64,000 nucleotides of DNA, from assembly GCA_965649765.1 (NCBI GenBank), contig OZ287750.1, forward strand, positions 52,514,001-52,578,000. Direction: 5' to 3'. Both the position numbers and the translations under genes were made by a program. The notes beneath the pieces are model-generated. The model ran no database searches. It was not told the origin of the DNA and was given only the letters and a program-made list of their open reading frames with translations. The number at the start of each line of letters is the position of its first letter. Position 1 is the stretch's first letter. This document shows, in pieces, positions 1-64,000 of the stretch. Source of the stretch: Bispira polyomma. Its lineage: Eukaryota.

Positions 1-2369
1 ACATTAATGTCTCCTATGCCCACTACCCGTGTCTCAAATATATTATGAAACACGGAAGCAGCCAGTGCTCGAACAACACCAATCAAGGTCATTTAAACCA
101 GATTGGGCAAGCGCAAATATTAAAATTATTATTTATTACTTTTATCAATTTTATTTATTATTTGTAAAAAAATTAAAAGCTAAAGCAGGTCGTTAAAATC
201 TCTTACTATATCATCTAGCAACACAAGTTTGAACTCATACTGCATGCTCTTCATGATGCATTAACTGCATAAACACACATGCATGGTAAGTTGTTTATAA
301 TGACTAGCTCCGCTGTGAATAAATAATAATATTCAAAATATGCCTATACATCAGATTTATTTATCAGATTCTTATCAACAATCCAAGTTTCTAAATGGAA
401 AGTATTTGACCTCATCAATAGAACAGATTGAAATAAGAGCTCTGGTGCTGGACAAAGTAGTCTTGCAATGCTCAATTAGTCAACTATTTAACTGCCTCAT
501 TATTGCGTAAATTGTTCAATATAGAACTTATACACTTTAAATAGTACATTTAGTTTTACAAAAGTGTTACAATATTACACCACTGCACATAAAGTAAATA
601 ATCTATTTAGGGATTAATTTTCTTATTTATATCCAAGATAACTTTCTACTTACACCATATCAATTATGTTTTTAATTTTATAAGATTTGAATGTCATTCA
701 ATTAAACTTTTCATGTTTAGTATTTTAGGAAGAGCTATACTAAAATTAAGAGCTCCATATTGTATTTTATTACATAGTGGAGCCCTTTCTTGATAAATAA
801 AGGTCTAATACAGAATATAAGAAGTAAGTTGATCTATTATAGTACAAGAGGTTTAAAGCAATTTAACAATTAGGTCAGAAATTATATTATATATAAAAAA
901 TGATTAACAATATGATTGGGGATACATTGAAGCTGACATCCCTGAAGATTCTGGTTGTCAAATTTTTTTTATTGCTGTTTTGACATTTTAGTATGTTCAG
1001 ATTTTTACACAATTAGTGGCGATGCTGTTAAACACAGTGCAATGTTAAACCTAAAAATATTCTATGATTTCACTACTAGTTGGTTTCTATAACCTTTTGT
1101 TAAGAAAAACTAAATCCCTCCATATACTGTACAGTGAAAAATAAACTTAAACCCCAACAGTACCAACAAGGAATAATGGTGTAACATTAAAAACTTGGGA
1201 AAATGACCCGATAATCTGTACACATTAAAAAATATGAGTAAAGATGTTTAAGTTTCATATTACTTTATGTTATTCCAGTAATTTAGTAGATTAGTTTACA
1301 TATCCATTGCAAAACAGCAATATATTAATGTAATTTACAGAATACAAGTATGTATATGTTATTCTTATATTTTTTTATTTTATAATACCTTTATACAGAC
1401 ACTTGTGTGTTAGTTATACCTCTATGCGAGTATATTTTTAAGATGATGAAATTATTGAACTTGATCACTGAAATTTGCCGTAGTTATGTCAAAATGCATC
1501 ATAATGGCCTAATTTATAACATTTTAGGTATATTTATATCTATATATATACACTGTTTTACTACTGAGGATATCGTGAGGGTCATTCGATATTGATAAAA
1601 ATCAATTTAGTGCTACTGAAAGAAGTCACAATGCACAAGTGATGAAAAAGACCCACAGAGTTCGGAAACCACAGGATCGTGATAACTGCATCTATTGTAT
1701 GAAATAAGTATTGTTTACATTAATTTATTAGGTACTTTTTTAAAAAATTATTTTGTCCAGAATTTTGCAAAATTAACGAAAAATCGTTCAGAATTGCCAA
1801 CGGCCGTGTAAAGTTCTTTAATGTCACTGAATAGCATATGTATTGCTGTACATGTATTTGTTTTGACATGTTCTATTCCCAATTGGCAGAAACATTATTA
1901 TTTTAAGCCTTTTGGTGGCTACACAACAACAAGGGAATATAATACTGGACATATACATAACAATGGTCTTTCAGAGTATTAGAATTGAACGTGTATAATA
2001 TGAGTAAAATTTCAATCCATTGGATTTTAAATATAATCATGTAGGACAATGCCATCACTTTATTTTTTAACAGGAGAACTATATCATGTTCTCATAAGTT
2101 TTAAATAATATATTCAATTAAAGTTAAGATAGCTTACTTATTTAATTAATTCTCTCATAGTTCACATAAAAAGAGGCAAGTCAAGATGACATTCAGGTTT
2201 TTTTCCGAAGGAAAAACCCAATTAAAAATTTGATCTAACATGTTTTGAGTTTTATTTGGCTAAAATGTGTTACACATGTGTTATATTATCTGTCTCTATT
2301 TGTTACATTAGTTAAATTAAAATGTATTGCTTATAACGCATTAATTAGCCTATTAACATCTATTATTCT

Positions 2370-2540
2370 TATTGTGGCTTCGAATCCTGTTCCTTCCTTC
2401 ATGTGAGAAAGTTTAGTTAGGTAGTTGCTATAGACCTGTGGCTTAAATTACAATGCTTCAGCACTGGTTTCCTCCACCATTAAATCTGACCATTGTAGTA
2501 AGACCTGAGCTGTTGAGAGTGACATCAAACCAAACTAAAT
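2370..2540 (+). mobile_element. SINE fragment (MetaSINE-like central domain)
   Basis: B-box-like ttcgaatcc, catgtgagaaagtt, tttcctccacc and (caaac)n tail, shared with 17772 and 33914. Confidence 0.5.
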
Positions 2541-3494
2541 TTGAATTCTACCTATTACATCATACTACCAATGGTTATCATCTAGAAAAAACTGTATAAA
2601 GTATATGGTAAACATGTATAAATATTCAATATTACAAAGAGTAACTAAACAGAATGGAATCACAAATATATTTGAAATAGACCGACCATTATGTGGCATA
2701 TGGGGTGCAGAGCCTTGTTTGTTAGTATAAGTATAGACAATGACAAAACTAAAAAATGGGGCATGGGATACATGAGGGTGTGACCATTGTAGCCCCTTAA
2801 CTCGGAATATTAAACTATTGAGAAACTTGACCAAATTACATGAATATTCTATATTTTACACATTTACACAGTAGGCTACTACACAAGATAAAACTATACC
2901 AATTTGACTGAGTCATTGAATTATTTCATACACAACATCCTAAACAGTAGTCTATTTTAGCTTTGTTGGGCAGTTTGACACGTAAGTAATATCTAATTAT
3001 CAAACAGGTTTGTGTCTAATATGTTCTAGTTTTAGTGGTACCAGCTAAATGTTGGAGGTGATTGCCTATACTTCAGGGCGATTAGGGGAAATTGCTTAAA
3101 ATCGCTTAAAATCGCTAAATGTAGAATATACAGTCTGGAAAGCTGGGAGAAATCGCCTAATGTACAATATACAGTCTTAAGAATCACCTTAATATGGAAA
3201 ACAAATGGCAGTAACATTGAATAATCGGGTATTAACTTTATTAATTTAATTACTATCCACATTTTTCACAAATACTTCTAAATTGTCTATTATTATGCTT
3301 AACGTGAACTTGTCATCTCCATTAACTGAAGTTACTTATCCTTTCAAGTTTAAGATCATTGTTATGACTAACATACATATACTTCTAAGAAGTTAGACAA
3401 CTATCAATTATCATTTTATGTTAAAGTGCATGCATCTGCAATCACTGTTATGTTAAAGTGCATTTTAAAAATCACTTTTATGTTAAAGTGCATG

Positions 3495-4160
3495 CATCTG
3501 CAATCACTGTTGCCAATGCTTTGGTCAGCAGCAGGCTTGATTACTGCAACTCTCTGTTCCGTTCCTTATCTCGTAGTGATCTCAGACGCCTTCAGAATAT
3601 CCAACACTCATTGGCACGTATTGTGGCCAAAACTTTTAAATTTTCCCACATTACTCCTGTACTCAAGTCACTGCACTGGCTCCCAATAAAATATCGTGTT
3701 GCTTTCAAAACAGCAACAATAATATATAAATTTCTAAATTCTGGATTACCCACTTATTTTAGCCCCCATCTATCCAAATATACATGCTCAGTCAGGACAA
3801 GGCGCAGTAACCCTGATAAATTATACCTTAACATTCCCACTTTTGACCCTCGCATCCACAAATCCAAAGTTCAGTTCAATCACTGCCTAGCTCATGATGG
3901 CCCCCTCATTTGGAACAGTCTACCTGATCATGTTCCCCTGGCTCAAACTTTCTCCTCTTTCAGGAGTAAGCTGAAGGCCTATCTTTTTGAACAGGCTTTT
4001 CCACCTTAGCCGTCGCAACCATTTACAGTAATCTCCCTGGTTACGACTTCTATCCGCCCACTATTTTTGATTTTCGATTAACGTTTTGGGTTTGTTGCGC
4101 CTTAGAATTTGTTATACAAAGATTAAGCGCTATAAAAGTATGACTAGATTAGATTAGATT
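3495..4160 (+). mobile_element. 5'-truncated L2/CR1-clade LINE (end of ORF2 plus 3'UTR)
   Basis: ORF with ANALVSSRLDYCNSL...HITPVLKSLHWLPI...IWNSLP, typical of the L2 ORF2 C-terminus. 3' gcgcc..gcgctata stem and (TAGAT)n tail. Confidence 0.9.
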
Positions 4161-4623
4161 AACATTTTTTTTGTATTTGCAGAATTATAGTTCAAAGAAG
4201 TAAGATTAATTTGTAAAATCAGTATCAAGTCAAACTATCTATCCCTATTTATTCAGGATATTTGACATTTATTATGTATTAATACATATGATTGTGCAAT
4301 AAAACTACACATTTTACTTTTATATTAAGCAATTTAGTAATTTTAATTTTTTTATATATACCTAGCTTAATTAATAAAGAGTTAGCCCCTGTGTGTTGTC
4401 TGAGAACTGGTACTGTGGTTTTTACCCAGATCACTGGAAGATATTACAGCCACCTCCCAGATCCCTAGGCGATTTCTACCACAATTTAGGAGATTTTAGA
4501 GCTGCCTCTCAAGATTTAGGCGATTTTACGTCCACAAGAAGGTCTGAGTTTTAGCAAGTACCAGTTTTAAGTGTGTTTACGTTTTTCTACTTCCGTGTGT
4601 TATGTTTCAGGTGATGTTCCAAA

Positions 4624-4692
4624 ATGATCAAAGCAATATTGGTATTTAATAATCATGGTAAACCAAGACTGTCTAAATTTTATCAACACTAT
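4624..4692 (+). CDS. AP3S1: AP-3 complex sigma subunit, coding exon 1 (MIKAILVFNNHGKPRLSKFYQHY)
   Basis: Acceptor tttcag ends 4610, ATG at 4624, donor gtaagt at 4693. The peptide matches the conserved AP3S1/AP3S2 N-terminus (co-ortholog of both). Confidence 0.96.
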
Positions 4693-4944
4693 GTAAGTAT
4701 AATATGGTTCCTTCTAAAACACTTGGGAGCTAAAATCGCCTAAATCTTGGGAGGTAGCTCTAAAATTGCTTAAATTTTGGGAGGTAGCTTTAAAATCGCT
4801 TTATTTTATTTGGAATGCTGGGAGAAATCGCCTATTGCATGATATAGTGGTAGGAGACCAGTTCACGCCCGGGTACCAATCAACGCCCACCCAGAATAAA
4901 ACGATTGGTCATCTTCATTCTGTGTCAACATTAATTACTTTATC

Positions 4945-6650
4945 AAGGGTTGTTACAGTATTGCCCGGGCGGCAATACTGTAAAATACTCCAAAAGTGGA
5001 AAATACCGGGAAATAGTCTTGTGTGACTTTTTTGGCAAACCTAAATAACCAAAAGTAAGAAAATGGCTTTCAAACGATAAGTTTTAGAACATTTATTTTA
5101 CACTTATTACATTTAATTGAAATTTCTCCCACCTTTTTCAACCACATCATAAACATGATGGTTAGGTTTCATCTTTCAGAAGATCCTTCCAGAAGCAGTG
5201 TCCCTAAATGACAAAAACAGGTTTTATGACGAAAACGGCCCATTTTTAACGAAAACGGCCCATTCTTAATGAAAATGGCTTGAATGTTTTAATTTCTTAA
5301 AATTATGGGACTTATGAGCAATTTGTCAAGGCGAATTTTTTTTTTGGTAATATGCAAAGATCTTATTAGCGATACTGAAGACGTCTTTTTTGTTAATAGC
5401 TTTTATACTGGCCAGCTATATCAATTTATTAGACAATATTTAAATGGACAGTTCACGGATAATGCCGAAGACATTGGCAATGACAAGCCATGTGTATATG
5501 AGCGGTATTGAAGGATGTTTTGTCTATATCTTCATAAATACTTCACCTAAAATTTTTGTTTTGGTATCATCAGAAAGCTCTTATTATGTGCTTTGTAATA
5601 GGTATCAGGAATGTCAATTAAAAAAATCGTAATGAAGATATTGTTCGTTGAAGTTGGACTGTAATTCCAAAATTGTTCAAAACAAAGTTTTTACAGTGGA
5701 TATTATTGAATAAATGCTCATACCTAAGTGAGTATAGGTGATACAAATTTTCTAATTATATATTCGTGAAGCCAGATGAATGGGCTTTCTGGTACTTTTT
5801 ACAGAATAAAAAGATGTTCTATAATAGCTGAAAAAATTAAAGTTGAAAAGAGTCACTACTTTTGAAATTTTATTAATTTTGACCTGTTTTCGTCAAAATT
5901 GGGCCGTTTTCGTCAGAAAAGCCGTTTTCGTCATTTATGGTGACCCATCTTGAAGTATATTTTTGTGATATCACAGCAGCACCAAAAGACAAAATGAATG
6001 TACTTTCACCTATTATTGGCCCAGTATACACTTTCAAACAAGATTGAATTAATCTTTATGACAAGTATGTGCTTCCTTTCTCATTGAATGGCCCAGGCAT
6101 TGAAAAGGGATTGTATTAACAGCATAAGCAAAAGTACAAGGACCACACTATAGAACACTGAACCCGAGTTAAAAGGCTCACTCGTCAGACTTGCTAATTG
6201 CATCTTAAATCCAAAAAGGATTACACCCTCTATCTGTTTACACCAGGCCTGTTCTGTTTTATAGACTTATTAATAAAGATGTGATTTATATTTGTGTTAT
6301 TTTTCTTGAATAGAGGAAAGATTTAAAAAGGATTACACTTGTAATTAAAAGAACAATAATTCTGTTTACATTTTAGAGATGAATGGACAAAAGTAATTGA
6401 CTCAAACAATAACCCACCTACAAATTAGTAAAACATACTGAATTACCAAAAATAAAGATGGACATGACTGTTTTTCTTTCCCTATATGGTTCATATATGC
6501 GTATATCTACATAATAATAATAATATATGCATATGCAAGTATATATATGTGTAATACTATATATATTTCTATGACGACCATCATATGCTGTCCATTATTT
6601 CCAGGTATTTCCCAGTATTTCCAGCCGTCCCGGGAAATATTACAACCCTG
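4945..6650. mobile_element. non-autonomous hAT-like element
   Basis: Imperfect TIRs agggttgt..cccggg / cccggg..acaaccctg. Exact 8-bp TSD actttatc at 4937-4944 and 6651-6658. Confidence 0.75.
5198..5946. mobile_element. DNA-transposon derivative nested in the hAT element
   Basis: Short TIR (taaatgac/gtcattta) and inverted subterminal gacgaaaacggc repeats at both ends. Confidence 0.5.
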
Positions 6651-7151
6651 ACTTTATCATAAATAAGCAATCCAATTAGAGGATTATAAGTGCTAATGCA
6701 GGGTATACCCTTATAATTGGGTACAACCTATAGTTTTAAAGATAATTGCATTTATTTCTGTTTCATGAGATTCTATTGTTTGACAAACAAAAATCCCCTT
6801 CAAAGGAGTCATGTAAGATTGAACGAAGATGCTTCAGTTACAACGTCATAGGTTGAGATTTTAGGCTTTGCTTACGATGTCGTAAGATGAGATGAAAGTT
6901 ATGTGTTATGACATGCAGCTTTTGATTCAAAGTTTGCTGCTGCAGTAATTTTATTAGAGGGAATTGTTAGAGTCACAGTAAAGATGAAAAAGTTATTCAG
7001 AAACATTGATTTCCTAACCATTTTACAGAACATAGAGGTATGGAACATAAATACGACAAAAGTGTTAGTAAATTAAAAAGAACACTGAAAACATTTTTTA
7101 GTTAACAACACTGAATTTACATGATAAGCAAAAACACACAGAAATAACACA

Positions 7152-7670
7152 GGATGTACACGGGTGGCGCTAGCTTCGGCCTACCCTTGGCCTCGGCCAC
7201 TTGGATGTTTACATTGACTTTATATTTTTTTGTAATTTATGTAAAGATTCTCTAAAAGTTCTTGCAGTACCAGAATTTTTCTGGGTTTGACTTTTGTGCC
7301 AGCACACCTCCAGTGCTGCCAGTTAAGGCAGCTGTCACATCCAATGGATCATTCATGGATGACTCCTCCAGTTCTGTATTACACAAGTAACACCTCCATG
7401 GCAGAGATTTCCTAGCTGTGAAGACATTTTGCACCAAACTCCAGCTGTCGATGTCAAAGTATTTTCTGACCAAGTTTATGTCAAGATGGCCATCTATAAT
7501 GGCTGATGGCAAGTTCTCTGGTATTGTCTCTACAGTCTCCTCACTTATTAGATGCCCTCCTCTAAAAACTTGATCCAAGCACTCCTGCTCCACAAAGAAA
7601 CTGAGTATGTGCCTTTGCCTTTCCTTAGTGGTTTTTCTGTGGAAAGCCAATGTATATGCTTTGCCTATTT
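7152..7670 (-). mobile_element. DNA transposon 3' fragment encoding a decayed PHD finger (MULE/Rehavkus-like)
   Basis: WRCYLCNTEL...WYCK PHD-like remnant next to the terminal sequence ggatgtacacgggtggcgctagcttcggc, which recurs as the TIR at 61556. Confidence 0.55.
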
Positions 7671-7734
7671 TGAATGATCAGGTCGTGGATGAAAAAGCTA
7701 TCTGGGTTATAAATAAAATACCATAATATATAAT

Positions 7735-8430
7735 TAAGCTTTTAACTTTGTCTGTTTCTTAGCTGTAGAAGATTAAATCTCTTTACGGGTGACATGTTTA
7801 ACGGATATATATGTCCTGTATAAGCATCCAGACTTTTGACCTTCAATCTTCTCATTTAAGGTCATCGACAGAGTGCCATCTTCTCATTTAAGGTCATCGA
7901 CAGAGTGCTAAAGTACCCCAACTGACCGATTTTGGGCAAACTTCCCCAAAGTGCCTATATCTCTCTTAATATTGGTCCTAGAGGTTTGCGATCTGAAACC
8001 ACATTTAGAAAATCCTGAGCAGGGAATCTTTTGATGTGCTCAGATTTGACCTTGGCCCACTCCTTCAAGGTCAAACAGGGATGGCCAAACCTAAAAGTGC
8101 CTATATCTTGCTTATTTTTGGTCAAACGGTTTTGGATGTGAAACCAACCTGTAGGAAATCATGGGCTGGGAATCTTTTGATGTGGTCTGATTTGACCTTG
8201 GGCCCATTGTTCAAGGTCAAATGCGGATGGCCCAACTTAAAAGTGCCTATATCTCACTTATTATTGGTCCCAGAGGTTTGGGGTGCCAACCAACCTATAG
8301 AAAATCACGGGCTGGGATTCTGTAAACATGCTCAGATTTGACCTTGGGCCCCTCAAACTTAAAAGTGTCTATATCTCGCTTAGTATTGGTCCTAGAGCTT
8401 TGGAATCTAAAACCAACCTGTATGAAATCA
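7735..8430 (+). mobile_element. partial HINE-like element with internal tandem repeats (inverted copy of 41017-41918)
   Basis: ~140-bp repeats containing tttgaccttgggccc..caaggtcaaa. The left part is the reverse complement of ~41520-41690. Confidence 0.7.
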
Positions 8431-8531
8431 AACCCTGAGGATTTAAAGCATTTGGTCCGAGTTATATTAAATATTACCTGAGAAAAGAAAATTGCTTATG
8501 TAAAAGGGATCCTGTTTGATATACATTTCAG

Positions 8532-8623
8532 AGTGAAGATATTCAGCAGCAGATAATAAGGGAAACATTTCACTTAGTGTCAAAGAGAGATGATAATGTC
8601 TGTAATTTCTTGGAAGGTGGAAC
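8532..8623 (+). CDS. AP3S1: AP3S coding exon 2 (SEDIQQQIIRETFHLVSKRDDNVCNFLEGG-T)
   Basis: ttcag|AGT...AC|gtaagt, 92 nt, phase 0/2, conserved sigma3 sequence. Confidence 0.96.
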
Positions 8624-9375
8624 GTAAGTATAATAGAACTGGGATGTCAATTACATAATGGGTTATTATGTTATTTCTACAGCTTTTTAAAGCGTGTTAA
8701 ATTGTGAAATTGTACCAGGAGTCAAAAATTTTTCTTGTGACATTGCATACTTTTTTTCATTCTCGGGCAAATTGTTAACTTTTCACATGATTTTAGTTGA
8801 ATGTGATATAGATATTTTTACCCATATATTCATATTTTACAGACCATGTCATTTGAGATTGTAAGCCTTGGGCATAAATGAAATTGTTCTAAAGGCCTTG
8901 TCAATGATGTTGATTTTAGAAGATGATTGGCATCAATTAGATGTGTTAAAAATCTACATTAGAATTGTACTATTATTGTTATATAAATGTATCATTGTAT
9001 TTTTGCTTTTTACTACATTTACATATGCTTTTCTCTAACAATATTGAAAAACTAATTCCGTTTAAAATAATAAAATAAAAGAAATGTCAATATATTTCCA
9101 GTTTGATCTGTGACATTATTAGATTGCGGTTTTTCCTGTATCTGTTGGTTTGTCTGTTACTAGGATTACACAAATACTATGGATCCAAGTTAGAAAGAAT
9201 TTAGTACAGGGTTGGGGCATAGACCAAGGATGAGTCTATTACATGTTGCCGCTGGTCCGGGTAGAATGATATACCATTAAAGTGTTTTCACTTTTTTGGC
9301 ACTGTGGCACCTTAGTGGAGGTATGCATTCTGTTAAAGGTCCTTCTAGTTTTATCTTGTTTTATGTGCATTTCAG

Positions 9376-9487
9376 ATTGATAGGCGGAGCAGATTACAAA
9401 CTAATCTATAGACATTATGCCACCCTTTATTTTGTCTTTTGTGTTGACTCCTCAGAGAGTGAACTGGGAATCTTGGATCTCATTCAG
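9376..9487 (+). CDS. AP3S1: AP3S coding exon 3 (LIGGADYKLIYRHYATLYFVFCVDSSESELGILDLIQ)
   Basis: ttcag|A...CAG|gtgtgt, 112 nt, phase 2/0. Contains the adaptin-sigma signature YRHYATLYF. Confidence 0.97.
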
Positions 9488-10573
9488 GTGTGTGGTTTAA
9501 AAGCTATCATATGTTAATTAAGGCTGTGAAAGGTGTCTGGTTAGCTAAAATCGGGCCAAATATGATTCAAAATAAAAGTAAAACTACTTTAACACTGATT
9601 TCATGTTTTCTGTAGCCTAAGTTACTTTTCCAAAGCATTAATTTTGGGGCCCAGTTACAGTGTCTGATATATTTGTTTTGTTATGATTTCCAATAGTTTT
9701 CCAGATACATGTATTTCTTATTTAATTTCCAATTTTCCAGATATATCTTATTTTATCTTCGATATATTTATTTTTGTAATCTCCAAGCTGCCATATTGCT
9801 CGACTGGTTTTTAGGATTGGTTTATGCTAACTTTGCAAATATCCAGAAGTTAGTTGCCTCCATTATTTTCTGTCTCCACATTAATTAAAATTTTTTCAAA
9901 CTATAAACGTGTCTCAGTGCTTTGTGGATGGGATATTATATCATACTAGAGAATGATCAGGTCGGGATGAAAAAGTTATCTGGGTTATAAATAAAATACA
10001 TACCGTAATATATAAATTAATCAGCTGTAGATGTGGTTATATTTAAAGTACAACCACTTGCCATTTATAGCGGAGACATGACTTCTATGTTTGTTTGTTT
10101 TTTTTATAGAAGGACCATTCGTGAGTCCCAATAAAATAAATTTATACTGTTGTGTTACTTATGTACATACATGATTCAGTGATGGTGATATTGTCCCAAA
10201 ATATGCAGACTTTGACCTATGCTTAAAATTTGATCAAAAAGGTATTAATTTTTTTGGCAAGTTCTATGTTTAGAATATTTATTTTGACTTATCTATTTGG
10301 GTATTTACTATAACGTATGCTGTTTTCTATTGCAAAACAAGATTTATATTTTCTGCCATATTTAAAACACCAAGTATATTCTTTACTCTGAAGCCCTTAT
10401 TGTGAAACGTAAATGACAATCATTTTACCATACTCCTTTAATGAGTCCTTTTAAGTTTGGCACTGTTGGCAATATTAGGAATTAACTCAGGGAATAGATA
10501 GTCTACTATCGATACAGATTATCGTACAAATTGACAGTTTAATAATATTTTTTATGTTTGTGTATTGTTGTAG

Positions 10574-10645
10574 GTGTTTGTAGAGACTCTGGACAAATGT
10601 TTTGAGAATGTCTGTGAATTGGACCTTATTTTTCATGTTGATAAG
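10574..10645 (+). CDS. AP3S1: AP3S coding exon 4 (VFVETLDKCFENVCELDLIFHVDK)
   Basis: tgtag|GTG...AAG|gtaata, 72 nt, phase 0/0, conserved motif. Confidence 0.96.
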
Positions 10646-12182
10646 GTAATAAATTCAATAATCGCTCTGATAAGCAGAAGGTACTTCTGGCTCTTCCAGT
10701 ATATTTGGGTAATATCAATTGTAGAATGATTGCTGCATCTATGTAGATTTCTGAATTTATAGGTAGTGTAGAAATTTTCTTTAAGTAGTATAAATACATT
10801 TTTAATGTTGTCCTGCATATTTAATGTTAGATGAAACTCACAAAAAGTTATAGTATGTCGTCTCCTTCAGTATAAAATAATTAAAAAAGAGTAAACATAC
10901 GCAAATTTTGTAAAAATGAAATCCTGTTTTCCGAATATTCTATTTTGTAAACTCTGTTTCACTTTCCTAAATTTACATTTTTCTTTTACACTACAATCTG
11001 TCTTATATTTATAGACAGAACACATTTACTAGATTTGAAATACCAGCTTAAGATATACCATAACAATCCTCTATTTCCTGATTTTTGAATGCATTACACA
11101 AATTCTTTGTTTACATTGTGTCATTAAAAAAAAAGAGAGGTTGCTCTTCCAAGGTGTTCTAGTAAAAGCGTTTTTACGCTTCTGTTAATACACTAATACA
11201 CATGTACAAACACTCACTGCAATCCAACTGAGGTAATAAGTTAAGAGCAGAACTTGTTGTACGGACTTCCACCTCAACCAACTTGGGTTAAAATTTCAGC
11301 CCTTGCGTGTATGTCGGAAAAGTGGCAAACATTGCTTTGCACATGTATATGTGTTGTTTTCAAATCTGCAGAGGAAGCCAACACTATGCCCGTTTGCAAT
11401 TCAGTTATTGTATCTAATGCCTTATTTTATTCGAACTATGCAATTTCTTTGTGTTTCTAGTTTTTTTGTCAATGCACAATTTCCTTTTAAAGTATTGTCC
11501 TGTAATTCTTTGGCTATACAAAACACTGCCTTTGAAGGTTTTGCTGTTTTGAAAAAAAGGTGGGATTCTGTAGAGAGTGTATATAATCTTAGAATGTAAA
11601 AATAACCATTTATTCTTGGCATGGTGATCAGTTAGGGGCCCAGTTCCACTGCCGGTCATGCAAAAATGGTTACTGGGGCATTACTTCCTTTGGTATGATA
11701 TGAAGATGCCATTATCAACTGATGATATCCCTTCTCACAGAACAAGTACCTAAGAGGATGTATTTATCAATACGGCGCTGTAGAAATGCTTGTAAAATTA
11801 AATTACATAAATGAGAAGCAATATAGAAACTTTTTTAAAAATTGTGAACTTTTGAAATTACTTTAATTATACAAGTCAAAATAAAAGTTGTGACCATCTC
11901 AAATACCTTGCTGCAGAGGATATACAGTGTATATATATATATTATATACAGTATAACACCCTACATACCAAAAGGCTTTTAAGAATGCACACCTTCCTCC
12001 CTCAGATTCTACAACTGGCTTATGCAAGGGTTTTACATTTCATAGTTAATGAAATATATCTTAGATCAAGTGAGGTCTACAACTGCACTGTATATGTAGT
12101 TCTTGCTATTAATTACTGTAACCTCACTTGGACCTACCTCTGTTTCGTGTCTTCAGTGTTTACCATCACATTTCCATTTCAG

Positions 12183-12290
12183 GCCCACACTATTCTATCT
12201 GAGTTATGCATGGGTGGAATGGTGCTGGAAACGAGCATGACCGAGATTATAACCCGTTTGGAGGAGCAGAATAAACTGGAGAAGTCTGAG
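12183..12290 (+). CDS. AP3S1: AP3S exon 5a, putative mutually exclusive (AHTILSELCMGGMVLETSMTEIITRLEEQNKLEKSE)
   Basis: tttcag|GCC...GAG|gtattg, 108 nt, phase 0/0, MGGMVLET motif. Confidence 0.9.
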
Positions 12291-12357
12291 GTATTGTTTT
12301 TGTTTCACGTTGACCTTTTTCTCTTTTGGCATTGTGTTTTGTCTTCTCTTGTTGCAG

Positions 12358-12465
12358 GTCCATTTTATCCTGTCAGAGCTCTGTATGGGCGGCATGGTGC
12401 TTGAGACAAATATGAATGAAATTCTCGCTCGCACTGAGGAACAGTCTAAGTTAGAAAAACATGAG
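12358..12465 (+). CDS. AP3S1: AP3S exon 5b, putative mutually exclusive (VHFILSELCMGGMVLETNMNEILARTEEQSKLEKHE)
   Basis: ttgcag|GTC...GAG|gtatga, 108 nt, phase 0/0. Paralog of 5a; not present as an ORF in the supplied track. Confidence 0.92.
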
Positions 12466-12709
12466 GTATGACTGACTCCCCACTGCTAAAATCTAACAAG
12501 CATGGTGTGCAACCTCAGTTAGACTACTACTGTGTTGTGTATAGAGCTGTCTGTCACACTGCATGCAGGCTATTTAATATTTCTTTTCTTTTATTTTCAG
12601 ATGTTGTTTTCATTTTTCTATGGTGAACTAATTTGAAATTAACAGAGAAGAGTTAATTTTGGGAAACCTCTTTTGTCAGTAGTGTTAACAACAGAAAAAC
12701 CTGGGCTCT

Positions 12710-13035
12710 GCTGGGATTTGATCCGTGGACCTTGTAGATCTTGAGATTAATAGTCCAGTACAGTAACAGTTGAGCTAAAGGGGAAACCCTGAAGCCTGAG
12801 TGTTTAATACACTGATATACACAGATATTGCATGCCTCTCCTGCACGAAGACCTGACCTCAGGTTTTATACTACTACCACATTAACTCTACTAACTCGCA
12901 TGGCTTATGAGAGGGGGGGATCTTTGTTTGATCTGTGGACCTTGCAGATCTTGAGATTAATAATCCAGTTTTCTAACATTTGAGCTAAAGGGGAAATCTC
13001 GGAAGCCTGGGTGTTTAATGCGCTGAAATACACAG
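12710..13035 (-). repeat. two ~110-bp direct copies of a SINE-like head
   Basis: tttgatcygtggaccttgyagatcttgagattaata...ttgagctaaaggggaaa at ~12717 and ~12927. Confidence 0.5.
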
Positions 13036-14490
13036 TCGTTCTTTTCAACAAAGTCAGCCAGTGATATTGCGGTGAAAAGGGCTTTCCCTCTAAGGGTTGA
13101 ATTCATTAACAGTTTTAAAGTCTGCTTGAACTCAAATATGAAATATAGAGATTCCTTATGTACGGGAATAACCCAAAGAAGTTACCATTCACATACCATT
13201 TCAGGAAGGAACTCAAATATAGTGTGTCAGATAGAAGATATGTCTTATGTGTAAAAAGATACAGCAGGGCATATTTTGATGTTTCTCTGAGTTTCGCTTT
13301 ATGACTATGTTAAAAGCAGACCCAGGGGTATAATACTAAATGTGAAAACCTCGAGCTCAAAACTATGCCCCAATGCATCTGTGTATACTAGTAAAATGTC
13401 TTAAATCTGGCTGTATAGCAGAGTTCCTCAGGTGTATTGTATTTGAAATAAAGAATAGATATATTTTCAGAAATGTGGACAAAAATATGTCATGTATGTA
13501 CCAAGAAGTTTTTTCATCTATTCATGTTTCTGAAAGCCATTTTAGTATTCGAGGCATTACAAGTAATAAGACAAAAGACAAGAGGTTTCTCAAATAACTA
13601 TTATTTAATTTTTCCCTTTCTTTTGCATTGCAGTGTGTAGTTTTAGTTATGTTCTAAATGATACACTGATGGATTTTGTGTTTGCATGACATGCTTGTAG
13701 GAAAAACAAATTTAAACACATTAACTTCAGGTTTCATAGTCGTAGAAAGATGTGGAACAACCAAGTGTGAATTTGAACACATTTGCTTTGCTTATACATT
13801 TTCCCCTGTTTACTGATTGAAACAGCAGATATTGGACATCTGACTTTAACAGAGTCGACTGTATATATAAGCTCAGAGAAGTGAACCCTAAGATGTGGTT
13901 TAAATCTTTCCTTGAATTGTTCATTTATATATGTATAATTGCACAACTTTCCAGTCTATTCAAAGCACTCATACATTTTATTTTATATATCATAATAGTT
14001 AACACATTCACAGCACTTATCTTTCGCTGAAAAGGTTAACTTTATTAAGCAATGTTTCTTTCTCAAGGATACTATGTTTTTTAGCATTTTCATGTAAAAA
14101 TCCTATCTGAATTGCAATGTTTACAACATTTACACCGGAAATTGAAATGGGCTGGAATAGGGAACATTGACTATACAAACTTAAATCTTAGATCACCATT
14201 GAAAGCACTGGGGTTAGTGTTTATGTTTTGTGCTTTGATGCCATAGATCTGATCCCAGCAATCAATATTTAGTGTTTACTTAGTTATCTTGATATATATT
14301 ACCTTTACGGTTTTTTTCTAGTATTTTGGCTGTTACTATGCTGTTATGGGTTTTATCTGATGCTCTTAGGTTTATAGATGGTTTTGCATTAAAAGTTAGT
14401 ATTGTTTGACTTGACTTTTGTGTTGAAATAACTGGTGTTTTTGGTTTCACTTTATGCCAGCTTAAATGCATGGTTTGCATTGTGTGGTAG

Positions 14491-14529
14491 GGTCTTAATG
14501 CATTCACCGAGAAATACACCCATGAGTTG
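14491..14529 (+). CDS. candidate 39-nt cassette exon in AP3S intron 5 (GLNAFTEKYTHEL)
   Basis: ggtag|GGT...TTG|gtgact, in frame with no stop, TGCATG on both sides. Polypyrimidine tract is weak. Confidence 0.35.
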
Positions 14530-14999
14530 GTGACTGTGCATGGATTTTAGTGATTGTAAATAGTTTTACCATAATGGGCTTTATTTGTTACAAAGTGATT
14601 GTCACATTCTTATACCTGACAACTCTGGTTTAAAAAATATCACATTTAAAGTGCTATGTTGTAAAACTATAACTACTCAAATTAGAACAAGTGCCTAAGA
14701 GGATGCATTTTTCCATTTAGCGCAATATAAAGTCAAACCCCTTGAAGTAAAACTCTGATGAGTGGAATTACTTGTAGAAGTAGAAGTTATTTTGAGGTCC
14801 CATTGCTATATTTCTAATTAAAATTCACTAAGTTTAGTAGAATACATTTTTATGGTCCCTTGAGAATCGACGTAACAGGGTTCCACTTTAAATGCTTCAA
14901 ATAAATAAATAACAAAGTTCTGAAGTAGCCACATTGACCAGTGGACAATTGTCATACCAAATATGCTAATCCTACTCCTGGTGTTTTTTTACCTTACAG

Positions 15000-15011
15000 G
15001 TAATGGGAGCT
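15000..15011 (+). CDS. candidate 12-nt AP3S microexon (VMGA)
   Basis: gctaat branch-like motif, tttttttaccttacag|GTAATGGGAGCT|gtaagt. Frame-preserving, phase 0. Confidence 0.6.
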
Positions 15012-15267
15012 GTAAGTATTATTTTTGAGTGTATTTGTACATTTTTCTTACAGTTTATTATTCACTGAACTGCTTTCTTTGAAACCCTAAATAGCGCTTT
15101 CAAAGTGACACCCAAAAATTTATGCAGAGCTTTTTATCAAAAGATTATAAAGTGGGTTCAGCTCTGGCATTTTTTACCTTTTTTGGGGAAAGTTGTATTT
15201 AAAATTTGGCATGTGTACATGACTTATGTAGCAAGGATTATGTAGCCATTTTAGTATTTATCACATA

Positions 15268-15453
15268 CAGTAGAATCTCTATTATTCAACTATATCAGGA
15301 GAGTGAGAATTTGCTAGAATAATAGAAGGTCCGTAAAATGGAAAGGGCATTTTAGTATAAAACAATAGTAAAAATTAAGTTTGGGAGAATGAAATTGAGT
15401 CCGTAAAATTGAATAGTCGGATAATAGAGGGTCAGATAATAGAGGTTCTACTG
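15268..15453. mobile_element. Tc1/pogo-type MITE (CAGTAGAACCTCT family)
   Basis: TA-flanked TIR cagtagaatctct / agaggttctactg. Confidence 0.8.
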
Positions 15454-16895
15454 TATTTGTGATCTCTCTGACCATTTTGTAAGACCCTGTATTGGGGCTG
15501 AGCTCCTCCCACTTTCATTCAGTAACTAAGATAGTACTACATTGTGTCTAGTTGCTGTGCACATGCACAAAGTAAGTGGCTGATCTCGACAACAAAATAT
15601 TTTATTTAACATTCCACGGAAAGGGATGAAGACTTGTTTATTTTAATAATACACAATTACACATCTATATACACTAACCATTCATTACTCCATTTAAATA
15701 ATACATGTATTTAAATACACACTGACCTTACAGACAAAAACATCTTTAGATTTTCTTAATGCATCAAAATATTGAATATTTTGAAGGCTTTTTTTGTCAA
15801 GAGCAGCCGCTTCCTTGGCGCATGCACACTACGAATATTTATACTAGCTCTACCGTGTGAGATCTGCGAAAAACTTTTTTTTTTCTTGAAATTCAAAACT
15901 ATTGCAGATGTTTTTGAAGTTCACTTAATAATATGCAGTAAAATATTTGAGCAAATGAACTTTGGTGTTATTAGGATTACGGTACACAAAAATAGCATCT
16001 GTAAAAGACTAAAATTCTGTATAAAATCCTCCTCTTCCATGAGTGAAAGTGGAAGAAACTTCGGCCACTACCTTAAAATAGCGACTGGTTTACTGGAGAT
16101 CTGCTTTCGTAAAAATTGATTTTTGGGTGTTGTAGCATCTTGAGATATGTGACTGAATGCTTGTTTACTTTTTTTACTTTATTTTCTACTTTACTTCAGG
16201 TAATATACTTTTGTTTCAGGTTTTGTTTTCCAAGACCCTCAAGTACCTTGCAACGTTCCATTTATATTTATAGTTTATCCCTTTCTATCTGGTACAAAAC
16301 AGGACTTCATATTTTGTATTCGGTTAAAATTCGATATAATCTGTCCAAAACTGAAAAAATTGTGCTATACATATATGATATATTGTTTTATGGTTCTATG
16401 TTTTGTATGAGCTGTTTTAATAGAAAACAAAATCGGTCGTTTAGACCAAATCCTGTGTCGCAAAAACGGTCTCGTTTTTACTGATGTGTGTACCATCAGT
16501 AAAATTCAAGCATCAGCGATGGGACAGAAACTTGGTCTATACTTTGTTCAAATTTCAGCATGTAATTGCACATATGTAAGTTTGGGCATGATTGTTTTGT
16601 TCAAATCTCCGATTATGTGGCCACCTGTTATTTGGGACTTGGGGGAGCATTTTCACTCTAGTTATACATATCTTTTACTGCCAGCATAATGCATTCATTT
16701 CCATATTATGAGATCATAGGCTATTTCATACTGGAAGTTTGGTGCCATTCACATGAACTCCACACATTAATTATCACATTTTTCACTGTGCATCTCAGAA
16801 TTTTGTAGGGCCCGCATGTAGGCAATGCTCCGCCCATTTTATGTATCAATTGCCATGGTTAGGTCACTTGTTCTTTTTATATCTATCTATACATG

Positions 16896-16898
<3 letters not shown>

Positions 16899-16935
<37 letters not shown>

Positions 16936-16954
16936 TAAAAAATATATATATATA
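16899..16954. repeat. (TA)n microsatellite
   Basis: Direct reading. Confidence 0.9.
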
Positions 16955-17370
16955 TCCTTATACATAATCATGGAAGAAGAGGTCTCGTGGAGGCAGGTAC
17001 TAAACCTAGGAAAAAAACTCCGATTTGGATTCGACCATCCCAGAATATCTCAGTATTTTATAGCACTTCCTCACTGCTGTAGATATTTAACCCAAAATTA
17101 AAATTTTAATTATCAAACTGTTTCAATTTCAATAAATTGTATAGAACATATTGTCTGTTGAAGTTAAACTATAGATCCAAATTTGTAAAAAAAAAAAGTA
17201 GATTCACATCGGAGATATGTAACCGATTTACTGGTCACTGCATGCTTGTTTGTGATTGCCAGTCTCATGTTACCAAGTTAACAAACATTAGGCTACCATA
17301 CCATTTCTATTAAAAGATTTCTTTTAATTTTGTTCAATGCAACATCATTAATGCAACATCTTTATTTCAG

Positions 17371-17387
17371 CAACCCGGGTTCAACCT
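17371..17387 (+). CDS. candidate 17-nt frame-shifting AP3S microexon
   Basis: atgcaacatctttatttcag|CAACCCGGGTTCAACCT|gtaagt. Strong sites, but length is not a multiple of 3. Confidence 0.35.
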
Positions 17388-17771
17388 GTAAGTTTTAGTA
17401 AGAAATACATTGATATGTATGTCAGCCACCCAAATACTGAAACTAAAATAAACCCACGGTAGAACTTATTCCTCTGCAAAACTAAAAGAAAATTCCTGGA
17501 TCCACAACTTCAAACATCAGTAAACTTGTAAAATAATGGAAGCAGATATCAGTAACTGCCCTCTACTGATTACCAAAACAAAGATATTAGGTTTTAGAGG
17601 CCAGGACGTCACTTGGTATCACCACAAAGGTTAAAAGAAGGGGTTGGGAGCTGTTCCAATGTTTCTTGAAGATTGTATATTTTATCTTTCTAATTATAAT
17701 GTTGTTTTTTGATGATAAACTGTACGGTAATTAAATTCATAAATGATGCTTTTATTAGATGTTCTGGGGGC

Positions 17772-17990
17772 AATGCCGCAGTGTAGTGGTACCACACTTG
17801 CCTCCTACACATCTGCCATCATAGGTCGGAATCTCCAAGCTGGAATGCATGTGGAAAAGTTAGCAGAAAGCTGCCTGAAGGCTGGTGGTTTGCAGAGCAG
17901 AAAATTTTACCCAACTGCTGACTAATAATTTCCTCCACCAATGAATTGCCTAAACAAGCATCTTGAAAGTGATGTTTAAAGATCATATAA
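17772..17990 (+). mobile_element. tRNA-derived SINE
   Basis: A-box-like gtgtagtggta, core catgtggaaaagtt...gaaggctggtggttt...tttcctccacca. Confidence 0.55.
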
Positions 17991-18312
17991 ACTACAAACT
18001 CTGAAGACTCTATTTGACTTTCTGTCATTTTGAAAAAAACCCAAACATTTGTAGACCCAATGCATTTAGTATGAAGTTGCAAAGTACATTCAAATCCGAT
18101 TAAAGGATTTATTTACTGAAACTTATAGTAAATACATTGCCAATGATTGGTACATGACACATCCACACTAAGCCCCATAATGTTATGTAGAACTCTTGTC
18201 AATTCCCCTTTTCTATGAACAAAAAGTTATAGCCTCACACAGACCATTTCATTTAGAAATCTACCCTGCTAAGTTGAAATTCTGCTTAGGTAGAGGCAGC
18301 AAAAGGTATTTG

Positions 18313-18572
18313 GAGCCGTATTCATGAACAAGTAAAATTTCATTCCTAGCTTGGATTTCAAGTACTTTCTTGACTTTTTACTAACTTAGTTACTTCGATC
18401 CAAGTGGTATTCCCAAAAGAAAACTTACTTACTTCGATCCAAGTGGTATTCCCAAAAGAAAACTTACTTACTTTGGAGAGAAAACTTACTTAGATTTCAA
18501 GTGAGCGAATGAGGTACCTTGACATTTCTTCCCTAACTTAGTTAATTTTTCACTTGTTCGTGAATACGGACC
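18313..18572. mobile_element. PIF/Harbinger-like MITE (same family as 28997), nested in a CAGT-type MITE
   Basis: TIR gagccgtattcatgaacaagt / acttgttcgtgaatacggacc, flanks TTG/CTG. Confidence 0.75.
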
Positions 18573-18656
18573 CTGGTCCTTTGAGGGTCGACTTTTGAAG
18601 GGGTTCAACTATATATCAATTACTACACACACAGTTGTGTGCTTCTCTGTTTTTAG

Positions 18657-18785
18657 GCTGGTATCATTGCTGCTCCTGCAAGAGCTGTGTCAGCAGTGAA
18701 AGAAATGAACATTCCCCAGAGGATCAAAGACATGAAACTCCCAGACCTGCCTTCTATAGGAAATATCTCCTCAAAGTTTTCTTAG
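18657..18785 (+). CDS. AP3S1: AP3S last coding exon (AGIIAAPARAVSAVKEMNIPQRIKDMKLPDLPSIGNISSKFS*)
   Basis: ttttag|GCT...TAG. The APARAVSAVK.MN motif is typical of the sigma3 C-terminal extension. Confidence 0.94.
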   Translation, partial: AGIIAAPARAVSAVKEMNIPQRIKDMKLPDLPSIGNISSKFS

Positions 18786-20236
18786 TACCTTAGTCTTAGT
18801 AGTTTACTGTTAAAAATCTACAATTTTTTTACCACTATAGATTTGTGCATTTGTGTTTTAGGACAATCTGTTTTTGATTTTCAAAATGCTCGAGTTTCCG
18901 TAAAATAGGAGAAAATTTAAAGTATTACCATTGGATATGCAATAATTTTGATGTATGTTTAGCAGAGGAGACCTTTAAAAACAATTCCTATTTTCTATAA
19001 TATCTTAGTATTAGTTTAAGAAGACTCATTTAGGAAACTGTGCATAGGGAGTTTCTAAATGTTATTTCAGTCAGTGTACATGAAGCGTACTAAACCCATC
19101 TTTGTGTTCTTGATTTTGGTAGACTAAATTATAGCAATTTGTGTTTAGTTGTATTTAGGGGCTGGTTTTACAAACAATACTTGCACCATTCCTAACATAC
19201 ATTTGAAGTTTTTCTTTAATTTTTAGTAAAATAAACTGAAGTGTGATTCACAGAAATTCCCAACTCTAAATAAATGGGCTGTCAACTTAAAAGTGTTTGT
19301 TTTTGTAACTTAAAATTAAAGGTGAACTTATTGTATCAAAGTATTGTTTGTAAATTCTGCTCCGAGAGCTGTAAATATAGATGGAAGTGGTGACAGTATC
19401 AATGTGCAATACAGCTCACACTTCATGGTTTGACCGCCATTTTCACATTGGTGTGATAAACTTGATTTCATAACGATTATCCAGATTCTATACAAAGGGA
19501 ATTGCTGGTATGAAGTTCAGATGTAGTGTCCTTGTCAGACCTCATTTTGTGTCCATGTAATAACCGTAACCATGTGATATAACTTTTCATATATGTGTAC
19601 ATGGTCTGGTCTCATTTTTGCCTGAGAATTAGAATGTTTACTGTAAATTATTGTCCTATATATCTAAGGTTGTGTAAGGCCAAAGAATTGACATGGTAAA
19701 AAAAAAAAGAGAAAAAGAGTTCAACAATGATGTTGTAATCTCTAATCCCCAAATAAAGACTTGAGAATGTCCTTGGATAAGAATTATACACAAGCAAATA
19801 GAATTTTCCAAAAAGGACATTGTTGTCATGGTCATGTCCCCCAAGATCAAATTAAAGCCTAACCCGGTCACTATATCTACATGCCTTCCAAATATTTCTG
19901 TTAAACATACAGTTCCTGTGATCCTAGTTGTTTACCCCGAGGTATAGTATAAGATTTTTAATGACAAGGTCAAATAGAGGTCAGATCATGACATTGAACA
20001 ACTGTACCTCTAAATGAATATTTTAAACAAATATGAACTTCCCGAGCAGTTCCCAAGACCTAGTCAGACAAGGGGGGATGTTCATACCCCAGTATGTAAA
20101 ATGTCGTACAATGTTCTGTATATATTTTAACTGTACAGTTTGTTGAGAGTTAAAGATTATTGTTTATGCAGCATCCATAGTTTTATTCTAGAAAAAGCCT
20201 TAAAATAGGAAGTGATGTTTTTGTGGTCTAGGTTCG

Positions 20237-20386
20237 AATAAAAATTTGTGTCACTTATACCAATATTTAAGTAGTGTTTGAAACAATATGTTCAAGGTAG
20301 GTTTCATGGGTTTAGTGTGTACTCACGACTGGTATATTTTGTGTTATGTGATTGGTTTGTATAGTGTACATCATGTCGAAAATAAA
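20237..20386 (+). terminator. candidate AP3S polyadenylation signals
   Basis: AATAAA at 20237 and 20381, followed by T/GT-rich sequence and then repeat-derived DNA. Confidence 0.35.
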
Positions 20387-20439
20387 TTGTCAGTATAACT
20401 TTTAGTAGTTTCATGTATTACTTGATCAGTTATCTATGA

Positions 20440-20985
20440 TGATACAACATTTTTTATTGATGCTAGGCATCTTCTAAAGCACAACATCATTGACAAAGTT
20501 GTTAAATCGTAGGCTGTTACTAATACAAATTTGTGATTGTGGTGATGTGGAGAAGGAAGTCTACGGAGGGTAAGCGAGGGTGAAGAGATAGGTCTTAAGG
20601 TTGGTTGGTAAATTATACTAGAAGGTAGGTGCTGCAACAGAGAATGCATTGGATCAATTTCGTTTACTGGTTCTAGCATCAAAGACTGAAATTCTCTTTC
20701 CCCTGGTCAGCCTGCTGAAAGACAACAATGAGGCAAGATATGGGGGCTGACAAAGGTTTACAGCTTTGTATGTAGTAACATTGGTCTTGTAAAGGATGCG
20801 GTACTTGACAGGTAGCCAATAAAGCCTTTTGAGGAAAGATGTCGTACTGACATGAGATCCTACACAGCATACAACTCTGCACAAGTCATTCTGGATTAAC
20901 TGTAGCCTTTGGAGCTGGTATTTCTTTAGTCCAAGAAGCAGAGAAATACAGTAGTCTAATCGACAAGTGCATATGGTATGACAGT
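20440..20985 (-). mobile_element. decayed L2-like LINE 3' fragment
   Basis: Frameshifted LKRLYWLPVKYRILYKT...PPYLASLL, homologous to the element at 3495. Confidence 0.75.
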
Positions 20986-21056
20986 TTGATAGGGTTGGTG
21001 TTTTCTGATTCTACATTTAAAGATACCGACAAGGATAGCCCAATGTGTCCAATTAT

Positions 21057-21574
21057 AACTAGAGTACTACTTTGCAAATGAAAGGAAATTGTTTTTGCAG
21101 AACAAAAACAAAGCGTCCCAATAAGACATTGAGCAATTTTCTGCATAAACCCTCCGAGCCCAAAATTCCGCCGATATTGCTCAATCTGACACCGTTTGTA
21201 AGATAAACGCGTTTTTGTGTTTAACGCAGAAATTCAAGTTGGCGGCCAAACATTTAAAAAAAAAATCATTTTTTTTACTTTTTTACCCTCTGGGCCCAAA
21301 ATTCAGCTGAAATGGCTTTATCTCACACTGTTTCCGAGATATTAAGGATTTTTCATTTTCTTTGTTGAGATTAAAGATTTTTGCAAATTTTTTACTTTTT
21401 TTAAAATTTTTTAAAAATTTCTTCAAATTTGGCACATGTTTGCTTGCAGTAGTCCTTAGGCAAATTTTCAAAATAGTGTCATCACATTTCGACCAATCAG
21501 AGAAGTCACATGACCAAAAATGCGTAAATTTATCTCCTATATACAAACAAGCGCCCTTACGGGACGCTTAATTA
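21057..21574 (-). mobile_element. short HINE-like element
   Basis: aactag end, hairpin ttgtttttg-cagaa-caaaaacaa, subTIR aagcgtccc / gggacgctt, one degenerate satellite unit. Confidence 0.7.
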
Positions 21575-21767
21575 AATATTACTCAAATTATTACATTTTT
21601 ACAGTTCTTTCAAGATCATGGATTCTGAATTTCACTGCGCAAACCTTTGTGCATAGGCAGAAATCATTTGACATTAAAACTTACTTTAATTTTTGCAAAA
21701 GTGTTAGATTCAATACATTGCAATACGCCAAGGTTCTTGTGTACCTGCCAGTAAGACTCCCCATTTT

Positions 21768-24072
21768 AAAATTAAAATAATAATGAAATTGTTTAGTGTA
21801 CAAGGTTTGATATTGTTTAAAAGTTGACATATAAGCAGAATCAGCACTTTTGGTCAAATATAAGCTCAAAATCGCTCTACATAGCACCATTTCCGAGATA
21901 ACAGACATTTTCGAAAAAGACGCAGAAATTGAAGATGGTTGCCCAAATCAAAAATTACTTCAAAAGTTTACATATAAGGAAAATCAGCCCTGTGGGTCCA
22001 AAATGAGGTTGAAATCGCTCTATCTAGCATCGTTTCCAAGATAAAGGACATTTTTGAAAAAGAAGCAGAAATTCAAGATGGCCACCAAAATCGAACTTTT
22101 TTCAAAGTATAAATATAAGAAAAAACAACCCTGAGGGTCGAAAATGAGCTTGAAATCGCTCTATCTAGCACCGTCTTCGAGATAACAGATATTTTCGAAA
22201 AAAGCGCAGAAATTCAAGATGGCCGCCAAAATTAAAAATTTTTTTGAAAGTTTACATATGAGCAAAATCAACCCTGTGGGTCAAAAATGAGCTTGAAATC
22301 GCTCTATCTAGCACAGTTTCCGAGATAAAGGACATTTTCGAAAAAGACGCAGAAATTCAAGATGGCCGCCCAAATTGAACATTCTTTTAAAATTTACAAA
22401 CAAGCAAAATCAACCCTGTGGGTCGAAAATAAGCTCGAAATCGCTCTATCTACTACCGTTTCCAATTATTGGATATTTTCGTAAAAGACGCAGAAATTTA
22501 AGATGGCCGCCAAAATTGCAATTTTTTTTGAAAGTTTGCATATAAGCAAAATCAACCCTGGGTTCGAAAATGAGCTCGAAATCACTCTATCTAGCACCGT
22601 TTCAGAGATATTTGACATTTTTGAAAAAGACGCAGAAATTCAAGATGGCCGCCAAAATTGAAAATTTTTTGAAAGATTACATATAAGCAAAATCAACCCT
22701 GTGGGTTGAAAATGAGCTCGAAATCGCTCTATCTAGCACCGTTTCTGAGATATTTGACATTTTCAAAAAAGACGCAGAAATTCAAGATGGCCGCCAAAAT
22801 TGAAAATTTTTTGAAAGTTTACATATAAGCAAAATCAACCCTGTGGGTCGAAAATGAGCTCAAAATCGCTTGATCTAGCACCGTTTCCGAGATAACGGCC
22901 ATTTTCGAAAAAGACGCAGAAATTCAAGATGGCTGCCAAAATTGAAATTTTTTTTGAAAGTTTACATATAAGCAAAATCAACCCTGTGGGTCGAAAATGA
23001 GCTCGAAATCGCTCTATCTAGCACCGTTTCCGAGATATTTGACATTTTCGAAAAAGACACAGAAATTCAAGATGGTCGCCAAAATTGAAAATTTCGTGAA
23101 AGTTTACATATAAGCAAAATCAGCCCTGTGGGTCGAAAATGAGCTCGAAATCGCTCTATCTAGCACCGTTTCCGAGATAATGGACGCTTTAAAAAAAAAA
23201 CTTTAATTTTTAAAATTGAAATCGTTTTATCTCAGTAACTATTGCATATTTTTGGATGGGGTAAAAAATAAATAAAATTCAGGCTATTCTTTAAAAGTTA
23301 CGTGCTGCATGTACTGGTCTAAAATTAAAAAAAATCCTCACATGCTCAAAAAAGCACCCATCAACACATTATTTCCCCCATTTTGTATGATTGATCGACC
23401 CTGTCAATCAGTCAATTATCACCAGATTGATCTAAAAATTTACTGACATCTATGCTTTGGTATTTGCAATGTGCATGCTAAATTTCATTGAACTATGACA
23501 AGTACTTCAAAAGAAAAGTTGATAAAAGTGCAAGATAGAGCAAAATAGAGCAAACTACTCATTTGAAGTACTCATTGTGTACTGGACTTAGAACTGTGAG
23601 ATTTTTCCATCATACATAAAATCAAAAAGTAGATGAATAACTTATACCAAGAAAAAGCCAAAATCCCAATAGTTTCTGAGAGAGCAAAAAAGTACCGATT
23701 TTTCGCATTTCAATAAAAATCAATCGGTTGGCAATCGGTCAATTATCATCCAATTAATCTCATCAGCGTCTCCCGTCCTGAAAATTGCCTTACCAAGGTA
23801 CATACCAAATTTCATTGAGCTATGATGAATACTTTCTGAGAAAACCTAGCGACAAGCACTTTTACACCCCCAGGGTCACCTGACATTTAAGTAGGCCAAA
23901 GTTCAAAGCCAAGAATATCAAAAATTTCCCACTCCTGGTTAAGAGAACTGCCAAAAATAATTTTGATGCAGATAATATTGAAGGAGATATTCAAGGAAGA
24001 CCATGCGGCGGCGGCAGCGAGGAAACCAGGGGTGAAACCAAATAAGCGCCCTTTTCAAGGGACGCTTAATTA
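21768..24072 (-). mobile_element. HINE-like element with ~9 x 142-bp tandem array (copy 1, lacks its own CTAG end)
   Basis: Units start near 21869, 22011, 22152, 22295, 22437, 22578, 22720, 22862, 23005, 23147. (GGC)n and terminal aagcgccctt..aagggacgctt hairpin. Confidence 0.85.
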
Positions 24073-24101
24073 ACAAAGCAGGATTATCAACAAATAAGAA
24101 T

Positions 24102-24107
24102 TTTATT
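24102..24107 (-). terminator. candidate distal Rab27 polyA signal (implies ~4.5 kb 3'UTR)
   Basis: AATAAA on the minus strand followed by T/GT-rich sequence, just before the HINE element. Confidence 0.3.
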
Positions 24108-24566
24108 ATATTGCACAGACAAATTTGCAGTAATAATTATTTCCTTTTAAAAAATATGTCATGCTAGTTTCCACACAAAAATACAGTGAACATATCATTT
24201 TTCCACAATCTCAAAAGAAATAACACAGGCTGTTTAAAAATATTTTACAAAACTAGAAGAGATTAAGTAGTATGTCATATCATCACAGTTTACCACCATA
24301 TATCAGAAGTCCATACAACATTACCTGGAAAACATTGGGAAAAATATACATTGTATATACAAATTTTAAAAAGACAACATTTGTTCATTCTGACATTCTA
24401 TTCATGAGACTAACGACAGTATTAAAATGTATATTAAACTTTGAACTGAACATGCAAGTGAAGATAAATTGGACCTAGATGGCCAAGAAAAATATTGCTA
24501 CTCAAGCAGACTTTCCATATTACAGAGTAGATTTTAAAACAAAAGGTATTTGTAGGTGAATTACAG

Positions 24567-24751
24567 GAGCCTATTTACGAAAGGTCGTCGTAATCTTAAA
24601 AATTTGGATTTCGATTTTGGCCAAAAAGGTTAAGATTTTTGTCTTAGTCCGCTGCGTGACCGTAACAAAAGATCTTTGGTTGGTATTAATCTTTGCTCTC
24701 AAGACATAAATATTAGGGTTAACACTGCAAGACCTTTTGTGAATACGGCCC
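24567..24751. mobile_element. related Harbinger-like MITE
   Basis: TIR gagcctatttacgaaaggtc / gaccttttgtgaatacggccc, flanks CAG/CAA. Confidence 0.65.
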
Positions 24752-25689
24752 CAAGATGTAGTACTTGTGTAGTCATAACTTTAGTAGATGGATCCCCAAC
24801 CTCCCCAATGTACATAAATTGAACCCCTGTTTATATCCAACCACAAGGGACCAGACAAAATACCTCTACTTAAGCAGGATTTCCACTTAACAGGGTAGAT
24901 TTAATAGAAATTACTTCTGTGGGATTACAGATATTTTCCCACATAAATGGGAAATTGACTTAACAGCTACTTAAAAGGGCTCGACTGTATAAAGTTTGTG
25001 AAGAAATATAGTTCCCCCACTTTTTGGTTTAATTTTTCATCTAGATTTTTTCTTGAATAAAAGCAATCACACATTCCTCATTTGAATTCAAGCATAGATG
25101 TAAGCATATAAATATCTATTAAATTATACAAAGTACAAAGTTTACTTCTCGCAACTCAATCTACATAAACTCAATGATATAGTTTACAATTTAACTGGTT
25201 CTTGTGTACATTCTACAAGTAATGGTGCCTAGATTCCAATAGCGTGTTCAAATATAAATATTTCGATACAACTTAAGTGTCAACACCTGAATATAGAAGA
25301 ACTTATTCTGGAATGTCTACATGTGGTTTGTGTAGCAACAAGCGGGGTTTAGCAGAAATAAATAAACAAATATATTCTACAACAGGCAACTAGTCGAAGG
25401 CACATAATTATGTGATCTTGAAACATCAAAAATAGCGAGAAAATTTGAGAACTAAACATTTATCAGAAAAGCCTTTACAAGGGATACTGTTTTCACACAG
25501 AATGCACATGTACAGGTGGTTAGCCTTAAGTGTTTAAAGCCTGGACCAGCTCTTAGTAAGTTGCAACCCTTCACCAGGGTAAAATTAAAATTTACAGTTT
25601 GAAGTATTTTGAAAAAAACAAGATATGTCTAATTTTTGTAGAACTATGACCAATTTTCAGGTCTAATTCGAAAATACTAGAGTAAAGAA

Positions 25690-25870
25690 TCTAAAATTGG
25701 CCACTGTATCTGAAATTGGCCACCTACAAAATGCTGTGTTTTTAGTCGAATTGTGGGTAATATTTGCTAAAATTGATATTTTAGTAATTTCAGTAATTTT
25801 TTGCGTGTTTTTATTAATCCAGCCTTAATTTTAGGGGTGGCGAATTTCAGATACAGTCGCCAATTTTACA
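25690..25870. mobile_element. MITE-like inverted repeat in the putative Rab27 3'UTR
   Basis: aaaattggccactgtatctgaaattggccacc / ggtggcgaatttcagatacagtcgccaatttt. Confidence 0.55.
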
Positions 25871-28156
25871 TCCTTGCTTTCCTTACTTTTGTTACTTCCT
25901 TACTTTACTTACTTTAGTTCTAAATAGAAGTAGAAGTCAGCCACAAGTTGAACCAAATCCTTTGGACATTTGACTGGTTCAGAGTTGTACATCAGTGGAG
26001 ATAAGGGACTTGTATTGGTAGTTTACACATTTATACAAAAAAACTACACACCAAAAAAATACCGAGTAATAAACGACACATACAAATCATAACACAAACA
26101 TTTTGGCAGTTTTGTTTTGCGAAAGTTTGGAGGATTAATAATTTGGGTTCACTAACAAGTCCTTTATCACATTTTGTGGTTACAACTGAGCAGTTTTGTA
26201 AGAAATATAAATTTACTCGCTGATCAGGCTTTGCATGTGTTTGTAGCACAGTAACCTTGCATATCCAGGTATCAATTATCCCAATAGAATGTGTTCAGTT
26301 TTATCAATTCTATGCAAAACTATTTTGGGCAAGCTGGACAAATAGGTAATAATGTTGATGAACACACTGTGTTTTTTACTGTCAAAACTGAAAATTACGT
26401 TGGAGAGCATAAGTTTTTTGGGGGACAAATATTTTTGGCCTCAGGATGCCGAGAATATGGATGTTTTGTCTGACTACATTGTTGTACAATTGTTATTTAC
26501 AGCAGTTGATTATATATAATATCAGTTGAAGTGGAACAATAGCTCTTCTACACCGAGCAGACACAAAACAAAGGAAAACAATTAAATGGTCTTAACTATG
26601 TACCCAGCCGAGAGACAATATATATTCACACATATATATATATACAATAGTCACCATTCAGAGAATTTAAAACACTTTATCCACAGACAACACTGAATCA
26701 TGAACAAATACACCATTTTTAGTGGTCAAGCTTTAGAAAAAATTACAAAAAGGAATCTTTACAGTATTGCCATGATTGATGTTACACATAGTACAGAGTA
26801 TAATAAGCCCTTAACAATAAATCATTTGTAGCCAAACAATGTTCACAACCTACAAAAAAAAATAACGGTTAAATTCTAGAATTAACTGGACAGGAAGCAG
26901 CCATATTGAAAGTAGTTCTCCTGACTATCCCTGCATTGAGATTCAGTGTTGTCCAAAGGGTTTAGCATTATGTATTTATACGCCAAAGCCAATATGGCCA
27001 CGCCCTGATCAGTGAATTGTAGAATCGTTCCAAAATACATACTACCACAATGCTTCTCAGTTTATGTCAAATAAATATGTCACCACACAGCATTAAACAT
27101 AGCATTTTTATACACATTTTTACACATATAGAAAATTATACAATATATATCTTTCAAGTCTGGTGTAGATTTGGTCAATTTGTAGAGAACACACACATAG
27201 GCAATTTGAACTTTGCGTAGCGGGTCTATTTATTTTTTCTTAAGTCTTTTAAGTAATATTACAGAATTCAAATACTTGGTCTACTACCTATCCTTGCAGA
27301 AAACAAGCTAAAAATACTACTATCATGTATGAGGGGATTAAAACGTTGGACCCAATAGGGCCTAGAATAGTTCATAGAATCACTAGCATAACCTTTTAAT
27401 TGGAAATATTATTTGAACTTTTCATTGAACACAGGTTAGTCTTTTGAAGCATTAGTTTGGGGTTAACATCACTTTCAACACGTGTCACATCAAGAGGGGC
27501 AGATTCACTTGTGGAAGTCAGCAGGGTATTTGGACAAAGGTTTCCTGCTCTGCAAACCATCGGCCCTAAGCAAGTCTATATAATGCCAATTGTCCCACAT
27601 AAACAACAGGGCAACTGTAGAGGTGTGAGGCAAGTCTTTTTACCAACAATAAAAAGGTAGTGACCACAGTGAAAACTGACAAAGGGTCAATTTCAGAAAA
27701 AAAATCCAATAATTTGAATAAGTAAACATGCTTTAGTCCAAATGTTTACTTTTCTTCATCAAGCGTGACATTTGTTTGTATTGTTTATGAATTTACCTGG
27801 CTCAAATCAAGAGATACTAACTACATATACATAGAAATAACAGGTTTTTGTCTACTAAATTTGTAAACTCCACTTCCCAACACCTCACAAGCTTTATGTC
27901 TAGTTAATGATAAAACCAATATAACAAAAACCCAAACAATTAAGTCTGGCCTTACTATGGAACTCTTAACTGCAACGTACATATTAAATTTCTAACAGCA
28001 GTCCATGTCATTTTTTCTATTCCAATAATGTATTTACTACATTGGTTTTGCCTCAGCTGTCAGCCCTTTTTGTGTATTCACAGCCCCCAATTAGATTGAG
28101 AACCTCCACCGCAGAGGTGTTGAAAGAAAGATAAGTGGTTGAGGCCGTTATACATA

Positions 28157-28346
28157 CAGTAAAACCTCTATTATCCAAACTTCTATGATCCAAAAATTAT
28201 GATTTTCTGAACACTAATTCACTCTTCCAAATTATGTTTTACTATAATTGTTGTATAAACCAAATACCTCTTCTATTTCATGAACTTTCTGTTATCCAAA
28301 CAAAATATAGTTCTTCTGACACATTTAGATAATTAGAGATCTATTG
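28157..28346. mobile_element. Tc1/pogo-type MITE in the Rab27 3'UTR
   Basis: TA-flanked degenerate CAGT..CTG TIRs. Confidence 0.7.
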
Positions 28347-28369
28347 TATCTTTGCAGGGATAGATTATA

Positions 28370-28561
28370 CAGTCGAACCTCTATTATCCAAGCATATGAG
28401 GGAGAGCAAAATAATTTTGTTTGGATAATAGAAAGTTGATATAATAGAAGAGGCCTCTATATATAAAACGATACGAAAACAAAAATTTAGAAGAGTGGAA
28501 TCGAGTTCATAAAATCAAATGTTTGGATAAGAGGATTTATCAGATACTAGAGGTTCTAGTG
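28370..28561. mobile_element. Tc1/pogo-type MITE in the Rab27 3'UTR, inverted relative to 28157
   Basis: cagtcgaacctctattatcc / agaggttctagtg. Confidence 0.7.
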
Positions 28562-28598
28562 TCTTGGGGTTTCAGTGATTAGTACATTTTGTTCAGAA

Positions 28599-28782
28599 TC
28601 AGCAGCCACAGCCAGCCTTCTCCTCATCCTCCTTAGGCTTTGTGACTTTGGTAGCACCGTGTTTGGTGAACTGAGCCTTGTCCACAGACTCCTCCATCCT
28701 CAGCATCACCTGGTTCAGCAGGCACTCAATGGCCTTGTTCACGTTCTGACCCGTCGCAGCACTCGTCTCAAAGTATGGCAAC
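28599..28782 (-). CDS. Rab27: Rab27 last coding exon (LPYFETSAATGQNV...EKAGCGC*)
   Basis: cacag|G TTG CCA...TGA. ETSA (G5) motif and a C-terminal CxC geranylgeranylation motif. Confidence 0.95.
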
Positions 28783-29530
28783 CTGTGGGGGCAACATACA
28801 GAGGGTTAATACAGGAATCTGTGAGGGGGGGGGGCCTACAGCAACCTGTGGAGGGGGGGGCATACAGAGGGTTAAATACAGCAACCTGTGGAGGGGGGGA
28901 CATAGAGAGGGTTAAATACAGGAACCTGTGAGGGGTGACATACAAGGGGTTAAACACAGGAACCTGTGGGGGTGACATACAGAGGGTTAAATACAGGGGC
29001 CGTATTCACAAACAAGTGAAATCCTATTCCTAACTTGGATTTCAAGTATTCTGGCTATATTTTACTAACTTAGATCCAAATGGTATTCACCAAAGAAAAC
29101 TTACTTACTTTAGAGAGAAAACTTACTTAGATTTCAAGTAAGCAGATGAGGTACCTTAGATTTCTTTCCTAACTTTGATTGTAAGTAAAACTTAAGTAAG
29201 TAGAATTTTTCACTTGTTTGTGAATACCACTTCTTAGAAAATCTTGGGAAAAACTTACTTACTTTGGAAAGTAAGTGAATTTTTTTTTCACTTGTTTGTG
29301 AATACGGCCCCAGGAACCTGTGGGGGTGACATACAGAGGGTTAAATACAGAAACCTGTGGGGGTGACATACAGAGGGTTAAATACAGAAACCTGTGGGGG
29401 TGACATACAGAGGGTTAAATACAGAAACCTGTGGGGGTGACATACAGAGGGTTAAATACAGGAACCTGTGGGGGTGACATACAGAGGGTTAAATACAGAA
29501 ACCTGTGGGGGAGGACATACAGAGGGTTTA
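28780..29530 (-). repeat. ~12 x 37-bp minisatellite derived from the Rab27 last 3' splice site
   Basis: Unit on the minus strand is tgtatttaaccctctgtatgtcacccccacagGTTYC. The most downstream copy is the real acceptor. Confidence 0.9.
28997..29310. mobile_element. PIF/Harbinger-like MITE
   Basis: TIR gggccgtattcacaaacaagtgaaa / tttcacttgtttgtgaatacggccc with a CAG TSD, inserted in the minisatellite. Confidence 0.85.
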
Positions 29531-30248
29531 AGTTTTACTGGAGAGTTTAACACCTTAGAGAGTAGTTTTACTTCACTGGTATCCACTCGCCTTACTCACA
29601 CAACCAAAATTTAACTAACCCTTTTTCAATATTTCTCTAATTATGATTATATGTATATTTGTGATTAATTTCACAGACATTATTTATGCAAACTTCTTGT
29701 GAGATGGTGGGCATCCATTTTATCACTAAAATTGTGTAATAATTCACTCGTTTAACATGGGTAGATCCTATTGTAGGATATTCAGTTGTACATACAAAGT
29801 ATAATACTTTGTCTGTGAAGAATTAGATTAAAAATCATTGGCAAAGCTTGGGGTACGTACGACTTATCCAAAGCATGGTAACTCGGGATCTTTTCACAAT
29901 GAGAGAAGAAGTCTCTGCAGGATATATACATATAAAACACCAAACAAGGTCTTTATATCAACCTTACAATCTTTTAATATTGCTTACATGGAGGTGATTT
30001 CACCCAACGGAAGGCATTGTTACATGTAGTGAACACACACATTGTAAACTGGGCTTCAAGGTAAATCTGCATTTAATTATTATTATAATTTAGTAAAACA
30101 CACAAGATAAAATCTTTTAAACAACGGCCGTTATAACAATAAGAAACACATGTTTAAGACAGCAGAGAAAAGGGAGAGGGGAGGAAGCAATAGAAAAGGA
30201 TGAAATGTACAGCGTGGAGTGTGTATCCATATTAAGCGGGGATGAGTA

Positions 30249-30466
30249 CAGTAAAAACTCTATTTTACGGACATCTTGGGAGAGTGAGAATTTGTTTGGA
30301 TAATAGAGGGTCCGTAAAATAGAAGTGGCATTTTAGTATAAAACATAGCAAAAAATAAGTTTGGGACTAAAATTGAGTCTGTAAAATCAAAAATTCGGAT
30401 AATAGAGGGTTGGATAAAGGAGGTTCGGATAATAGAAGTTACGATAATAGAGGTTCTAGTCTACTG
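30249..30466. mobile_element. Tc1/pogo-type MITE
   Basis: TA-flanked, same internal sequence as 15268. Confidence 0.75.
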
Positions 30467-30844
30467 TAGTTGTTTGTGTATGTTTTACAACAATAGAGGA
30501 GGACGTGCACTGGTATAATCAACATGTGTGTGTAAATCATCACAGTTTTATTAGTTAACGAGCCTCAAGCTTCCAGTACTTTGGACAGTCACGTGTCCCG
30601 AGTCACTCTGTAAGATCATATGTGTTACTAAATCTCTATCATTTATAAAACATGATGCTTGTCACGTAATTTCATTTTGGACACCAAATTTACACCTAAT
30701 AATTAACATGCAAAATGTTGATAAAGTGAGGGACTGCTCTCTCCAACCAAATTGATATGGTTCACTCAAATAAAAGTGGAAATACTATGAAATAAACTAA
30801 TTTTTTTTTGTGAAATAGTATCACTGTCATAACATTTACCACAA

Positions 30845-30909
30845 ATTTATTTTTCATTGTTTTAGTTACTTTTGTGGTACAAAAGTAACTAAAACAATGA
30901 AAAATAAAT
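30845..30909. repeat. perfect 31-bp stem / 3-nt loop hairpin
   Basis: atttatttttcattgttttagttacttttgt-ggt-acaaaagtaactaaaacaatgaaaaataaat. Confidence 0.92.
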
Positions 30910-31394
30910 ACTTTTGGTCAGTAATGCTAAAGCTTTACACCTTATAACAAACTAAAATTAATTGATGAAAGTTAATATGGCTGAAACTTACACTATTTTT
31001 TTTCTAATTTTTTCCCCCCAAATAAATGAAGCCATCCCTAATTGTCTTTCCCCAAGAGGAAGCCACAAACACTATATATTTTTTTCTAAAATTAGTTTTT
31101 CCTACTCCCTTACTCTATTATGCTAGTGATGCAAATTGTGGTTGTTACCGAGATGCCTTGGAAACAAAACAAGTGACATGAGATGAAACACGAGTCACAC
31201 ATTAGATATTATTGCACTAATTAGAAGCACCATCACCAGCCCGGTCAGAGACCTGGGAGACCACAAGTACAATAGTAAAACTACAGATAAAAACAACACC
31301 CGCCTACAATATCTTGCACAACATAACAACTGGAAAACTTGCGTCAGATCAGTACAAGTCAACTAATATCATTCTAAAGTTATAACTGTATATA

Positions 31395-31580
31395 CAGTAG
31401 AACCTCTATTATCCGACCCTCTATTATCCGACTATTCGATTTTACGGACTCAATTTCATTCTCCCAAACTTATTTTTTGCTATTGTTTTATACTAAAATG
31501 GCCCTTCTATTTTACGGACCTTCTATTATCCAAACAAATTCCCACTCTCCCAATATGGTCGGATAATAGAGGTTCTACTG
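31395..31580. mobile_element. Tc1/pogo-type MITE (well preserved)
   Basis: Perfect TIR cagtagaacctctattatccgacc / ggtcggataatagaggttctactg with TA TSD. Confidence 0.88.
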
Positions 31581-33606
31581 TATAACAATATTGTGTTATT
31601 TGTGTGTGTAAATACATAGAACAGAGGACAAGAATGTGTCACAGTGTCGAGTCCTAATATCAGAATTTTGTTCCCAATTGTTGACTTGTTATCTCAATAA
31701 ATCCAGATATTAATTAAGCCAAAGTCACATTTTATGTGTTTATGACATCACCTCCAACCCCGCACACACACCCCCCCCCTCCAAGCTTGAAGCACGGGTA
31801 GCATCTAGTTGATTTTCCTTATTAATAATTCAGTTAAAACCCCTTTAAATTAAACCATGTTGTACCAGGACAAATATCTTTACTAAAAGCAAATTTTGAC
31901 AGAAAAGGCTTTTGTGGAATTATGGATTTTCCACCATATAAAAAGCAACATCGACTAAAGTGTACATCATGTATATCATTTTGTATGATTTATTTTTTTA
32001 AATATGTTTTTATACTTGATGGAAAACATGAATAGAACTCAGTGTTAAATTTGTGATATATTACCTTTGTGTATTTCCGAAATAACAGATTTTTTAAAAT
32101 TTTATTGAAAAAGTAAATCATACAAAATAATGCTGATCTCTTTGTTTATCTGGTGGTGTGCAATATGGTAGTATAGATTTCCTCTTTATATGTGTAATGT
32201 ATCACGTTTGTGGAAATATTCATATTTTCTTACAATTTAAGCTTGTGATATGTAATCGTTTTACTGATATATTGTTAAAACAAATCTAAAAACTCATAAA
32301 GTAAAATTGAACTTTATATAACTTTATATAATTCTCCCTTTATCTTTTATAATCATCATACAGTAAAACTTGTGTTTAAAAATTCATTGAGGCCTTCATA
32401 ACAGAAGTAGTATAGGTTCAAGACAGTTTTTCTTTCATAAGATGGTTTAGCGGTGATCGTATTTTGTGTTTACGTTACTAACCCCTAAACAGAGTTCCAC
32501 TTAAAAGAGAGGTTTCCCTGTAATTCGTATATACCATGTTATTCATGATCAACTACTGCAAATTCTACAACATCAGTGACATACAGTAGCACTTATAAAG
32601 GAAAGCTTTTATTTCTACTTCCTCTACATCCAATTGATGCAACAAGTAAAGGACAATGGCCTTTTGTTAAAAGGTAGAACCTTTTTAGGCCAGTTCTTTG
32701 TGTGACAGCAATTCCTTCACTTCCACAAGTTATATCAAGGGGCGGAAAGCTCGAGACTTTCAAAACGTAAAGTCATTTTTAAATTTCTTTGTATATAGTA
32801 GGGATTTTTTTAATTTTCAACTAATAACTATGGGTCTTAATCCACTGTAGTTGCGTTTTGAAGTCAAATTAACATCTATTTTTTTTCATTTGTCCAATCA
32901 AAGACATCAAGATTGATAATCTAAACCTGAGTTTTAGTTATAGAGATGACAGAACTTCTCCTTATATTAGCTATGTCTTATATCTGAGATCTTTCCACTT
33001 CTCTACTGATGTCAGGTTTTCTCAAGTACATAAATTTCCTTAAGCCCCTCATAATGTAAGTTCCGAAAAAGCAATTTTTTTTCAAGATATGATTGCTAAC
33101 ACCCAAGACATCCATGTTAGGGTGAATTAGAGAGTGTGGTTTTTTGGAAGAAGAAACCTGGATACTAATAAGGTTTGATAAATAATACTGTAATTCCCAG
33201 AATAGGTCTGGATACAAGTAAAGGTTTCCCTATTATACAGCAACTTCCAGACTCATCTGGCTACTACCAGCGATTCTACCCCTAAATACTACAATTCCCA
33301 GGTTTTATACAATACCAAGCTTTTACAGGTAAATAATGCAATTCCAGATTCACAGGTAAATAATACAATTCCAGATTAGGTTTTGATCAATTCTAAGCTT
33401 CTAGCCCTAACATCTTGCCCATATTTGTCTGCCATCTTTTCAGATCTCACCCAATTTGCCTGTCATCTCTTTAGATCCCTCCTCAGAGATGATTCTCTGG
33501 TAATTCCTAGACCAGGTTTTGTACAATTATAATGTTCAACACCTAAATACTACAATTCCCAGACTAGGCTTTATACAATTGTAAGTTTCTGCCTCTAACA
33601 TCAGAT

Positions 33607-33702
33607 CTTACCCATATTTGTCTGCCATCTCTTTGGCCCTTACCCATATTTTTCTGGCATCTCTTTCGACCTTACCCATATTTGTCTGCCATCTCTTTGG
33701 CC
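33607..33702 (-). repeat. 3 x 32-bp tandem duplication of the Rab27 exon 4 donor junction
   Basis: cttacccatatttgtctgccatctctttggcc-like units at 33607, 33639 and 33671. Confidence 0.9.
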
Positions 33703-33903
33703 CTCTCCTCGGTGATGACTCTCTGCTCCTCTAGATCCACCTTGTTCCCACACAGTACAATGTCTGGGTTCTCGCAGTAGGCGTGTGTTTGTAGCTGGGT
33801 CAGCCAGTTGCGGATGTTGAGAAAGGACTGCTCATTGGCCAAGTCAAATAGTAACACGAAACCCATGGCATCTCTAAAGAATGCTGTGGTTAGACTTCTG
33901 AAC
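33676..33903 (-). CDS. Rab27: Rab27 exon 4 ([20 protein letters not shown]...[26 protein letters not shown])
   Basis: ctttag|G...GG|gtaag, 228 nt. [13 protein letters not shown] and [15 protein letters not shown] are Rab27 signatures. Confidence 0.96.
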
Positions 33904-33913
33904 CTAAAGCATA

Positions 33914-34090
33914 TAGTTTAGTTTGAGTTTTACGTCGCATTCAAAGCCTCTAAATCTAATGTCATACCACGACAGGCAACCACCAGCCTTCAGTAATTCT
34001 ACTGCCAACTTTTCCATATACACTCTTGTGCTGAGAATTGAACCCGAAATAACAGAGCTGGGGGACAAGTTTATTACCACTGCACCATCT
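33914..34090 (-). mobile_element. tRNA-derived SINE abutting the Rab27 exon 4 acceptor
   Basis: ggtgcagtggta / gggttcaattc boxes, the same core as 17772, tail caaactaaac. Confidence 0.6.
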
Positions 34091-34367
34091 ATGCCAACCC
34101 TAAGAATTAGTATATAAAAGGTTAGAGTTATTTATTTGGAAATATAATAATTTTTTACACAATTATATCTAAAATTTTAGTGAAACCTAAAGTAAGTTTC
34201 CGGATGCAATTGCTTTCTTGTCAAGCAAATTTATTGTTTTATCAACATGATTCTACATGCAAACTAGATCATTTTTATTATAAACAGAGTTGGGCTGTCA
34301 TTAACAAACTTAAAACTAATACTTCACTTGCTGTGAAAGTCAGTTAGGGGCCTGACAGTCACATTAA

Positions 34368-34698
34368 GCCTAGGCTTCCTTCAGCAGTCACTGACGTCGG
34401 TCAATTTATTAAAATCCGAGCCGATCCGACATCAGCTGATGCAGCACTTCCTTTCATCTGATATATACTAAATATTTCAATATAAATTTTTTTTTCCTTC
34501 TTAATGTTTGTTTAAAAATCGGACCGATCTCCGGAATTTTTTTGCTCCCTGACCGATAAATTCTGATGGTATAACAGACGTCGGCTGACCTAAACGGAGG
34601 GAAATATGTTGAAAGGAAGCACTTGCTAATATTAAATAATGATCTACTAAATTGGCCGATGTCGGCCGAGAAAAAACATGCTGAAAGGTAGCCTAGGC
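34368..34698. mobile_element. PIF/Harbinger MITE (GCCTACGCTTCC family)
   Basis: TIR gcctaggcttcct / aggtagcctaggc, TAA TSD. Confidence 0.75.
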
Positions 34699-34986
34699 TA
34701 ACAGTGAGATACTGTACAGAGTATAAAATTTAAATAAAATAAACCAAAAGGTCAGGAATGACATTAACATAGGCCTGATGGCCATTGGACAGTAATATTC
34801 ACTCAAGGGACAGCGTATAAATCTTAAACCACTGGCCCTTGTTTTAAAGGTCAGGAAAAGCTTATTTTATCAGTCGGGTTTAGTGAATCTTTGAACTGGC
34901 ACAGCAAGAATTTATTGCCCACTGTTCCTCTGTGACAGTATGGGTCAGTATGTCAACAATCTAATGTTGTCGGCTGCTATCCCCAC

Positions 34987-35072
34987 CTCTCTTGTCCTGC
35001 CGTGTCCCAAAGCTGTAAGAACACACGCTGACTGCGACCCGTGCTGCCATCTGTGCTCGGTAACCGATGTGT
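34987..35072 (-). CDS. Rab27: Rab27 exon 3 ([29 protein letters not shown])
   Basis: tttcag|ACA...AG|gtgggg, 86 nt. Contains the Rab27-specific insert and WDTAGQE (G3). Confidence 0.95.
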
Positions 35073-38029
35073 CTGAAAGTAACACACCAGACCAATGCAT
35101 CCATTCCACTCTCACAAATTTATATTATTCTAATGTTTTATACAGAAATGTCTGTTGTATCTTATATACCTTTTTTTAACCAAACTATATGTGTGGATAA
35201 TCGAGGTTCTATTATAGTTTATATTATATGCATATATAATATAGCAGTAGCAGAACTACAATTGTAAAGTGAAAAGGTCTGTGCATTAACAAAGCTAGAT
35301 TTCTGAGACAAGACAATACAAGTCAACGGGTTGAGACCTAATAATAGTATTCAAATCCATTAAAATATTTTATATGTCTAGAAACAGAGATTAAGTTATA
35401 TTCCGTAGACAACAATACTGATGGTAATGATCATCAAGATGAAGTAATAATATGACCAATGAATATACACTTGAACTCCGTTAGGTCAAAGGTCAAGAAA
35501 AATACATTTACTTAAACAGGATTTTCATTTTAATATGATGCATTTTAAAAGAGAAGACTTTTGTGGGACTGTTAAGTTTTCTCCATATAAAACAGAAATT
35601 GACTTAACATAGGCCAACTGAAAGAGGTTTGACTATAAATAGTTTTTTTTCGATCTTTTCTTACTGTAAGTTTGGGGATAATTAATAAATATTTTCTAAT
35701 TACATATATATGTAAATAGAATACCATGAGTATAATCCCAGAAACTATTTTTTTTTTCTAGCCATATATAAGTAGTAAATATTACTCAGACTGGATCAAT
35801 AGTGAAGTATCAGTAATTATTCCCATGTTTAATACAAGTATCAGGATGGATGGGGTTTGGTTCTGGCGTTTTGTGTCAAGCTGTAAAAGATGAAATACGG
35901 TGAGTGAAACGTGTTTTCTCTTGAGAAAGATTACATAGATGCCATACAAGAGTGAGCAATGAAAATGTATGACCTAAATTCATCTAATATTTTTTTCTTT
36001 TTGCCCAATGCTTTTAACTTTTGCTTTTTCTGTCTATTTTATTGGACGAAAATTTAAATACAGTTGAACAGGAGAAATAGGCCTACTTAAGCAGGATGAT
36101 ACTTTAAAAAGATTTTTGTGGGACTACAACTGTATCTCCACATAAAAGAGAAATCGACTCAACAGAATCCTACCAAAAAGGGTAGAAGAGATAGAATTAA
36201 TAGCCTGATCATGACAACTCAAATTATGGGTTTCTCTAAGCAGCAATTGACCAGCATCATGGCCCAAATGTCTATGAAAGCCCCACTATTAATTTTTCAG
36301 ACTGCAATAGTACCTCTAACATCTGGCTGAATATATTTGCGTATTACCAGTATATGCCGCACGTTTTGTGTAGCTAATAGCTATTGTAATGATTTTTTTT
36401 GTCAATACATTTTCTGACAACTACATTTTTCTGATAGACAAACTGAATAGAGTCCACTTAAAGTAATACTAAGTTATTGCTGTGCCTATAAATTTATACA
36501 CATTTACAACCAGTACAATGGATTTTCTGTTAATTAGTTATGAATAAAAGTAAGAATACTGGTAAAACTTCATTTTATTCATTCAACTTTAAAACAACTG
36601 GTACTGTGTGTAAAGTGTATAAATGGATGTCAATTAATCAAAACATTTTTTCCACATATTTATCGCTGTTTCTTCCTTGTGACAAAAGTACTAGATGGCA
36701 CCATTACTGAATAGCCATTGACATTAAGGCCTGACAGACAGAGGAAACGAAACAAAAATTGTCACTTATAGCAGATTCCGGAACACATCTACTGTATTCT
36801 CCTGAACTTTAGCGCTGGTGATCATTAGACTCTGTACTGGTACTGTTAGAACTTAGTAGGGCTAATAACTACCAGCTAAGTTAAAATTTTGTATTTCAAA
36901 TACACTTAAAAGTGTACAAGACACCAATTTTCACCTGTTAAAATAGCCAAACTTAAGACCAAGTAAAAATTGTGAGTTGACACAGTCTTATTTAATACAT
37001 GAAAGAATGATATGTCATATATATCATTCAATACAACATTAGACATGTGGCCAATTAATTAATGTGTTAGATATAAAAGATATGGGGAGGGGACAAACTG
37101 TTAACAATGCACAAACTCTTTGAGACTGTTTGATATGAAGGAGATGTACATATATACATAATACGTACATCAAAGTTCAAACATACCCACACCTACATGA
37201 ACACCACCTAGTAAGGACATTCAAAGAAGAACTCCTTGAAGAAACAAATCACTCATTCATCACACCAGTAACTATTACATGTATCATTGTCAGGTCATCT
37301 CTGATCACATGTAATAGTTAGAAAATCGAACAGATTTCATAAACTATTAAATACTATTGATCAAACTTGCACAATCAATATAATATGATAAACCTTCCAC
37401 CAAATAGTCTATACATGAAACTTATAACCATGTACAGGCTTTATTGACGGTAAACGGATATAAGCCCCCTGACAAAAGCCCCCCCCCCCCTTTTTTTGAA
37501 GGCATAGGTTTGACACAAGGATGAACTGATGTAGTTGTGGGCAATTTTTTGTTTTGTCATTTTGACTAATTTGTTATCAAATGCCTTAATATATCATCTT
37601 AATACATGTATACAGATACGTGTAGCTCACAGGAGAACATATTAATTAAATCCTTCCTAAAGTTCACATAAAAAGGTCACTGCCATAACAGTGAGAAATG
37701 TATGGTGTTTAAATAACTACTATCCAATGTAATAATTTGCTCCTGACACTAGTCTCAGATTAAACTAGGAAGATCTTTGAAGGTAGTCAAACTTAAAACA
37801 CAAAACGATTTTGGTTGGTCATGTTCTGAATTTGCACCCTTTTTCACAATAACCTATGTATGGAATCATATTAGCAAGTAATTCCTGGTAAGTAAGATGT
37901 GAGCACATGGAACCCAGACCATAAAAACAAACAAACAAGTGGGGTTATAGACCTCAAAAAGGTGGGTTGAGCAATTGGTATCAGGGATAGGGTCCAGCAA
38001 CAAATTTCAATTTTATTATTTGTTTGTAC

Positions 38030-38442
38030 AGATTTATAGTTATGTTATTTTACCATAAACATTCAATAGACCGCAAGACTTGGCGGCCATATTGTTTTAA
38101 ACAGAATGAGCCCAAATACAATCCCAACCAAGCTATTGACATGATACATCTCCACAACAAATTTGGTGATGATAGCTGCAATATTTTGCCTTTAAATGTC
38201 CTAAACCTGTTTTCAAGATGGCTGTGGTAGTGGCCATCTTGTTTTTCTGAATGGGCCCTAATACAATCCCAACCAAGCCATTGACATGATACAAATCCAC
38301 AACAAATTTGGTGATGATAGCTGTAATACTTTTCCTTTAAATGTCCGAAAACTGTTTTAAAGATGGCGGCCATCTTGTTTTTTGGAATGGGCCCAAATAA
38401 AATCCCAACCAAGCTATTGACATGATACACCTCCACAACAAA
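38030..38442. repeat. ~3 x 140-bp tandem repeat, HINE-derived
   Basis: Repeated ggccatcttgtttt...aatcccaaccaagctattgacatgatac...acaacaaatttggtgatgatagctg. Confidence 0.7.
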
Positions 38443-38869
38443 TAGACAAAGAAAGTGGCAGTTGGTTAATTAGTTAGTTATCCCTGTATTCAAAACATAT
38501 TGTTTAATACTCACAACTCGGACACAGTAACAAAAGTATAATACTAAAAAATAAAGGTGCAAAATTTTGTAATGGAAAAAGACTATAAATATAACAGGTG
38601 CTCTATTAGTCAAACATGTAATTAAATAGAGGAAAAAAATTGAATCTAATAGAAATAAAACTTCTGCATGGTAAAACTTTTCATACAGACAGAAAGAAAC
38701 AGAATCAGAGATAAACACACCTTCAAGTCGACTAACGTCAGATCAAATGTCTTGGTTATACCAGAACAATTTCTTTAACTGACACATGTGCGAAAAAATA
38801 TAATATTAAGGACATACATCTAACCTCTAATGTCACAATAAAGTTTCATCACTAATGTCAAATTGGGGT

Positions 38870-39192
38870 CGTAGAACACATCTGACATATACTCAAGATC
38901 AAACATAGGTCAGATAAAGTTATATCTCCAAGGTCTAACTGAGATAAAAATCACACCTGACATATATTCTAGATCTAACATAGGTGAGATAAGTTTACAG
39001 CTCCAAGGTCAGACTAAGGTCACAGAATATGCCGGACATATATTCAAGATTAAGCATAGATGAGACAAAATTACATCTACAAGGTCAAACTGAGGTCAAA
39101 GAACAAACTGGGCTTATATTAAAAAATCAAACATGACTGAGGTAAGTTTACAGTCTCAAGGTCAAACTAAGATCACAGTATACACCTGACAC
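38870..39192. repeat. degenerate ~73-bp tandem repeat (~4 copies)
   Basis: Recurring cctgacatatattcaagatcaaacatagg...caaggtcaaact. Confidence 0.55.
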
Positions 39193-39509
39193 TGCAAACA
39201 TTAGCAGCTAAAAGCTACAGATTCTTAACCTATAAACAAAAATGACCATACTGATTTTACGGAAACTTGTTTCATTATTTAATAATCATATATATTAATG
39301 TAGATCTTATCTTATTCATGTAACAGATTAACTCTGTTAAATTATTAACTGAATACTGAACAAAACCTGCACTGTCCATGAGTTACACATGTTTTGAATA
39401 CAGGCTAAAGACACAAAAAAAAGTAGGAAAATAGGTAAAAGTAGTATGGTGTAAGGATATATTTGATACAAAACATCAATACAGCAAATTTAAAGAAGCT
39501 TTCTATTAC

Positions 39510-39616
39510 AATGATCTTTTCCCTGAAGTCTATTCCAATGGTTGGGATATATTGTCCATAATAGAAACTATCGGTAAACTGATGTAAAAATGTTGTCTTG
39601 CCAACTGAACTGTCAC
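39510..39616 (-). CDS. Rab27: Rab27 exon 2b, divergent duplicate P-loop/switch I (GDSSVGKTTFLHQFTDSFYYGQYIPTIGIDFREKII)
   Basis: ttccag|GT...ATT|gtaata, 107 nt, phase 1/0, no indels or stops. GxxxxGKT and TIGIDF are intact. Confidence 0.85.
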
Positions 39617-40336
39617 CTGGAAGTAAAGTTACAGTAACAGAAAATATAAGCAATATACTATACAATAGTTTACTAATTTCTGGTTTTGAAAATGACTGAC
39701 TTATTAATAAGATATTGGTACATGTACATGCTTATGAAATATTTGACAGAAACATACAGATAACAGAAACTGGTATTCTTATTACAGATAGCATTATCTT
39801 CATTAATTTCTATACAATGTCAAATGAAGCTGTTCAAATAGACAATATCTTTGTAACAGGTCAGTCATTTTATCATTGGCTATCTATGTTCAGTCACAAA
39901 TATATATAAACACCGCAATATTTGAGCAAGGGTCTTAGGAAAATACCACTAAGTTTTTGACGAACAATGAGAATAAAAAATGTAGACATTATCTCTAACT
40001 GGAAAAAAATATGTACACAATTTAACACAAGTAGAATTCTATTATCCTAATAGTAAAATTGAGAAAAGACATAAATTTCTTCCAGTGCACATAACTATCA
40101 TTGGTGACATCCTTTCCATATACAGCCCCAACACTACCATTTATACTAGCAGCCATATCAGACAATGGGGCACTGTAACATAATTAAGTTGACTTTTGTC
40201 ATATACAAAAATGTAACCCCTTTCTAAAATATTGACAGTGTGGGTATATATATTTGTCTCTGGTACATAGCCATACCAAGTTGTCAACTTGGAAGTTATT
40301 CTATTTGCACGACATACAGGCTCTATTAAAACTTAC

Positions 40337-40443
40337 TATCCGCTTCTCTCTGAAGTCTATTCCTACAGTGGAGATGAATTTGTTGTTAAATGTGCTGTCT
40401 GTATATTGATACAAAAACGAGGTCTTGCCCACTCCACTGTCTC
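40337..40443 (-). CDS. Rab27: Rab27 exon 2a, canonical P-loop/switch I ([36 protein letters not shown])
   Basis: tttcag|GA...ATA|gtaagt, 107 nt, phase 1/0. Confidence 0.95.
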
Positions 40444-40747
40444 CTGAAATCCACACAAATACAAGGGCAACCGGTACAGTATATGTATATACAGTAGAAC
40501 TTCTATTATCCAAACTTCTGTTTTCCCGATAATTCGATTTAATGAACTTGTTTTCGTATTATTTTGTACTGTATGGCCTATTCAATTTTATAAACCTTCA
40601 GTTGTCTAAACAAAATGTTTGTTTCTGAACATTTTTGGATAATGGAGGTTTTTTAATGCATATCACTTAAGTTCTAGACATAGTGACATATTATTAAATA
40701 AAATAAATATAATGTCATGGCATTATAAGTTTATATTTTATACACAG

Positions 40748-42055
40748 TAAGGCACGGAATCGGCCTGTTTTTTCCAGGTCGATTAATCGCTTCATTTGCC
40801 GGGTTATGATCGATTTATAATCGATTATTTACACAATTATATTGTTTAAAATATTAAGTTTATCCTGCCATCCCAGGCTGAATATATTGTGATCCGTAAA
40901 AAATTTGCTTAAATTCAAACGTTTCACATTTAGTATCTACCGCTAAACTATTTGACTTCAGGTAAACAAATGCAAAAGTGATAAAAATTGCTTTTTTTGA
41001 CATAAAAACCATATAAAACTAGACCTAGCACATCAGAGAACCGATGCATATTTGTATCCACCAGAAAGACAAAGCACCCTGGGTAGTAAGCACCTTAGGT
41101 AGCAAGCACCCTTGCTAGCACCTAAGCTAGGAGCCTATGATTTCCTATAGGGCATTTATGCTAAAGCCTCAAATCGCACAAGTAAGTTTCACATTGCAAA
41201 CAAGAAGTGTAAGATAGGCACTTTAAAGTTTGGCCTACCTGTTTGACCTTGCACGAGGGATCCAAGGTCAAATCTGACCACAACAAAAGATTAGCAGCCC
41301 ATGGTTTACTATAGGTTGGTTTCACATCCCAAACCTGTACGACCAATAAAAAGGGAGATGTAGGGACTTTTATGTTGATTAAGACTGACCTTGAACGAGA
41401 GCCAAAGGTCAAATCGGACCACATGAAAAGATTACCAGCCCATGATTTCCTATAGGTTTGTTTTAGATCCCAAACCTCTAGCACCCATATTAAGCGAGAT
41501 ATAGGCACTAGGGAAAATTGGGCCAAAATCGGTCACTTGGGGTACTTTGGCACTTTGTTGATGACCTTGAATGAGGAGATTCAAGGTCAAATGTCTGCAT
41601 GCTTATAAAGGACTAAACATCCGTTAAACATATCACCCGTAAAGAGATTTAACCTTCTACAGCTGAGAAACAGACACAGTTAAAAGCCTGATTATTATCA
41701 AAGAAACGCCCGTGGCGGCCATCTTGCTTGTCAAAATGAGGCCAAAATAACTCCCAGGCAATCTTTTGTAATAAAGAACATATCCTGTAAATTTGAGTAG
41801 CCTAGGTGTAAAAGTTTTGCCAGGAGAGTGGTAACGGTAAAATCTCCACACACTGATGTGGCATCGGCATAATGATGACTAATCCATAGTATCCACCAGA
41901 GTTTTCCAGTGGATAAAACGTCAAAATATCTCATTAGTTGAAGTTAGGAAAAGTATTTGGTGAAAAATTGATTACCTAAAATTAGGACTGATTAACAACG
42001 ATCTTGGAGTATCATCGACAATTAATCGACTGGTCGTCTAATTGTTTAACCACTA
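40748..42055. mobile_element. hAT-like element with nested HINE
   Basis: Exact 8-bp TSD atacacag at 40740-40747 and 42056-42063. TA..TA termini and cgattaatcg subterminal motifs. Confidence 0.7.
41017..41918 (-). mobile_element. Helentron-associated (HINE-like) element
   Basis: aactag end with hairpin, subterminal tatccacc / gtggata inverted repeat, internal ~140-bp repeats. Confidence 0.65.
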
Positions 42056-44223
42056 ATACACAGGGAGAACACCAATACATCACTGGTATGTAGTCTGAAG
42101 ACTAACCTTTTAATCTCACAGATCATAGAGCAGGGATCTTATATCAAGATTGAAGTATTAGTGTATTTTGTTTAAATCTTGTTTCAAAAATATGAATTAC
42201 ATCAAATTTGAACAATGAAGTTAAACAATATTATGCATATATGCTATACTTGCATTGTGTTTGGTTATCTTCCATTTAATGCAGCTTTACAAAATACTTG
42301 ACAAAGGTCTCGCAGTTGTATTTGAAGATTTATTTATCTCTAGCCTTATATGAATGAGTTAATAAGTGTAGTTACCACTAAGAACTCAAAATGACTCTGA
42401 AGTCTGAATAATCTTTTTGAATGACGTCAGTTTTTGTGTTTGACTGGCTGCCACTGACAGTAACATGATCTAGCTATCTCATTCTATGATCCCCAACAAT
42501 CTGTCCAAGGGTATCTTAACTAGACTATTGCATTAGGTTGATAGTGATGGAGAATTGGAGATCAGGTCCCAAAATATGGAGTCCCCAGGACTCAGCCATT
42601 GCTAAAGTATTAAGTCCAAAAAGTTTTTGTTAAAAATTTTGACAGAGACTTAAATTTGAACATATACATGTTTTATACTTCAAGCAGTTAACATGCTTTA
42701 TTTTACTTTCGCTTAAAAATACTAGAGCACACATTTGTGACAATATACTTGGAAGCCTTACTATCACGATCTGTGAGTTTGCTATAAGTAAAGTATTCAG
42801 GAGACAATAAGATGACAGAATGATGCTAATATTCTTTGAGAGGAGAGACTCAGGGTACAGTGAGTCTTCTGAGGCCTCACAAAATATTTATACAATGATA
42901 AATTGTTGATACAGAAAAAAAAACTATATATCACACCGAGGGCGTATTAAAAACATAGAAATAGTGATGGAAAAATAACATTTATTCAGATATGAAAAAG
43001 TAATGAGTAACGAGTATCCTATATCAGTACTATATATAAGCAAAATAATTAAGGAAAAGAGTAATTTACAATCCTTTACAAAGTCAACCTATTTAAACGA
43101 CACTATTTTTTGCCCTTTACTGCAGTTATAAATATTTTAGAAGACTTTCACCCAAAAGTGCCTACTCTTCTTAAATTCCTTGTGAGGATTACTGTTCTTA
43201 ACTGGGTTTAGTATTGGGGGATGTCAACAGTGGGCTAAGTATTGAGGGCTGTAAAAAATGAACTTTCATAGATGGTTTGACAATCACCTAAACTTGACTT
43301 TGCAGAATTTAACTTCTAAGACAATTTAAACAAACATGTCACATAAATAATTGGAAGGAATTTTAATGATCCGATATGGCAATAGTCAAAAGAAGCAAAC
43401 AGTCTTAAGTATATAATATTACAGGGAAGTAGCCAGGATTTTTCATTTAGTACTCCCCATTGAACCAAAATTTTCATTCTGTCTGTCATAAATTTTTTTA
43501 TTATTTTATTTCGTTAGTACTAACATAGATTTATGTTATTAAATTAAAAAAAGAAAAATTATTATTTTTTTTTTAAATTTCTGTTCTTTAAAAAAACATT
43601 CCTGTCATTGGCATTAATGGTGGCTACGCCCCTGCATTTACACTAACCAAATGGAAACTCTGAAGACCAAACACTAGCACTTTTAGAAAAAAGGCATATA
43701 GCAAAAATATATATATATGCTATGGATCACTGAAATTATGGCCTTTTCTGGACTTGTTTGGAGCTTTACTATAAAGTCCTTATAAAGATGGTAAATACCA
43801 TGGCTCAACAGAAAAGCTACAAAAAAGCAAGTTATGACATAAACATCGCCCAAAATGCTGCAAAACAGGTCATATCATCTATACTAGCACTTCTGTAAAA
43901 CCATGTCTTCCAAAGTAGAAAACTTAGATAAAAGAATCAAAGAAAATGAAAACTTTACTATTGAAGGATTTTCTTATTAATTTCTTCAGCAATGTCAAAT
44001 TAACAGTCTAAATTTATATAATTTAGAAGTTCTTCAAAATATATGCAAAACAACCGCAAAACATACTGAACAATAAAAATGTACACATAAACGTATCTTC
44101 AAATTTTTAACTAACAGAATTAATCACTACCGTCTTGAAGTGCCACCAAATAATCAATGAACAAATAGACGGTAGATGCAAAACCCTGTAAAATTGCAAG
44201 AGGCCTTATTTGTTATTACTCAC

Positions 44224-44302
44224 CGAGTGCTAGGAATTTGATGAGGTAGTCGTAATCTGCTCCAGTCGTGGTCCCATTGGCTGTGACAGAGGAGTCACCC
44301 AT
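44224..44302 (-). CDS. Rab27: Rab27 first coding exon (MGDSSVTANGTTTGADYDYLIKFLAL-G)
   Basis: ctgtag|AGTTGGAG ATG ... CTC G|gtgagt. DYDYLIKFLALG is the Rab27 N-terminal signature. The exon begins at 44310, so a further 5'UTR exon lies upstream. Confidence 0.94.
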
Positions 44303-46204
44303 CTCCAACTCTACAGTCATTAAAACACACAGATACTAGTTAGTTTAACGATTTATTAGGTGCTCACCTTTCTCTTTCAACTTATAGAAGCAAGCTGAAG
44401 ACCTATATCTCTATCACGAAGCTGATCCCACTTGACAAAGTCTCACCATCACTGACCCCACTCTCTGTTAATGACACTTTTTCTGTCCACCACAATATGA
44501 TTACTGAACAATGTTTTTGGATGTTGCGACTTATAATCCGCTAGTAATGAGATTTGGCGTGATTATGGAATTGATTAGATTAGATTTAACTTACTGTTTT
44601 ACTAATTAATAGTTAAATGTTCTTGTGTTATATAATTTCTGTTCATATGGTTTTGTTCCTTTCATTTTGTAACACTGTTATTATATACATGTTCCATTTT
44701 ATGTACCAAGAGTTAATGGCATATTATTGAAATAAATTTATTTTATTCAAATATGCCAGAAAGATACTTATTCAATATAGTAATATAAATATTCTACATG
44801 CTTCTTCTATATTTAAGCTTTGTATTATCCAGACAGTATCCTGCTGTCCCAAAGTAGTCGAATAATGATGGTTTTGTTACTATATTCAATATATGTCCGA
44901 CCTTAAAAAGCTACATACATTATTACACTCTAGTGCAGTAACAGATTAACTCAACTATCAACTCTAATTTCATAAGAAACACAACTACTAGTTAACATTT
45001 TAGTTATATACCAAAAATAACCATATTTATTTTCTAATTTCCCAACAACTAAATATTCAGTTGGAACTTGGATGCACTCCTTTCCCCTTTAATTTCTTTT
45101 TGCTATTTATAATAAAACGACTCTTCTACATTGAACCTTTCCAATATCCAAACAAAATCTTGCTGTCCCAAGGTTATTTAAGTTAGGTTTTTAATGTATT
45201 CAAAAGATGTAGGGCTTTTTGAATATATATGCACCCTAATTAGTCATACATTAAGTGATTTACTTCACTTATTAATCACTAAATTAAACAACCTTCGTTT
45301 GTAGTTTCAGTTGTAAAATATTTATTGTAACAAAATATATTTTCATAATTCCATCATTATTTTAGTCACAATGCATTACTTTGACACACAATGTAGATAA
45401 TATACAGTATATGTAGTCATATTTTTCCTCCTGCTTTCTATAAACTTGCTTTGTAGTTATATAGCAAGCTGTCACTGGCTGATAACTTTCAGCAACCTTT
45501 AGAGCTTTTTCCAATTTAAGTCTATTGTGCATATGTAAAGCTAATTCAATTACAGTATCACCATTTTTCATTTTAAAAGCAAGTACTGCCTGAAAACAAT
45601 CTCAACGTTGCATTTTAGACATTACACTAAAACATCATAATAATGATTTGTATGTGCATACATTTGTGCCGATACTCAATGCAATTTAAATCTACAGATA
45701 AATGTGTATGGTGATCATATATTCAGGGTATTTTATCAATAGTTGTCTTGTATTAGCACAAGTGTGAATCATGTGACAAAGTTACATATACCAGACCATA
45801 GCACAGGCACTTTATGAAGGGTAAAGAATAATAAAACTTAAAGCCTTATAATTCTTACTATAATAGCATACACTGTTTAATGTAGGGTTTAAATGCGCTT
45901 TAAAGAACATTGAAAAGATAATTAAGTTTTCTAAATGCTATTCCATTGACAAAACTATTTTTTGGAGGCGGTTTAAAAGTGTCCTAACAATTAGCAATAT
46001 TTATTTACCGGTTGCTTTTTGTCAATTTATCAGTATAACATTTACTTAAATAACATCAGTTTCCAAATATAAGCTCACTGATAACACATTTATGATTGCA
46101 TTAACCCTTTTGCGATAATGTCTGTTTACAACCAGGCGACACCCATTATTATCATTTAGCAACATCAAAATAAATGGCACAAGGCATCAGTGGTCTTTCT
46201 TTTA

Positions 46205-46510
46205 GCCTACGCTTCCTTTCAGCACATACCGAATTTGGCTGATTTGTGTGTGTCCAAGCCGATCTGACGTCGGCTGATGTAACGCTTTCTTTCAGCAGAT
46301 ATCTAGTAAATATTTGAATGTACATTTTTGTTTTTTTCTTTATTTTTGTTCCAAAATTGGACAGTCCGATTTTTTTTCCTCCCTGACAGATAAAAACTGT
46401 TGGCCCAACAGATGTCAGCCGACATCCAATCGGATCTGATGCAAATATGCTGAAAGGAAGCACTTGGTAGTATTGTATCACGAGGGAAAAAATCGGCAAA
46501 CGCCGGGCGT
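46205..46510. mobile_element. truncated copy of the GCCTACGCTTCC MITE
   Basis: Left TIR gcctacgcttcctttcagc and an internal match to 34368 and 56959. Confidence 0.65.
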
Positions 46511-46530
46511 TAAAAATTGAAAATGATAAT

Positions 46531-48563
46531 AACTAGAAAACGGTTTTTGATAACAAAAACGAAGCGTCCCTAAAGTTAAAATAATAATGAAATTGTTTAG
46601 TGTACAAGGTTTGATATTGTTTAAAAGTTGACATATAAGCAGAATCAGCACTTTTGGTCAAATATAAGCTCGAAATCGCTCTACATAGCACCATTTCCGA
46701 GATAACAGACATTTTCGAAAAAGACGCAGAAATTGAAGATGGTTGCCCAAATCAAAAATTACTTCAAAAGTTTACATATAAGAAAAATCAGCCCTGTGGG
46801 TCCAAAATGAGGTTGAAATCGCTCTATCTAGCACCGTTTCCGAGATAAAGGACATTTTTGAAAAAGACGCAGAAATTCAAGAGGGCCACCAAAATCAAAC
46901 ATTTTTTTTAAAAGTATAAATATAAGCAAAAACAACCCTGAGGGTCGAAAATGAGCTCGAAATCGCTCTATCGTTCGAAAAAGGCACAGAAATTCAAGAT
47001 GGCCGCCAAAATAAAATTTTTTTTGAAAGTTTACATATAAGCAAAATCAACCCTGTGGGTCAAAAATTAGCTTGAAATCGCTCTATCTAGCACCGTTTCT
47101 GAGATAAAGGACATTTTCAAAAAAGACGCAGAAATTCAAGATGGCCGCCAAAATTCAAAATTTTTTTGAAAGTTTACATATGAGCAAAATCAACCCTGTG
47201 GGTCAAAAATGAGCTTGAAATCGCTCTATCTAGCACAGTTTCCGAGATAAAGGACATTTTCGAAAAAGACGCAGAAATTCAAGATGGCCGCCCAAATTGA
47301 ACATTATTTTAAAATTTACAAACAAGCAAAATCAACCCTGTGAGTCGAAAATGAGCTCGAAATCGCTGTATCTAGCACCGTTTCCGAGATAACAGACATT
47401 TTCGGAAAAGACGCAGAAATTCAAGATGGCCGCCAAAATTTAACATTTTTTGGAAGTTTACATATAAGAAAAATCAACCCTGTGGGTCGAAAATGAGCTC
47501 GAAATCGCTCTATCTAGCACCGTTTCCGAGATAACGGACATTTTCGAAAAAGACGCAGAAATTCAAGATGGCCGCCAAAATTGAACATTTATTCAAAAGT
47601 TTACATATAAGCAAAATCAACCCTGTGAGTCGAAAATGAGCTCGAAATCGCTCTATCTAGCACCGTTTCCGAGATAACGGACATTTTCGAAAAAGACGCA
47701 AAAAGTCAAGATGGCCGCCAAAATTGAAAATTTTTTGAAAGTTTACATATAAGCAAAATTAATCCTGTCGAAAATGAGCTCGAAATCGCTCTATCTAGCA
47801 CCGTTTCAGAGATAACGGACATTTTCGAAAAAGACGCAGAAATTCAAGATGGCCGCCAAAATTGAAATTTTTTTGAAAGTTTACATATAAGCAAAATCAA
47901 CCCTGTGGGTCTAAAAATTTACGAACATCTATGCTTTGGTATTTGCAATGTGCATGCTAAATTTCATTGAACTATGACAAGTACTTCAAAAGAAAAGTTG
48001 ATAAAAGTGCAAGATAGAGCAAAATAGTGCAATCTACTCATTTGAAGTACTCAGTACTCATTGAGTACTGGACTTAGAACTGTGAGATTTTTACATCATA
48101 CATAAAATCAAAAAGTAGATGAATAACTTATACCAAGAAAAAGCCAAAATCCCAATAGTTTCTGAGATAGCAAAAAAGTACCGATTTTTCGCATTTCAAT
48201 AAAAATCAATCGGTTGGCAATCGGTCAATTACCATCCGATTAATCTCATCAGCGTCTCCCGTCCTGAAAATTGCCTTACCAAGGTACATACCAAATTTCA
48301 TTGAGCTATGATGAATAATTTCTGAGAAAACCTAGTGACAAGCACTTTTACACCCCCAGGGCCACCTGACATTTAAGCAGGCCAAAGTTCAAAGCCAAGA
48401 ATATGAAAAAAATTTCCCACTCCTGGTTAAGAGAACTGCCAAAAATAATTTTGATGCAGATAATATTGAAGGAGATATTCAAGGAAGGCCATGCGGCGGC
48501 GGCGGCAGCGAGGAAACCAGGGGTGAAACCAAATAAGCGCCCTTTTCAAGGGACGTTTAATTA
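46531..48563 (-). mobile_element. complete HINE-like element with ~9 x 142-bp tandem array (copy 2)
   Basis: aactag + gtttttg/caaaaac hairpin + aagcgtccct at the left; (GGC)n + agggacg at the right. Near-identical to copy 1. Confidence 0.88.
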
Positions 48564-51500
48564 ACTGCTCCCTTAATAGTGATGTTACCGGGATGTTTTG
48601 GGTAAAATTAAAGTTAATAACAAACACAATAATTCCAATTCAACACAACGTTTATTTTTATAGTTTCTAAGAGCCACTTTATTAACACAAGTTTTTACAC
48701 AGGGAGAAAGGATGTTGCCTGTGTGGAATCTAGAATCCTTCTGCCCAATGCAAGCCAACTCTGCCCTGAGGAAGGATCCAGGAATTGTGGGAAATGGTTG
48801 TCCATCTTCCTGGCTACTACTAAATGGGTGATTGCTATTATACAGACAAAGAACTAAGAAATTATTATAATAGCTATAACTGGTATTATTAAGATCTACG
48901 GAAGAATAAATACATTTGTTGGTCAAACTTAATATGAAAGGTTAGTTGAAGATTGCAAAACTGCAAAAACTATCAATAACTTACGAAATACTTTTATATC
49001 ATAACTCTATCTTACCTGGACTTCTGATTAATATTAATGAGTACCAAATATGTCACTAGCTGGCTAGGAGAACAAAGAGAGGAAGTAGCTGGTAAGCTGT
49101 TATTCACACCTACTGTATCAAGATAGAAGGGAGTAATTATAGAAGGAAGCATTACTGTGGATATAGCTTTGTGTGAATGCTTTCCCCTCATAGAAATCAT
49201 TGGTAAGGAACTACACAGCTTGCTTCCCAGATGGAACTTTCTATATTCTATTTATAGCTCTTAAGATTTGGTATAGGTTATTGTCAGGGTAAACTCATTA
49301 TGAGGTTTGTAGCTTAAATTATTAAAATATTAACTTGGTAACAGTGAGATGGTTAATTTCAATATTTAAAACCTGTCTATTAGTAGTTGATTTCACAAGT
49401 ACAGAATATTATTATTATTCCTGTACAAGATAGCACCAGCGGTACTGAAAAAGCAGTCACGAGATATATAAAAGTATTGAACTAAAAATCTAAATCACGT
49501 ACAGAATACATTATCTACCAAATATGTGAAGTTACTATGAGTAATAATTGAGATAAAGACTGCAAAATATTTTGATTAAGGTCATTTGACCCAGATCAAA
49601 AGTTATGATGAGGTTGGAGCAGGCCATTGCACATTTTTCTCTCCCCCAACATAATGGATATTTGTACCAAATATAAACTTTTAAACATATATTAGCTTGC
49701 CTTTCCCTATCCAGGAAAAATGTCCCCATCCATGCCATATTTCAGAATTTTTGTCTCACAAGGAAAATCTTTGTATTATGTCTCCCAAGGAAAACCTACA
49801 CATCATCTTACAGCTCAGAGCTGGAGATATCTGTCTCTAATCAAGTTTCAAATATATGTAAACATTATTGATAATTTGGTAGAACTGGGAGCCAGAGTAA
49901 TCAACATCTTGTGATAAAAGCAGTTACAAAGATCTAGTTCAGAGAAGGAATACAACACATTCCAGCAGCCATTAAAGGCCTAAGGATAATATCTTCAATC
50001 AAGAAGCAACCTTTAGGGGTATAGTCCTTAACTGAATGTATCTAACTTATAGTGAGATGCACTTCTTCTTATCGCCCTACTTTATTCCAATTATTTAGCA
50101 TTTTAAAGAGAAAAACAAATTTACTGAAGTGATGAAAATACTGTTAACACTGCATGCATGTTTAAGACATAATTGATTATAATATCAACTCTCTCGGATT
50201 AGCGTGCACTTTGATAATAGCCCACAGTTAAACATTTAAACCAAAAGCATTTCCTCGTCCATCATCGCCTAATTTTTGTAAAGTCTGAGTTAAAAGCCCA
50301 CATGTTTTGCAGTGAGAGTTTATTAAACCTAAAACAGCAGCCAGTTACTCACTTAAAATATCGTCTTCAAGTTAAACATATTCAGACACCCAAATGGACC
50401 ACGTACATCTTGACAACTAAAAATCTTTCTAAATTGTCACAAAACCTTTAACTAAATGTAATCATTTAAAAGCACAAACTGTATTCAATTTTCATTGACT
50501 CTAGGTCAGCTAATATTGCAGAAGTTCCACAGCACAGTTGTACCGAATAATTATATCAAATAGGAAGTCCATGCAATTTCAGGTTACTGAGATGTAGCCC
50601 AAAAAGTAAAGGTGTCATGTGCCATTAACTTTGACTATATCTGTCTTTGTGATATACCGCTAAAATGGTATTACTAACACTGGAAATATACTGTAAACTT
50701 GAAGGGTCATCAGAAGACAGATGTGGCAAGAGTTTTTCTGTGCATCAACTAGTTTATATACAGTTGAACCCCTTCAAGTGTAACTTTCTTAAGTCAATTT
50801 TCCAGTTACTAGAGGAGAAAAATTTGTAGTCCCACAAAGGTCTTTTCTTTTAATATATCCTGTGTTAAGTGGAAATTCTGCCCAAAGGGCTTTATACACT
50901 GCTGACTACACAACACTACAGGGGATGACCTGTCACAGCACGACAGTACTATGTACATCAAACACGCCACCACACTACAATAATAATCTATATAAAATAT
51001 ACATTCTGTGTGGTTTTACTGTATATTCATATCATACTGATACTATACAATAAACGCAACGACAAATGCTTTTTTTAAGAGATTTGCAAGTTCAATTGCT
51101 GTGTAGTGTGGTGTGGTGTCATGTAGGGAGCAGTTGATATAATATTATTAATTTATTTCTAATTTTTTGTTGAGTAGTCAGCATTGTATAAAGACCTTTA
51201 GTAAAGGTATTTCTCCTGGTTCCTTAAGGTTTGACTTAAACAGGTTCAATTGTAATATTAATAACGCAAACTTGTTCAATTGTAATATTAATAATGCAAA
51301 CTAAGTACTAGACATTTATTAGGAGGTAACCTTTATTCCACTTCCTAGTGGGACGAGACTTTCTGGTCATTTTCCTCATTCTGTGAGGTTGGTGACATCT
51401 CGGGGTGGAGTCAGTCTCAGACTCGTCTTGACTACGAGAGTCATTCCGTAAATGTGTTACTAAACCGTGCATGTTCCTTTGTTATGATACTGCACTGTTA

Positions 51501-52934
51501 GCCTTTGACTCAATGCACAATGGCAGGTCTTGAGTAGAAACCCCTGGACTTTAATTTAAAATGCAGATTCTTTTCTTGTTTTGAAAATATCCTTAAGAAA
51601 CTAGTTTTTATTCAACATCAACATTTTGTTTTTCTTCTATTTCTGAGAGTTAATTAAATACATAGATGATAGTGAACTACTTATTCTTTGCGTGTGTACT
51701 CATAATCACTAGTACTCTTGACTTTGTTTTAATCCTACCAACAGCTGTATGAATTATTGGTGTAGGAGGTATTATACTGCATGCATATATGAAAAGCAAT
51801 GTTTCCTGCTTGAAATTTGCACTAATGTGTCGCAGAAGGACAAACAACAATAACACAGTATATAAACAATAACTGTAGTAATGCAACCACAAGTTCCACA
51901 ACAAATCGTTTTATCCAAAAACTATTATCACAATTGATATTGCTCTGTTATTTTGTCCCAATTATCTATTTCCAATTTTTTCTATTTCAATGTTACATAT
52001 GTCTACAATTACTACCTACATAATATAACCACATAATATACACTAAGTGTGCAGAGAAAAGTAAACATGTCTAACATTTAGGACAAAAATCGTTCATAAA
52101 TTAGACACACAAAACAGCCCTCAATGTTTTCACCTTATATAAAATTCTTTGATATTGAGATGCCTTCAAAGTGATGGAAAAATACAGGGAAAATTTGTAA
52201 TCAATAATGAAGCAGTATTGATGATGAAGATGCTGATTCTAATCATTCCATGCTTTACACCTGTTACAACAAAGACCTTGTTAAAACTGAACACATTAGC
52301 AGAATATGATTAAAAACTAAAGCTTAAAATAACAAACTTACTGCAGAAATACCATCCTGTTGTACAGAGAAAGGAAATTGTTTATCTGTGACAATAGCTT
52401 ACATTAGAAAAAACTGAAAGGATCTGTGAAACAAAAACAAAGTTTCTTTAAAATCAGTTTAATAAGTTTTAAATCATACAGATATTTTTTTCAATTTTAG
52501 GCCCTGAATGGTGCCTTGGCGCCCAAGTTGGTGGAGGTATGCAATTCACCATGCATACAGCCCCATACATTTCATTGGTCCCTGCTCTAGCCCTCCATGC
52601 TCCACAAAGGTTGGTCAAAATCAATTCAGCAAAAAATCCATGTTCCTTAGAAATAGTACAACAAATTAATCAGGCATGTATATGCCAAATATATTTAACA
52701 AAAAGTTCTAGTGATATAGCTCAGAGAAGATTATCACAGTCAAGGGCGGAACATCAAGGTCAAAAGTAAACATGTGACCCCAGCATCCTGGAACTTCTAC
52801 AAACATTGATAATACTATACATTTATTTTGATTCCCTATAAAAATCCAACTGTTGAAAAATGCCAGCTCCTGCAGGACGACATTGTAAACTCTAATCTAG
52901 TCCTGTTTAGGTGCTAATTCTTCCCTCCAGGAAA

Positions 52935-53120
52935 CTCAGAGCACAATAACGTGCCTACAACAGATGCAAGGCATCTCCTAAAGTGCAACAACCGAGTCAG
53001 TAAACCAATACAGAAGTCCAAAAATATAGCTAAGGTTTTGAGGAAAGATGTTGGGGTGTACAGGGAGGGAACTTGGTAGATCTTACAGGGAAAACTGTAG
53101 TCTAGACAGCTCCACACCTC
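52935..53120 (-). mobile_element. short L2-like LINE 3' end fragment
   Basis: Shares the aggcatctyctaaagyrcaac 3'-end motif with 20463-20483. Confidence 0.45.
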
Positions 53121-56100
53121 TCTTTGGCCTCAAACTAATGTCATAGGTCAAATATAAACAGTCCAGTAGATTCCTGACCCTGGTATGGAATACACTTACA
53201 AAACAATCAAAGGTCTTATAAAACCAAAGTACACATAAAACAACTCATACAAATTTACTAGGTCCTAATATATGTCCCCTAATATCCACCATTTTAATAC
53301 CATTCAGAGTAATATATTTTAAATATGACACCCTAAACTCAAGGTCAAACCTAAAATCTTAAACCCAAGGTCAAACCTAAAATATGACTAGTGTATTAGA
53401 TTTCCCTCACACTCATTGCCTATGCATTCACGATATATTCTAAATCTCTACACCCAATAGTTAATGATAATTAAATTTTATAAATCATAAATTCAAAACT
53501 TCAAAACTAAAAATCTTTAGAGTAATTTAATAAATTTATTATATATATATATACTACATGGTTTTTACTGGAAATATAACAAAAATTAAAAGCTTTTTTT
53601 ATTGATTAACAAAATGTTCAGATCCGGATGCCATGCATATATATTAATGTCATGCTTCCCAGGTATCTGTGAACAAATCAGTAACTCATTAGCACTTGCA
53701 GTACCTCAGAGAACAAAATGCATGTTCACATGTAACGTGTACCTACAACATGTACCTACAACAAAATGCGAGTTTGTCAGCTCATATAAAACTAATGAAC
53801 CAATTTCCATGCAAGTTAGTAGAAGGATGAAGCATAAGCCAGGGAGCACATTTTGGAATGGATCTAGACAAATAAGTATCTTTTAAAGAGTAGATACAGG
53901 AATTGGTTTTCCTGGTGAAAGTATGCACTCCACTGAGTGTCCTAGCTTAATATAAAGTTACACTTGTGAAGCATCTCCATCACATTGCTTTGTTACAAGT
54001 TTTATGTCAAGTTATATACATTACACAGAATATTGGTCTTTTTATCAATTAATATAGGTCCTGTAGTTTCTGGTAGTTAATATATATAACTTTGGGTACT
54101 CTAAAACTAATTAATTTATTCATCTTTAAATTTGATTGTATGTGACATTGTCTGCCTCTAGGGACGTACTCATGTAACTTATTTATTGTGCTTTAACTTC
54201 AATATGATCAGAATCATTTTCTTTTTCAATTTAGTATTTAATATGTATATTACACCATACTTGCACATACATAATTTTTTTCAAATTAAGAGATTTACAT
54301 AGATCTATGATAATATGTGAAATATTCAAGACATTATAATCTTTAAACTATTTATCATATCTGAATAAAAAGAAAACATTAAACCAATTCAAGCTTTAAA
54401 TACTATACACATATCTGTTAAATTATGTTTTAATTTTAAGCACAAGTTTAGGAAAAATACTGCCAAAACAGATTCTGACACATACATATAACTTTTTTAA
54501 AACACAGCACAAAGCCACATATTATGGAAATATATACTGAAAACAATTATCTTGTGTCTTCCCTTACAAGAATCAAAATTTTAGCACAGTACATTTTAAC
54601 CATATATGATACTAGAAAATTTAAATACATTACCTTAAGAGCAACAAGTATCTCCTTAAAAAGACTTTTGTAGAAAATTAGACGTTCAACTTAAATACCC
54701 ACAAAAGAATGTCAGACTTATAGAAAATACAACATCAACTTCAATATCTAACTTGTAGTGTTATCCAAATTTTAAAGTTATCCTTTTATGCACTGAATTG
54801 TTATGACCTTTTCTTATGCCTTACAAGCACAGAATGTCTGTGTTTTGTATAGCTAGATCACAAGTATATCATAGATCACAAGTATATCATGAAAGTTAGG
54901 AAACAGGATAGCAAGATCCACTGGTACATTAGTAATCAATTCCCTGATTGCTGTCTTTCATTAGCTCTTTCTGTACACACATATATTAAGATAAAGCTAT
55001 GTCAAGTGTCCTCTTAATCGTACTTGCCCAAAAACTGTCTCTTTCAGATAAGCCACCCACACAAATAATCAACTAAAGCCAACAAGCCTGACCACATAAA
55101 TGATAATTGACGACTATGTTGTAGATTCAAGATGTACATACTACATGTATATGCAATGTGTGTGTACGTACGCACCTACAGTCATGTATATAAAAGTATA
55201 TATATATATATATCTCACATAAACACCTACATTTATAAAGGCAGAGTATGTATGTAATTTTATACTTTTATGCACATATTGATTCTGTACTATTAGGGAT
55301 CAACAATCAGCCTTCAATACAATTCATCTCCCCTCTCTGACAAATGATAGAAATGAAAAACAATGCTACTTTTGTTGTTGTTATAATGGGAGTGATATTA
55401 TCATCACCAGGACTATAATAACCTGCATTCTGCACCCAGGGAATGAGAAAAAGCCAATTTGCTGAAATGAGCCACTTGTGCTCTTCATCTATGCCATCGC
55501 TGTCATTTATGAGGCTGACACTCACAAGTGATATTTAGTGCTTTAAGTCAGGCAAGATTTGGACAGGTTATTGTCTCTCGTAGTCAGAATAGTTCACCAT
55601 AGCTGTAGTGTATCTTATACTAAGTACACTAACATATTATACGCCAAAAAAATTACAGGCAAGATTTAGACCAATTATATTGTCTCTTTCAGTACATCTA
55701 TAGCTTTATAATAATGAACAGATTATACATGTACATCAATTTTCATTTTTCTTCTCTCCAAAATTTCTTTTGTAAATTTATTAATAACTGTTAATCAACA
55801 CAGTAGTACCCATTTTATTCGAACTTATATATTATCTGATTTATTCAAATAAATGAAATCATTTCCATTCTCCTAAATATATTTCTATTTTATTAATCTT
55901 TTATTATCTAAACAAACTTTTGCTTCCCCACAAGATGTTCAGATAAAAGAGCTCCCATTGTAAAATTTAATAAACCCATTTTTTGCAGCTTACTTTACTC
56001 CAAAACATATTCCTCTTGGGGATGACAAAAGCCTCCTCTTGATAAAAATAGATCTTGCTTACTTTATTTATGATTAAATCTTTCTTTATTAAACAGCTTT

Positions 56101-56958
56101 CGCATTTTGATTAATTTTTGTGTTATGGCAGCTAGCTATCTGTGTGGTCTGGTATCAAATTATTTAGATGGATCATATTCCCTCGTTTTTTATACTAATG
56201 CTGACTTTAAATAATACCATAATATGTTTGTAACAAGTGTTGAAATGAAACATCTATATTTAATTAGGGCTGGAACAAGTATTTGAGTACTCTTTCACCA
56301 TGATTACTCTTAACTCTTAAACGAATATTCCCTTCAGTGTGAAAAACACCAAAGACGTGAAGTTAGTCTTCATACATAATGTTATAAATAATTTATCCAA
56401 TGCCTTTATTATGGTAACAATAGAAGGTATGGGCCAGAAAAGTAGTACTCGTTTTCTAATTTTGTACTCTGAATAAGTCATTACTTCATTCTTTTATGAG
56501 TACCCTAGTACTGTTTGAGGGCTCCAATTTTAAAAAGATGTTTACATGCTAAGTACAGTATTTACTTAAAACCTATAATATGTGAACTTCTGTTGCTTTA
56601 ATACAATAATTTCTCTCCCCCTTTGAGTGTTAGAATACACAGTACCAACATCACTTCTCTGAAATTCATAACACACTCTGCTCTTTCATGGTCACTGTGA
56701 AAATGAAATAATGTGAGGGTGTTATTTTGGATATTAAAACAGCTTTTAAATTACATCAAATGAAATGAGTTTGAAATGCGTTTGAAACACTGTATTTAGA
56801 AGTGGATATATATACATCTAGACTCAAATTTTAAGGCACAGATTAACCTGAATGTGTGGAGTGTGTGGATTATCATTGTTTACTTTTTTATATTGCTTTA
56901 TTATTCAATTTGAACAAAATACACCAAGCAGAATCAAAGTTCTAAAAGCAGTATCTTA

Positions 56959-57406
56959 GCCTACGCTTCCTATCAACCGATTCTGACCAATTTATTAACA
57001 TCCCAGCCGATCCGACTTCAGCTGATGTAGCGCTTTCTTTCATCCGATATCTACTCAATATTCATTGGTTGTTAACATTGAAAATGGCGGGAGAAAACCT
57101 ATTTTATTGCGAGTACTGTGCTTTTTGTTCCACCAAAATCTGATGAGAAATGGCTGATAATATTTACAGTTAAATAAGGGTACTAATAAGTTTATTTCTA
57201 CATTATTGTTGAAAAATTGGGCCAAGCTCCTGATTTTTTCACTCCCTGACCGATAGATTCTGATGGTGTAACAGATGTCTCCCAAAATCTGATCGAATCT
57301 GATGCAAATTTGTGAAAAGGAAGCAGTTCCTGATATTTACAGTAACCGAAATATTGGATGCTGGCTGACGTCAGCCGAGAAATATTGGCTGAAAGTAAGC
57401 GTAGGA
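56959..57406. mobile_element. PIF/Harbinger MITE (GCCTACGCTTCC family)
   Basis: TIR gcctacgctt / aagcgtagga, TTA TSD. Confidence 0.75.
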
Positions 57407-58534
57407 TTAGTGAAACAAAATACAGCAAAACCTCTATTATATCTAAACTTCTTTCATCCGAATATTTCTATTTTTGGACTCGACTTTATAGTAATGGTCA
57501 AGTACTGGAGCCTGCCTATGTTGGGATCTGATCACTGGTTCGAATAATGGAGCTTCTACGGAACATTTGTTGTACGTGATAAAATAAGCAACTTTTAATA
57601 TTAACTTATGCAATCATTCTTTACGCAATACAATGATTATTGCAAAAAAAAACACCTCACAACTTAAAAGACACAACCAGCAAGTTGACCAAGTAAAGGC
57701 TGTATGTATATTAAATGATTGCGTCATTCTGTATTCTAAGCACAGCACACTGCCATTATTATTAGTTCAGCAGTCATTTGCTGACAAATGAAAACTCATT
57801 TAGAAAGATGGGAAGTCATTGTGCTTTCTACCTTAGTTACATGGGCAGAATATAAATATCCCAGTGTAATTAGTCTTCACTGAACATCCTCATTTTGGTT
57901 TGCTGTTTCTCTTCCTTAGTATACTGCCAACTGGGAAGTTTATTACATATTTTAAACTTTTGTTTTTACTTTTTGTATGTGACCATAGTTGTAAATGCTC
58001 TTACTAATAAATAATTACTGCTTTTGCTGATTCTAAATTTATTTCTAGTCCTAACCAAACAAAAATAAACTTCTTAAATCTGTGTTTTAAAATAGATTGC
58101 ATAAGCTTAAGTCTGCAGCACATAACATACCCACTGAGAACTATTACTCAAAAAATGTGAATCCTTTCCTCAAAAAAACCCATAATGAATTTTAAGTTCC
58201 TATGACAACAACTATGTACTTACTATTAGGTGTTCTTTCCTCACCAAAGGTCCCAAATACATGTAACATAATTTGGATATTATTCTAATTTAGTGTATTT
58301 AATCAATGGATATATTAATGTAACATCAAAGTCAACCTGTTTATTAGGTTCTTTCTTCACAGATTATCGCCTATGAGATAGTATATTTTATTTTCTGTAT
58401 ACCAAATATCACTACCTTTAAAGAGAAAACTTACATACTTTTTAAAGCTGATCATCTGTTCATTTTAGTAAAAACTACTCCTTTAATCTGAATAGTAAAC
58501 TCTCCCAAATTTATATTTTCTGTTATTTGATATA

Positions 58535-58709
58535 CAGTCAAACCCCTTCAAGTAGAACTCTGTTGAGTAATTTTCTCTTTTATATAGAGAATACCTGTTG
58601 TCCCACAAAGTCCTCTACTGTTTAAAAATTAAAATCTACCTTAGTTACATTGAAATCCTGCTTGAGTAGAGCTATTTCTCTTGAGTTTCTACTTAAAGGG
58701 GTTCATCTG
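58535..58709. mobile_element. second CAGT-type MITE family (cagtcaaaccccttcaagt)
   Basis: TA-flanked TIR. Further degenerate copies near 14730, 24820, 35465 and 50760. Confidence 0.65.
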
Positions 58710-60435
58710 TACATGTAATTATATTGAACTATGCCTATGATTTTCTTTATATTCTACTACCAAAACAAAACCTTGTTCTTCCAACTTGTTCAGATAATTT
58801 TGAGGTAAACTTTTTTTCAGTAAACAATCAATGTTTTTGTGGGGATAAATTTAATATTATACTGTGTCAATCACAAGATCTTCTTCAAAATGAAAGATCG
58901 GTATCCTCAGACTAAGTGGGGCACACCAAGATTTTAGTCCAGTGACGCTTCCAAGCCAATATTTGACCTTGGACCCACATATAATGGTACACAGTAAAGG
59001 TTATTTTAACTTAAATGGGGATGTACTTAAAGGTCTTTATGACTGTGGATTGAGGTTTAGAATGGGAAAACAAGTTATAACAAATTTTTACCTGGAAACA
59101 TTTGAAGGAGTTGCATTCATTTTGACCTTCTAGCTGAGGAGAGTCTATACTGTAATATGCTATCTTCTGTCAATAAACAATTAGTTAATCCTGTTACAAA
59201 GACAACTGCTTATGGTGGTTATTTAACCGATTCCTCTTTAGTATTAAAAGTGGCTGTATTTTTTGACAGCCGTATCTATAGTAAATGTTGTTTGTTCAGG
59301 AAAACTAAATGGCTCTAACTATGATAAAATGTTAGTTTTATAATGTACACAGGTAGAAAATTTTTTTCAGTGGAAGATGTTTTTTAACAACCTGAACATT
59401 TACCTGGATCAGTGATCCCACTATGCTATTACGGTAGTGAGGACAGCCAGTTTACAATTGTAAACAGGTCAATACATAAGAACTTCCCTTTTCTTTTTGC
59501 CTTCTCAACATCTAGAACATTTAACAAGTAAACTAAATTGATCAGTTCAAATAATAGGGAGTCAAAATAACTGCCTAAAACAGCCAATATTTATAATCTG
59601 TAACCCCGATTTACAGCAGTGTAATTGTATGTGCACATGTTGTTACTTACAAGTAGTACATTCAGAAAAACATATTTAAGTAATAAAAGTGGTGTTTAAT
59701 CTGTTTTATTCTTTATGTTCAGAGACTTTCATACATGTATGTACAGATACACCTATTTTTTCCAAATATTACTCATCACCTTAGCTTTATTATCTCAACA
59801 TGTTGACTGTGACTGTGTGAGAACCTTTATAAAATACGTCATTTAAATATAATAGATCAGGAAAACATAAATTTGTGCAATTGTAATTCAGTAGTCTTCA
59901 CAAAATTGTTTTACTGCAATTGCTATATAATATAGATCAATGAAAGACATATATACTATAATGATTCTACAAACTCAATCAGATACATATATGATTAGTA
60001 GATACGGATGGACTTAGAGTGGTCTCTGTTTAAGGTTAATTTTAATTAAAAAAATCAAAAAAATCCTGTAGACTGATGAAGAGGAGCCATTTTTGGTCTA
60101 TATGGTGAGCCTTTAATGGTGTATATAATGCTTAAAATTTAAAATCAAATTTTTGTTACTGGGTTTGCTTCATTTGTAACTAATATATATTCTCAATGAC
60201 TTATAAGGCAGCCATTAACTGGTCCTGGGCGTGAACTGATAGGGTATCACTAGAACTGTACTGTAGATCGAGTTATTAGCTGTATCTACAATTAGCATCT
60301 ATGAAAATGGAAGCATGAATTGCAATTGTTTTGAAAAGTAACTTTGATTGATTACGAGTAGCATGGTTTTCGAAATTGCTAATACAGTACTGTTGTAACA
60401 GCACAGTACTGAGTACACATGTACTGTACCACTAC

Positions 60436-60766
60436 ACAGCTGTTGTATGAAATGCAACTAAAACGTTGATATATTTGTGTGTAACATCGTAAAATTACAT
60501 TGCTTGAATGTTGTTCTGTATCACGAAATACATCAGCCATATGTTGCTGGAAATATGTTTCCCCCGTTTAAAAAGCCACACCTTTTGTAGATGCGTATAT
60601 ATAGTGTACATCTACAAAAGGTGTGGGTTTTTAAACTGGGGAAACATATTTCCAGCAACATATGGCTGATGTATTTCGTGATACAGAACAACATTCAAGC
60701 AATGTAATTTTACGATATTACACACAAATATATCAACGTATTAGTTGCATTTCATACAACAGCTGT
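60436..60766. repeat. 331-bp near-perfect palindrome
   Basis: ~158-bp arms (60436-60593 / 60609-60766), 4 mismatches counted by eye, 15-nt spacer. Confidence 0.95.
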
Positions 60767-61555
60767 CAATGTATTGAACCCATGTAAAACTTGTGTTAAT
60801 CAATAAAATGTACTCTTACTCAAAATCTGTGGGAAGTTCAGATACCTGTTGAATATGAACGGTTACTTGTTGATATAACACCGACCAAAATTAAGGTCGT
60901 GAAATATATTTTTTCTCTGTAGCTCTATGTATTCTAAGACACAAAATGATGTTTTACTTATTGAAATTAAAGATATTTGTAAAAATCCACATGAAAATCG
61001 TTTAAGAGCGAAAACACTTTGTTAAAAACACTGCTGTGATTTATATAACGTACAAGTTTCAACCCCGAGTATTTAACGGCACACTTCGTTTAGCGAATAT
61101 TTGCAGTTTTACGGTATCAATCGGAACGGTAAATCCAAAGGAATCCAAATCTATGGACGACTTGGCGTTTTGGATGTCAACTGATGGAAACAACCAAACA
61201 GTTTATAAAATGTTTGAGTGCTATTGAAGCAAAATAAACGGCTATATTTGGATAACTTAGACAATATAAAGTATTTTTGTTAATTATTTTAGTGGGCTAG
61301 TTAAATGTTCAGCAGATAAAGGTACACTGAAGATGTGATGTTTTATCTCTAATTATCGCTCACAAACAACCAAAGAAGTATATACAGACAGTACCTGGAC
61401 AGTGTAGCAAAATAACAAAACTGAATCATCAAATCTTTATTTCATTAAGGCACTGTCCATCAATTAGTGCAACTAAATTTCGAAAATACCAACACTTCAC
61501 AAAGATTAATTTTAAAGCAAGCTAGTTTGACGTTGGTTTTGTAGTTGTTGAGAAA

Positions 61556-61683
61556 GGATTATATGGGTGGCGCTGGCTTCGGCTTGGCCTCAGTTATCTC
61601 GAAATTTACATTGACTTTGTACTGATTTTACTGCGTGCCTAAGACCAAGGGTAGGCCGAAGCCAGTGCTACAAGTGTACCTTC
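61556..61683. mobile_element. short MITE of the same family as 7152
   Basis: Inverted termini ggcgctggcttcggc / gccgaagccagtgc and shared tttacattgacttt. Confidence 0.55.
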
Positions 61684-64000
61684 TTGAACAGCCAACTTTT
61701 GCTGAGGTTGACTTAATTAGACCTAAGATAGGAGGTACATAGCATAGCCCTAAAATAGAATGTTATGTATGGTTGTCCTATGTTATTTCGTCGTATTAAA
61801 CTAATTCATGGCAGATCACATTTCCACTCAGTAATAAACAATAACATCGTCATTAAAGCCATTATAATTAAATATAATATTTTTCATTGAAAGTCTGTTT
61901 GCATATTAACATAATAAATTTAAAATGTTAAAAGCTTTATGGTACTCACATTGATTTGCGGCAAATCTTAAATATTCCAACTTTTATATCCACCATTTTT
62001 TTTATTAGTACTGACACTTTATTAATTCGACGTACTGCAGAAAACCTATAATGTATGAAGTCAAAGTATTATATTACACATATTTTTTCTAATAAATATC
62101 TTACATGTACGCATATATACTCGTCTATAAATTTCAATGATGAAATGCTGCCTTATATGAGCACATGTTCTCTAGTTTCAAAAGCACTCGCTAGATGGCG
62201 GCAAATACGAAAACGAGTAAGTCAATAAACAAATATAAAAATGGCTACCTGTATTTAAACTTAAATATCTCAGTCATTTCTGAACGGATTTTGATGCAAC
62301 AAAAAGCACATTAATCGCAATAAAATGAGCTTTCCAACCATAATTTTTACATAATTTTAGGTTTCGTAATTTCTGAGTTATAAATAGATTTTCGGCAATT
62401 TAGTGTTATACGTCGAAGTTATATATGCGTCGAAATAACATCACAAAACCATACTTACAGCAGATATGCAATTTTCACTAACATCCCATTTTAGGGCTAA
62501 GAAGTACATAACATCCTATCTTAGGGCTAATGTTGACTATGTCCAACTATGGCATTTCAAAAATATATTTATTAGTAACTAGTGTTACTCCTTTTGTGCT
62601 GATGGATACTATTTGTCACATAAAACAAAATAAATGGCCCTGTGTTATTCTTAAGTTTATTGTTAAATAAACTATTATTTATAGTGGTTTTCTTTTTTTC
62701 CTATCTTTTTTGTCCATTACAGGAACTTTTATCTCAATATTTTTCCATTGCAAGAACTATATATGTCAATGTCATCAAAAATTTTAATTTCTGATAATTG
62801 GTAAATGTGTAGCGTACCAAGAGTATAATGGATAAACCTGTAGGGAAGCCAGGACTTATAAACTACAAGTTAAACAACAAACATTTATTTACAAATTATA
62901 CTAATTTTACCAGTAAGGCTGGGGCTGAATTGGTATACAGACATAATATTGTAAAAAGTCAAAACATTACAAATAAATAAATACCAGTGACATTAAAATA
63001 CTTAGTTACAAGATTACCTAGCTGAAAGTAAAAAACTACAAGTATCACATGTAGGAAACCTACTGTCTGTTTTGCCTCTTAGCCTCTAAGACCTATATAA
63101 ATGTAAAACATTGGTGTCATCTTCTGCTAAGAACAGGTTCAGTACCTCATGCAACATAGACAGGTTTTACCCCATCAAATAACCATATTGTTAACACCTA
63201 CAGAAAAATAATATGAAATGATTGAAATAGTAAATGAGTTAGACTAAGTATAGCCAGAAAACATAAAGGACTGCATAGGTTTCACCCTTGCAGCACATCA
63301 CCTCAGTTTAAATCTTCTCTCAGTCTAGTTCCTACATAAAAGAAATACCAACAAGAAACTGTATACAACTATAAGGTTTTACCCTTACTGCAAAGAATAT
63401 CTATGACAAAGCTGTATTATCAACTATAAATATTACAACATCACATTAGTATATCTAACGCATAATTCCCCCAGGTGGCAAACAATTCCTAGAATAGAAA
63501 ATCACATTATCACTGTTGTTTTAAAGTCCCTGAAACTGAAAATAAATAGTTACCCAGTCATTTTAATCTCTACAGGTTTACCCTGAAAATATAAAGTATA
63601 AACATTTTAATAAATCTGTAGGTTTTACCCTGGTAGTGAAAAATAAAAACAAGTCAGGTCTTACCCTGCCATTCTTGTGTCCCTATTACCAATTCAGCCC
63701 AGAATGAAGGTTTCTACCCCCTTTATACAGGTAAACACCAGACACATCAGAACAACTCAAACCCTGTACCTGTAAACTTGGAACAAGGCTCCCTATTGGT
63801 TTAACTTTAGTTGTGTCCCAAATCTTGACCAAGTAAATTCCTTTACTTGGCATCAAATATACAAAGCATGGTGAATCAAAAACCTTTACATACCGGCTAT
63901 GTACATAGAATATAACTTTCTAAAGGTATGTAACCACCATTAATGACAGTTTTACAACAATATAAAGCCCTTACGAAATCAAATTAACACATTAACAAAT

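What the first reader, a model, noticed from the sequence alone, without database searches (positions are those of the whole stretch)
12183..12465. AP-3 sigma exon 5 is tandemly duplicated, with a 67-nt intron built for steric mutual exclusion
Seen: two 108-nt phase-0 exons with 27/36 identical residues; 18 of the 27 conserved residues use different codons. The intervening intron (12291-12357) is 67 nt. Its best branch-like motif (gttgAc, A at 12313) lies only ~23 nt from the 5a donor and is followed by a ~44-nt pyrimidine-rich tract. Established: a branch point too close to the upstream donor blocks joining of the two exons (alpha-tropomyosin/alpha-actinin steric mechanism). Such a mechanism is needed here because double inclusion would stay in frame. 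Inference: this lineage makes two sigma3 isoforms by splicing where vertebrates use two genes (AP3S1/AP3S2).
Basis: partly seen in the sequence, partly recalled or inferred. Interest (0 to 1): 0.78.

Follow-up and report, generated by a model that had tools for sequence, protein, structure and literature searches.

The report
Either-or exon pair in worm AP-3 sigma
A marine worm's only gene for the small subunit of the AP-3 cargo-sorting complex carries two old, intact versions of one exon, 67 bases apart, so it probably makes two protein versions by choosing one exon per mRNA; this is a familiar kind of splicing in a gene where I found no report of it, and no RNA from this animal could be checked.

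Summary
Two 108-nt phase-0 exons (12183-12290, 12358-12465) encode 36 residues each. 27/36 residues are identical, 18 of those 27 use different codons, and a 67-nt GT..AG intron separates the exons.

This is the only AP-3 sigma locus in the genome.

A related species (locus L018) has the same pair with a 69-nt intron. Between the two species both copies evolve under purifying selection (5a omega about 0.11, 5b about 0.055). The other introns of the gene differ by hundreds of bases.

The pair is absent from Capitella, Helobdella, Ridgeia and one further worm.

A second worm lineage (L012) duplicated the same exon separately. There, transcripts of equal length carry one copy or the other.

The steric reading is plausible but untested:
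- Every A in the intron lies 41 nt or less from the 5a donor.
- The consensus-like branch sites lie at 17 and 23 nt.
- None of about 52 sampled introns of this genome is under 137 nt.
- Capitella splices a 47-nt intron in this same gene.

I rate it a new member of a known kind.

The parts
4624..4692 (+). AP-3 sigma exon 1 (start codon, 23 codons)
   Evidence: The translation begins MIKAILVFNNHGK and is followed by a gtaagt donor. It matches residues 1-25 of Ridgeia AP-3 sigma.
8532..8623 (+). Exon 2 (92 nt, ends in phase 2)
   Evidence: Reading frame and splice sites are. The protein is 100% identical to L018 with 8 synonymous changes.
9376..9487 (+). Exon 3 (112 nt)
   Evidence: Nucleotides are 85% identical to L018.
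10574..10645 (+). Exon 4 (72 nt), the common upstream exon whose donor at 10645/10646 must choose 5a or 5b
   Evidence: The 24 residues are identical in Ridgeia, Capitella, Helobdella, L018 and L019.
12157..12182 (+). Conserved intronic flank and pyrimidine tract before the 5a acceptor
   Evidence: It aligns with L018, although the introns are otherwise unalignable.
12183..12290 (+). Exon 5a, the upstream and more divergent copy (starts AHT...). Its donor GAG|gtattg lacks G at +5.
   Evidence: The L018 orthologue shares 32/36 residues, with dN 0.061, dS 0.57 and omega 0.11. Changes are 5 non-synonymous to 9 synonymous, binomial P = 5e-4 against neutrality.
12291..12357 (+). 67-nt intervening intron. 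It has 5 A, 38 T, and no AG before the acceptor. yUnAy matches are at A12307 and A12313. The only other internal A, at 12331, is 41 nt from the donor.
   Evidence: L018 has 69 nt with the same make-up. No unusual fold was found, z = -0.28.
12358..12465 (+). Exon 5b, the downstream canonical-type copy (starts VHF...). Its donor is GAG|gtatga.
   Evidence: The L018 orthologue shares 35/36 residues, with omega 0.055. Its dS of 0.21 is unusually low against 0.9-1.7 in exons 2 and 4. It aligns to human AP3S1 residues 116-151, E = 3e-9.
12497..12522 (+). Conserved intronic block 32-57 nt after the 5b donor. It holds GCAUG (12500-12504) and ACCUCAGUU, which is complementary to the 5b donor region.
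   Evidence: 24 of 26 bases are identical to L018 inside otherwise unalignable intron. The consensus fold pairs it with the last bases of 5b plus the GU of the donor: 9 pairs, no covariation.
12466..18656 (+). 6.2-kb intron between 5b and exon 6, enriched in sense-strand GCAUG
   Evidence: 14 GCATG against 2.8 expected from the rest of the window (Poisson P = 1.5e-6). The reverse complement is not enriched, and the other introns of the gene hold 0-0.65 per kb. L018 shows no such enrichment.
18657..18785 (+). Exon 6 (42 codons plus stop), the common downstream exon
   Evidence: It is 90% identical to exon 6 of L012.

Best explanation
This is the single AP-3 sigma (sigma3 adaptin) gene of an annelid-like marine worm. 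Exon 5 encodes the last 36 residues of the ordered sigma3 core. It was duplicated in tandem long ago, and both copies have been kept as coding exons.

The most likely working is mutually exclusive splicing. The exon 4 donor joins either 5a or 5b, the chosen exon joins exon 6, and two 193-residue isoforms result. They differ at 9 of 36 positions, 7 of which are diagnostic in both species.

Joining 5a to 5b is probably prevented because the intron between them is held at 67-69 nt. Every possible branch adenosine then lies 41 nt or less from the 5a donor, and the consensus-like ones lie at 17 and 23 nt. That is the short-intron / distant-branch-point steric arrangement known from alpha-tropomyosin, OGDH and several C. 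elegans genes.

The choice between the copies is probably regulated. Pointers are the weak 5a donor, the very high nucleotide conservation of 5b, and a conserved intronic block after 5b that contains GCAUG and can pair with the 5b donor.

Shown: the anatomy, the single locus, conservation and purifying selection in two species, the conserved intron length, and either-or use of an independently duplicated copy of the same exon in another lineage.

Inferred: exclusivity in this animal, the steric cause, and the regulators.
For: - Anatomy and splice sites.
- One AP3S locus in the 1.04-Gb genome.
- The copies are old (pS about 1, pN 0.17).
- The related species L018 has the same 5a / 69-nt intron / 5b layout.
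- Omega is 0.11 for 5a (5 non-synonymous to 9 synonymous changes, P = 5e-4) and 0.055 for 5b.
- Intronic flanks and a 26-nt downstream block are conserved only around this pair.
- The short intron is 67 versus 69 nt, while the other introns measure about 750/440, 1086/590 and 1537/1150.
- No third copy exists.
- Of about 52 introns sampled in myosin, CCT and adaptin genes of this genome, none is shorter than 137 nt.
- In the second lineage, genomic L012 holds two tandem copies. Transcripts L015 (c2-type) and L016/L017 (c1-type) all encode 191 residues, identical outside exon 5.
- None of the roughly 170 relatives fetched, drawn from three searches, carries both copies spliced together. The only proteins with two copies are read-through ORFs called on genomic contigs.
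- Known steric threshold of about 50 nt in vertebrates, and the OGDH distant branch points at 25-41 nt: PMC7969005.
- In C. elegans the limit follows the species' own minimal intron size, and half of the clusters with 3n-length exons have introns too short to excise: PMC4165533.
Against:
- Double inclusion stays in frame. The exon lies at the very end of the ordered core, before a disordered tail, so a doubled segment is not obviously lethal to the fold.
L018 has a good tttAt 39 nt from its donor and 30 nt from its acceptor.
- Capitella splices a 47-nt intron in the same gene.
- The L012 lineage keeps either-or use with a 117-123-nt intron whose likely branch region is about 75 nt from the donor. 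Something other than steric blocking can therefore do the job.
- The intron census is small and indirect.
Confidence: 0.6

Rival explanations
1. The pair is mutually exclusive, but the 67-nt intron is not what enforces it. Exclusivity would come from splice-site competition, bound regulators (for example an Rbfox-type protein at the conserved GCAUG), or pairing of the conserved block with the 5b donor. The short intron would then be only a leftover of the tandem duplication.
For: - The independently duplicated pair in L012 has a 117-123-nt intron, yet the transcripts seen carry one copy only.
- Capitella removes a 47-nt intron in this gene.
- L018 has a consensus-like branch site 39 nt from its donor.
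- A conserved GCAUG-containing block lies after 5b and can pair with the 5b donor.
- GCAUG is enriched in the downstream intron.
Against: - The intron length is held at 67 versus 69 nt while all other introns of the gene differ by hundreds of bases.
- None of about 52 sampled introns in this genome is under 137 nt.
- The intron has only 5-6 A and no internal AG, as in known distant-branch-point introns (PMC7969005).
- The donor-masking stem shows no covariation.
- The GCAUG enrichment is not seen in L018.
Confidence: 0.25
2. Both copies are often or always included together, giving a 229-residue sigma3 with a doubled C-terminal helical segment.
For: - Double inclusion keeps the frame (108 nt).
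- The segment is the end of the ordered core and is followed by a disordered tail, so an extra copy might be tolerated.
- The 67-nt intron has canonical GT..AG ends and a strong pyrimidine tract.
Against: - No fetched AP-3 sigma relative has a spliced double exon.
- In the other lineage with a duplicated exon 5, transcripts are 191 residues with one copy.
- A constitutively doubled segment would not explain why the intron is kept so short in a genome of long introns, or why the copies keep 7 diagnostic differences in two species.
Confidence: 0.08
3. Exon 5a is an unused or nearly unused relic (pseudo-exon), and only the canonical 5b is spliced into mRNA.
For: - 5a is the more divergent copy. 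Its first residue changes a V that every other exon-5 sequence compared here keeps.
- Its donor lacks G at +5 in both species.
- It evolves faster than 5b (4 versus 1 residue changes against L018).
- No 5a-type protein was found in the protein collection.
Against: - The open frame, acceptor, donor and exact 108-nt length are kept in two species whose introns no longer align.
- Omega is 0.11 with 5 non-synonymous to 9 synonymous changes, P = 5e-4 against neutral drift.
- 5b-type proteins of this clade are equally missing from the collection, so the absence of 5a says nothing.
Confidence: 0.06
4. The duplication is an assembly artefact.
For: None beyond the general possibility of collapsed or expanded tandem repeats.
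Against: The copies differ at 38 of 108 bases. The same arrangement stands in an independent assembly of another species.
Confidence: 0.01

Closest known systems
OGDH exons 4a/4b (vertebrates): mutually exclusive exons enforced by distant branch points near the 5' splice site (PMC7969005)
   Same: - Two homologous exons with a short intervening intron whose size is held constant in evolution.
- Candidate branch adenosines within 17-41 nt of the upstream donor (25-41 nt in OGDH).
- A long U-rich tract and an AG-free zone up to the acceptor.
   Different: - The branch points here are predicted, not mapped.
- The threshold of about 50 nt was established for vertebrate spliceosomes, and the annelid limit is unknown.
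- The gene and protein are unrelated.
- The intron here is 67 nt in all, so it may simply be too short whatever branch point is used.
Alpha-tropomyosin exons 2/3 steric interference
   Same: The logic is the same: the branch point of the downstream exon lies too near the donor of the upstream exon, so the two cannot be joined.
   Different: - As I recall, the tropomyosin intron is over 200 nt with a far-upstream branch point. Here the whole intron is 67 nt.
- No experiment exists here.
C. elegans mutually exclusive clusters with introns too short to excise (egl-15 5B/5A, let-2 9/10, bet-2, gly-5, gly-6; PMC4165533)
   Same: - An invertebrate case with homologous exons of 3n length, so nonsense-mediated decay cannot police double inclusion.
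- The intervening intron is far below the species' usual minimum.
- egl-15 is also regulated through GCAUG by Fox-1/ASD-1 (my knowledge).
   Different: - The C. elegans introns are 14-30 nt against a species minimum of about 40 nt.
- Here the intron is 67 nt against a shortest sampled intron of 137 nt. The true minimum for this species is not known.
Vertebrate AP3S1 / AP3S2 paralogues
   Same: Two sigma3 versions exist in one organism. The alternative exon corresponds exactly to AP3S1 residues 116-151.
   Different: - The vertebrate paralogues are separate genes that differ along their whole length and are separately transcribed.
- Here only 36 residues are swapped and the promoter is shared.
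- Functional equivalence is untested.
Second AP-3 sigma exon-5 duplication in another worm lineage (L012 genomic; transcripts L015, L016, L017; also P0125 and P0029)
   Same: - The same exon, the same 108-nt length and phase, and a tandem arrangement.
- Either-or use is seen in transcripts.
   Different: - There the divergent copy is downstream and the intron is 117-123 nt.
- That copy forms its own clade (96/89 support), apart from the window's 5a clade (93/98).
- The window has no copy of that type, and L012 has no 5a-type copy in the 667 nt upstream of its first copy.
- The two duplications therefore look separate, although 36 columns cannot prove it.

Membership tests
AP-3 complex sigma subunit (Clat_adaptor_s, PF01217) | Sequence match to sigma3 along the whole gene, and orthology rather than another sigma adaptin | tested here: met
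   All exons match Ridgeia AP-3 sigma at 61-93% identity, while the other sigma-adaptin loci of the genome match at 40-45%. Exon 5b aligns to human AP3S1 residues 116-151, E = 3e-9, far better than to the AP-1 or AP-4 sigma subunits. Relatives carry PF01217.
Mutually exclusive exon pair born of tandem exon duplication | Adjacent homologous exons of equal length and phase with their own canonical splice sites | tested here: met
   108 nt each, phase 0, 27/36 residues identical, AG/GT at both.
Mutually exclusive exon pair born of tandem exon duplication | Both copies kept as coding sequence by selection in more than one species | tested here: met
   L018 holds both copies. Omega is 0.11 for 5a and 0.055 for 5b.
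Mutually exclusive exon pair born of tandem exon duplication | Each mature mRNA holds exactly one of the two exons | not testable with these tools
No transcript-derived protein of this clade was found. The feature is met only in the separately duplicated pair of another lineage.
Steric-interference (short intron / distant branch point) exclusivity | The distance from the upstream donor to the branch point of the downstream exon is below the minimum the species' spliceosome needs | tested here: inconclusive
   All internal A are 41 nt or less from the donor, and the yUnAy matches lie at 17 and 23 nt. None of about 52 sampled introns is under 137 nt. However, the species' limit is unknown, L018 has a good site at 39 nt, and Capitella splices a 47-nt intron in this gene.
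Steric-interference (short intron / distant branch point) exclusivity | The intervening intron is kept short in evolution, with a long pyrimidine tract and an AG-free zone | tested here: met
   67 versus 69 nt while the other introns of the gene differ by about 390-500 nt. The tract is 77% pyrimidine and there is no AG before the acceptor.
Steric-interference (short intron / distant branch point) exclusivity | Mapped lariat branch points, and double inclusion when the intron is lengthened | not testable with these tools
   This needs lariat sequencing and a minigene experiment.
Rbfox/Fox-1-regulated alternative exon | A conserved (U)GCAUG in the intron next to the regulated exon | tested here: met
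   GCAUG at 12500-12504 lies in a block with 24/26 bases identical to L018. Binding and effect are untested. The wider GCAUG enrichment is not shared by L018.

The most novel reading that the evidence does not exclude
The last 36 residues of the sigma3 core may be a recurrent target for making two AP-3 complexes from one gene. On this reading, worms duplicated this one exon at least twice independently and kept each pair as an either-or choice. In the window's lineage the choice would be hard-wired by an intron held at 67-69 nt in a genome of long introns. It would be tuned by a conserved GCAUG / donor-masking element. That would give a splice-level counterpart of the vertebrate AP3S1/AP3S2 gene pair, with tissue-specific cargo sorting.
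Probability: 0.3. Interest if true: 0.55.

Novelty: new member of a known kind. Interest (0 to 1): 0.42.

Why it matters
AP-3 sorts cargo to lysosome-related organelles and synaptic vesicles, and vertebrates have duplicated several of its subunit genes to make ubiquitous and neuronal complexes. If this single-copy worm gene makes two sigma3 versions by exon choice, it shows another route to the same diversity. It also points to residues 116-151 of sigma3 as the part where variation matters.

The pair is a compact natural test case for steric exclusivity outside vertebrates and nematodes: a 67-nt intron, 3n-length exons, and a relative with a 69-nt intron.

It is not a new principle. Tandem exon duplication with either-or splicing is well known, and so is enforcement by a short intron.

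Tried and rejected

2. Joined model. Exons were searched one by one by reference, inside natural open frames of the window.

3. 5a-type transcripts. A word search with 5a words found only 6 candidates and none of 5a type. 5b-type proteins of this clade are equally missing, so the absence carries no weight.

4. A third copy. I looked for a third exon-5 copy of the L012 'GGLALET' type in the window and in L018, and found none.

5. Orthology of 5a with the alternative copy of the other lineage. The tree separates them, though with only 36 columns.

6. Structure in the 67-nt intron. The fold is no better than shuffled sequence, z = -0.28.

7. Literature. No paper linking AP-3 sigma or AP3S1 to mutually exclusive exons of this kind was found.

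8. Intron census. I compared the spacing of exon-by-exon Pfam hits. It is usable but small and indirect. One apparent gap of about 119 nt turned out to be a 137-nt intron.

9. Other points. The species was not identified.

Full report
**What is there.**
The window carries a six-exon AP-3 sigma gene on the + strand.
- Exon 1: 4624-4692
- Exon 2: 8532-8623
- Exon 3: 9376-9487
- Exon 4: 10574-10645
- Two copies of exon 5: 12183-12290 (5a) and 12358-12465 (5b)
- Exon 6: 18657-18785

With either copy of exon 5 the product would be 193 residues.

- Both copies are 108 nt and phase 0, each with its own ...cag acceptor and GAG|gt donor.
- 27/36 residues are identical, and 18 of the 27 conserved residues use different codons.
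- The intron is 67 nt. The A at 12313 is intron position 23, and a 44-nt tract of 77% pyrimidine with no AG follows it.
- Synonymous sites between the copies are saturated (pS about 1) while pN is 0.17. The duplication is old and both copies stayed coding.

A search of the whole 1.04-Gb assembly finds one AP-3 sigma locus. The other sigma-adaptin genes match at only 40-45% identity.

**RNA.**
Earlier notes of this scan on the same genome also say no RNA was available.

Searches used single exons by reference, inside natural open frames of the window.

**Relatives.**
Three annotated annelid genomes have a single exon 5 between exons 4 and 6: Ridgeia (L001), Capitella (L010) and Helobdella (L011). 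An unnamed worm on Logan contigs (L019) also has one.

The third word search found P0158. It is a read-through ORF on a 1.19-Mb ENA contig that spans part of a 5a-type exon, a 23-codon spacer and a 5b-type exon. The locus, L018, has this layout:
- exons 2, 3 and 4
- 5a at 9974-10081
- a 69-nt intron
- 5b at 10151-10258

L018 comes from a different species. Its introns do not align with the window's except next to exons, and dS in exons 2 and 4 is 0.9-1.7.

Between the two species:
- 5a differs at 4 residues, with 5 non-synonymous and 9 synonymous changes. That gives dN 0.061, dS 0.57 and omega 0.11, with binomial P = 5e-4 against neutrality.
- 5b differs at 1 residue, with omega 0.055.

The upstream, more divergent copy is therefore a selected coding exon and not a relic.

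Seven positions separate the a-type from the b-type in both species. One of them is the first residue, a V that every other exon-5 sequence compared here keeps.

**Signs of regulated splicing.**
- Around the pair the intronic flanks are conserved: 26 nt before 5a, the acceptor end of the short intron, and a 26-nt block 32-57 nt after 5b. Constitutive exons 2-4 align only a few bases into their introns.
- 5b is 95% identical in nucleotides, with dS 0.21. That is far below the other exons and suggests extra constraint on its RNA.
- The 5a donor lacks G at +5 in both species, while the 5b donor has it.
- The conserved block holds GCAUG (12500-12504). It also holds ACCUCAGUU, which the consensus fold pairs with the last bases of 5b plus the GU of its donor: 9 pairs, both sides invariant, so there is no covariation test.
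- Sense-strand GCAUG is enriched in the 6.2-kb intron after 5b, 14 against 2.8 expected, P = 1.5e-6. It is not enriched on the other strand or in the other introns. L018 lacks this enrichment, and the test was post hoc.

**The steric claim.**
In favour:
- The short intron has only 5 A (6 in L018). The internal ones lie at positions 17, 23 and 41, and only 17 and 23 fit yUnAy.
- No AG occurs before the acceptor.
- The length is 67 versus 69 nt, while the gene's other introns measure about 750/440, 1086/590 and 1537/1150 nt in the two species.
- Among about 52 introns read off exon-by-exon Pfam hits in myosin, CCT and adaptin genes of this genome, the shortest is 137 nt and most are 400-1500 nt.
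- This is the architecture described for OGDH 4a/4b, with branch points 25-41 nt from the donor, a threshold of about 50 nt and a restricted intron size (PMC7969005).
- It also matches the C. elegans clusters whose introns fall below the species minimum, which make up half of the clusters with 3n-length exons (PMC4165533).

Against:
A tgtttcAy motif is conserved instead, and L018 has a good tttAt 39 nt from its donor and 30 nt from its acceptor.
- Capitella splices a 47-nt intron between exons 4 and 5 of this same gene.
- The annelid threshold is unknown, and my census is small.

**A second duplication of the same exon.**
P0007 and six near-identical ORFs from ENA, JGI and Logan contigs read through two tandem exon-5 copies.
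- In L012 the copies are c1 at 668-775 and c2 at 899-1006, separated by a 123-nt intron (117 nt in some contigs). Exon 6 lies 2.4 kb downstream and is 90% identical to the window's.
- Three transcript contigs from three related species encode 191-residue proteins. P0063 and P0039 are identical outside exon 5, and P0040 differs from them at two residues near the N-terminus.
- L015 uses a c2-type exon, 87% nucleotide identity to L012 c2 and 63% to c1.
- L016 and L017 use the c1-type exon, 83-84% identity to c1.
- Further transcripts with the same 'GGLALET'-type exon exist (P0125, P0029) beside canonical-type relatives (P0012, P0126).

This is direct transcript evidence that a duplicated sigma3 exon 5 is used in place of its twin, not together with it.

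A tree of the 36-residue segment puts the c2-type exons in one clade (96/89), the two 5a in another (93/98) and the two 5b in a third (98/97).
- The window has no c2-type copy.
- L012 has no 5a-type copy in the 667 nt held upstream of c1.
- The divergent copy is upstream here and downstream there.

Separate duplications are the simpler reading, though 36 columns cannot settle it.

**What the exon encodes.**
It aligns to human AP3S1 residues 116-151. One solved construct ends exactly at residue 151 (9c5c_S). The exon is therefore the last stretch of the ordered sigma3 core, and the rest is a tail that I take to be disordered. This weakens the structural argument against double inclusion, and I have lowered that argument's weight accordingly.

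**Verdict.**
- That both exons are functional alternatives is well supported, about 0.8.
- Strict either-or use is likely, about 0.65, by analogy and by the conserved anatomy.

It is a new example, in a gene where I found no report, of a well-known kind of splicing.

Noticed in passing
L012:668-1006 (ENA ERZ27247855 contig); transcripts L015, L016, L017: A second worm lineage duplicated AP-3 sigma exon 5 separately, with the divergent 'GGLALET'-type copy downstream and a 117-123-nt intron. Transcripts of related species carry one copy or the other and give 191-residue proteins that are identical or nearly so outside exon 5.
   Followed up: yes
window 12497-12522: A 26-nt intronic block after exon 5b has 24/26 bases identical to L018. 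It contains GCAUG and a run complementary to the 5b donor (9 predicted pairs, no covariation possible).
   Followed up: partly
window 12466-18656: Sense-strand GCATG is enriched in the intron after 5b, 14 against 2.8 expected (P = 1.5e-6). It is not enriched on the other strand, in the gene's other introns, or in L018.
   Followed up: partly
G000:C8:56480808-56481576 (L025), minus strand: The AP-1/AP-2 beta-adaptin gene has two tandem homologous exons for Adaptin_N positions 40-85, about 500 nt apart. Both are open and end with ...cgg|gta donors. This is a possible further either-or exon pair in an adaptor subunit.
   Followed up: partly
L010:9140-9186 (Capitella teleta): The intron between exons 4 and 5 of Capitella AP-3 sigma is only 47 nt, and exons 3 and 4 are fused there. 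Very short introns are therefore spliceable in at least one annelid.
   Followed up: yes
L012:886-898; proteins P0007 versus P0152/P0156: Metagenome contigs of the same organism differ by one GTGCAG unit right at the c2 acceptor, giving a 123- or 117-nt intron. This is an indel polymorphism that offers two in-frame acceptors.
   Followed up: no
proteins P0035 and P0138 (Dimorphilus gyrociliatus DgyrCDS2644 and DgyrCDS2643): Two consecutively numbered AP-3 sigma gene models on the same 2.5-Mb contig have identical exon-5 peptides. They are either a tandem gene duplicate or a split model.
   Followed up: no
window 7750-8430; L018:1425-2240, 6180-6980, 18820-19630: A repeat family of about 150-nt units sits in intron 1 of the window's gene. 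It also occurs in several places in the relative's locus at 70-78% identity.
   Followed up: no
L011:7905-7967 (Helobdella): A weak exon-5-like match (38% identity, E = 0.24) lies between exons 4 and 5. It is probably noise but could be a decayed duplicate.
   Followed up: no

What the first reader, a model, noticed from the sequence alone, without database searches (positions are those of the whole stretch)
39510..40443. Rab27 has two interchangeable P-loop/switch-I exons: a splice-switched Rab with alternative effector surfaces
Seen: two 107-nt exons with identical phases (1/0) and canonical splice sites, 720 nt apart. They encode [36 protein letters not shown] (2a, canonical Rab27) and GDSSVGKTTFLHQFTDSFYYGQYIPTIGIDFREKII (2b). 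23/36 residues are identical, 12 of those 23 use different codons, and there are no indels or stops, which points to an old duplicate under purifying selection rather than decay. Because 107 is not a multiple of 3, including both or neither shifts the frame, enforcing exclusivity. Established: this segment holds the P-loop and switch I, which bind effectors (Slp/Slac2/Munc13-4 for Rab27), and Rab6A/A' is the precedent for Rab isoforms made by mutually exclusive exons. Inference: 2b (Rab3-like SSVGK P-loop, Rab8/10-like TIGIDF, aromatic FYYGQY-IP switch I) gives a second GTPase with different effector, GEF or GAP specificity from one gene. I know of no description of this for Rab27.
Basis: partly seen in the sequence, partly recalled or inferred. 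Interest (0 to 1): 0.9.

Follow-up and report, generated by a model that had tools for sequence, protein, structure and literature searches.

The report
Duplicated switch-I exon in worm Rab27
A worm gene for the secretion switch Rab27 carries two intact versions of the exon for its nucleotide-binding loop and probably makes two protein versions; oysters have the same layout with RNA proof, so this is a known kind of splicing in a gene where I found no paper describing it, and the worm copy itself has no RNA proof.

Summary
Observation confirmed. A Rab27 gene (minus strand, probably an annelid) has two 107-nt, phase 1/0 copies of the P-loop/switch-I exon, 720 nt apart. Either copy alone gives 227 aa; both or neither gives an early stop. 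Copy 2b is under purifying selection (synonymous sites saturated, pN 0.21; neutral decay P≤0.002).

No RNA run was available, and 2b's donor is weak, so its use here is unproven. 2b is absent in four other annelids and about 30 further genomic loci.

Oysters have the same arrangement (canonical copy first, divergent second), annotated as RefSeq isoform pairs in six species, with the divergent form spliced in mRNA contigs. The oyster copy is no closer to 2b than to 2a, so two independent duplications are likelier (shared origin not rejected, AU p=0.12). RAB37/Rab26, not Rab6A, is the closest precedent.

2b keeps all catalytic and RabF1 residues; changes cluster at positions 33-40. Both divergent copies lose Lys37, a modelled contact to the exchange factor MADD, so altered activation is as likely as effector swapping. 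The inter-exon intron folds into two long stems of unknown role. The scan had no earlier Rab note. New variant of a known kind; interest 0.5.

The parts
44224..44302 (-). Rab27 first coding exon (ATG to strand beta-1; ends in phase 1 inside the P-loop Gly codon). It has a splice acceptor at 44310, so a further upstream exon is expected.
40337..40443 (-). Exon 2a, canonical P-loop/alpha-1/switch I/RabF1 exon, 107 nt, phase 1/0, strong donor. Its peptide is identical to Capitella Rab27.
39617..40336 (-). 720-nt intron between the copies; single-copy in the genome; most strongly folding of 26 windows tested
39877..40273 (-). Predicted long stem A (arms 40273-40218 and 39932-39877; 46 bp, mean pair probability 0.93)
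39689..39871 (-). Predicted long stem B (arms 39871-39843 and 39717-39689; about 29 bp, mean pair probability 0.98)
39510..39616 (-). Exon 2b, divergent duplicate, 107 nt, phase 1/0, good acceptor, weak donor, 13 amino-acid changes against 2a
34987..35072 (-). Exon 3 (Rab27 interswitch insert and switch II start)
33676..33903 (-). Exon 4
28599..28782 (-). Last coding exon with C-terminal CXC prenylation motif and stop

Best explanation
2a and 2b are homologous mutually exclusive cassette exons of one Rab27 gene, made by a lineage-restricted tandem exon duplication. Shown: anatomy, frames, selection on 2b, and the same splicing in oysters. Inferred: 2a is the default exon, and 2b (weak donor) is included in some tissue or stage. 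Inferred: transcripts with both or neither copy are removed by NMD, possibly helped by intron stems that bring the 2a donor near the 2b branch point. Inferred: the 2b protein is still a working GTPase (P-loop Lys/Thr, switch-I Thr and RabF1 kept) with the same switch II, CDRs and membrane tail. Its rewired first half of switch I (positions 33-40, including K37Q, F38Y, S40P) most likely changes exchange-factor coupling and nucleotide cycling, and may tune effector choice. One gene would thus supply two Rab27 variants, as vertebrates do with RAB27A and RAB27B.
For: Same length, phase and AG/GT. Either exon alone gives an open 227-aa frame. Synonymous sites saturated (pS 0.85) against pN 0.21; bootstrap upper bound for omega 0.23 for the pair and 0.47 if all amino-acid change is put on 2b. 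Neutral-decay simulation reaches the observed pattern in at most 0.2% of runs, against 34-79% at omega 0.15-0.3 for plausible ages. Similarity stops at the exon edges. 2b passes the Pfam Ras cut-off, 30 bits against 21.6. Six oyster species have RefSeq isoform pairs differing only in this segment. The Saccostrea locus has exon 1, canonical copy, divergent copy, exon 3. M. gigas mRNA contigs join exon 1, the divergent copy and exon 3 directly; that isoform is on 24 contigs. Position 37 is K or R in 99% of 204 Rab27 records but Q in 2b and S in the oyster copy; Lys37 of Rab27B contacts MADD Asp653 in an AlphaFold model (PMC12495445). I44 and K22, needed for melanophilin binding (PMC7758216), are kept.
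Against: No RNA run holds the region; the three runs laid are genomic DNA. The 2b donor has neither -1G nor +5G, with 4/11 U1 matches. No 2b-like exon in Capitella, a second capitellid-like contig, Lamellibrachia, Paralvinella, Owenia or about 30 multi-exon metagenome loci. No 2b-type sequence among about 250 full-length proteins retrieved, including the mRNA-derived protein closest to this host (P0286). Selection tests show the past, not present use. The functional consequences rest on vertebrate structures and one predicted model.
Confidence: 0.72

Rival explanations
1. 2b was a working alternative exon for most of its history but has recently fallen silent; the donor has decayed and the exon has not yet collected stops.
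For: Weakest donor of the gene. No transcript or protein evidence anywhere. Long 2b branch in the tree. Contig branching suggests a heterozygous site at about 39512, the first base of the last 2b codon (the letter is not shown).
Against: Acceptor is as good as any in the gene. No stop or indel. Both oyster copies also lack +5G and are used, although they keep -1G. Regulated exons often have weak sites (own knowledge).
Confidence: 0.16
2. 2b is used mainly as a poison exon: joined after 2a it shifts the frame and sends the mRNA to NMD, dosing Rab27.
For: The 2a+2b product stops at codon 90, 334 nt before the last junction. In human frame-shifting clusters, joining reads were found in 22% (PMC5740500).
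Against: A poison exon needs no conserved peptide, yet 2b shows strong amino-acid constraint. The oyster copy is translated in frame.
Confidence: 0.06
3. 2b goes with its own alternative first exon and promoter, like the alternative N-termini of RAB37, or belongs to a separate gene.
For: RAB37 isoforms differ in their N-terminal segments (PMC9714508; proteins). Coral contigs encode Rab27-like P-loop segments resembling 2b with different N-termini.
Against: A motif scan found no exon encoding strand beta-1 with a phase-1 donor between exon 1 and 2b; the one ATG frame in the inter-exon intron has no usable donor. There is only one set of downstream exons. Oyster isoforms share exon 1. The coral contigs are short and may be paralogous genes.
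Confidence: 0.04
4. 2b is a neutral pseudo-exon or an assembly artefact.
For: Absent from all annelid relatives examined.
Against: Neutral simulation P at most 0.002, without even counting indels and splice sites. Raw-data contigs reproduce the stretch exactly.
Confidence: 0.02

Closest known systems
Oyster Rab27 isoform pairs in RefSeq (e.g. C. virginica XP_022306769/XP_022306772, M. gigas XP_034318235/6, O. edulis XP_056003056/7, S. echinata XP_061190110/1)
   Same: Same gene, same 107-nt phase 1/0 exon, same order (canonical then divergent), similar divergence (12-13 residues). Both divergent copies change positions 19, 24, 27, 33, 35, 36, 37.
   Different: The oyster copy is 16-19/35 identical to 2b but 21-23/35 to 2a, and 53/107 nt to 2b, the lowest pair in the matrix; only Y27H is the same change. 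The overlap of changed positions is not beyond chance (p 0.07, or 0.5 without invariant sites). The oyster copy is RNA-supported and conserved across Ostreidae; 2b is neither. Inter-exon intron 2.7 kb, without equally clean stems.
RAB37/Rab26 tandem-duplicated exon substitution (PMC8373072)
   Same: Secretory Rab with two homologous exons for the P-loop and switch I; the differing residues form a surface patch. The pair is also present in this genome (G000:C6, L013 near 1468 and 5041).
   Different: A different gene. Its exons include the end of beta-1 and are phase 0/0. It is ancient (human to Drosophila) and goes with alternative N-termini in humans. The Rab27 pair is a frame-shifting internal cassette and lineage-restricted.
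Rab6A/Rab6A' (Echard et al. 2000, cited in PMC2174079)
   Same: Two Rab isoforms from one gene by alternative splicing, with a selective effector (Rabkinesin-6 binds only Rab6A).
   Different: Only three residues differ, near switch II rather than in P-loop/switch I (own knowledge); here 13 differ.
Homologous mutually exclusive exons in general (PMC5740500)
   Same: Tandem duplicate, equal length, not divisible by three, as in 60% of human clusters.
   Different: Junction evidence is missing here. Linear donor-to-branch distance is far above 50 nt, so steric exclusion would need the intron stems.
Vertebrate RAB27A/RAB27B paralogues
   Same: Two Rab27 variants with distinct roles in secretion (PMC4773767).
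   Different: Separate genes differing along the whole protein; here only one exon differs.

Membership tests
Rab27 subfamily | Best similarity to Rab27 over other Rabs | tested here: met
   2a's top 14 PDB matches are Rab27A/B (E 1e-14), Rab3 next (E 3e-9); exons 1, 3, 4, 5 match annotated Rab27 proteins.
Rab27 subfamily | Interswitch insert, G motifs and C-terminal CXC prenylation motif | tested here: met
   Exons 3-5.
Rab27 subfamily | Orthologous neighbourhood | tested here: met
   An AP-sigma adaptor gene is next to Rab27 in the window and in Capitella, in different orientation.
Rab27 subfamily | Binds SHD effectors and is activated by MADD | not testable with these tools
   Needs biochemistry.
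Active small GTPase (2b isoform) | P-loop GKT, switch-I Thr, aromatic G1 residue, RabF1 with F46 | tested here: met
   G21, K22, T23, T41, G43, I44, D45, F46 kept; F34 and F38 changed to Tyr; Pfam Ras 30 bits, over cut-off.
Homologous mutually exclusive exons | Adjacent homologous exons of equal length and phase with canonical splice sites | tested here: met
Homologous mutually exclusive exons | Each exon alone keeps the frame; both or neither does not | tested here: met
Homologous mutually exclusive exons | Junction reads for each exon, few joining reads | not testable with these tools
   No RNA run of this organism was found; runs laid were DNA. Met only for the oyster counterpart.
Homologous mutually exclusive exons | Coding constraint on both copies | tested here: met
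Homologous mutually exclusive exons | Second copy conserved in relatives | tested here: inconclusive
   Absent in four distant annelids; no close relative was available; the oyster copy is of uncertain orthology.
Orthologue of the oyster alternative exon | 2b and the oyster copy form one clade | tested here: inconclusive
   Best tree joins 2b with this genome's 2a (88/95, unstarred); the forced clade is 5.9 lnL worse, AU p 0.12.
RAB37/Rab26 duplicated exon pair | Same gene and same exon borders | tested here: not met
   The Rab26/37 pair lies in another gene on contig C6 with phase 0/0 borders.

The most novel reading that the evidence does not exclude
The P-loop/switch-I exon of Rab27 was duplicated independently in an annelid lineage and in oysters, and both new copies converged on losing the switch-I Lys37 contact to the exchange factor MADD. 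Splicing would then set how a secretory Rab is switched on while keeping its effectors and membrane tail, and in this worm two long intron stems would enforce the choice sterically. With RAB37/Rab26 this would make the segment a recurrent splice-switched module of secretory Rabs.
Probability: 0.2. Interest if true: 0.72.

Novelty: new variant of a known kind. Interest (0 to 1): 0.5.

Why it matters
Rab27 controls regulated secretion, and switch I is part of the surface that nearly all Rab partners bind (PMC5902227). A natural swap of this one segment on an otherwise identical protein is a clean test of what the first half of switch I decides: exchange factor, GAP or effector. The oyster pair makes that test possible now, in a species with abundant RNA data where the divergent form is on more mRNA contigs than the canonical one. 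Repeated duplication of the same exon in two phyla would point to a favoured route for diversifying secretory Rabs without gene duplication. The splicing principle itself is not new.

Tried and rejected
RNA evidence: the run search gave three runs of one study. Laid on 39380-44420 they proved to be genomic DNA.

Searches for a 2b orthologue found none: word search with the 2b region, HMMER against 50% representatives (best 68% identity), profile search and metagenome scans. sees only proteins of 59-189 aa, so that blank says little.

Coral proteins P0006 and P0016 resemble 2b, but lie on 1-2.6 kb contigs with fused exons 1+2 and no other Rab27 exon. They were left unassigned.

NCBI isoforms of Patella, Ptychodera, horseshoe crabs, Owenia, Lingula, Lineus, Babylonia and Octopus do not differ in exon 2. 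Their genomic loci were not checked, except Owenia.

An alternative first exon for 2b was looked for and not found. A third copy was excluded. A U12 mismatch was rejected because both donors are GT-AG U2 type. A docking-site/selector pairing could not be told from 211 chance inverted repeats.

Three look-ups of genomic contigs failed and one folding script timed out. No structure was predicted.

Exons were concatenated only inside a script to count stop positions. The profile held one window exon (2b) plus two database proteins.

Full report
Observation. They share 70 of 107 nt. 23 of 36 residues are the same and 12 of those use different codons; there is no indel or stop. No third copy exists in the window. 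The host gene is complete: exon 1 44302-44224, exon 3 35072-34987, exon 4 33903-33676, exon 5 28782-28599 with a CXC end. Either copy alone gives 227 aa. Both together stop after 90 aa and neither after 64 aa, 334 and 198 nt before the last junction. Contigs from genomic runs span 39380-40515 without a difference, so this is not an assembly artefact.

Gene and host. The best solved-structure matches of 2a are Rab27A/B, far ahead of Rab3. The 2a peptide is identical to that of Capitella teleta Rab27, and an AP-sigma adaptor gene neighbours Rab27 in both genomes. The host (1.035 Gb) is therefore probably an annelid; this is inference. Since 2a is the ancestral sequence, essentially all 13 amino-acid changes fall on the 2b branch.

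Selection on 2b. Synonymous sites between the copies are saturated (pS 0.85) while pN is 0.21. The bootstrap upper bound for omega is 0.23 for the pair and 0.47 if all amino-acid change is put on 2b. In simulations where 2b decays neutrally, the observed pattern appears in at most 0.2% of runs at any age; with omega 0.15-0.3 it appears in 34-79% at plausible ages. Similarity ends at the exon borders, and 2b passes the Pfam Ras cut-off. This shows long-term coding constraint. It does not show that 2b is used today.

Evidence on use. No RNA run holds the region and the three runs offered are DNA, so no junction could be tested. The 2b acceptor is good. Its donor, ATT|gtaata, is the weakest in the gene, with 4 of 11 U1 matches against 6-7. 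In one run the contigs branch at about 39512 with half depth beyond it. I read this as a heterozygous site in the last 2b codon, but the letter was not shown.

Relatives. Capitella, Lamellibrachia, Paralvinella and Owenia each have one copy, as do about 30 multi-exon metagenome loci. No 2b-type sequence occurs among about 250 full-length proteins retrieved. No close relative of the host was available, so conservation of 2b is untested.

Oysters. Six oyster species have RefSeq isoform pairs of equal length that differ only in this 35-residue segment. The Saccostrea echinata locus shows exon 1, a canonical copy, a divergent copy and exon 3, both copies 107 nt with AG/GT, in the same order as here. 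Magallana gigas mRNA contigs join exon 1, the divergent copy and exon 3 directly; that isoform is on 24 contigs, the canonical one on 4. Between two oyster genera the divergent copy has pS 0.71 and pN 0.02. Mutually exclusive splicing of this exon is therefore real in Rab27, which raises the odds for the worm copy.

One origin or two. 2b is closest in DNA to this genome's own 2a (70/107, against 60-67 for other canonical copies) and furthest from the oyster copy (53/107). The tree joins 2b to 2a at 88/95; forcing 2b with the oyster copy costs 5.9 log-likelihood units, AU p 0.12. A single origin would also need several losses. Two independent duplications are likelier but not shown.

What 2b would change (human Rab27A numbering). 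It keeps G21, K22, T23, T41, G43, I44, D45 and F46. K22 and I44 are needed for melanophilin binding (PMC7758216), and specificity for melanophilin comes from CDR1 and switch II (PMC5902227), which both isoforms share. The changes cluster at 33-40, plus 19, 24, 27, 29, 42 and 50. Several are seen as the only version in other animals: S19 in Lamellibrachia, I42 and a non-Arg 50 in about 20 loci. Position 37 is Lys or Arg in 99% of 204 Rab27 records but Gln in 2b and Ser in the oyster copy. An AlphaFold model places Lys37 of Rab27B in a salt bridge with Asp653 of the exchange factor MADD (PMC12495445). I infer that altered activation and cycling is at least as likely as an effector swap. The overlap of changed positions between the two divergent copies is not beyond chance, so convergence is a lead only.

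How exclusivity might work. Frame incompatibility with NMD follows from the lengths and is the commonest situation in human clusters (PMC5740500); it filters products and does not direct the spliceosome. The inter-exon intron folds far better than its shuffles (z -4.3; antisense -3.0) and shows the largest excess among 26 windows of the region. Two adjacent stems of about 46 and 29 bp have pair probabilities 0.93 and 0.98, and the sequence is single-copy. Folded, about 140 nt remain between the 2a donor and the 2b acceptor. This could aid steric exclusion or be the remains of old inverted-repeat elements. The stems work on either strand and have almost no G-U pairs, and no relative is available to test covariation.

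Comparison with what is known. The closest published case is RAB37, whose duplicated exon is shared between humans and Drosophila and forms a variable surface patch (PMC8373072). It covers nearly the same segment and is present in this genome's Rab26/37 gene, with different exon borders. Rab6A/A' differ in three residues only (PMC2174079). Three paper searches found no description for Rab27; the library lacks many subscription papers. The scan's index held no earlier Rab note.

Limits. All functional statements are inference from vertebrate structures.

Verdict. A real, selected duplicate exon, probably a mutually exclusive cassette (0.72), with recent silencing as the main rival (0.16). It is a new variant of a known kind: new for annelid Rab27, present but apparently unremarked in oyster annotations. 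Interest 0.5.

Noticed in passing
window 12183-12290 and 12358-12465, + strand: Two homologous 108-nt exons of the AP-3 sigma gene, both AG/GT and in frame, separated by only 67 nt. A second duplicated-exon pair next door, already noted as s1-627056.
   Followed up: partly
L013 near 1468 and 5041 (G000:C6, about 71.05 Mb): This genome's Rab26/37 gene has the two alternative P-loop/switch-I exons known from vertebrate RAB37, phase 0/0, 3.6 kb apart.
   Followed up: partly
L011 4694-8448 (G000:C2, about 57.01 Mb): A divergent Rab27-like paralogue with the same exon borders around exon 2; 45-64% identity in exons 2, 4 and 5.
   Followed up: no
L057 2266 and 5078 (Saccostrea echinata); proteins P0384-P0407: Oyster Rab27 has a conserved, expressed mutually exclusive pair of this exon; the divergent form is on more mRNA contigs than the canonical one.
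   Followed up: yes
L015-L018 (coral contigs): Rab27-like P-loop segments with a Pro before the switch-I Thr and unusual N-termini, on short contigs; paralogue or alternative first exon is unknown.
   Followed up: partly
L023 19100-20830 (Owenia Rab27 intron 3): About 38 tandem 45-nt repeats, each containing the end of exon 3.
   Followed up: no
window about 39512: Contig branch with half depth in run X3, suggesting a heterozygous site in the last codon of 2b; the letter is not shown.
   Followed up: partly
window 44310 and upstream: The first coding exon has a splice acceptor 8 nt before the ATG; relatives have a short N-terminal extension from an upstream exon. The upstream exon was not located.
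   Followed up: no
window 40900-41950: Very high-copy repeat in intron 1; read depth about 20,000 times the single-copy level.
   Followed up: no
G000:C6:78272639 and 78284438 (L007, L008): Two copies of a Rab-like gene segment with identical exon peptide, 12 kb apart; recent tandem duplication or assembly duplicate.
   Followed up: no
window 33600-33700: The end of exon 4 and its donor are repeated about three times in the following intron, at about 30-nt spacing.
   Followed up: no
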